From positions 6,758,001 through 6,822,000 of the forward strand of contig NC_135259.1 of the NCBI RefSeq assembly GCF_964204865.1: DNA of 64,000 nucleotides. The letters are read 5' to 3'. A program made the position numbers and the translations under genes. Under the pieces are notes generated by a model. That model saw only the letters and a list, made by a program, of their open reading frames with translations, was not told where the DNA came from and did not search any database. Every line of letters begins with the position of its first letter. Position 1 is the first letter of the stretch. This DNA comes from Styela clava. Taxonomy: Eukaryota. This document shows, piece by piece, positions 1 through 64,000 of the stretch.

Positions 1-51
1 GTTAGTGTCAATAATAGTCTTAGAATCATAACTAATCACATGCTTACCAAA

Positions 52-118
52 TGCTTGGGTCGCGAGAAATTAGAAAAAAAAAATTGGGATCGCGCTAAAA
101 AGTAGTTGCGGACCCCTG
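52..118. mobile_element. Right end of hAT-like MITE (probably extends beyond window start)
   Basis: GGGTCGCG...GGGATCGCG...AAAGTAGTTGCGGACCCCTG resembles the ...ACCCCTG terminus of the TSD-bounded hAT MITE at 33705-34123. Confidence 0.45.
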
Positions 119-1465
119 TCGTAGAGGACTGTAAGAAAGCTCAGCCACGGCACGCACCGTAGTCCCAAGGAAGAACTATATCATCTTTTAAAAGCTACAG
201 CCAATTTTTTCAATGTTCTGGTTTTAATTACTTTTTCTGCTTGGATTTCAATCACTTTTAAGTCACTATCATCGAGCCACATTCTTATTTCGGCTTTCAG
301 TTAGACGTTGATTTAGGTCTATAACATTGTTGTCCACTCCCTTGAAAAACTATCATTTCAAAATTAGAAAGATGAATGCACTCGAACTTTGATAATTCGA
401 CATTCTCGAAATAAATTATATGCGAGGAAACAAAGAACTGCAAAGTAGCATTTAGTTGATTGGAAACCTTTAAAACCTTCTTGATGGACCCCCTGTTCGT
501 GGACTTTCGAAATATAAACGCTGGCAAACGAATTGTCTCACATTTTAAAGCAATTTCCTGCGGACATCTTATAAAGAATAGACCTGATTGCCTGTTCACA
601 CAAAATAATACAGACTGCAATGTTGAAATACATTGCAAATCAACAGAGAGCATTAGCTACGCTGAAAATAAGGTATTACATGCTTGTAGCGCTTCGTTTA
701 ACTAAGATAATGATTTTTATTTGATAAAAAAACATGAATTGTAAGAAATTTTCATTGTTGAAGATTTGCCGAAATGTTTTCTGAAGTCCGGTCCTCGGAA
801 GATGCCAGTTTGAAATAAGTCCATATGTGGAAAGCCAAATTCTGTGCTAAAGTGGTGAAGTTCAAGAACTATGTATTGTATCATAAACGTTGTACGGCAT
901 TAATCTGAGTAGTCGCATAGAATTCAAGGGCTACATTTCTATTTCAAGCTAGAGTGAACAATTCCAACTTTTCGACAATTTCTTTTATACCACTGGACGT
1001 TTTTTCAATAATATTGACTTGGCGGGTGATCGAAAAAACATGGCAGGCCACTTTGTGATTCGGGGACCAATGATCCGCGTCCTTGCCTTACTGATTTTCC
1101 CGTTGTACAAAATTCTTCTTGCTTAGGATCAGTATATATGTTTGTTTATTCGCCCAATAAAGTTAAGATATATATATATATATAGATACACTGACAATTA
1201 TATATGTTGGAAACGGATGTATGCACAATGCTTTATTGGTCAAAAACGAAAATGTGCGGCTCCCACACATTGTGATAACCAAAAAAATAAAATACCTAAT
1301 TCACTGTCTCTCGTGATGACAGTTAGACCACATGGCGAAGTGTTGCCAATAGTGGGTAACAATGGTGAAGTCTAGATACTTATTTTCTATGTAGTGTTTT
1401 CTGTATACATGCATTTAAGTGATTTTAATTGACAGTTTTTATAGTTGAAACAAGGAGTTTCAAAT

Positions 1466-4400
1466 TTACACGAGAATAACAGCTGCAGGATCAATCAAAT
1501 CATTATCCATACGAAGGCATACATTTTTTAAGGTCATTACTGAAGATTCAAGTCCATTTTCATTAAGAACTTCTGAGATTAATCGAAGTTGATTAGAAGT
1601 AATCTGAGGAGTTCTTGCTTTCACATAACCATTCCAACCTGCAAAATAAATCCCTATTGAGATTCAGTATTACGGGACTGAAACAAACGTCGAGCCTAAA
1701 AATACTACTCAAAATTTGAGAAACCGTTTGTTTGAAGTAATAAGACAAAATACTATTTACCTGCGTGGGATTTGAATATCACAATGAAGAAATTATCATA
1801 GTCGGTTAAAAAGAGAGTATCGTATGAAGAGAAATCCACGGATTCTGCATATAAATAATTAATGACATGTTAGCAAAGAAGACCGATCATAAATTTAACA
1901 TGTCCATGAGGATTTCTTTTGCATGATTGTAACTCCATCTGCATTAGTGAAAGCATTCGAGTTATATATAAGCTTTTCTATAATATTATTTGGTTGTCAT
2001 TATTTGTCATGCTGTTTGTGGCACTTCATCTAATCATGAGACCTGAAACGAAAAGTCAATAAATCGTTGAAAAAAAACAATGATATAGAGAGTTAGCAAA
2101 CCTTGGCGAATCGTGCTTTGCTTTTTCTCAGAACCTACAAAATTATTTAACATTTCGGCTAGACCATTCTCTGCAAAATATAAGAAAACATTTTAATTTT
2201 TGTGTCAAAATAAATACAGTAGGAGAGACTGAATTCGTCTTTATGCAATAACTCTACAGGATCCAAGCACAATAATTGAAGCAATTTGCTCATATTGACA
2301 TATCGTCACGCTAATAACCGAATTGCGTAAGTCATTTTTGGCGATTTTGAGTTTTTTATAAAATAGGTATTTATGTAATGCTGCGCACCTGTCTGTTACC
2401 TCAGATTTTATTTTAAGAATTCTGAAACCCATAAAAATGGAGATTTAGTATGACATGCACATTTGTGCAATTGTTTCGTCATAATGAATTATCATTGTTA
2501 CCGCAGTACTATTGTGACGTCACAAGGGCAAAATAACCTCGGCTAAGTATTTTTGAGTTTTTGCATCTTGGATTCTGGCTTAGTGCGTATTAGTTTGAAT
2601 TTATACTACAGTATAGGAAGACGTGCACTTGTGATATTTACTGTCCGAGTCCAATTCACCTTGGTTGGCTTTTATATTGGGTGCATTGCTGTTTTATTCT
2701 TTATATTTAATCTTAGTCTCATTTCGGTGGGTGTGCAGAACTTGTTATATTGATGAAATATATATTTTTAAACATAAAAAATAATGTAATTGAAACTGAT
2801 TAGCTATTTTGGGGATTAGACATTGTAGATAATGAGAATTACATTCGTTTTTGAAATGTTTAGTTTTCAGGACTGCTGCATATAGTAAAGTTGCAAAATT
2901 GCGTATGTCCCCAAGTCATAGACACATTTCTGCGTAAGTCACAGTGTGCCATTATGACGTCACTTAGCTGCGTCATACAAATTAACTTAAATCCGGCTAC
3001 GATCAAAAAATTGAACCATGGTAAATTATTGACTCCCAATGGCATAACAATATCATTAGGAAGTTTTTTACGTTTTTCTCAAAACTGCTAAAAATGACTT
3101 ACGCAATTCGGTTATTAGCGTGACGATATATTTAATCAAACTTTAATTCATGAACACAGTTTATAAATGAGATAATAACAGGTGTGAGAATTAAATGTAA
3201 TAATAATTTTATTTGTGTGTCAGGAGTCGCGAAACATCACAAAAATTCTTTAAGCTGTGACAACTGGTTGCATTGTATGGTTGACTGATATATTGAAAAG
3301 AATTGAATGGATATAAGGTTTTAATCTATGTATTAGTAGCCCTATGCTAGTAGACATTGTTTCTTGCACGAACATTGAGTACAACGTACCAAAAAAGCGA
3401 AGGCGGATTTTTTGTTATAAAAAATAGATCCGCATCCGCGAAGACTTTTCGAATTTTCATCCGAAAGTGAGACATAAAATTATATATCGTCAAATAAATG
3501 TTGTAAACACGGCGTATATTAAGTCAAAATCAAAGCTTTCACTGCGAGATGGACGGTTTACTTACGTTTAAAGTGGTAAATTCCTCTCTTCCGACCTCGA
3601 ATTATCTTCATCTGATGGATTGTACTTTCAATGCTGCAGATCAAAAAATGATATTCTATATGCTTTTCTACTTTCCCCAATTATACGAATTTTAAAGATG
3701 TTATACTTGGAACGGACCACTGATCCGACCAAGCGATCACTGGACTTCCTCAATATTTATGACTTAATATTGAGTTAGTGATTGTTATCGCAAATTCAAT
3801 TGAAAATCCTACAAAAATCCAGTGATATTATCGAGCCGCAGAATAACTTCAATTTGCTTTTTAGAGATTTCGTAAGAATCGTTGCGTGATAATGAAGTAA
3901 ATTATTTAATATTATATATCCTTGAACTTCTATGTGTGTATGATTGATTGATTGCACCAGTAATCTAGAACGTCACCATCAAGTGAGCGATTAACAATTT
4001 CGCGCAACAGATACAAGTCTTTTTTTAATGCCAAGAAGGTCATTTGGTCATATTCCAATGAGCATAAAACTTCTGTAAAAACGTCCCAGATTTCTTAAAC
4101 TTTTGGGGTATTATCATACACAAACATAAGTTGAAGCGCAAAAAAAATGAAATATTTTTTTACATTTTCATGAAAGTAATTAGAAAATATATGGGCTCCC
4201 TTTCATTGGACCCTGTATTCGGTGTTTATTCTTTACTTGCCTCCCGTTACTGAAGCTCTCTGCGGTTATAACGACAATGTCTCCTTCATCCGTGAAATTA
4301 TTAAACTTCCAACATCCAACAGGTTCCTGGGGGCGTGGAATGTCAATAACATCATACCATGGAGCTTTCGATTGAACCTGTGACAAAAAGTTATGTAAAA

Positions 4401-5922
4401 ATTGTATAAATACGAATAGGGGAAGGTGGGGCACTATGGGACATGGGGCACAGTGGAAAATCAGCTCTCACGCTGATACTATATCCGCAATCCTGTCCAC
4501 GGTTCGATGTTTCAATCCGTCCTTCGGTGAGTTACAATGTCCCCGCGAACGGACAACGGACGGGTAGTGCGACGCAAGCTATGAGGTGCAATTGGTTTTG
4601 GGAGGTTGAAACTAAAATTTCACCGTTCCAGTTTTTTCTTTTTTTGACTTTAGCCTTTCCAACATGACAAACCACCGTCTGATATTTTTCAGCTTTAGTC
4701 CACTGTAAAATATTGATAACGTTGACGAGTGGATGTGCCTTCCGAATTTCGCCGTGGGAAGGTCTGAAAATATTTGTTTCCTATGGGGAACAATGGACCG
4801 GGGTTCAGTGGGACATGCCCTACAGGGCACAATTCTAGAGTGTTTGATACAATAAGTGCTTAGAGAACTAGAGATGCGTTATATTTTCTGTAATAATATG
4901 GTTTCTTTCTGCCCATGGCTCAATATGAAATATATTCGAGAATCAATAATATTTCCAGATTTAGATTCGAGGAAGGAAATAATCAAATTTGTTTGCGAAA
5001 TGATTTGTCAAAATATCTGAACTATTTCAGTTGAACATTGATTTTAAAAATATTAAATCTTCAAATTTGAAGTCTCCCTGTTCTTTAGACGATTATGCTG
5101 ATTAATTGCTTATTTTTAAGGGCATACTTCGTTGAATTTCGACAGACTGACCCATCGTTCCCCAGGGTCTGTCCGAATGTGCCCCACAAGTGGGGTACAG
5201 TGGGACACTTGACAGACGTTTTTCACGGCATTTTGGTAGTAAGATGTGTGTCGCAAGGGAATTTCTTAGTCGCTGAATAAAAACTACATTTACCCCTCTA
5301 TGCATTAGTCCCGCCAACTTAAGTGAATATGCAGAATCAACGGCTCAAAATATGCAAAAGAAAAAAAAGTGTCCCAACCTTCCCCACTTTCCCCTACTAC
5401 GACAGCATGATTGGTAGAGTATACAACTCATAAAAATAGTTCATAATCTATTGCATATAATAATATGCTGTATTTCAATAAAAAATTGTTAGAATTATTC
5501 TTGGCCACAAGCAAGTACATGTCCCAAATGTTTAATATTGTAAAAAAAAGGTCATTCGTTTTTATTAAATAGGAATTTCATAAAACACTAATTTTTGGAA
5601 AAATAAAAGTATGTACAACAAATTAGAAATTATAACATATATAAAAGGAAAAAAATCAACATTGTCATTAAAAATGCTGTAAAACAATGAGCAGAATTTA
5701 GCAATAGTATAATCTGAACTTTAATAAAAAATAAAATTTTTTAATGTTTTAATTAATACATAAAATAGTAGTTTCCAACTAAATTTCAGGTTTCACCTTT
5801 TCCCAGTCGATATCAGGAATTCCAGGAGAAATAGAACTTGATGTGCAACTTGCGTTTGTCAAGGCGACTAACAAAAGCAGACTCACGAGTGATAGTTGGT
5901 TAAATTTACTTGTGCTGAACAT
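1466..5922 (-). CDS. Secreted lipocalin-like protein (apolipoprotein D-like, divergent), 6 exons
   Basis: Phase-consistent exons 5922-5797, 4377-4241, 3633-3566, 2170-2102, 1844-1761, 1638-1466 give MFSTSKFNQLSLVSLLLLVALTNASC...PGIPDIDWEK/VQSKAPWYDVIDIP...C.../...LFLTDYDNFFIVIF.../GWNGYVKARTPQ...VC...ILV*. It has a signal peptide and the three lipocalin conserved regions: D.D..K..xWY, TDYxNF and xRTP. An alternative in-frame start lies at 5964/5961. Confidence 0.75.
2303..3126. mobile_element. Non-autonomous DNA transposon (MITE) with long TIRs and TA TSD, in lipocalin intron 3
   Basis: TCGTCACGCTAATAACCGAATTGCGTAAGTCATTTT at 2303 is the exact reverse complement of AAAATGACTTACGCAATTCGGTTATTAGCGTGACGA ending at 3126. 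TA flanks both sides. No transposase ORF inside. Confidence 0.85.
4419..5394. mobile_element. Tc1/mariner-pogo-type MITE with TA TSD, in lipocalin intron 1
   Basis: TA|GGGGAAGGTGGGGCACTATGGGACA ... TGTCCCAACCTTCCCCACTTTCCCC|TA imperfect TIRs. Internal TGGGG(C/T)ACAGTGGGAC-like subterminal repeats at ~4444, ~4784-4815 and ~5191. Confidence 0.75.
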
Positions 5923-6249
5923 GCTGACAAATATGCAACCAAGGATTTTTTCTGCTAACATCACTAAGATGACTCAAGATCGACGAATTTAGTGAGCTTT
6001 AAGCAATATATGTTATGCGCTAACAAAAATTATATTGTGTTAGATAATATTTCATTTGCTATTAAATAATTAAAAATTTGGAACATGAATTCGACGCTGA
6101 CTTAACTGTATCAAAAAACTTTAAAAGGAGATATGCCTTTAAATTAGGCGGGTTAATTTCGTAGGAATCATGACTTCGCTTGATATACCTGCGCTAGTGA
6201 TGAACTATTCATGTATATATACTACTAATCATTGGTATTGCTTTTACTA

Positions 6250-6870
6250 TCTGCAAACTCTCTTCTTCAATTGTCGTGGTTACCTGTCTTGGAGGTCTAA
6301 AACTATCTCAGAATATCTGGTGCTCCAACTGAACATGGCATAAACATGAGAGTCGATATTTTCTTCAAAATATCATTATTTTAAGTTTAACAACATTGAC
6401 ATTATTGATGGAAAATGTAGTTCCCCATACCAACAAGAAATGCAATCTTTCTTGCTCCCCGTGTACTTAATTTTTTATGAAATAAAACCTTGGTTGAAGC
6501 AGGACACATAACCTTCACAAGATGTTCTCTGTAATAATATTTTGCAAAATAATATTGTCTGCGAGAACAGATCTTAAATATATAGCTATTCAGAGTCATG
6601 TTGCTCATTGTAATTTTGCAGAGCGACATCGTGCTAGTCTGGCATCGTTTTAAAAAGCAAGTGCAAATCTTTCGACATCAACCTAGGTTTTGATATGGCT
6701 TTGTACTTTAAGCCAGACGCACGATTTTTTGAATAGCCGAATATTGCACAGCAAAATTGTTTATGCTTTCAAGAATCAATTTTACATTTCCTGAGTTTTT
6801 GAATCCAAGAAGATAATTTTATCGTTCTATGCCAGCCAGATACCTATACTTTTAATCCCCTTTGGCCAAT
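6250..6870 (-). mobile_element. Possible decayed non-LTR retrotransposon (Tx1/L1-like RT C-terminal) fragment
   Basis: Stop-interrupted minus-strand translation HWPKGIKSIGIWLA*... and SWIQKLRK resembles the W..GIKYLGI.L...NW..KI motif after the RT domain. Heavily degenerate. Confidence 0.25.
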
Positions 6871-7657
6871 GCAAAAATTTAATAAGAATTCACGGGTCTT
6901 CCTGTATGAAAGTTATAGAAAGTACTGACAAAAATAAATAAATACATATAAGCGATGCAGGACAAGGTTTAACGACATGACATTGTTTTTTTTCAAATCA
7001 ATGTAATTACATGGTTTTTTTATACAGCAATTCTAAATAAATTGTATAATTGAATTTAAGATTTCAAATTTGTAACATGCTTGTATGTGGCCGATATTAT
7101 CTACAATTCTATACCAAAGATGAGAGACATTTGGTCACAAGCAGGCAGTAAAATTTTAAGATGTTATCTTCAGATTTGGATTCAAATTAGTGCGAAGTAT
7201 TTGTTCACAAAATTATTTATAGTATTAATCATTAGTTTAAAGTCAAACCTTATTAATTTATCTTTTCATTATTATACTACTTCACTCAACGAACTGGACA
7301 AATACGTAAGAAATATGCTCGAAAACTTGAAAACAGGCTATGGATGACGAAACAGCACATACTTGACATTGACAACATACCTCTTGCAGGGCATATTCTT
7401 TATTGTAGAAATAAACTATATATTTGAGCGACGGATATCTATCTATAAGCATGTGTGGGCCAACCCTTTCTCAATGTTGATTGCCGATACAAAAGGGTTC
7501 GTATATTCGGCTTAAAAAGATATGAATTGTCAATTAAATTTGGGAACTTTGAGGTCCCTCATTTGGTGATGAAACACCCAATTACTTTCAGTGAAATGTT
7601 TAAAAATTTAAATCCTAGTTTCTACGTTATATCCATCCCGGCGGGGACTAATTTTTC

Positions 7658-7696
7658 GCGGCGGCGTGGCTCAACGGGCTAAGCGTTAGGAATACG

Positions 7697-7732
<36 letters not shown>

Positions 7733-8048
7733 ATACGCTCGCTACCGCACCTCTAATCACTCTGCGTGGGTTCGCAGGTTCGAATCCCATGCAGGGATGG
7801 TTATGTGCGAGAGGATTGCTGGACTCCTCGCCGTCGTTGGGTGGTTCACGTAACCGCTGGTCGGTTACGGCTTCCTCCACCACCAAGTCCATGCTTCCGA
7901 AAACAAACAATACAGTAAAAACTAATCCCATACCCGACTTGGAATGGTAACCGAACGAGAGGCCGTGGTTCGCCATATGAATAAGCCGTCTTATCGGTTT
8001 CCTCTCCCCCGGGATAAATATGTAAATCCTATCCCATCCTATCCTATC
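7658..8048 (+). mobile_element. tRNA-derived SINE with (ATCCT)n tail
   Basis: Pol III A-box-like TGGCTCAACGGG (~7667) and B-box GGTTCGAATCC (~7777), a GC-rich body, and a 3' short-tandem tail ATCCTATCCCATCCTATCCTATC. The head is interrupted by a poly(A) insert. Confidence 0.8.
7690..7739 (+). repeat. A32 tract flanked by 9-bp direct repeat GAATACGCT
   Basis: GAATACGCT (7690-7698) + A32 (7699-7730) + GAATACGCT (7731-7739). Confidence 0.9.
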
Positions 8049-10414
8049 TTGAAAAATTAGAATTTGACTCTAGCAGCCTTCACTGCTTTGACACGCGGTT
8101 ACTATGATATATTTTCATTTGAACATTGTAACATTTCCTATGCTCCCAAAGATCAATACCAAGCTTTAAAATGCAGGCAGATACTTAACTAACATTTTTA
8201 TGTCAGTTCGATGTGGGAATATTTAAATTCAAACAGTTTTCCTTTGGTTTGTTTTTTTATTGATATGTATAGGTTCACTCAATCCATACATATCTGGAGA
8301 AAATAGCGAGATGAAGAGTTTCAACCGATCAGTGACGCCTATTGGTTGTTCTTATTCTTATACTAATCGGCTTTCTGTGAAATGCAATTAAGCCGGTTAT
8401 GGAAAGACAAGAGAGAACCAGCCTCTCAGCGACAGGGACACCCCGCGGCATTTGTGTGAAGTGTGCGCACTAAAATCTAAGATTCGAAGGTCGTGGTTTC
8501 AATTTCGATTTTATTATTGACTAATTGCCTTTAAATTATTTTAAAGGTATTCTTTACGCATTAATCATGAACGTGGGCTAATTGTTAGTTCAAAAAATAA
8601 ATTTCGTGTTGCAGATCTCACTGTATTGGCAAGAAGTTACTCTGCAAGCAAAATCTGAAAAATCTAAATTGAACAGAAAGAGATGTAGTCATGTTGCGCT
8701 TCATGATATTATGTAGAACAAATCATGCTGGCCTGACATCTCCGTTCGAAACAGCAGTACTTCTTTTAACACTGCTGGACTCTGATTTATTATTTTACTG
8801 CTTAAAGCAAATGGATGTTTTTTACTGTAGCCAAATATCGCAATGGCAACCGATCTTGTGAAATGATTCTGAATATCAATTTTACATTCCTTAAACGCTA
8901 TAATCAAAGCTCCTATACCTTCAATATTATTGGAATTTGTATTTACTTTTAGGACTCGCATGCCACAGAATGAACTTTTTCTTGTTTTTGAAATTTGCCC
9001 CTATTTTAAGCTTCGTCCTTTTTTGGATTAGTTTTAAATGATTAGTTTAATCAATTGCAAACACTTTCTTCCTAATTACTTAGATTTCTTTGTAGCTTCA
9101 CCCTCATTATCACTCCTGTAATTAAAGCAATCTGTACTAAAATTAAACGGAATCTGAAACCCGAGTTGCAATGAAATAGATTTCAATTTCTTTAAATTTA
9201 GTGTATTGTTGATGGCAGTGGCCAATGTGGTTGAAAGTACTATGGGAAGCACATTTTTACCGTCGTCCTTACTTTCAATTAATAAAGAACAAACAAAAGA
9301 GAATCGGCCCATATGTGGACCTCAGGCATATCAATTGGTTCTATAAATAAATTATACATTTATGCGATAGCAAACACTTGAGGCCGATTTTCATTAAGGA
9401 TTCCTGTGTAAAAATGTGTTTGTTATTGGATTGAAAAATTCAAACTTTTTATTGTCTTTCATTTATTGCTGTAATCACAAATGGCACTGGTAGAAAGTAA
9501 TAGCATTCAAATCAAACGTTATTTTCAAACCATACATATTAGCTGATGTAAAGTAATTTCACTAAATACATAGCATATATTTTACTTTACCACGCTTGTA
9601 CTACCACTCTTGTTTACTATATAGTACAAAATTTTCCAGACAACACATATGTTAGATCTGTTACAGTTCCATATATAAAGTGCATTTAAAGTATTTCCAC
9701 TGAAAAAAAATGACTTAAAATGACTGCCTTCAAGCGACATCGTGGAAAAGAAATACATAATAATTGCAAAAATACTGTAGGTGAATTGGCTGATCAGATT
9801 ATAAAGAACTCTCTCATCAAAATCATTACGTGAGAATTAAGGGCAGGAAATATTGAAGCGTATGATTCTGTTTCTTTTGACTCTATTGCTTCCTTTATTA
9901 CACAAGTATACGTGGATTCTAGAAAAGTTCAAGGTAGCCACTTAGGTTGCCGAGATTTCTAGCACAGCATCTCATATGTATATATATGTTTTACGCGGAT
10001 TTAGTGTAGAATTCAGGCGCTCAAACTTCTCAATTCTGTTGTTATTAGTAATTTTTTCTTGCTTCTAAGAATTGATAATGGACATTATGTAAGACCTTGA
10101 TTGGGATGAAAAAGTGATATCTAAAATGATATGTGCGAATGGAATTGCAATCGCAATACAATTCCAAAAATGTCAATGAATAAATAACAAATAATGTCAA
10201 ACGGCGATAAAAGGAATGACAACTCAAGCAAGTTTGTTAGGTCTGTCAAAAAAAGTACTAGTCCAATAAGAAGTTCACTCCAAATCTGGAAAACGTAGGA
10301 TGTGCATTTTGAAAAACAATTGAATTTTTATTAAACGACTGTAATAAAAAATTTTAAAATATTTTTATTGTTTAGTTTGTTTGGGCATTGAATATTTTCT
10401 TTAACCGAAACGAG

Positions 10415-13400
10415 ATGAATTGGGTAAAACTCATTCTAGTCGTTTTAGTACTTACTCTATCTTGTAAAAATTCGTCTGCCCAGTCTGAAGAAGATTCTCT
10501 AAGATTGGCATGGGCAGTGAGGCGCCTTGTAAGGCCAACTGACTGCAATTCCTCTTCAACGGATCTAGGGCCACCACGTAACTATTATCCAGCGAGACCC
10601 GGTAAAATTGGACCCGTTGGTCCACCTGGCTGCCCTGGTGAGGCTGGGCCGAAAGGCGAAGCAGGATCATGCGTATGTAATCGAACCGAAACAAATGATC
10701 TAAAGCAGATGATACAGAATCTTGAAGGTAATTATTTGTTTTATATTATTTGAAACTAAATATAGTTTTTAAATAAGTCAATAAATAGTTAAATGTATTG
10801 GATATCGAATCGCTGTGATCGTATTTTGGTTGTCATATTATAATCTCATGTCCCATGTATAGTTGTATTGTATTTTTTATATAAAAAAGGTATATGAGAA
10901 TACCTGCCAAACAAAAATTCGATTTTAGTTTCAGCATTTACTTAAAATTCAAATGAATTAGCTTGCCTGACCTAAAGTGGAAAGAGACAGTTTCCAGCCT
11001 TGAAAACATTATCAAACCTTCTTATCACGAATGAAAATTCAAATATATTAATACGGTGACTCTAAGATAACAGAATATTCACCACGACCCTAACCGCACG
11101 GATGTCGCCCAACTTCTACATATTTTGTTATTTCAATTATCCCGTGCTTATATATGTACTCATATTAAGTTTCACTCATGTTTTTCAGATAAAATAAGTA
11201 CTATGGAGTCTCAGATGCCGGGTGCGTAAACAAATAATTTACTATAGAAAGTAGTAGATTAAACGTGAGATAAGCTATTAATTAATATTTTTAGAAGCAT
11301 TTTGTCTGCTTGGAATGAAGAGTGGAATGATACCTGACAGTGCAATAACTGCGTCTTCTGTACATTCTGCATCCTATTGCAAGTTAGCAAATGCAAGACT
11401 AGACCATCACGGTGCTTGGTGCGCGGTTGCAAGTAAGTATTTTATTACAATCTTTCTTTAGTTTCAACTATTGCAAAAATAGAATTTGCTCGTATATTAA
11501 TAATTACTTATTATATACAATAAGTACATACTATATATGTTAAAACCTGAATTTGCAAAATCATGAAGACTAAAATTGCTTATTTGTTGCTAATACCAAC
11601 AACACGAGAAATGGCCTTCTTGAACGTTAGAAAATTGATCGTAACTTTTACAATAGCTATGTGACGCAAATGGACGAAAGTCGTCTTTATCAAGCATTTG
11701 CTTGACGAACAACCATTCAGTATTATTAAAAATAAAAAAGATATATTTCTTCCCAATTAGGTTTAGTATGTTTGGATTTGACATTTTAATTAGTGTATCG
11801 ATTTTTTGTGTTTTAAAGAATATATCAGTATAAACTAACCTCAAAACATGCTATGGGTGTATGTATACTACAGCTCGGGTTCCAAATAGCGACTGTCAAT
11901 AGAGCGACCACACGACAGCGATTAATTAGTTTAAAACAGCGACTGTCAATAGAGCGACTACACTACTGACTACACGACAGCGATTCATTTAAAACAGCGA
12001 CTGTCATAACAGCGACCTCATTTAAAACAGTGGCTGCCACAACAGCGACATCACTTCCCTTATTAAATTGAAGGCTTACGCGCACACGCACTCATTTAAT
12101 TACGTCGCTATTATGAAGTCGCCATTATGACAGTCGCTGTTTTGACAGTCGCTATCCGGCCTGGATACCGTATACTACTTCCAATGATCCTGACCGGCTT
12201 AGTTGAGATATTGTATTAATTCACATTTGAAAATAAAAATAATTATTCTAACCGCAGATACAATTGGGAGTCAGTGGGTTGAAGTAGATCTCGGCAAGAT
12301 TCAAAAAGTGACGGGAGTTGTTACGCAAGGTCAAGGAAATTATCCAAACACAAATGAATGGATTACAAGTTTCAAAATTGAGTATGCTACCAGAGAGGGA
12401 TCAAGGACAGCGTTAACAGAAAATAATAATTACAAGGTAAATAAGTTTTTACAGTATTTCAAATTCAAAAATTAGAAAAATTAGTTGAAATCAAGCTTTC
12501 CTGACCACCCAATCACACATGTCATGTCAACGGAGCCATGCCAATTTTAATGACATATCGCAGCATAAACACTAAACATGTTTACAAGTCCACTGAAACC
12601 AGTCGAGTAGACCAGAAAAGAAACTATTTCACGCTTTACTGGTTTGGGCGTTATTTCAATCTAAACCTTTTGGTCCGCTTCATTGGACCACCTATCGCGG
12701 AAGTTTTTTCGCCAAATGTAATATCGTTTCAGATACATCATAGCAAGTTCTATTTAAACCACCTCTTCTTCGCTTCCACATCTATCGTCTAACTGCTGAA
12801 CACAAATTTGAAATAACGGCCGGTGCGGCGTAATTGTCAGATAGGTGGTTCTGTTTTAAAATATAAAACTAAATCTGATTTGACAATGATTTATTTTTAT
12901 AAAACTGGGTACGGTACAAACTTTGTTGATAAACTGTATTTTGTATTACCAAAATTTTCATAAAAATTTGTAGTGAGAAAATTTGACTGTGGTTACATCA
13001 AATGTGGTTTAATCAAAGCAGAAAATGACATTGAGCGAAAAGCACATTGTGTTGAACGTTAATGCTACGTTACGTGCGAGCTTGTCTCTCAACAAGCCTC
13101 GACTTGATTTGATAATATTCAATATACCAGCTTCGCATTAATAATAAATTGCATGGGGATACATTCTCTCTTTTATCTTATATCAACATATCAGTGTGCG
13201 TCACAACAACAAAAAAAACTGGCAATAAAAGTGGATCGCGAAATGAAATAGATTGAAAAGCACTGCTTTAAATGATAAACTGTCGCTGACAGTAACTAGT
13301 AGTCTACCGTCATTTCTTGAATGAATTGTGTTGTGTAAGGTGCCAGTAATCTTCATCATTGAACTTTCAGCCTAGTCATCGAAATGATTTGACTAAAGTT

Positions 13401-15024
13401 TTTTTCGAATATTTTTTATGTCATTACTTTAATTTGACTTTCTGTTCTTAGATTACGATTACGTGCTCGTCAAAACCGATCCATCGTAATGCAACCTCGA
13501 TTACATGCCCACAACCAATAATATGATAAAAACAGTTTTAGATCTGCTTGAGTGGAGGAAATGAGTCATCACGATTTGCAAACGCACTACATATAATACC
13601 TTTAATAATTTCCGAAATTCAATAAAAAAAATTCCATAAAATTAAGTAAAGTATCAGAATCAGATGCGAGTTGTCTAGAGAATGTTATGTTGCTTTCATG
13701 TTGAATTTATTCTACAACTATTGCCCGACGAATGAATCAGTGACGTGACGTAAATTTAGTTTCGCGAAACATGCTGGTAGTTCAACAGTGCAGAGTACTG
13801 GCACTTTACACCACACGATTCATTAGGTTTCTGTTAGCATGACAATATCGTAATCAAATACGTTTAAATTTTGTCAATCAAGCACTTATTGGGGAGTGAG
13901 ATCATTGCCACATATCATCAGGATCAGGAACAATTCCAGCATTTTAATATCATAATCATAGTACTACTGCTACGTTACCGGCAGTATAACATATTTATAT
14001 GCAGTTACCGTTACAGTATGTACTGGTGACCGTTAGTAAGGTATGGTGAAATTTGGAAAATTTTGTTGATGCAAATTACAGTTCAGAATCGATGGTTGTA
14101 CCGCAATGTATAACAATGAATTTTTAGCATATTCGATTTAATTTTATACAGATTTCGAGACAGAACCACCAATCATGCAATTACGTTGCACTGTCACTCT
14201 ACATTAGGCAAACGGTATTTCAATTTTGAGTTCAACAGTTACACGATAGATTTAGAAGAGTTTAAATTGAACATGCTATGGCATAGCAAAAATTATGTTT
14301 GTCAAAAAAACAATTCGAGTACAAAACATAAAAAATAAAACATCTTAGGTACCTTTTTCGTCAAAGTGGGCAACGGCGATTTCTCGGATATCACAACGAA
14401 GCAACTCAGCAAGAGCGGTGTATCTCATTTTTAGACCTCCTCTATAGGTGGTCTATTGTAGCGAATTGAATGGCTGTATTGAAATTACGCGCGAACCACA
14501 GAAGCGTGAAATAGTTTCTTTCGTGATCTTCTTGACTGGTTTTAGTGGACATATACTCAGGCTCAATTTCTGCAATCAGAAATCACCGATTTAAAATTGC
14601 ATCTAATTTTGAATGTTTACTTAGTATTTGTATTGAATTTCGGAAATTATCAAGATATAAATATATGTAGGCTAGTACGTTTGCAAACAGGGATGACTCA
14701 TTCATTCCAGCCAAGCAGCTTCAGAGCTGTCCTCATCACCTTGGTTGTGGACATGTAATCGAAGGCGCTAAATGGTCTCTGAAACCACTTCGATTTTTCT
14801 GAACCTTCTCAATGGATCGGTTTTGGCGGACATAATCATATCTATTGTATACTCGGGATTTGAATTTCAATATTATATTTCAGGTTTTCTCTCCAGTCAA
14901 TTTCAATAAAAATACAATAGTAGTGACGAGATTCCCAGAACCCATACAAGCGAGGTACATCAGAATCATTCCTGCTTCATACCATAGTCACATGTCGATG
15001 CGTTTCGACGTCATCAATTGTTAG
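10415..15024 (+). CDS. Secreted collagen-like + coiled-coil + F5/8 type C (discoidin) domain protein, 5 exons
   Basis: Exons 10415-10727, 11189-11221, 11295-11432, 12258-12436, 14884-15024, all GT-AG and phase-consistent. Signal peptide MNWVKLILVVLVLTLSC; 8 Gly-X-Y triplets; heptads LKQMIQNLEDKISTME; discoidin motifs CLLGMKSGMIPDSAITASS, ARL..GAWC, QWVEVDLG...VTGVVTQG, WITSFKIEY, ARYIRIIP, SMRFDVINC*. Confidence 0.9.
11872..12170. mobile_element. Foldback/MULE-like MITE with arrays of subterminal ACAGCGAC repeats
   Basis: Left array (ATAGCGACTGTCAA, ACAGCGAC...) is mirrored by right array (GTCGCTGTTTTGACAGTCGCTAT). Direct repeat TATACTAC at 11864-11871 and 12171-12178 (9 bp with the preceding G). 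Confidence 0.65.
13448..14844. mobile_element. Degenerate inverted-repeat-bounded element in last intron of collagen-discoidin gene
   Basis: AAAACCGATCCAT...CGATTACATGCCCACAACCAA (13448-13518) matches in inverted orientation TTGGTTGTGGACATGTAATCG...ATGGATCGGTTTT (14741-14844). Confidence 0.5.
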
Positions 15025-16056
15025 TAGAGCTGGTCTAAATGAAATTGAATATTGCCTCAAAATTGAATTTAATCTGCAAATATTTCAGTTATTTACAATT
15101 TTACATCCCCAACAGCATAGGTTTTAACTCGTTGAATACTACTGATAAGTTGTTCCTTAACATTGCAAACTTAGTACTTTTCATTGTCATCCTTGGCGAC
15201 CCAAGGTCAAACCAAAATCACCACTGAAAGTTGAAGAAGTCCTTTTTATAAGATGTGTCACAATACCTGTCGTTGGAGCTGTCCTGCGTTAATTTCGTCT
15301 GGAATATATTTTTGCATAGTTTCAAATTCTTGTAATAAGTCTCACAATGATATTATTGATGTTTCAATCATCCACGTACGTATCTCAATTTCAAGATTTT
15401 TGAGTTTCTAAGCAAATATTTCAATAGAGGTATTTTTTTTTTTTGGTAGAATAGTTAATTTATTAGTCGACAGATTTCTTGTAGATTTATCATTTTTAAT
15501 ATTGGAGTCACGCATCCGTGGGGAATGCATTTTTTTCAGCAGCGACCCCTAAACTATACAATACCTAAATACATTATCGATAGAAATATTCATAAAAGTC
15601 AGACCTAGGATCCTGCTTTGTGTCTATTAATGTTATGAGTTCTCTCTGTTTATTTTCCCTCTATATTCAATACCAAACAGAAAACAATATATATTTTGGA
15701 TACTGCATTCTTATTTGACAAAAGTGCAGTCTCGAATAGCATAAACGTATAATGGGAAATGTATAAATACAAATATACTAAACAACAACAATTTTGTCTT
15801 TTGTAAAGAAAAATAGTTTGACTCAGAGCTGTTGATATGACATTCATCTTAATCTTATATCACTTAAAAGAAGGTCATGTACAACCCATGTGTAAGGACT
15901 ATGTTTTTTTGAAAAATCCAGGATTTTATCAATTCCACAGACCCTGTTTAATTTATCGTATTCTGGTAGAAGTAGCGACCATTCCATATAAACCCAACAC
16001 TTTCAAACTACCTCCCAGCTCAACATGCGCAAACGCTTTGTCACAAATAATTGCGT

Positions 16057-19000
16057 TCATGATTTTTTGGGATTTCGTTTGTTATTTCGCGATCGTTTAT
16101 AGGTATCGGTTTTACTACGGCCATATTTTGGTCTAGCTTGTCTCTGATCCTCTCCGTTTGTATAAGTTGATGATTCTCTTTTGTCGTTTGATTTACCATT
16201 GGATCTTTTGGAGGTCATTTTCTCCTCTTCTACCCCTCTTTTACTTCTTTTATTTACCCGTTTTCCTTCTTCAAATTTGCGAGAACTGGATGAAGCATTT
16301 TCCCTCCGTCTTTGTTTTTCCCGATTTTCATGTCGTGTTTTGCTAGTTTTAATTCTTGATAACTCTGTGTCTTCTTCTTGTTTTATTCTTCGTTTATAAT
16401 AATCTCGTTCTCTTGTGGGTTTCCTTCTTTTATAGTCATTTTTTTCATGCCTTCTTGTATGTATTTTCTCTTCTTTCAACTCGTCTTTTTTATTAATTTT
16501 TTCATTATGATTTATATCACGATATGAGGCATTATTCTTCAACTTCTCATCATTTTTATCATTATGGGCAGTGAATTTAGTATCATACTTTTCTGTAATT
16601 TTTTTACCGCAATTCGAGTTTTTTGCAATAGGATCTTCAGGAATTTGATTGGTAGTGATTTGATGTTTAGGCTCTATCATCTCGTAATTGTGAGAATGAT
16701 ATCTCTGTGAAACTTGATTTGAATTCTGTTCTTCTTTAACCATTACGGATCTCGTGATGTCATGTATTTCTGTGTCGTCAGCAATTTCTTTCTTCTTTTT
16801 ATTTTTTCGCCTATTAAAATTAAAAAAGCTACAATGCGCTCATTCATAGGCAAAAGGAAAAGCCCGAATTAAATTATCGCTCATTTAATCGTTTTGATCT
16901 GCCATATAAAATAGGTGCACCAACCCATATTGTATTTGATATTAAGTAAAAAATCATAGCCTTTTTTATCAAACTATCCAAAAATGACCTTGATAACGAA
17001 CGCTCAAAAAAAGATCGATCGAACAATACCTCCTTATTTTGTATGCTGCAAACATCAAAACTGCAGCTACAAGTACAACCGCAACAATGATTGCAATATA
17101 TTTGGCAGTATTCATACCACTGCTCCCTTCGGCTTGTTTTTCAGTCGTCTTAGGTACATTCCTATATCCTGGATAAAGCGTTCGAGTAGGAGGTCTTCGT
17201 GCTGAAAGGCAAATAACGATAATTATGAATAGTATGATAATTGGCCGGATAATCCTGAAACTTACTTCGTAGATGAATACATTTGTTATCGGGTAGTGTT
17301 GAAAAATTTACTTCTTTGTTTTCACGTATTTTTATGTTTTTTAATTTGTGTTGAAAAACTAAACCCTACTTTGATAGTAAAAGTTCCCAAATTTAAAAAC
17401 TCTCTTACTTTTCACTACGATTGGCCTTTTTATGATCCGTTTTGGTGGAATCCATCTTCCTGGAAATGTGGTGGGCCTATGAAATGACGTAACAAATGAT
17501 TTTGTGATTTGACTTATTATATTGTGATTTGCTTCAGGGAAGAAAAGCGTGTTTATAGAAAAGTTTATTATAGGTTTTGTGAGCTTGGGCTTACCTTCGT
17601 TTTAAACAAGTGTCAACTCAATAAATAATTCAATGTTCGTCGACTTCTTTCTATCTCAATGCTATCATAATTGTTTTTTTTATCGATGGAAATGATTTTA
17701 AATGCTTGGCATTAGAGCATACTCAAAGCATATGTAGTAGAGTTTACTTTTCTATGAGGTATTTAACACCTTCATTCTGATAAATTCTCTGAATAGGTAG
17801 CTATGTAAAATGCTCACGATTGTTAGGCCGAAATTAAAATAAGCTTTAATTTACTTGAGAGTAGGCTGAAACTTTTGGGGAACTGGCTTCGCTGGAGTAA
17901 CAAAATTTTCGACTTTTCTTTCGTCATTTGCTTTATCATTTTTTAAATTTTTCAGCTGATTTCTGCGGTTTATACTTTCATTGTCGTTATCGTCAATAGT
18001 GTCATCCGTTGGCATGAGAGATGGCGCTACAGTGGCGCTTGGAACAAAATATTTTCTCCAGAGACCAGCTTTATCCCGCACTGATATAAAAAAAAGAAAA
18101 TTTTATATTTAGTTTTATATTTTAGTTTATATTTATTTAGATCTTTCTTCACTTTAAAATGTCATCAACTAAACTGTAGTTACATTTAATGCTTTTAAAC
18201 AATACCAATTACAGTATTTTTCCGTATTTTTATATAAACATACCATACACATGAACAATATCTTATACTCAAGAGCCAATGTAAAAAACACAGACATCTA
18301 GGTGGAGATACTTTATAATTTAAACTAAAAAATCGTAATTACTTACATACTTCAGATGTAGGTTCAGTAGTTTGAGTGTATGTAAACTTAAAACCTCTGT
18401 AAGGAATTCCAATATCTACGGAATCCGATTCCAGTTTGATTCGTAGGGTGTTAGCTGTAGGCATAAAAAATTAGATATATTTAATCTTTGCGAAGAAATG
18501 ATGATAAATATCATATCAGTAACAAACGGAAATGGTAAAATAGAAGTTTAAAAGCATGTGATGGCAAACGATGATGAGATGGTCACGAATATGGCTGAGG
18601 ATGAGTGTGGGGTTTTGTGTGGTAATGAAGTAGTTCGCAATGGATTACTTGGAGTGATTTATTTTTAGGCTTGTTCATGGGGCATATTTAACTGTCCCAT
18701 TCCCATCCCACCGCATAGCAAATATGCCTGTCCCCTCCCATCCCATGTGATTCCCATTGGAATACAATTAAATAAAAATTCTTTCCGGTTTCGAGTCTAC
18801 TGAATAGGACTACATGTACGAAGAGACATGCGAAAAAATAAAGTTTAGGGACTTTGTCAAGTTCATATTCATAACTATTATACATGTGTCCATCAGCCCG
18901 TTCACGAAGTATATTGTTAATGCTGAATATATTTTTCTCTTTATAACTAACAAGAGAGCTATGCTTTAATATATGGACACGAAATCCATAACGAAATGTT

Positions 19001-20825
19001 TTACCATTATTTCTCCAAAAATCATACGGTTTTCGTGCCGCACGTGTCCCATGAGAAATACAAATGTTTGCTGTCCCATCCCATTCCCATGGACAGACCT
19101 GTTTATTTTAGAATCAAAAATTCTACCTAAATGAAGATGGAAGTGGGTCGGACACAAAATTGAAAATTTCAGTCTTACAAACCTTTTTGGTTTTGTTTCA
19201 CTCAACATTTCTTTAAATGAAATGACTAACCTGAAGATATTATTTCTTCTTTGGGCATTTTTCCACATAATGGCCCGTATTTCTTCCCAGTATAATCATC
19301 GGTGAAAAGAAGATATTGCATTTTACAGTTGCTATTTTGATTCAATAGATAAAAATCTCTTATCTTTGCTTTCACTCTGAATCCTCTTGGAGCATGGATT
19401 CTGAAGAAATATTTAAATAAGCGATCAGCGCCATAATATCTGTGTATAGTTATATTGCAGCTAAAATTTCACAAATGTCATTTGCCTAGCTCGGCGCATT
19501 GGGAATCAATTAAAACATGAGAGAAAGTTTTTAGCCTTAGGTACTGTAAACCTGAATGCAATTGGGTCGGCAATCGAAGAGAAATGTCGAGGCGATTTTA
19601 TGTTTAGTAATCATAGGTGGCATCTGTAAACGACATTTAATTAAATGTCAGAAGAAGAACCTCATAAATATGACATATAAGAATACTATTGTCTTGGTGA
19701 GTGACTAAACGTTACGAACATGTATTGGCTTTTATATAACGGTAAAAAAAATGATGACCCCACCACCATCACCATAAGGTTCAACAAACTGATTCCGTTA
19801 CAGCTCACAACACCATCTGTGCCTATGCATCTGTTATCTATTTTCACGTCGCATTAAATTTGATAATTTCAAAACATGTCGTAAATCGCGACTTAATTGG
19901 GCGATTTAATTAATGTTATATCACATCGTTGGCTCTGATGAATATGGAATTCTTTCAATTATTGTCACAACTTTATAAAAGATGTAAACATTGTTCTAGG
20001 TACTCACAACCAAGTGCATTGTGTTTGTTCAGGAAATTCACCGGGATAACCAGGACTTGTAAACTCTTTCATTAGCGCATTTGCCATTAATTTCGTCAGT
20101 CCACATGCTAAATATAAAATTGTAAACATTTTTAACACCAGAATATTATTTCAAATACTCAGCATTGCACCAGTTCGTCATATAAATACAGTAAGGCGGA
20201 GGAAGATGGACCACCTTATTGAAAATTACCTATATTTCGAAAACCTTCCGTCGAATATTCCCAAAACTCGTCTAGTACTCTCGTACATTCTCAACTCTTT
20301 ACCCATTCGGCGATGTCTGCCGGTCGCCAACCCTCGCAACGGCAGAGTTTTTTTTTTGCTAAAAAAGTCATCGGGGAGGATTGGACTGTACTGAAAATTT
20401 GTTCTGCTTCACCTCAGAATATCAAAATAAACGATATATTTGAAAGAATCTCAGTCCATTAAAAAATTCACCCCGTGTCCATCTTACCCTATAGATTTTC
20501 GCAGACAATTATGGGGCATAACCCATAAAAGTATCGAAAAACACTCTCTAATAAAGGAGTAATATTTTATTCGCTTGCACTATTTAAACTAATCTCAATC
20601 ATAACAACAAAAGAACTCGTGGGATTGAGTGAAGGTCATGGTAGTAAAATTTAGCATGCTATGTGGAAGAACATATTACATTTGGCAGATATACTACTTT
20701 TTTTTCGTCATTTATTTTAATCCATACTCACATGTTGTTTTCGGTTTTCCGCTTCGCTTTGGGGGAGCACTAAATGCTGTGGTAAACGTCAGAAACAAAA
20801 TCAAATAGCAATATTTACCACGCAT
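16057..20825 (-). CDS. Type I membrane protein: signal peptide, one CUB domain, Pro/Thr/basic stalk, TM helix, long charged cytoplasmic tail; 8 exons
   Basis: Phase-consistent exons 20825-20732, 20107-20008, 19400-19231, 18454-18347, 18080-17855, 17476-17409, 17201-17030, 16810-16057. CUB motifs SCG...FTSPGYPGEFPEQTQCTWLIHAPRG...C...GPLCG...LRIKLESD...RGFKFTY. TM segment YIAIIVAVVLVAAVLMFAAY followed by KIRRRKNKKKK. Confidence 0.85.
18666..19101. mobile_element. hAT-type MITE with 8-bp TSD, in CUB gene intron 3
   Basis: TIRs TAGGCTTGTTCATGGG / CCCATGGACAGACCTG, TSD TTTATTTT at 18658-18665 and 19102-19109, and internal GTCCCATCCCAT repeats. Confidence 0.75.
20189..20490. mobile_element. Degenerate TA-flanked MITE relic in CUB gene intron 1
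   Basis: TA|CAGTAAGGCGGAGGAAGATGGAC ... GTCCATCTTACCCT partial inverted repeat. Confidence 0.3.
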
Positions 20826-23800
20826 ATTTTAAATCTTTTTATTTGCATCCTGCACGTAAATTAAGTTCAATTGACGTTTACAAATGTTGTATTCACGTGT
20901 GTTATATCGTTCTCGAGTGCTAATTTTTTCAATGTTCTACAAGAGTCAGGATGAGCCACCAAGCCATATGTCATGTGTTTAATTTCAATTTTAGAACCCC
21001 ATAATATTGCAATGCAATAGTTTGGTCACTTATTTATACGATTACAATTGCCTATAATGTGCGCTGAGATCACAATGACTCATTGTCAACGAATATCCAT
21101 CGGAAAAAGCCAATTCTAATCCACTCTGCGCTTTTAAATGTGACGACAGTCTTTGATTAAATACACACCAACAGTCGGAAAAGATAAACTATGCTACAGG
21201 TATTGAACTATATAAAACATTTTCCTTATTATACTTTCACTCATTCCTCCCATCTGGGTTTATATTTGGCGCTCCCACATTATACATTACACTTTTTCAA
21301 TACGTAAAAATATTATTAATATAATTCTACAAATTGAGTCTTCACAGCTCTCTCCAATAAACATTAACTAAATCAACTACGTTGTTTGTTCTGTCATATT
21401 TCAATGTGATAATTATATCCTTGCAAGAACTATTTGATAATCTATCTGGATTCGCCAGTTTTATGATAATAGCCTGGAGCAAAATATGGCGGCGTTAAGA
21501 CTCAGAAGCCCACAAAACGCGTAGTGTAATTGTATTCGTCCGTTGTTGTTATCATCAACCGTAATCTGATTTTGTTTTAACATTGCACCAAAAGTATATT
21601 TTCACTGAAATGTAACCGCATGTCTGGATGGCGCTGTAACCAGATTGCTCCTCCGGCGCTAAGCGGTTGTGAATTAATCGTCTACTTGTCAGACTTTCAA
21701 TTGAATATCAACATTAATGTAATAAAAATGTCAATTATAATTTATATATGTTTTTTTTACGTTTCTATAGTATATCAAGAATTCAACTGAAAAACGCCAT
21801 ACCAAGTGAACTTTCGTTCTATATTATATAAATTCAATACACTGATGTAGACGTCCGTCTCTGAATTGGTAACTTAAACTACAATTTTCGGGAGGACCGA
21901 ACTTCTAAGGTTTGTCACCACTACCCAAATTTATTGCAACGTCGGTGAGAGTTAGAGCGTGGGGATTGAAATTGTGACATTTTCTATATATACGACGACA
22001 GCGCGGCCGGTTTCTATAAATATGGCAATCGCATCCACTTTATTGTCCCAATTATCTGAATACATTTATTGTAAACAATGGTCATTTTCACGTCGACTAA
22101 TTAAATAGTGATAAAACTTAATAAACGTAATATTAAAGTTTTAGCTAGAACAATATTTAGAGTTTCCAACCACTTTGTATTATGTTCAATAAATACGAGG
22201 GCTGGTCGAGCTGATGCTGTTGAGTCATTTACCACGTCTATCAGGCAGGAGCAATATTTTTTTATCCACATTTTAAGAAAGTAAGGTACCCTGCACTCAC
22301 CCCAATGTGCGCATATTCGTTTATTCGAGAAGCTGTTGAGCAATAACCACTCGTTAACCCATAGCAAAAAATAGAACTTGTATTTTGAGTGGAGTACATG
22401 GTAGCCTATCTGCTTTTTTTATTAATTCTTTATTGGTTTACATTTGATTGCTTGGATTTATGAAACAAAAGGTTGTGGTAATAAACCTAATTTTATTGTA
22501 CAACTCATTCTCAACCGGATGTGTCTAAAAACACAAAGGTCGTAAAGGATAATAAATAATGAATAAAAAGTACACACCGTTAAATAAAATAATTCATCAT
22601 TCTTTTGTCTTATGCTGTACCAGCGATTTAGAGTTTTAGATTAGAGAAGCATCGTGAACTGATATTAACCGAAAATTGATTGAGGTGCACGTAAGTGTTT
22701 TAATGCACGTGGTGTAGATACATAGTTTTTATTTCTGTGTCCAAAACAATCTTCACAAAAAGAATGAAACCCTACTTTACAAGAATTATCGAATAGGAAG
22801 CAAAATACTATATACCAAGTGTAAAACGTGTGCAAAGCATACAGAAACCTCGTCAACAAACGGCATTTTTACAAGGAGCAGTTGAATTAATCTATATCCA
22901 ATTAGAATATGTCTGATTAGATTCTTCTTTGATGACGACCGATTTGCATAAATATTCCCTCACATTCAAGCCTTCAATTTGTGGTCTACCTAACACGGGC
23001 TAAATGGCTCTCACTGTTCATAAAGATACTTTATTTTGTTGCTTGCATGCTTTTAATAAAATGTATAGAATCTTTGAATCGTTTTTTGTTGGAAATAAGA
23101 AGTGGTTAGTTAGTATATTCCTTATTACCAACTGTTTCGCTTGATGTTGCGCCATTTTGTATTTGTAGGTATTTTCTCGTTGGTTTGAAGGATGATAAGT
23201 GTTTGTAGAGAGTGTGATGTTTTATTGTTGATACATATTCGACGAAACGAAGTACAAATAGATCTTTTTGTTTCTTTGATCCCCAAATTCTGATATCTGA
23301 AAACAATATGACATATAATAAACAATATAACAACAGCAAGTTACATTTGGACCTTTCTTTAATAACAAAAAGCAAGCTTAATTTAATGTTTTGTCTTTGT
23401 TATTGTGATATCCGTGTCCTGGTACTTCTTACGAGGGATTCTACATACGCATGTTGGTTGCGTCCGTTTGCTAAGCAAACAAAAACCGTCGCTACCGCCG
23501 TCGAGTGTCGGTGGCGCTTTCAAGAGCGGTGGGAAAATCGCGCATGTAGCAAGAGGTTTGTGATCCGTGCTTGATTCATTATGACACTATTTTTCCAAGG
23601 CGATTTGCCTAGGCAGAAACAACATCAATTCAACTAGGGACCCCAGAAGCGTTTTTCTTCAGTTAATCCATTGCGAGTGTTAGCAATGTAGACTCTTGTT
23701 CTATGAAAACCATTTAAATTAGCTCCCTTGCTGCGCAACGTGTACGTAAACTCGAGATCCAATCCATTACGTCGACTGAAGTGGGGATATTCTGCCATCG

Positions 23801-24889
23801 ACGGCGTCACAGTTCTGTACGGCACGAACTGACGCCAATAAGAGGATCTTAGGCTGGTCAACACCTGCCCACACGTCTGGAAATCAACAGTCTTGAATGA
23901 AGAAAATTTAATTAAATTCATGCTCATTCATTTCATATGCATCCGATTTGTTTGGTTGTGTTACGAAAACCACATTACGCCATCCAAAGTGTGCCATCCA
24001 CACACGTGACGATAGTGCAATGGTGTTTAAAAGATCAATTAGTTCTCGCAGGCTTATAAAAAAACATGGACTTTTTTTCGATTTTCCACAATTGTCGAAT
24101 CCGTACCATACAAAAACGGAGCAGTTGTCTGATTTAAAATATAAAATACACGAGTCAGTGGGCATAGCCATAATTCATAAGTCCATCGAAAGATAAACCC
24201 TCGTGAGAAAATGAAAGTCGCTGATTCACAAGGTCGACGGTACTCAAGTGGATTTAAGTCGAGTGCGTGTTGCACAACACCGTTTTGCTACTTGTAACAG
24301 ATTTATTTTGGACCGAATATCACTATTCCTCATTAGCTACAATACTAGTTATATAGTCTCATACATAGCAGGAACATATTCTAAAAATTTAGTGATGCTA
24401 ACACTGAGAGTACAACTCAATCTTTGTAATTCGGTCGGTTCGGTAATTCTAAAATGAGGAATAAACATTGGGCTAATAATCTGGCAAATTGATACTAATG
24501 TGACAATCCTGTATGGAAAGCAATATAGACATAAATATTAATTTCGGATAACAAGTTATAATGGAACACAAATATGTGCTGTCTGATTCCAGATACAGTC
24601 GAGTAACTTCTCATGATTTGTGAGGAAAATTTTTGCGAGAATGTTCAAATACCATAAAATCCACAGTCAACTCTTGCCATAGGTAATTAAGTGAACTTTA
24701 GCACGATCATAAACAAAACGATATCATGAAAGTAGATATAAATCTGATCACAATTTTTAAAATAATTGGTCTCTAAAAGATTGTAGCAACTCCTGAAACA
24801 CCTATACAAACGAAGACGTAACTGATGCGTGTTGTTATATTGGACAAAACAAACAAATTTAGAGGGATATTTTGTTAACACTTCCAATT

Positions 24890-26386
24890 ATGAGATTTTA
24901 TAATTTTGCTGTTAGTCTACGTCATTTTAGCTTCGTTTCAGCTGTTCCTAGCAACTGCTGCGTATCCAATTAATGACTGGCCAAAGTTTGTTGAAATGTA
25001 CCGGTGCTCTTGCCAATGGAATGATAATCTTGGTAAAAATCCAGGCGTAAATATCCCGAATTATGAGTTATTTTGTTACGCAAATGTAAGCATTGTTGCC
25101 TTCTGCTTGAAATAATCCAGATATACACAGCTGGCACACACTGCGTGCTGCATCAATATTTGGATTCCATTACTTGACTTTTTGATTGAGTTAATATCGT
25201 AATCGGAATTTTGTCAAGCAAGCATTCTTGTATATATATATATACGTCATTGTATGGGAATCCATCGATTCGTGAATAAATTTTCCAACATTTGCCGCCA
25301 CCCTATAGTTAATATAAAAATCGTAATCAAAATTGACAGTCACAATAACCTAATAAGAAATACAAATTGAAGAAAGCACAATGTCTTTACAAATCATGTG
25401 CGCAGGTGACATAAAGTTTGACAAACGAAGCGGGCGGTGTCCCTATTCGCATCATATCATTTTAAAGAATCACTTGATTAAAGTTGGATGTATTCGAAAA
25501 GCGCAAAGAAATTGTTGAGTTGAGTCAACAACTATTAAATATGATTTTATTTGTAAACAAACGACAAATTTCCTATAGCTAATAATTGCCTCACAATAAG
25601 CAAATTGACTTACTGGGAGGCGCATTTGCGTTAGTTTTGTATTGCCGTCACGCCATGGATATGTAAGTATGGCTGACAATGCTTACCTTGCGCCTCGCGG
25701 TTTTATAACTGGTAACATCCAAACAAACACGACCTATTATTTCATTGACAATTTGCCGGAAACGTGGGGCTGGTGTAGCCAAACCAAACCTTGGACTACC
25801 TTTACAATAATAAACAGGGTACCCCAACAGGTGTGACATTATATGAGTAGATAAACAAGTCGTGTGCGACCCGTTTTACGGTTAGTGACTGTACAAAGAG
25901 AACTAGCACACATGATGATACACATGTTGATGGTACTAACTATGTGCGTATGACGTGTGGTAAGGCATGTGAAAGAAGATTTACGCCACAATACATATGC
26001 TAAGTCCTATCTGTCCAGAGTGTCAGTAGAGAATAATTACTTTGACTGAGATATGTATCACAGAGGAATTTATGTATTGCTTTTTGATATTGAATTCCAA
26101 AACACAATATTGCGTGTGGTCCACAGTACCGTTAACGTCTGTCTTCGTGTAATAAATTACAAAATAATATCTAAATGAATACTCAGATATATGTACTGAT
26201 AAGTTCTACCGAAATTGAAACAGTACTATCGCTTTTGCGCAATGAAATGAATTCGCCTGAAATAAAGGTGAAACTGGATTCAGTATTGAAGATCAATAGG
26301 CATTCGTCAAAAACGTCACTTACATTTTCCCTTTTGTTTAGCATCTAGGACTACTTCCACCTGGGCACATTTTTACCGTTTTCTAA
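24890..26386 (+). pseudogene. Disrupted small secreted orphan gene (3 putative exons)
   Basis: ATG 24890 reads MRFIILLLVYVILASFQLFLATAAYP... only if one T of TTTT (24896-24899) is removed; donor GTAAGC follows 25085. Exon 2 (25579-25830) has two in-frame stops before an open stretch ending QQ|GTGTGA. Exon 3 HLGLLPPGHIFTVF* follows the acceptor ending at ~26341. Confidence 0.4.
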
Positions 26387-26503
26387 CTGACGGGTTATAA
26401 TTTACCGGAATTGATCAATACAGTAAGATTGCCGGCATGAATGATCACACTCCTTCGTTTATACATGGGTCGACATGAACTAGTAAATAACTGAGTGTTT
26501 AAT

Positions 26504-40100: not shown

Positions 40101-43100
40101 TAAAAAAATTGACTCTGGCCCCAACTATTGTCTTATGGTTAAAAAAAATATTCGGGTGTTCGATTGGATTTTCAACCACGGTAATTTTTTGGGTGAAATA
40201 TAAAGCCGAAATTAGACCATGAGACACATAGGCTATGGTTGCAGAGACCTGTTTCTATACGCGAGAGTCGGGGAGCATTATCCCGTTACTGATTAATATG
40301 ACATTACTGAAAAATAAAATTATCCTTCCATTTTCTAAATAGATCTAAATGAGTCTACCATAAAAAAGGTTCGGAGATAGTAAATTAAAATAAACCATAA
40401 GTTCGATGTTGCTAAGGTAAATAGTTAGTCTATAGCTAGACAATTATTAATTTAATTAAAAAGCAAACAAGTTTATTAAACTTTCAAATCGATTATATTC
40501 TGAAATAAACCTTTAAAATTAAAAGACGTCTTGAAAATGAATTATCGTTTCAAAGTGAATACCGGAGCCGCCAAGGCTTGAGGCCCATAGGCTTCAGCCC
40601 ACCTTGTCTGATGGTAAATCCGGCACTGGTGAAATATCTTAGCTGTAGGCTTCGGAAAAATTGAAAAATAAAAGCAGTTGCTAGCGAATTTCCCATTAGT
40701 GGTGAAAAGAGCGAATTTTCTCTCATAACAACGACATTTAAACTTAGAGAAAGCACTTAGCACGAAAATAGCCACCAAAAGAAGAACAGTTTTCATAAAT
40801 CAGAACTAATTTATTGAGGTAGATGTCACAATTAAAAGCAAAAGCAAAAATAAAGCCCGAAAATAATGGATAATCATGGGTCACTGTTTGCTGTCGGACT
40901 GGAGACGAATGGTAGAAATGTTTTCGTGAAAAGAGTCACAAATATCGGCGTTGTCGTCTGCTATCCCAGGCTGTCGTATTTTCATTAATTTATTTTATTA
41001 AGCTGAAACCATTAATAACTGAGCCCAAAATACGTCTGTGGATCATTTTGATTATTTGTTATTAAAATTATTTCTGAAAAAATGCCTGTTCGCCAATCGT
41101 TACTCGATAGTCGGTGATCGGTTAGAACCGGTACCGATGCTTGACCTCTGCGTTCCTATATATTTGGGCATAAAACTTGAACCCGACATTTAAGGTTTAA
41201 GGCTGTTTTTTTTTTTTGTTAATGTATAACAGATACTATGGATATGTCTTGGCAACGCTAAGATGCTTCGATACGAAAGACTCTTCACAGAATGTCATCG
41301 ACTTTGTCGGAGGCTACATCTTCAACCATATTGTTTCTCGTGCAGCAATAACTCGAACGTTTTATAAAGTATTGGATGAATTCAAACACCGTGATGAAAC
41401 TCATACCTACCCATAAACCAAGCTGACCCCCTATAGTAAAATACAAAAAAATGAATAAGATCGTTTTCGTATTATTAAATTTGATCAAAAAAATTTAGAC
41501 TCGTAACATTGCTTGGGAAAAGTGGTACAACGTTACATATTTACCCTGTTGATGAACATGCTCTTTTCATTTGCATTTGTCATTGCTAATCACTAAATAA
41601 TTTTTCTATGTTGTTACAAATTCGGCGTATAATGTCCGGACCGTTATTCATTCAAGAACAGAGAAGAATGGGTAAAAAAGGTATTAATGAAGTTGTGGAT
41701 TCTTTGGTGTAAGACTAGATACAAACTACACTCTGATAAAAATCCGGTTACTCGATAACTCTTGCATACCTACGTCACTCAAAAGTCCAGATTCGTCAAT
41801 TTTTTTAGATTGTGTGTAAATGTTATAACTCATACTGTTGAAATAAACCTCTAAATTCAAGATATTTTTGAACACGTCTTCTTCTTGTATTTCATTGAAT
41901 GCCTATAACAATACAGAAGTAATCGAATTTCATTTAGTTTATTAAAATATTTGGTAATGTCAATTAGTTGACCAAATCTTCATCCACCTTCTGAATAAAT
42001 ATATTTGATATGCTAAATACCATGCAACAAAGCAGAAATGAACTACTTGAAATGTCCCTCGTCAATCCATATGCAATAGCACCAGCAACGTTTCTTTTAA
42101 AAAACTTTTCTCATTTTTCAGAAGGTACCTTTGACCACTGAGTGTATAAATATACTTATTATAGTTAATGATGGTATTCAGGGGGTTCGGCACAGAATTC
42201 AGCGAACCCGGTCTGATTTTTTGGATTCAGACATTATACAATCGCAACATCGACTAGTGTTATATTCAGCAGTTATGTATTTGATTTTTGTAAAGCGTGA
42301 CTAATGTAGCTTAGGTAATACATATTTATAAAAACCACAAACTTGGATCATAATATCATCTTGGCAAAAGTTACTAAAGCTGATGAAACCGAGTGGGAAA
42401 TTAGGAATATGATAGAATTAATGTTCCAAATAGCCATTGAATGACCTCCAAGTGTTGGGCTACTGTTTGGGCTACCGCTTACCATTATGTTTTCCAATGT
42501 TGTAATTCCTGGAAAGGTTGCATATGACACTGAAACGTCATATTTCGTGAAGTGGCAAGGCGTAGTACAATTGCAATCACTTGTGGAATACTAATGATAG
42601 AACGTAAATATAAAATAATAAAAAATCAAGTCAAAAAACATATATATGTCGAAGAATCCATTTTGAACATGTAATTCCAACTTGAATGTTGCTGTACCAA
42701 TTTGATCGGCTAATCGCTATATTGAAACAGTATATATATATTTAAATTACATTATGCAAATTTTATAATAAAATCCAACATATAGTTTATACATATGTAC
42801 AGTTTTGTACTGTAAGATATATTGAATATTTCAACCGTAGTACTCACATTTTGTTTCAGTTCAAATAGAAATTGAGAGGCACATTTTCAAACTTGTCCCA
42901 GTGTACATTCATCTGCGTCCTCTTTGGCCCAGTGTTGCGTATGCCATCTGCATCCACATTGGCGAATTAACAATTTGGTGAAACATTCTAAAATGATATT
43001 ATTATCCATTAGTCATATAGTTTACATCATTAATTCATTTTAATATTTCATCTACAAATTTATATTAATAGGTCATATTGATGCTCACAAACGCATTCAT

Positions 43101-44029
43101 AATATAGTATATTGGAGCGAGGTTTGGGTCATTTTGAACCAATCACTTTTAATAGGAATCGCAATTGTTTTCCTGACAGTTAAAATAGGCGAACATCGAG
43201 TCAATATTTTTATCGGGACCAGTTTGTAGCAAGGTAAATATCTAGGTACTACAAGCAGGAATCAAATTTATCTATTGTGAATGGATCAATGTCGATTGTT
43301 GGATGAAATTAAAAACTAACGATTCACAGAAAACCACAAATGTATAAAATGCAACCTTGTTCGCAGTTGTGAAGAGTGTATGTGTTGAAGTATTTCAATT
43401 GTTCGTTCGTCGTATTACATCTTCCCCATGGTTCATACATCAAATTGTAATCTGTTCTTTTAACAGCAAGTAATCCTTTTATTCCTGTTGGTATCGCTAT
43501 ACCGAATGTTTCCACGTCAGGAATTTCATATCTAGGATGAACCTGTGATTATATGAATCATCAAGACTGGCATACCTTTTGTAAAATTATTCGAATTTCG
43601 TGATTGATGAATATGAAAATACAATTGCAATTTTGTTAAAAAATGGTTGTAGATAGCAGGCTCATCTCGGATTAAACTGAGGTTTTATATTTGAGTAAGA
43701 GTTATCTTGAGAACATAAGTAAATAACCTATAGGACACCTGACCTGCATGCATTCACATTAATAGAATGACACGTGCATTTTAAACCAAGTTCTGACAAT
43801 GGAGACGCTTCAAAGTGCCCCCAAACGTAATATTAGCTCGGCCTTAGAGTTGTATGTATACAACGAGTGTAATTCACAAAATGAGTTTAAACCAAGTAAA
43901 TTGAGAATTTAGGATATCATTAAAATCGTTTATGAAACTTCATATCTGGTTTGGCAACAAAAATGGAATCGAACACTACCTATAAATTGTGACCAAGATA
44001 CAGATACTATCGCTAACAATGGTTGTGAC

Positions 44030-44205
44030 TTATCGATCTCGGTCGGTAAGTATGTTGATAGGTATTTGTCTGTTTGTTTGTTTGTTTGTTTCGTATGTTA
44101 CGCGATATCTCACGAAAGCGAGGCTGCTCCAAATTTTGCATGTGCGTTCATCAGGTATCGAAACCGCAAATCGATCAGTCGGCGGTCTCCGATCGCTTTC
44201 TAGTT
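44030..44205 (+). mobile_element. Helentron-associated (HINE/DINE-1-like) short element
   Basis: TTATCGATC start, (GTTT)n microsatellite, CGATATCTC and AAATTTTGCATG core, a 3' GATCG-bounded hairpin region and TTCTAGTT end, a layout typical of DINE-1/HINE elements. Confidence 0.5.
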
Positions 44206-44880
44206 TAAAATTTCTTAGAGCATAATTAGAACAATTAAATTTAAACCTGAATTTTGATGCCTGCTTCCATAATACCATGCATAGGTTCTTCAGTATATCG
44301 CACTTGCTTGGCGTCGATTTCCATAGAGAAACCATTTCCCGCGCCGGGAACGTTTTGGTCCAATACTCTCCCTTCCTTATTAAAGGTAAAACATTTACCG
44401 AGTGAAGATATTGATTCTGTAAACTCCTCTTGACGACAAGATCTTGATCTATATCTGGTGCATAAACAAATAATATCAAATATATCAACAGTGATTATTA
44501 TTTTCGAATTGGACCTTGTATCATTTCGCCGTTGTTGTCGCTTTTCTCCTCGGCTACTGGATCAAACGATTGAAAATTTTAAACGTTTCGAAATGATGAA
44601 AGAAACCGATATTTTTTTCAAGTTTTTCTGGGATCGCTACTTCACTCTAAATTTTACCTTATTAATTTATGTCATGTGAAAACTTTTGTACGATCTTTGG
44701 GCTTTGTGTCCATGTATTTAGGTGCTGCTCACTTGGTATCTATGGTATTATTGCTTTATTTGTATATGTGATAAATCTATCACTTTGGCCTATCACAAGT
44801 GTCGTAATTTCATGAATTACACAAATAAGCGGTCTTGTTCTCACGCTGTTTTCTCGAAAATATAGACTGAACATCTATAA

Positions 44881-45210
44881 TAGAGTTGCCAAACTGGGAT
44901 ACATGTACTCCCAGGAGTACATTTCGACTTTTAAATGGGGTACTATGAATAAAGTATATTGACATTCTTTCCATAACTTCTAATCTGCCCTAAAATATTT
45001 CAAACCCGATGTTAATTTTTCGAAGTTGAGAACTTTTCAATTTCGAAGATTTTAGCAAATGTAGGGGGATATTATGAGTTACATACCTATAAAAATATTA
45101 ATTGTGCATCAAAGCAAGTTGAGCATAGCAACCAAAACTATGAAAAAATTTTGGGGGTACATAAACGAATCAATATATTGTCCGAGGGGTACCGATGAAC
45201 AATAACCCGG
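44881..45210. mobile_element. Degenerate hAT-like MITE relic in channel intron
   Basis: TAGAGTTGCCAAACTGGGATACATGTACTCCCAGGAGTAC start and repeated GGGGTAC subterminal motifs. Confidence 0.35.
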
Positions 45211-46759
45211 ATCTATATAACAAAAATTTTCAATATTAAGTCACATACTTGCAACGCTTTATGTCTGGTCCAATAAAGAATCCATATTTGTTGATATGAG
45301 CTGTTATATTGAAATTGTCACCAAGCTCGTCAAATTTTTCCTCGTTTTCTTTTGTTATATTTCTTGATATTTGGGTAAGGGATGTCAAACGATTCAACGC
45401 ATGAAACTGTCTCAAATCAAGAACTGATGACCTAGGCTTAAAGCATCTGGGTGAAGAAAATAGATAACAAAATTAAAAACTAAAATTTTCTTAATCTAAG
45501 CTATTATTAGGCGTTTAGTCTAAACTTGTTAACGCTCGTACTCGTTAGCTGACGATAGAGACATCAAATTATTCGTCTGTTATAGACATTGCGATCTGTG
45601 ATTTTAATTTGAATAAAATATATATGAATATTTTTTATTGCACTATTGAAACTAAATTGCAATCTTTTCATGTGAAGATTTGTGAAACAATAGATTGTAT
45701 AAATTCAAAATTTTCCCATCAGAGGTATGTGATTTCTGTAAATTTAATGTTGAAACTACTAGCTAATATTTTATGATTATATAATTGTTCAACAGTTTTG
45801 GAAATATCTGAGCATATAGACATATTCAAAAACAGGAATAACTTTCAACTTTTCAAAAGAGATTGCATGGCGGGATATGCTAGTAATTTTCGTAACTTAT
45901 TGTTTAATTGTATCCTTGTTCTTGATACCCGGCTTTATCTAAATATCGATGCAAGATACAAAAATTCAAAGCCTTTGTTCAATTTATTCACCACCTATCT
46001 GTATGAAGTGAGGGAAATTGAACGGTTCATTGCATACAAAAATGACAAAATAAAGGGCTAATATCAAAAATGGAGAATTTCAAGATACATATACAATAAT
46101 TGATTGTATTTATATGATTATGCATGTATAATTTCTGATTGGTGATTATTAATGCAGTAACTGTGCCAATCAACTGTGTTTTATATATTAATGAATATTT
46201 TGAAAAAATTCAATTTTAAATAATATATTATAGTTGAAACAACATAGTATATATATATTACTCTAAAACCATACCTGCAATTAATACCAGCCATGTTATA
46301 CGGACGATCATTTTCTCACCCGTGCAAAAATATGATATGCCGTGACATGATGTTGATGTCACAAATTCTTTGTCCGTCTCAGAGATTAAATTTGCAGTTT
46401 GCTGTTGTCGAGCATTCTTGTTTTTTGTATCAGGCATCTTAATATCGAATTTTGGCGTTATCGAACTTTCATTTGAAAAAGGATAGATTTCTGTAGTCGT
46501 ACTCGGTTAGATCCAGTGGACTGGACTTTGAAATGTTGGTTGTCAATGCTTCTAGTCACTGAAACATTCGTAGTGCCAAAATTGTTCATTCCTGATCATA
46601 TTAGTTTGGACATTTACAAATTTTGCATCTTATCATTTAGTTATCGTTGGTGACTTTCCTCTGCTATAAATTCAAATCACACACAGAAAAGTGTGCGTGT
46701 GGCCATACTCAAATTCTCAAGAAGAGATGTTCAACAACAACATCCTTTCGTCAAAATTT

Positions 46760-47570
46760 AGCCATGAACATAACCAATGTTATTGGTCATTACCTTCTTT
46801 AAATATGTCTTCGTTATAAGTTCCTCTTCGTTATAGTTCTCTTGTGTGCTTGTTTCTGGAACGTCCTACCCCAACCCAGGAACTAAGACAACTGGTAAAG
46901 CCATTAGGCTTTTGAAACATGGTTAACCCAAGAATTTTACAGGAATTTCCCCAATCATCGTTGTTTATTTATGACACCATATTCATAATTTATGTTTCCT
47001 TGTAGCTGTGATAATTTGTTTTTATTGTCACAAATGATCAATTGGTCGTAGGATTTCCACGATATAGTTTGTTGGAAGTTGTGATCAATTATTGAAGTCT
47101 GCGCTGTAATATGAATTGGTACCTTCATGATTTGTTCAAATCTAATTTTCACATTCCAATCCAAGACTTTGAAGTCAGTCTGGAATTGAAAGATGTTTTT
47201 TGCAATATTTGAAAATTGGAATGATAAAGAAACCGTTGATTTGATTTGGTAAACGAATTGGCTACCACATATTTCCATATAAATTGCAACTTTGCGAATC
47301 GAGACGATTGATTGTATTTTACCAAGATAAATGTAATAATGTGTCATATAATGGTAAAAAACGGAAATAATACCATATTTTTCCTGTCTTCTTTTTATAG
47401 TTTGCAAATGATCAATAGGTGTGACAGCCAATCGGTTCGGATCAATATAACTGAGTGTTCAATTTTTTATCACCTTTTGTCGCAAGGTAATAAAAGGTAT
47501 TGATAAGGAACACAGGAGTAAAGAACAATTGAATCTGTTTACTCGTCTCAGCACAGGGAAAGAAGTTGAA
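46760..47570 (-). pseudogene. Decayed coding-like relic, family uncertain
   Basis: A 158-codon open stretch plus flanking stop/frameshift-broken segments (N-terminal hydrophobic FNCSLLLCSLSIPFITL; C-terminal MALPVVLVPGLG...GYVHG) suggest a former type II membrane enzyme. No diagnostic motif recognised. Confidence 0.2.
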
Positions 47571-49847
47571 CATATGCTTGTGTTGCTCAAAACTATTCTT
47601 GTCTATTGAGCGTTTCCAATGCAGTCTACAATGCTCTTCGTGGTCTTTATTGTCTTACATTGAAATAACAACAAAAAAGGTATATCTAACCATGGAATCG
47701 GCTTAAAAACTGATACTGTACAGTTTATATTGGAAAGCAAATTGCTGATATTAAAATACATTTGTTTCTCAGGATATCTCTACAATATAAAATCAAAATA
47801 TAAATATTTGCAATAGCATGTGTATCTTTCCGAATTCATTTGATTTCGTATATATTTGTACACGGCCTCATTATTTCTTTACCAACGGATAGGTTGTAAA
47901 CATTTTAAAATTATTCTCAGGGTAAACATCGATTCGTTTTTCATTTTCATTGACGTTTTCTTGATTCTACTATTGATTGAATTAGCCGAATTGTTCCCTT
48001 TTTTATGGTATTTTGATTGAGTTGCAGTAACCAAAAACCGACTACAAAAAGATTTATGGTAGGCTTACCTATACTGTTTAACAGTACATTAATAGAACGA
48101 GCACCATCAAACGGCCAAGAAACACTTATCCAATTGCCGTATAGTTCACAGTTTAAATTTCACTACAGTCGTTGTGAGATCAGAAGACCATGAATTTCGG
48201 ATCGGGTATTTATTGAAAACAGCAATTCGACACTTTAAATAGCAAAAGAATCAGAAACAACTAATAAAATTCGCAGGCGAATTTACCATGCGGTAAGGTA
48301 GGCTATGGTATAGTGACCGCAAGTTTCAGCAAATTCGATATAGATATTTGAACCATTAATCACTTTTGACAGTAAATTGTAAGTCGCTTTCAAATTTATA
48401 ATAAAACATGATTCAAAATTTTTTTAAACTTTTATCAATTAAACATTTTTTAAAGGGTTACTAACAGATTTCAAATTCAAGTCCTTTCATTAAGAAATGA
48501 TAATTTACCCTGTTATCGCCACTTCCCAATTTCGACACAAGTCTTTAGCACCGCCATATGACGTCATTTCACAAAACTTTAAAGTGAAAAACGAATCTCC
48601 TAATGACCACAAAAATGTTTGAAATGAATAAAAGTGGGGGTGTATGGGTGGTATGCTAAATTTTCTCATGGACATATATACTTATAAAACACTTTACAAG
48701 GCAATCCGTAGCTATTTCGTGCGCAATGAAAATTATTTATATAAGTGGTGATAATAGGATAATCGTAGTTCCTATTATCGTCATAATGACATTTCAGCCA
48801 AATCGCGATGTATCGCTATAGAAATTCTTTTTGTGGGTCCCTGCTGTTGACATTTTTTCTTCCATCGGTAGCTGATGTTCCGGGACTATATATATAAAAT
48901 GTTTCGTAAAGTATTGAAAACTTCAGATGGATTGCAATAAAAAAATGGCGATATATAATAGGATAACTCACTTGGCCCAAATCTTTACCGATCAAAAACT
49001 TAGAAAAAGAAATTTAAATTGGAAAATTCACCGTAATAATGCTTTTATTTTTTGAACAAAAGTAAGAAAAATAAGAACCATGCCCACTCCTCACCTTTTC
49101 CGACTACGAACGGGTATTATATATGACCCTAGGCTTTCTGGTACCATGGCGTTTTATTGCAAACTTGAGTTTCGTAAGGTCTTTTTCAATTTACCTTCAA
49201 TATATAATCAATACGTATTTTCTCTACGATCAAAATTTTGTATTTCATGCGATATATAAAAATTGCGCTGTAACACCGTAATACATTCTACAAAACCAGT
49301 AGATATCTTTTATGGATACGTAGATGATGAGTTTTTTTTTTTTACAATAATTATAAGTCAATTCATTGGTTTAGTTTCTAAATTCTACCAGTAATGAAAT
49401 CCTATTATGAAACAACTTCATAATCACACTTTTTATTTACAGTTATGAAACGAACGAATCAAATTAAATAGAGCATAATCATGTGGAAAAAGATACCATA
49501 CGCTGGAATATTCGAGCTAGTAACATAATTTAGTCTTTAAAGCAAAATTGGATTCACTTCTCCTGCAATCGAAGACACCCTTCAAATAAATAAACCGCTG
49601 TTATAATGATTGTGTTGGTAGATGGGAAGATTTAACGAGTCTATTTAAAAAAATAACTTAATTATACATCATTTAAAGCCATTTGAATGTTACAGGAATG
49701 TTTTCCAAACCTCCCCAGGTATACACAACCATGTTTTGGGAGAAATCAAAGTCAAAAGCCTTACAATGGAAGAACATGAAAAATATATAGTAAAAGGTAA
49801 CCGGTACAAAAAATAAATATGAAAAATAAAAACATTACATAGCGTAC

Positions 49848-50032
49848 AGCAGTCATAGAAAATATTTAGCATTTCAGAAAAATTAATTCACAAAGTAAAT
49901 AGCAGCCATAGGAAATATTTTGCATTACAGAAAAATAGCTCACATAGTAAATAGCAATCATAAAAAATAGTTTGCATTACGAAAAAAATAGTTCATATAG
50001 TAAGCAGCAGTCATAGAAAAAACATTTGCATT
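49848..50032 (+). repeat. Degenerate ~52-53 bp minisatellite, ~3.5 copies
   Basis: Unit AGCAGTCATAGAAAATATTTNGCATTACAGAAAAATAGNTCACANAGTAAAT repeated in tandem. Confidence 0.7.
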
Positions 50033-50386
50033 GAAGTGAAAGAAAATTTAGTATACAATTCAGCAACCAATGAAAGGGTAGGCCTTGTTGACCTCGGGCC
50101 AAGTCGAGAAAAAGATTAAAATTCAGCAGCTACACATGCCTTACAATTTTACATTCAATCAATAGAAGGGAATTTTTGAGACTATTGCTATTTTACGCAA
50201 CTCATGCAGTGAAAGAAAACACCCTTGTTAGCATGGTCTGGCAAGCAGTGGCAGCTTTGGACAGTAATGACTGAAAGTTTTAGAATCTTGTGAGCAATGA
50301 GCATGTTCCAAAGTTTTATCAATGTTCGAAACCACTTACATTTGCAGAAGCACTTTTTCCATCATGAAGAGTTTGAAATCTTATAG

Positions 50387-51115
50387 CAGGCATGTCCAAC
50401 CTTTTTAGTGCCGCGGGCTACTTTCACATGAGGAAACTCATTGCGGCCGCAAACTTAAATACAGTATATATGTATACACCAGTTATGATTTACGTTATGA
50501 TTTGCGCGTCGCTGAATCAAACGCTCCTTTTGCACAAAGCTATTGCGAATATCTGAAGACAATATGCACGCATTTTTAAGCAGTGACTGAATCTTAGAAG
50601 TTTCATTCGCCGCGAAAATAACATACACACGATAACAAAATACAAACAGAATAAAAAACGTATACCGGAGCCAGTAGCAAAGATACTGTACACTTTTTAT
50701 TTTACGATGGGATGATCAAAGCCTACACAAAAGATAATATATATTCATAATGAATTGAATTTTGTTGCAAATTTATTCATATCATTTTCCTCGATCATTG
50801 ATTGCACAATAGCTCGTTGTAAAGAGAGGTTTAATACAACAAGCTGAAATGGACAAATAGTCCATATCAGTGTTCACTACAGCCGAAGTAAATTGAAGGC
50901 GATGTCTCGAAAATTTCCATTTAGTCGTTTCCCTCGCGCGTTTGAAAGACGTTGAATAATTAACCAAAACAGTCAACAATGTCAATTGTGGCTCAAATAT
51001 GTGGGAGAAATCGTGTTACGTTAATTTCATTTAATTTCGAAAAATACTGCGCGGGCCACTCGGAACTCTTCAGAGGGCGACATGTGGCCCGCGGGCCACG
51101 GGTTGGACGAACCTG
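50387..51115. mobile_element. hAT-type MITE with 8-bp TSD
   Basis: TIRs CAGGCATGTCCAACC / GGTTGGACGAACCTG, GCGGGCCAC subterminal motifs, and TSD TCTTATAG at 50379-50386 and 51116-51123. Confidence 0.88.
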
Positions 51116-52537
51116 TCTTATAGTGTATGTACATATACAAAAACTTTTTGTATGCTGTAATAAGTTTTCTGGTGGTTTTTGCATGTTTGAGCTTGATAAA
51201 TGACAAACACTGATCAATGTGTTTGCACAAAAAAGTGTTTGCTATGTATTTCTCTGTTTACCTATTCTCCATATCCAACAAACCGTGCTGTCGGACGACG
51301 TAAAAAGGCATGGCACAATGAAATAATGAGTACCGGTAAAGCGTTGGAAGTTTCTGCTCGTTGTATAATATGATCATTGTACCGGAATACATTGTTTGCA
51401 TTTGATACTGGGTTTTTTGAAGCATGCTACTGCTAGTGCTACTCAACATGATCCTAATCCGGAACGTTGAAATGTTCAGTTCCACTCGTGACTGTTATCG
51501 TTGTTTGTATTGGATTACATGATTAGCTGCTTAGAAGGGTGATTCCGTGAGGCGTGGTTAAAAAATATTGTATATTGTGCAGAAGAAAGAACTCTTTTGC
51601 ACTGATTCACAACCGAAAGAAATTGAGGCGTCATAATTAGAGCGATGTAGCAGCGCGCACAATGGATGTCAATTTGTTTTTTTGGTTAACTTTTGGCTAA
51701 AATTTATACGCACCATCTTGGATTACGGTACTCGGTTCATTTTACTTGTTCAACTTGCAAGAATCTGTTCAAGAAGGCTAATTTTCAATTTTAGCTTACA
51801 GGTTTTGGTAAACACTTCTGAGTAGCCTATAAGCGTTTTGATAGTATTGTACATTTTTCGCACCTGCCTTTTCAGACTTGTTTCCTGTGAGTTCATAAAA
51901 CCCACACTGATATTACAGTAATAGGTCAAGACAATGAGAAAACTTGGTGAGCTATGGCTATGAGCTAAACCTATGGCTTAGATTTTAAGCAATTATTACC
52001 GGGATACGGTCTTAATTTCTGTCGTTTTGTATAAAGAATATTGGGAACCCCTAATCTTAGATAAAAAATTTCCATTCCAATTAATTTTTCGATGCTTTAG
52101 ATATTGGAACCGTGGGTTTCTGCTCGCAGGTTTGATAACTATCCTCGATTCCTCGCTGCTTTCTTTCGATTTGTTCTCCCGTAATATTATCTTTGACTTT
52201 TTCTCCTAGTTTGCTATACTGTTGTTTTTATATTTCACTGATATATACTGAAACGTTTCTCAACATGCCAATGAAGCCTATTCTTTGGCCATGAATTTTA
52301 TTTCTGCGAAACATGTGGCGTTACGCACCCTCTATATCTTTCCAGTTACATTTTTTTGAATGCTTGAGATTTAGTTGCTGCGTTTGCGAAATAATTCGGC
52401 ATCTACAACGTTTTGATATACAATGATTAAACAAAATCAATACAATGATAAACTTCTGGCTTCCATTTTTATTACACAACAGTGGACAATATATCGCTAT
52501 TTCATGTTTCCACAGCCTAATAAGCTCTAATATCAAG

Positions 52538-54208
52538 ATGGAGCATTCCAACAAAAATAGTGATGATTGTGAAAAAATTGAAAAGATCTCAAAAGTTGAA
52601 GAATTGGAAGAATTGGGATTTCCGTCTGATTTTATTATCAAAGTCGAAGAATTTTCTTTTCCTGTACATCGAGTAATCATAGCTGCTGCATCTAACTATT
52701 TTCGTCTTATTCTGTCTAGTCAGATGAAGGAATCTAAAGATGGTTGTGTTGATATGGAGGAAGTTGACCCACATGCAATCAAGAAATGCATTGCTTTTAT
52801 GTACCATTCAGAAATGCCAATTGCTCTTACTGAAATAGAGGACGTTATTCACGCTTCCAAACTAATAAACTTGGATAGACTTGCTGAAAAATGTTTCTAT
52901 CAATTAAACCAAGAGTTATCTCCAGATACTTGCATTGTGTCATTGAAGTTAGCCAAGTTGTATAATCGAAACCAGTATGAGTTACAAAATTATATTTTAA
53001 AGAACTTCAGAGCTATAGTTGCCTCTGATATGTTTCCATATATAGATCATGATGATCTAGTAGATTATATCGAATTTTTCAGTGCAGGTGAAGATACCGA
53101 AAGAATTAAGTGGGAAGCAATTACAAAGTGGGTAAAATTTCAATCGGATCGAAAAGACAATTTCCCCAGCCTTTTTCAGCTCATGAACCTGGATCTGCTA
53201 AGTCCACAATTTCTTCAAGAAAGCGTACGAACCGATCCACTTGTGAACGACTCCGTGGACTGTATGAATATTATGATGGAAAGTTTACTTCCACATACAA
53301 AATTGCGACAAAACATCATGAATAACACAGCAACAACCCCAAAAAATATTCATATAGCATGCTTGAACCTACGTGAGGGTTCAATTGATGCCTTCAATGT
53401 GCGGTCAAAGGGATGGTGTCGCATTTCTGGTTCTCCTATAACAGGACAATACAAGTTTGGCAGTATTTGTAGTTGTCTATATATTCTGGGTTATAATGGT
53501 GATTTCTTCATATTTGACAATAAAAGAGAAACATGGATTCGCAAACCAAGTGGAAGTCCTCATTACGAACACTTTTTTGTAATTGAGTTTCAAGGCAAAC
53601 TATTTGTGCTTGTAAAGCATCACACTTTATGCTATGATCCCATTCAAGAAATGTGGGAAGCTGAACGTCTGCCTGGTTGTCGGCTACGGTTCTTCTGTGC
53701 CGCCTCTTCTGAAGATTTTATTTATTCAGTCGGAGGTGCAATTGGGACTTTTTGCCAGTGGGATCAAGCAAGAAGATATGACCCGCTACGTAAGAGATGG
53801 GCAAAAATTGCTTCCATGAATAAAGAACGAAATGGATCAGCAGCGGCGTATGCCTGTGAAAAGTTGTATGTACTGGGCGGAGAATGGGACAAGAAATACC
53901 TGAGTACAGTAGAATGCTACAACCCGGATACTAACACTTGGACTAGTATTACAAATATGTGTGTAACGAGGGATGATCCTACAACTTGCGTCTCCGATGA
54001 TAAGATATATGTCGTCGGAGGAGCTAGGGATGAGGATGGCAATCCCGAACAAGATAATTCTATAGAATTATATGACGTAATTTCAGGCAAATGGGCTATT
54101 ATCTCAAAAGGCAGAATATACCCCGGACTCGTGCAATCATGCATTTATCCGAAGGATAGGCTCTCATCTGGGAATTCGGTAGAATCAGGGGGATGTAAGA
54201 CGCAATAA
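52538..54208 (+). CDS. BTB-BACK-Kelch (kelch-like) protein, intronless CDS
   Basis: SDFIIKV...FPVHRVIIAAASNYFR...MKES (BTB), then BACK, then Kelch repeats (IYSVGG...RYDP...W, LYVLGG...VECYNPDTNTW, IYVVGG...ELYD...W). Start placed at ATG 52538 because a strong acceptor TTTCCACAG ends at 52515; the ORF track start 52445 is probably intronic. AATAAA near 54407. Confidence 0.92.
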   Translation: MEHSNKNSDDCEKIEKISKVEELEELGFPSDFIIKVEEFSFPVHRVIIAAASNYFRLILSSQMKESKDGCVDMEEVDPHAIKKCIAFMYHSEMPIALTEIEDVIHASKLINLDRLAEKCFYQLNQELSPDTCIVSLKLAKLYNRNQYELQNYILKNFRAIVASDMFPYIDHDDLVDYIEFFSAGEDTERIKWEAITKWVKFQSDRKDNFPSLFQLMNLDLLSPQFLQESVRTDPLVNDSVDCMNIMMESLLPHTKLRQNIMNNTATTPKNIHIACLNLREGSIDAFNVRSKGWCRISGSPITGQYKFGSICSCLYILGYNGDFFIFDNKRETWIRKPSGSPHYEHFFVIEFQGKLFVLVKHHTLCYDPIQEMWEAERLPGCRLRFFCAASSEDFIYSVGGAIGTFCQWDQARRYDPLRKRWAKIASMNKERNGSAAAYACEKLYVLGGEWDKKYLSTVECYNPDTNTWTSITNMCVTRDDPTTCVSDDKIYVVGGARDEDGNPEQDNSIELYDVISGKWAIISKGRIYPGLVQSCIYPKDRLSSGNSVESGGCKTQ

Positions 54209-55919
54209 ATGAGTGACAATATTACAGCGTTAATGAGTAGTAATGTAGTGAAAACATGAAAATAATATTTGTCTTATATCTAATTCAATTTTTGCAAATA
54301 TAAATACAGAATATGTTCAATTTTAAATTTTTCAGCGGAATTACTCAAATTTAGCTAGATGATAATATAATGTTATCGAAAGTCAAAATATACACTTATA
54401 ATCCACAATAAAGGAATATCAGTTATATATAAGACGTGTCTTTAGAAGAAAGTCCAACATGTAACGCTATAGTGTCATAATAAAAAAAAACGGTTTCAAT
54501 TATTTACCCATGTTTCATGAAACATTTTATCTGTGGATGTGTATAATACTAAATCTTGTGTAGAAAATATAGAATGTTTATTCTGAATGGTAATTAACTT
54601 CTTTGTATTATTAGCATACTGAATTTAATGAAAACAGGTCAATTTGGCCTGTTTTTTTTGATGATTTATAAGAAACATGCCTATATGTAGTGCGGGCTAA
54701 GTGATAAAAAGATTGAGGACGTGTTTTTGGGCTTTGTTAAGAGTGATGAGAATAATAGTGTTTTTCATTTATCTTGCACTACCTAATGAGATTTCAACAG
54801 CATAACTTGTATTATGATTGAAGTGAAGTGTATATTTGAAAACATAGGTTCTCAAAGTGTTTTGTACTAATCCCCTGGGGTCTGTGAAGAAACCTAGAGG
54901 CGCTGCGAGCTATTTGTTTATTTTTCAAAATACTTCCTTGACTAATTTTGTATCTGTCAATAGAAGCAATAACAGAATTAATAAATTTGACTACAGTAGC
55001 GTCTAAATAGGGCAAAATTCAAAAATGAAATCGGAAATTTGAGTTGCACTTCCAGCACTTGATATTATTTTTAAGCAAGATATTGCCATTACAAAAATCC
55101 CAAGGTTGGTGTTAAAATCTCAATGAGTACAGTTTACAATGCACCCAATTCTGGCGACTTTGGTTGGACCATATTGGCAATATATTTTTAATAGAACATT
55201 TTCCTTACTGTTCACTGCCGTTTAGAAAATCCATCAATTTGGCAGTGGCAGTTGGCAATTAATATGGTGTTGCAATTAATTTTTATTTATTTATTCTCTG
55301 TTTTTATTTTTGTTTACTATGTAATATATCGTAAGTTTGTCGCCTTTTCTTACTTTATAATTTCTCTGCGGCTATGTGTGTGAGATTATTAAGTATTTTA
55401 TGTGAGTGAACATGTACCACTTCTTCTTGGTTAAACGTCCCATCTTATATAATGTACGTTTCAAACCTCGTCTGGGGTTTAAGACTTAGTTTGACTTTAC
55501 CGGGTATTGCGAACTGAGCAGAAAACGAAGAATGTATGATGACCACTATTTGAGCTTTATACTCACGACAGTGAATAGCAAAGTTATACTCCGATGCGTT
55601 TAAGCCTAAACAATCTGAGCAATGACGCTATGAGACCAACACTTTTACAGCGCCATCTTAATAAAATGCAATCTGCCCATCACAAAAGCATTTTTTCATA
55701 AAAAAAAGGGGGAGCGAAGTTTGTAAAAAATTTTCAACGGGTGGCGGCTCAAAAAGTTTATAAACCACTGTTCTAAATCACCCTGTTGCTTTTCACACAT
55801 CTCCAGCCTGCTAATTGCCTTCTGGATCTTAGGAAAGATTAGAGCCACGTCATCTTGGAACTTGATGATATCCTCAGACTTGTTAGAAGCAGACAGTTGA
55901 GTTGAACGTTCCAATAGCT

Positions 55920-56213
55920 CAGTGGTTCTTGAAGTAATTTATATATAAATTATATAAATATATAATTAATATATAATTATATAAATATATAATTTATCCG
56001 TGAAATTTAGATTTATTCATGACTTGTATTAACTCTATTAAATAAAGTTTAGTATTTAAATTAAGTGAAGTCATTTTCACTTACTCAGAAACATTTATCG
56101 GTAAGTAACAATGTGCTTTTCGTTTAATTTATATTTAAAATTTAAATTGGGGGTCCGTGAATAATTGTCAACCTCCTTACGGGCTCCGTAACACCAAAAG
56201 TTTGCGAACCCCT
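55920..56213. mobile_element. Degenerate hAT-like MITE containing an AT microsatellite
   Basis: CAGTGGTTCTTGAAGT ... GGGGTCCGTG...GGGCTCCGTAA...AAAGTTTGCGAACCCCTG. A second right end (AAAGTTTATAAACCACTG) lies at ~55770. Confidence 0.45.
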
Positions 56214-57494
56214 GTTTAATATATTTAAATCAATTGATTGTGCAACTTTGCAATACGAACATTTGGACTTACAATCTATTATGGGCTCTATTGACATCTG
56301 AAAGCGTCAGATGGGAATTACTCCGCTGAAGTTCGTTAAATAGTACTGGTATGGGGAAACTAATATAGAGCCATCTTTTTCCTATACTGTCGTGTAAAAA
56401 ATTGTCATTATCCTCTACGGGAAACTACGGGAAAACAATGAACTGGAATAGAAGAGACTCCGTTGTTTCCAATTTTAGCGGATTGAAGAGTGGAAACGTG
56501 AATCTTTAAGCGAGGGTTTTTGAATAACATTCGATAGAATGTGGGAGCGACTCCAGAACTTAGGACAGGTAATCGATGGACGCGGATATCATATTATGGG
56601 TCTAAATATGAATCGGGAAATTAGCGACATTTGCAAACATTCTCAGTAAGAAGCTGAAGTTTCCAATACAGAATTTACTTTAAAACCATAAATCGCGAAT
56701 GTCAGCTTTTGAGATACATTCACATTGACGGTGAGAATTTGATATTCCGTATTAAGACATGATTACTGAATATTTTCAAATATATATAAGGGTACTTGTC
56801 TCAGCCTCAAGGCCGATCGTTACAACGACATCGGCCGATGCGCTCGACGATTTTGAATAACCTTTATCGTGCTGTTATAGTTTTACATACAGGGTTAATA
56901 CTTTTGTCTTTGCCCCTTAAGAACTGACTTCAATGAAGGTAATTTTTTTTGAACCACGTTCTATTGATATTCTGTTATAAATTAAATAATGTATTGTAAC
57001 AGTTTATTGAAAATTGTTTGAGACGTAGCTAAAATAACTTATTCATGTATTATCACTGCTGCGCCTACCAAAATTCGTTAGGGTTTTACATAGCCACAAT
57101 ACGTGAGGAAGACAAGATTAACACTATCATCTGACTCCATCTGCGACTGTTCATGTAGTAAATTTTGTGAGGCCACTCATGACTGAAGGATTCGAGAATG
57201 TGACTCGTGCACGTTGAATGACGCTATTTTAGTAATTAGATATAACAAAAGAGAACGTATGTTGTATTGTTTATGAAACATATTACACAAGTCACCCTTC
57301 CGTGCCATTTTCCGGTTACCAGTGAATTCTTTAATATTATATTATACCATTTTATAAATAGTGATCGGTGTCAAGCAAACAACTAATCTAAAATTTTAGC
57401 GGGTTATGTAATTGCACCATGCCTTGAAAAAGGATTACGATTGACCACGTTTACGAGGTAATGCAAAATTTTTGAAAAGCACCAGTATCTAATC

Positions 57495-57800
57495 CAGTAA
57501 TTTTTAACCGCGGTTCCGACAATATAGTCCAGGGGTTCCGCACGTTCCCATCCAAATCCGAGAGTATTCTATATTGATATATGTATATAGTTGATGTAAA
57601 ATTAAATGCCTGTCGATTTGCCACTTTTAATAAACTTTCTACACCTTAAAGATCATTTTATTTGGCATTTAGCTTTGTTTTTGAATGTGTTTGTAGTTCT
57701 TTACAATTCAGACAATTATTGAACAATTGCACAAGTGTTACTTGAGCCTCTGAAAGCTTACATTGGGTGTTCATCTCCATCAAAATGATTGGAACTACTG
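57495..57800. mobile_element. Degenerate hAT-like MITE
   Basis: CAGTAATTTTTAACC...GGGGTTCCG ... GATTGGAACTACTG with near-duplicated flanks ATCTAATC / GTCTAATA. Confidence 0.45.
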
Positions 57801-57804
57801 GTCT

Positions 57805-58890
57805 AATAGATTGAATTAGTACAAGATATAATTGGGTCAGCTACCGATTTTAAAACAAGAATGCAAGATCCAAAAAACAATCTTCGCCTGAATACCTAGC
57901 TGATATAATCAGAAAGCAATTTTCTATTATTCAGTAATGCATGAGGAATTTTTAACAATTTTGCAATCTTGGTTGGAGTTGCTGCCATACTTAGGGTATA
58001 TAAAGGGTATGGATCAATTATAAAACCTGATCAGATTTTTTATCTTATTGAAAATGCGTTTTTATCTGGTAGATAAACCATGAATATGAACGAAAAAAAG
58101 TATGGTGTGGCTAAAAAGTATAGCAGAAATGGCAGAAAATAGTCTACTGGAGTGAAAATTAAAAATCAAGGAAATACAAGGCCAAATATTTAATATATGG
58201 TTTTGATATTCAATCTTGCCTCATTTGAAGTTCCAACAATTGCCGCCCATATCACAATTATAAAATCAAATAGAGACGTTGCAACACATATACAACACGG
58301 TATAACTCGGTAACTTCTCAAGCCCAAGTCATAAATGAGAGGAAATTGAGATTGATCCAAATCTAAACTGTTGCATCGCCTAAAATATATATCTTTCCAT
58401 GTTATTTGCAAGAACAACATCAAATTATGCCTGTAAAAAAATATTTTTGTTCTGCATTTACTGATTTGAAAAGTTGACATTCTTCACGTGATTCTATTCA
58501 CAAAGGTGCGTGCTTTCACTCATCCGGTAAAATTAGATTTCTTTTCATAACGCTAGATGACGAGAACAATGTCTTGAAACATATTGAATGAAAGATTCTT
58601 CTGTGTCAACATCCGGCTATTAGAACGGTCCTAATTACCATAATGTACTGTATTTAGTATGTGAGGCTTATTGTTATATGATCGGTGCTATAAGCAAGGG
58701 GAAATGAGCAATATAACATAATAACCGGACCAAACCCATACGCTTTCTTCGGTAAATGCCGATGGTAATATGATGTGGCTGCAACAGTCGAGATCGAATG
58801 TCTTCTTTGAGCACAGGGGCCGAAAGTGTACAAGCATACAAAATATAAATACCGGTGCAAGTCTTTGCACTTTGCAATCCATTTTGAAAA
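57805..58890 (-). pseudogene. Possible decayed class A (rhodopsin-like) GPCR, TM3-TM7
   Basis: Frameshifted minus-strand pieces in the expected order: CKV..PVFIF/FVCLYT..RRHSISTVAATSYYHRHLPKK (TM3-ICL2-like), hydrophobic TM4/TM5-like segments, and LKSVADPIISC (NPxxY-like TM7). Confidence 0.3.
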
Positions 58891-59051
58891 CAATTATGTT
58901 TTCTATTCTTTTTGAATTTGGTCTCGCGAGCTGGAAAACAAAGATATGCGAACAGATATGATGACTGTATGAGAAACTTGATGACTTTCAGAAAAGTATT
59001 GAAATAATTGTTGTTTTATTAGATTAATTTACGATAAAAATTAGAGAAATT

Positions 59052-62016
59052 ATGTTTGCCAAAATTCTACTTATGTTGTCAGTCGTATCTTCAATTCGAT
59101 GTAATCAAGAGGAAAGAATGGACAACTTGATTCACCACTTGAGCAAATTTGTGGTAAGAAAGTTAAATCATAGATTTTGATATTGATTAGAATAGGGTTG
59201 GACTACTGAGTCAAATCATTTTTATGCCGTACAATAGCCGAACTTCAATGCATGTCACAACCTCGTTGTTAGTACTAGTTGCCGTGTATAAAACACAGAT
59301 GAAAAAATAAAATGAAATTGAAACGAAATTCATTTCAATTCTTGTGTTTAGTCTGAATGAATTTTTATTGTTATATATTTATTGTTATATATATTGTCTA
59401 TATATTTGATTTTAGGACGAAAATGCTGACCCGGAGTTTGATGTTGTAGATAACGAAGATGCCATGGCGGAAATTCGTAAAATAATTGAAGATCATGGAT
59501 TTAACTCTGACGATCTTTTATCTGATATAAGTTTCTTGTATGGAATTCCCGGTATTTTCAAATCAGGAGATGCAAAGAGATGGGCGAGCGTGAATTTTTC
59601 CTATCAATTGGCTTGTTATAGCGTATGTATCTGAAATTTAAAAAAAAAATATTAAACTTGACTCGCTTGCTTAAAAATCGTGTGCATTGCTATAACTTAA
59701 AATAAGTAATTGATCGCAATAGCTAATAATATGGTTTTGATTTGAAAAAAAAGTTGTTTTCGTTCGTATTCTAAATTTCGTTCTATTTAATGAGATTTTC
59801 AATGGTTTATTTATTTCTGATTTTTTTATACTCGTATACGCAATTTCGCATTTTTATTTGATTTAGGGAAAAACTGGTTCACTCTTATCACAAGCATGGT
59901 GGGCGTACACGAGATTCAATGAATACGGATGTTATTGCGGTGGAGGAAATTATTATGGAAATTATTTGGATGCCACCGACCAGTAAGTAAACAAAAATTA
60001 GTACATTCACCTTTTTTGCATTGCAGTAATCGCTTATTACGTAATAGGCTTTTTAAATGATACTCCCGTAGTGTATGTACCAGGTTAGGGTTAGGCCATA
60101 ATTTTATTCCGACTTTTCCTATTTTAGTTCTATTACGAGTTCGGGGACTGTCTGTGTTATTCAAGTGAATATACCCGCTGCCCATAGGTTTCAGTCCCTT
60201 TACACAAGTTGATGTAAAGTAGGCAAACAAAATTAGTTACCTTCATATTGGTACCCACACTTCTGGAGCGTCTTTTAAAGTGCAATCCTATATGATATAC
60301 CAGGATATTTAACAGTTAAAAAACAGGAAATACGATGTGTCTGATTGATACAAAATACGGCAGTGCTATAATGCCACGTTTCTTGTTTGTTTTAGTTGCT
60401 GTAAAGTGCATGACCGCTGCTACGATCGCGTTCAATCGAAATTCAAATTGGCACTCGGTTGTCATACCTACACAACACCTTACACCGTCTCTTGCTGCAA
60501 AGATCAAAAATACACCAAATGCACAGATTCAGGCCCAAGTAAAATTTTTTGCACATTATTTATTAATGTGCCGCTGATTGATTCATACAGATGAATGGAC
60601 GTATTTTTGAAAGAAGCCAAAATTCGAAACTAGCACGCTTGGCCACACACGCGTTGAAAGCTTTTCAGAAAAATATGGTTATTCATAAATTTGGCTCGAA
60701 TTTTGCCTTGAGTTTGAATTGAACGAAGAGACCTATTTAATAGTAATATCATGTCAAAGTTGATCAGCGCTCCATAATCGATGTGCCTTCAGTGGGACTA
60801 TACAATGTAACCCAAATGAGAATGAAGTGAGAGAAGAAATGCTTTTACAGCGCTATGGCATTAATTGTTTCATATATATGATTTAGCTTTCCTTACCGAA
60901 CCGACAATGTAATTAAACTGTTTTCATAACAGGTGGCGGAAGGGGGCTTTGTGAATGTGATCAGGCTATGGCAAAATGTGTGGCAGCAACAAAAGGCAGT
61001 TACAATCCGTCATTATTAAAGAACAGAAGTAACTGCAGAGACCCTAACGGGAAGAAATCAAAACCCTTGAGCCCATGGGAGATTTTAAAAACATGCAAAC
61101 ATGCATTCTCTCCTGCTGTTACCGTCCCGCTTACATACGGGTGAGTAGACTAAAATATCACCTACCTTTATAAATTTCTACGCGTTGTTGAACCATTCCA
61201 TTAAATGTCACATTTGCAATTAATTCTATGCAATCCAATACCACAGCTCATAAAGTATACTGAACACAAAATCTAATATATATATATATATTTGCTGTAA
61301 TGTTTTCTTTACAAAAACTAATTCAAACAAACAGCATTTATCAGGAATTGATTTACTTTTGTATCTACACTGCTAAATTAAACTAACCACAGTGATTCAT
61401 CGAAGAACCCAGCAGAGCACAACTTAACTGCTGTGTTTAATATATATATACAAAGCCAGTTTTCTCCAATGTCACTAGGGTACAACTTTCGGTGGTGAGA
61501 AATTTGTTGTATTCATTGTTCGTTTTTGATGGTACAGACTCATGTTTAACCGGTGTCTGTTTGGACATTACTTGTGTAACTCAATATTCTCCATACTAAA
61601 TTAATACTCCTGGCTGATGGTACATATCACAATTTTCTTTGTCTAAGTGCATGAGCTATTCCGCCACACCAGATTTTATTTTGAGGTTCATAGGTTATAT
61701 CCAGAAAAAGTCAGTATTGTGTGACGTATGAACAAAATGCTTGTGTCACACATTGAGAATTTGTACTTCTGTTAATTTTTCCTACACATCAATACAATGT
61801 TCATGTAACTTTTTGAGCGTCCAGCAGGGATTTGCCAACAGCCCTACACCCTATAAATAGTTTTATAGGCCATAGAAAAATATCTACTACCCTCCAAATT
61901 TGCGTATCTTCCACTTATAAGTCACTGTAACACTAAAATTAATCAATATTAATATTTTCAGTTCGCAAGGCACTTGTCCCAAGAGTGGAGGAAGTAGTGG
62001 GTGGTTTTGGGGGTGA
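59052..62016 (+). CDS. Secreted phospholipase A2 (group I/II/X-type fold) precursor, 6 exons
   Basis: Phase-consistent exons 59052-59153, 59416-59622, 59867-59982, 60396-60538, 60933-61140, 61962-62016. Ca-loop YGCYCGGG, catalytic DATDHCCKVHDRCY, second-Asp helix LCECDQAMAKC. Signal peptide and acidic propeptide ending in KR. Confidence 0.9.
60062..60270. mobile_element. MITE with internal GGTTAGGGTTAGG motif, in PLA2 intron 3
   Basis: Imperfect TIRs CTCCCGTAGTGTATGTACCA / TGGTACCCACACTTCTGGAG. Shares ACCAGGTTAGGGTTAGGCC with the element at 63884. Confidence 0.6.
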
Positions 62017-63883
62017 TGAGACACAGAAACACTCCAGTATATGAATAATCTCAAGAAACACAAGAAAATTGTATATTTATCTCAAATGTATCCACCTATA
62101 TATATATATATATATATACCAGAGATGCCATCGTTGCTCAGATTATCATATTGATTGAATTTAAGGATGCAGCTTTTGATGGATACTTTAACATCAGTCA
62201 TTGTGTCGTTTTTCTTTCTGTGATGGTCACCGATTACAATTATTTATCCAGAAGAAAACGTCGACAGTTGTTCAATAGTTTGAACGTAAATTTGATACTG
62301 TTAATTCTCAAATTGTGTTTTGGATTCTTCAATCACATGATGTGCAATTTAAAAAATATAAATACTAAATTCGTACCAGCTTTTAGTTGAAAGGCTCGCG
62401 CGAAAGATTGAAATTATAGTAACTATCCCGAAAGTGGAGTGGCGTTCGTCCTGAATTTCTGCCCTATGTATTTGAAACTTATTCATGTAAATTCATGTGA
62501 AAAATTTCAGAAATAAAATATGATTTCTACATACCTTTAGGTGGTGAATGTTAATCAAGAAAGTCGTAATTGTAATTCGCAATTTTGAGTTGGTAAATTT
62601 TAACTGAATAAAATAAATATATGTAATACGGATTGTTTATTTAATTTGAACTTACCCTCATTTTTTTTCTTTTTATTTGCTATGGCTAGCGCAGTTACAA
62701 AAAAAAAAAAACATAAAGTTATAAAATATAGATCATATATTAGCGACCAACGTAAATATACATATACGAAGCTTCGGAGGTTCACATGAGTAGTGTGAGA
62801 CAAAAATTACAGATTTGAAGACGTTTCATCCCGTTAATATCCGTGTATATGCGGAAAATAAGTCGATTTCTATTGCTACTAATTACTGAAATCATCTCTT
62901 TTGCATTCTCTTACTTTTCTATTCAACTTCACTAGTACTTAAAGAAACCTATTGAACTCTAACTAACATTCGTTTTTTGTAATTTCCATTCCTATTTACA
63001 CATTCAGTAGTTTACCTAAAAACCACGCTCCTCTTGGGAGTTTCCCAATTATTTGATGCAAGGATTTGCACACGAGTTACTCGCAGTCGCAGAATAATAG
63101 AAAATTCGAAGAATTGCTCAAAATATCACAGACCAAAATTATAAAAACAAGCATTCAAATTTCATAAATAAACAACATTGCTACGTTCAATGTATATTTA
63201 CCTAAAACCAATCTAGACGATATTTTAATACATTCACGTAATATCACTTTATACTTCTATAGTTAGGTATGTGAATGAGGTCTGAATGACATGTGTAATG
63301 TGTTAAAAATCTCTCCTCATCTCCAAAGCCAACTACCTCTACTTCCACCGTTTGGACAACTACCTTGGGACCTAAAAATAAAAAAGTTAATATCAATCAA
63401 GATCAAAATTGATTTTATGATAATATGAGAGAAGCTTTCCAGTGTTGCCAGTGTGGCAATTCGATTTTGTAAAAGAGACGAAAAATGTATATGGATGCAA
63501 ACCTACCCGTATGTGAGTGGAAATTTAACATTTGGGTGAAAAGCATGTTTGCAGGATTTCAGCGTTTCCCAGGCAGTCATTGGTTTCCTGTTAACTCCAC
63601 TGACGTTTTTGCACTTGCTCCTATTTTTCATCAGATCTGCATTATAAGTCTTAGCATTCTTAGCCGTGCATCTAGCCATATTTTGATCGCATTCACATAA
63701 TTCCCTTCCAGCACCTATATATATATATTATACATACAATTAACACTGTAATTTCAGAGTGTAAAATTAGGTCCATATGAACTCTGCATTTGATACCGCG
63801 GTAGGCTTGCTGCGTACATTAATTCCACCGAAACTTAAATGTATTCTGGCTACGACATTTGCTTAGCAAAATCATTTTCTGGT

Positions 63884-64000
63884 ACCCCCGAAGTATGTGA
63901 ACCAAGATGGCGGACACCGGAACGTAGGATGTTTACCAGGTTAGGGTTAGGCCCTACTTTCAGATACAAATACTACGGGAGTCATTTGGCTAGTCCCAGA
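63884..64000. mobile_element. Related GGTTAGGGTTAGG-containing repeat, truncated by window end
   Basis: CCCGAAGTATGTGAACCAAGATGG start resembles the TIR of 60062-60270. Identical ACCAGGTTAGGGTTAGGCC (63935-63953) and inverted ACTACGGGAGT. Confidence 0.6.

What the first reader, a model, noticed from the sequence alone, without database searches (positions are those of the whole stretch)
10415..15024. Collectin/ficolin-like 'defence collagen' with a discoidin head and a MASP-docking motif: candidate new lectin-pathway recognition molecule
Seen: signal peptide, an N-terminal Cys (PTDC), 8 Gly-X-Y triplets beginning RP-GKI-GPV-GPP (PGKIGP at 10598-10615), a CxC, an alpha-helical heptad neck (LKQMIQNLEDKISTME) and one F5/8 type C domain. 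Established: collectins have the layout Cys/collagen/neck/recognition domain (ficolins are similar, without the neck) but use C-type lectin or fibrinogen heads. Their MASP-binding site is Hyp-Gly-Lys-Xaa-Gly-Pro with aliphatic Xaa. Ascidians have MASPs and C3, and discoidin domains can bind galactosides or anionic phospholipids. Inference: this may be a third head type plugged into the lectin complement pathway. Automated pipelines would probably label it only 'lactadherin/retinoschisin-like'. Caveat: the motif sits at the very start of a short triple helix.
Basis: partly seen in the sequence, partly recalled or inferred. Interest (0 to 1): 0.82.

Follow-up and report, generated by a model that had tools for sequence, protein, structure and literature searches.

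The report
Collagen-stalked discoidin lectin of a sea squirt
This is an expressed sea-squirt (Styela clava) gene for a small secreted protein that joins a short collagen stalk and a coiled-coil neck to a discoidin head. It belongs to a family of at least 20 such genes whose stalks all keep the lysine motif that vertebrate collectins and ficolins use to dock their complement protease, but that docking is untested here.

Summary
Window 10415-15024 (+) is a five-exon gene. Spliced RNA contigs from three studies support all four introns. The product is identical to RefSeq XP_039261035.2, "lactadherin-like [Styela clava]", 267 aa. Its layout is signal peptide, Cys44, P-G-K-I-G-P opening eight Gly-X-Y triplets, C-x-C, a three-heptad neck, and one F5/8 type C domain.

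A three-copy model passes its controls (score 0.39, best control 0.02). Its contacts lie along the collagen and the heptad positions.

The genome holds at least 19 further collagen-discoidin loci. The motif lysine is invariant in all 20. It is essentially the only X-position lysine in the 18 stalks tallied. The next residue is Arg in nearly all paralogs, and Ile (polymorphic to Thr) only here.

Ficolin-like genes of the same genome share the stalk layout and carry G-K-(A/R)-G-P. A MASP-type gene with intact CUB calcium/lysine pockets is also present.

The architecture, the motif conservation and the preconditions hold. MASP binding, ligand and tissue are untested, and the motif sits next to the N-terminal hub.

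The scan noted the same family on other pieces of this genome (s1-809863, s1-817498, s1-815983).

Verdict: new variant of a known kind, interest 0.6.

The parts
10415..10727 (+). Exon 1: start codon, signal peptide, N-terminal region, whole collagen run, C-x-C and the first half of the neck. Ends in phase 1.
   Evidence: Translation. Donor confirmed by spliced contigs. Identical to P0156 residues 1-104.
10415..10483 (+). Probable signal peptide, residues 1 to about 23.
   Evidence: Hydrophobic core LILVVLVLTL seen. Inferred; no predictor was run.
10544..10546 (+). Cys44 (PTDC), the only N-terminal cysteine of the mature chain. Candidate inter-chain or inter-trimer link.
   Evidence: Its role is inferred.
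10598..10615 (+). P-G-K-I-G-P, the MASP-binding-type motif. Lys64 is in the X position of the first Gly-X-Y triplet.
   Evidence: G-K is invariant in 20 loci. 10608 T>C gives Ile65Thr in the contigs of runs X1 and X5.
10601..10672 (+). Collagen-like run of 8 Gly-X-Y triplets, residues 63-86, with a Cys at residue 73.
   Evidence: Pfam Collagen 19-21 bits, below cut-off. In the three-copy model, residues 60-89 of all copies touch.
10670..10678 (+). C-V-C (Cys86, Cys88) at the collagen/neck junction. Probable inter-chain disulfide knot.
   Evidence: The C-x-C is shared by the C16-type paralogs. Its role is inferred.
10682..10727 (+). Neck, first part (residues 90-104).
   Evidence: Helix 90-113 in the monomer model. 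Trimer contacts at residues 93, 96, 100 and 103.
11189..11221 (+). Exon 2: second part of the neck (residues 105-115).
   Evidence: Spliced contigs. Trimer contacts at residues 107 and 110.
11295..11432 (+). Exon 3: start of the discoidin domain. Holds Cys119 (the partner of Cys267) and an extra pair, Cys146/Cys158.
   Evidence: Cys119 and Cys267 are invariant in alignment A3.
12258..12436 (+). Exon 4: core of the discoidin domain.
   Evidence: Pfam F5_F8_type_C, E 1.5e-9. Spliced contigs.
14884..15024 (+). Exon 5: end of the discoidin domain and the TAG stop.
   Evidence: Pfam F5_F8_type_C, E 8.9e-7. Spliced contigs.
15025..15600 (+). 3' untranslated region, at least to 15600. The contig of run X5 runs about 850 bases further.
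   Evidence: table 8, record 13.

Best explanation
The gene encodes a secreted protein that assembles into a homotrimer. The assembly runs through an eight-triplet collagen helix, clamped by a C-x-C knot, and a three-heptad coiled-coil neck. This presents three discoidin (F5/8 type C) heads on one face, as collectins present their lectin domains.

It is one member of a fast-diverging family of at least 20 genes in Styela clava. The most likely role is a humoral multivalent recognition protein, an agglutinin or opsonin, for a surface ligand. The ligand could be a glycan or an anionic lipid and is not determined.

The conserved Pro-Gly-Lys-(Arg/Ile)-Gly-Pro at the base of the stalk is most probably a docking site for a partner. 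The CUB domains of the MASP-type protease are the leading candidate.

Shown here: gene structure, transcription, domain content, the family, and conservation of the motif.
Supported by a model only: the trimer.
Inferred: secretion, higher oligomers, ligand, immune role, and any MASP docking.

My odds: trimeric secreted discoidin protein about 0.85; humoral recognition, agglutinin or opsonin role about 0.6; MASP docking and complement activation about 0.3.
For: - Gene and transcript.
- Domains.
- Trimer: score 0.39, best of 3 controls 0.02. The mark was reached by 21 of 30 proteins solved as pairs of one chain and by 0 of 23 solved as single chains. The runs agree in at least 63% of contacts, and partner pLDDT is at least 80. 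The interface is residues 60-89 plus heptad positions 93/96/100/103/107/110.
- Head: closest to FVIII C2, lactadherin C2, FV C2 and neuropilin b1.
- Family: 19 further collinear collagen-discoidin loci, many in tandem clusters and only 30-55% identical. This pattern is typical of recognition families.
- Motif: K is 18/18 in the tallied set, plus 2 more loci. P(-2) is 17/18 and R(+1) is 16/18. Other X/Y columns have 1.35-2.97 bits of entropy.
- Lysine positions: the motif Lys is the only X-position Lys in 17 of 18 stalks, and 29 other Lys are all in Y. PMC2856262 describes the same pattern for MBL and ficolins.
- Ficolin-like genes of the same genome share the stalk layout.
- A Styela clava 'lactadherin' has been published as an agglutinating glycoprotein. 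Only the title was seen.
Against: - No tissue, challenge or protein data were available. The runs are coded, and contigs cannot rank expression.
- The ligand cannot be read from the sequence. The neuropilin b1 pocket residues, which I give from memory, do not look conserved in the alignment.
- The monomer model is only moderately confident (mean pLDDT 62.6).
- The trimer test was calibrated on two copies and mostly on microbes, and may pass from memory of collagen or coiled-coil folds.
- I could not establish that the published S. clava lactadherin is a member of this family.
Confidence: 0.6

Rival explanations
1. The protein is a lectin-pathway recognition molecule. Oligomers of trimers dock the CUB1-EGF-CUB2 region of a Styela MASP through Lys64 in a calcium-dependent way. 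Ligand binding by the discoidin heads then activates MASP and deposits C3.
For: [quoted passage not shown]
- According to PMC2856262, only the Lys is essential. The next residue tolerates small polar side chains, and Pro can be Ala. This covers the Ile/Thr polymorphism and the P/S/A variants in paralogs.
- The Lys is invariant in 20 loci and is the only X-position Lys.
- Ficolin-like genes of the same genome carry PGKAGP or PGKRGP at the same place.
- A gene with CUB-cEGF-CUB-Sushi-Trypsin order lies at G000:C8:17361150-17370250. Its CUB1 best matches MASP-1, and the acidic calcium/lysine pocket residues appear kept. The human residue numbers are from my memory.
Against: - The residue after Lys is Arg in 16 of 18 paralogs. 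This was never tested for MASP binding and occurs in no vertebrate motif I know.
- The motif is in triplet 1-2, directly after the N-terminal cysteines. Stalks of a bouquet would converge there and leave little room. The authors of PMC2856262 placed their engineered site five triplets below the kink to give the MASP space.
- The stalk has only 8-9 triplets.
- MASP binding needs two to four stalks, and higher oligomers are not shown.
[quoted passage not shown] So protochordate MASP docking need not use this site.
- No binding model could be run.
Confidence: 0.3
2. The protein is an extracellular-matrix, tunic or cell-adhesion protein in the manner of retinoschisin, lactadherin or CTHRC1. The collagen stalk serves only to trimerise it. 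The basic R-P-G-K-R patch serves folding or matrix binding: triple-helix nucleation or stability, a chaperone site of the (T/P)-G-X-R-G type, or binding of sulfated glycans and other polyanions.
For: - The nearest solved heads are membrane- or matrix-binding discoidin domains.
- Short collagen modules trimerise many non-immune proteins (general knowledge).
- In the paralogs the conserved block is strongly basic (R at -3, K at 0, R at +1), as in heparin-binding sites of collagen tails (from memory). Pro-Gly-X-Arg-Gly also fits the HSP47 site (from memory).
- The tunic is rich in sulfated polysaccharides (one search lists a chondroitin sulfate from the S. clava tunic).
Against: - This gene itself has Ile or Thr, not Arg, and has no Gly-X-Arg triplet at all. 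Yet it keeps the Lys, so the chaperone or basic-patch idea does not explain what is invariant.
- Large, tandemly expanded, rapidly diverging families point to recognition rather than structure.
- The same stalk is used by ficolin-like genes.
Confidence: 0.15
3. The Lys-Arg pair marks a proprotein-convertase cleavage site. Cleavage would release the trimer from its cysteine-rich N-terminal piece.
For: A dibasic K-R preceded by R at -3 is conserved in most paralogs.
Against: - P4 is Pro, not Arg, so it is not a furin consensus.
- The site lies inside the triple helix.
- This gene has K-I or K-T, and several ficolin-like genes have K-A. The dibasic pair is therefore not the conserved feature.
Confidence: 0.03

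Closest known systems
Ficolins (vertebrate ficolin-1/-2/-3, and the ficolin-like gene arrays of this same genome)
   Same: - The order of parts: signal peptide, Cys-containing N-terminus, short collagen run, globular head.
- A G-K-x-G-P lysine in the X position. S. clava ficolin-like genes have PGKAGP or PGKRGP in triplet 1-3, a Cys pair after the collagen and a heptad neck, the same layout as here.
   Different: - The head is F5/8 type C, not fibrinogen C-terminal.
- Sequence similarity of the stalks is weak and mostly collagen-driven (pairwise E 1e-4 to 6e-6). A shared origin of the stalk exon is therefore plausible but not proven.
Collectins (MBL, CL-K1/CL-11, SP-D)
   Same: - Cys/collagen/alpha-helical neck/recognition head, assembled as trimers.
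[quoted passage not shown]
   Different: - No C-type lectin domain.
- 8 triplets, against about 20 or more in collectins (from memory).
- The motif is at the very start of the helix rather than mid-stalk.
Lactadherin (MFG-E8), coagulation factor V/VIII C domains, neuropilin b1
   Same: The head is a canonical metazoan discoidin domain, about 30% identical, with Foldseek probability 1.0. RefSeq names the gene lactadherin-like.
   Different: - No EGF domains, a single discoidin domain, and no Arg-Gly-Asp in the printed sequence.
- A collagen stalk and neck that none of these have. The name reflects one domain only.
Retinoschisin and Dictyostelium discoidins
   Same: Small secreted or soluble oligomeric proteins built around one discoidin domain. 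Discoidins are trimeric lectins (from memory).
   Different: Their oligomerisation uses an RS1 domain with disulfides, or an H-type lectin domain, not collagen plus coiled coil.
Styela clava 'lactadherin', an agglutinating glycoprotein (Guo, Dou and Dong 2019, pmid 31140104)
   Same: Same species, same database name, and a reported agglutinating activity. This is what a multivalent discoidin trimer would do.
   Different: Only the title was seen, in a reference list. The paper is not held. Whether it describes this gene, a paralog or an unrelated discoidin protein, and whether a collagen stalk was noticed, is unknown.
Collagenous lectins purified from Styela plicata (Nair 2000; Green 2006, cited in PMC5465252)
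   Same: Collagen-containing humoral lectins from the same genus.
   Different: Known to me only as citations. No sequence link to this family was tested.

Membership tests
F5/8 type C (discoidin) domain proteins | A match to the family profile above the curated cut-off. | tested here: met
   PF00754 86.3 bits against a 28.2-bit cut-off, residues 133-262. The exon-wise hits also exceed the cut-off.
F5/8 type C (discoidin) domain proteins | First and last cysteines that close the domain, and a beta-sandwich fold. | tested here: met
   Cys119 and Cys267 are invariant in alignment A3. The model head aligns to FVIII C2 and lactadherin C2 with TM 0.70-0.74 on the target.
Lactadherin / MFG-E8 orthologue | N-terminal EGF domain(s), one with an integrin-binding Arg-Gly-Asp, followed by two discoidin domains. 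| tested here: not met
   Pfam finds one discoidin domain and no EGF. There is no Arg-Gly-Asp in the printed sequence.
Collectins | A C-type lectin recognition domain after collagen and neck. | tested here: not met
   No Lectin_C hit. The head is F5/8 type C.
Ficolins | A fibrinogen C-terminal domain after the collagen. | tested here: not met
   No Fibrinogen_C hit in P0156. It is present in the ficolin-like neighbours of other stalk exons.
Lectin-pathway recognition molecules (functional class) | A collagen-like stalk that forms a triple helix. | tested here: met
   8 Gly-X-Y triplets. The three-copy model scores 0.39 against a best control of 0.02, with contacts along residues 60-89. This is model support only.
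Lectin-pathway recognition molecules (functional class) | [quoted passage not shown] | tested here: met
   P-G-K-I-G-P at residues 62-67. The Lys is invariant in 20 loci. Hydroxylation of Pro62 was not testable.
Lectin-pathway recognition molecules (functional class) | Assembly of two or more trimers, so that several stalks meet one MASP dimer. | not testable with these tools
   Cys44 and Cys73 could link trimers, but only a single trimer was modelled.
Lectin-pathway recognition molecules (functional class) | Calcium-dependent binding of a MASP and activation of C3. | not testable with these tools
   A MASP-type gene exists. It is available only as separate exons, so no complex could be modelled, and no bench data exist.
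MASP/C1r/C1s proteases (for the candidate partner at G000:C8:17361150-17370250) | The domain order CUB-EGF-CUB-CCP-CCP-serine protease. | tested here: met
   Collinear open frames hit CUB, CUB, cEGF (PF12662), CUB, CUB, Sushi and Trypsin. The second CCP was seen by eye only. The best single-domain PDB match of CUB1 is MASP-1.

The most novel reading that the evidence does not exclude
Styelid ascidians have a further class of lectin-pathway recognition molecules. One stalk module (Cys, Hyp-Gly-Lys-X-Gly-Pro, 8-9 triplets, Cys pair, coiled-coil neck) has been combined by exon shuffling with different heads. Discoidin-headed trimers as well as ficolins would then dock MASP through the invariant lysine and trigger C3 deposition on ligands that C-type lectin and fibrinogen heads do not see, for example anionic lipids or galactosides.
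Probability: 0.27. Interest if true: 0.8.

Novelty: new variant of a known kind. Interest (0 to 1): 0.6.

Why it matters
Recognition molecules known to start complement use three heads: C-type lectin, fibrinogen-like and C1q. A discoidin head on the same kind of stalk would widen what the lectin pathway can sense. It would also show that the stalk with its protease-docking lysine is a portable module. That bears on how the pathway was assembled in the closest relatives of vertebrates.

The claim is directly testable: express the protein, mutate one lysine, and pull down the Styela MASP.

Even if MASP docking fails, a family of at least 20 genes hidden under the label 'lactadherin-like' is a concrete candidate for the collagenous humoral lectins purified from Styela decades ago. 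It is also a natural design for trimeric display of discoidin domains.

Tried and rejected
- Word search with exon 1 found nothing. The length window of 57-182 aa excludes the full protein.
- The large profile search with exon 4 of 17 paralogs was swamped by proteins with many discoidin domains. Only P0139 and P0143 were useful. It says nothing about how widely the family is spread.
- The ESM Atlas search on the stalk alone returned only generic collagens below 0.9. On the paralog P0139 it returned one 'lactadherin-like' chordate cluster of 59 members.
- Rejected as MASP:
  - C8:22.16 Mb and C6:9.29 Mb are CUB-CUB-protease without EGF or CCP.
  - C2:23.98 Mb is a CUB/LDLa mosaic protease.
  - C3:25.33 Mb is CUB plus TIL-like.
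- Six further CUB or protease loci gave no clear MASP order with simple pattern checks.
- A model of the stalk with MASP CUB domains was not run.
- The spliced model of the finding itself was searched exon by exon by reference. The joined sequence was never typed. The full-length protein was used only as P0156 after a search returned it.
- Guo et al. 2019 could not be read.
- Literature searches for collagen plus discoidin in tunicates found no description of this architecture.
- P0066, a 1109-aa metagenomic protein with collagen and five discoidin domains, is an unrelated combination.
- The convertase-site and HSP47-site readings of the motif were considered. They were judged unable to explain the invariant Lys.
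Full report
**What is there.** Reading 10200-15300 and translating by reference gives a five-exon gene on the + strand. The exons are 10415-10727, 11189-11221, 11295-11432, 12258-12436 and 14884-15024, with GT..AG introns in phases 1, 1, 1 and 0. Contigs of four public runs from three studies join exactly these exons, so the gene is transcribed and spliced as modelled. The same runs show a long 3' untranslated region. They also show several allelic differences in exon 1, among them 10608 T>C, which changes the motif from P-G-K-I-G-P to P-G-K-T-G-P.

I searched the spliced model exon by exon by reference and never typed the joined sequence. A later search returned the RefSeq protein XP_039261035.2, 'lactadherin-like [Styela clava]', 267 aa (P0156). 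It is identical to the model, and from then on I used it by its id. The organism is therefore the ascidian Styela clava. The assembly has 377 Mb in 380 contigs, and the window is C13:6758001-6822000.

**Anatomy.** P0156 has these parts, in order:
- A hydrophobic N-terminus.
- Cys44.
- P-G-K-I-G-P at residues 62-67, which opens eight Gly-X-Y triplets (63-86, with Cys73 inside).
- C-V-C at residues 86-88.
- A helix at residues 90-113, with hydrophobic residues at 96, 100, 103, 107 and 110.
- An F5/8 type C domain at residues 133-262 (E 2.5e-24), closed by Cys119 and Cys267.

The collagen run is too short to reach Pfam's cut-off (19-21 bits against 27.2).

The head is an ordinary metazoan discoidin domain. 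Foldseek ranks factor VIII C2, lactadherin C2, factor V C2 and neuropilin b1 first, at about 30% identity. phmmer against the PDB agrees. Nothing in these comparisons tells the ligand.

**Trimer.** Three copies of residues 56-267 were folded beside controls.
- The score was 0.39, and the best of 3 controls was 0.02.
- The mark was reached by 21 of 30 proteins solved as pairs of one chain and by 0 of 23 proteins solved as single chains.
- The runs agree in at least 63% of their contacts, and the partner's pLDDT is at least 80.
- The confident contacts are residues 60-89 of all three copies, plus 93, 96, 97, 100, 103, 104, 107, 110 and 111. That is the collagen run and the a/d positions of the neck.

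The tool warns that its calibration used two copies and mostly microbes, and that a pass may come from memory of similar folds. I take it as support for a collectin-like trimer, not as proof.

**A family, not a single gene.** Searching the genome with exons 1, 4 and 5 gives co-located, collinear hits at many places. I fetched them and found 19 further loci with the order stalk exon, then three discoidin exons:
- seven on C16;
- seven in a cluster at C13:14.72-14.79 Mb;
- two on C18;
- one each on C9, C17, C1 and C6.

Nine of the loci have RefSeq or UniRef proteins, all named lactadherin-like or retinoschisin-like. The paralogs are only 30-55% identical to this gene.

One relative, 60% identical to P0139, comes from an assembled public run of unknown species (P0152). 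No collagen-discoidin protein from another phylum turned up. My searches were too shallow to claim absence: the Branchiostoma and Exaiptasia hits lack collagen, and the large search was swamped by multi-domain proteins.

**The motif.**
- I anchored the stalks of 18 loci on the lysine. K is 18/18, Pro at -2 is 17/18 and Arg at +1 is 16/18. All other X/Y columns of the collagen run carry 1.35-2.97 bits of entropy.
- The two loci fetched later also read R-P-G-K-R-G.
- The motif lysine is the only X-position lysine in 17 of 18 stalks. The other 29 lysines all sit in the Y position.
- PMC2856262 notes exactly this distribution for MBL and ficolins. Y-position lysines are hydroxylated and glycosylated, which leaves one free lysine for the protease.
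- The same paper states that only the lysine is essential. The next residue is usually aliphatic, serine is tolerated, glutamate is not, and the following proline can be alanine.
- By that rule the Ile and Thr alleles of this gene and the P/S/A variants of the paralogs are acceptable. Arg, the commonest residue in the family, is untested.
- One database protein of the C13 cluster type (P0162) has Glu in place of the lysine and a shorter run.

**Ficolins and MASP in the same genome.** Many other hits of exon 1 lie in tandem arrays on C6, C19, C13:16.5 Mb and C10. At the four I opened, the stalk exon is followed by fibrinogen C-terminal exons (Pfam E down to 3e-30). These are therefore ficolin-like genes. 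Their stalks have 7-14 triplets, and G-K-A-G-P or G-K-R-G-P sits in triplet 1-3. At least one also has a Cys pair and a heptad neck. The layout is thus shared between the two head types. The sequence similarity of the stalks is weak and largely collagen-driven, so common descent of the stalk exon is plausible but not shown.

A gene with the MASP domain order lies at G000:C8:17361150-17370250. Its open frames hit CUB (two exons), a complement C1r-like EGF, CUB, Sushi and Trypsin. A second CCP is visible by eye. Its CUB1 aligns best, as a single domain, with the N-terminus of MASP-1. The acidic residues and the Asp-x-Ser/Thr of both CUB calcium sites appear conserved. The comparison with the human residue numbers is from my memory. 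Several other CUB-plus-protease loci were opened and rejected.

**What speaks against canonical MASP docking.**
- The motif lies in the first or second triplet, directly after the N-terminal cysteines of most paralogs. This gene is unusual: it lacks that Cys pair and has Cys44 eighteen residues upstream.
- If trimers are joined at their N-termini, the lysines of different stalks would sit almost at the hub. In MBL they lie mid-stalk. The authors of PMC2856262 placed their engineered site five triplets below the kink to give the MASP room.
- MASP binding needs two to four stalks, and no evidence on higher oligomers exists here.
- In ascidians, the only lectin shown to work with MASP is a C-type lectin of Halocynthia. 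By my memory it has no collagen.
- Other readings of a conserved basic patch are possible: polyanion binding, a chaperone site, or helix stability. None of them explains why the lysine is invariant while the arginine is not. This gene has no Gly-X-Arg triplet at all.

**Function.** I found no tissue or challenge data. The runs are coded, and contigs cannot rank expression. Tandem expansion and fast divergence suggest a recognition family.

[quoted passage not shown] It is cited by an endostyle cell atlas for a marker of zone-7 cells. The paper is not held, so I do not know whether it concerns this family. Collagenous humoral lectins were purified from Styela plicata. A link to this family is a lead only.

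**Verdict.** The architecture, the trimer (by model), the conserved free lysine, the parallel with ficolins of the same genome and the presence of a MASP all fit. Binding, oligomer state, ligand and expression are open, and the position of the motif is a real structural objection.

I file it as a new variant of a known kind: defence collagens with a discoidin head. It is already annotated, but only as 'lactadherin-like'.

The first-stage scan noted the same family elsewhere in this genome (s1-809863, s1-817498, s1-815983, s1-810918). It also noted related stalk motifs on other heads. These are unchecked notes. My own loci confirm that the family exists, but I could not map the notes to loci.

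Noticed in passing
window 10347-10376: RNA contigs stop matching the genome at an AG near 10374-10375. In run X5 they carry a 21-base leader that is not in the window; run X6 has a different 255-base upstream piece. This may be spliced-leader trans-splicing or an upstream non-coding exon (table 7).
   Followed up: no
window 11877-12170 (intron 3): A short element with inverted-repeat ends built from repeated 'cagcgac...' units. Many unrelated contigs with loose ends pile up here and internal deletions are seen. It looks like a dispersed MITE-like repeat.
   Followed up: no
window about 13452-13526 (intron 4): RefSeq isoform X2 (P0180, 245 aa, named 'discoidin, CUB and LCCL domain-containing protein 2-like') replaces exon 5 with an alternative terminal exon here. 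This would truncate the discoidin domain. Only low-depth contigs cover the place.
   Followed up: partly
window 10435-10608 (exon 1): Exon 1 carries about ten allelic differences between runs, including L13V, L15I, S24A, L29I and I65T by my codon count. Exons 3-5 show almost none.
   Followed up: partly
window 52445-54208 (+): A single open frame of 587 aa that looks like a BTB/BACK/Kelch-repeat protein, judged by eye. Not scanned.
   Followed up: no
window 16057-16743 (-): An open frame of 228 aa, very rich in Lys, Arg and Glu. It lies where the long 3' end of the X5 transcript contig would reach, so convergent overlapping transcripts are possible.
   Followed up: no
L045/L046 = G000:C8:17357500-17371500: A MASP-architecture gene (CUB-cEGF-CUB-Sushi-Sushi-Trypsin). 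Further CUB and Trypsin hits nearby, at C8:17.30-17.35 Mb, suggest a small cluster.
   Followed up: partly
L006, L030, L031, L032 and the arrays around them (C6:23.13-23.31 Mb, C19:5.33-6.0 Mb, C13:16.51-16.54 Mb, C10:7.9-8.04 Mb): Large tandem arrays of ficolin-like genes with very short collagen stalks that start with G-K-(A/R)-G-P. At least one also has a coiled-coil neck, unlike vertebrate ficolins.
   Followed up: partly
L035/L036 = G000:C2:23983500-23999000: A mosaic protease gene with alternating CUB and LDL-receptor class A modules, a discoidin-like exon and a trypsin domain, judged by eye.
   Followed up: no
protein P0066 (metagenomic, 1109 aa): An unrelated protein from metagenomes that combines 27 collagen triplets with five discoidin domains. 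The pairing of the two domains has therefore arisen more than once.
   Followed up: partly
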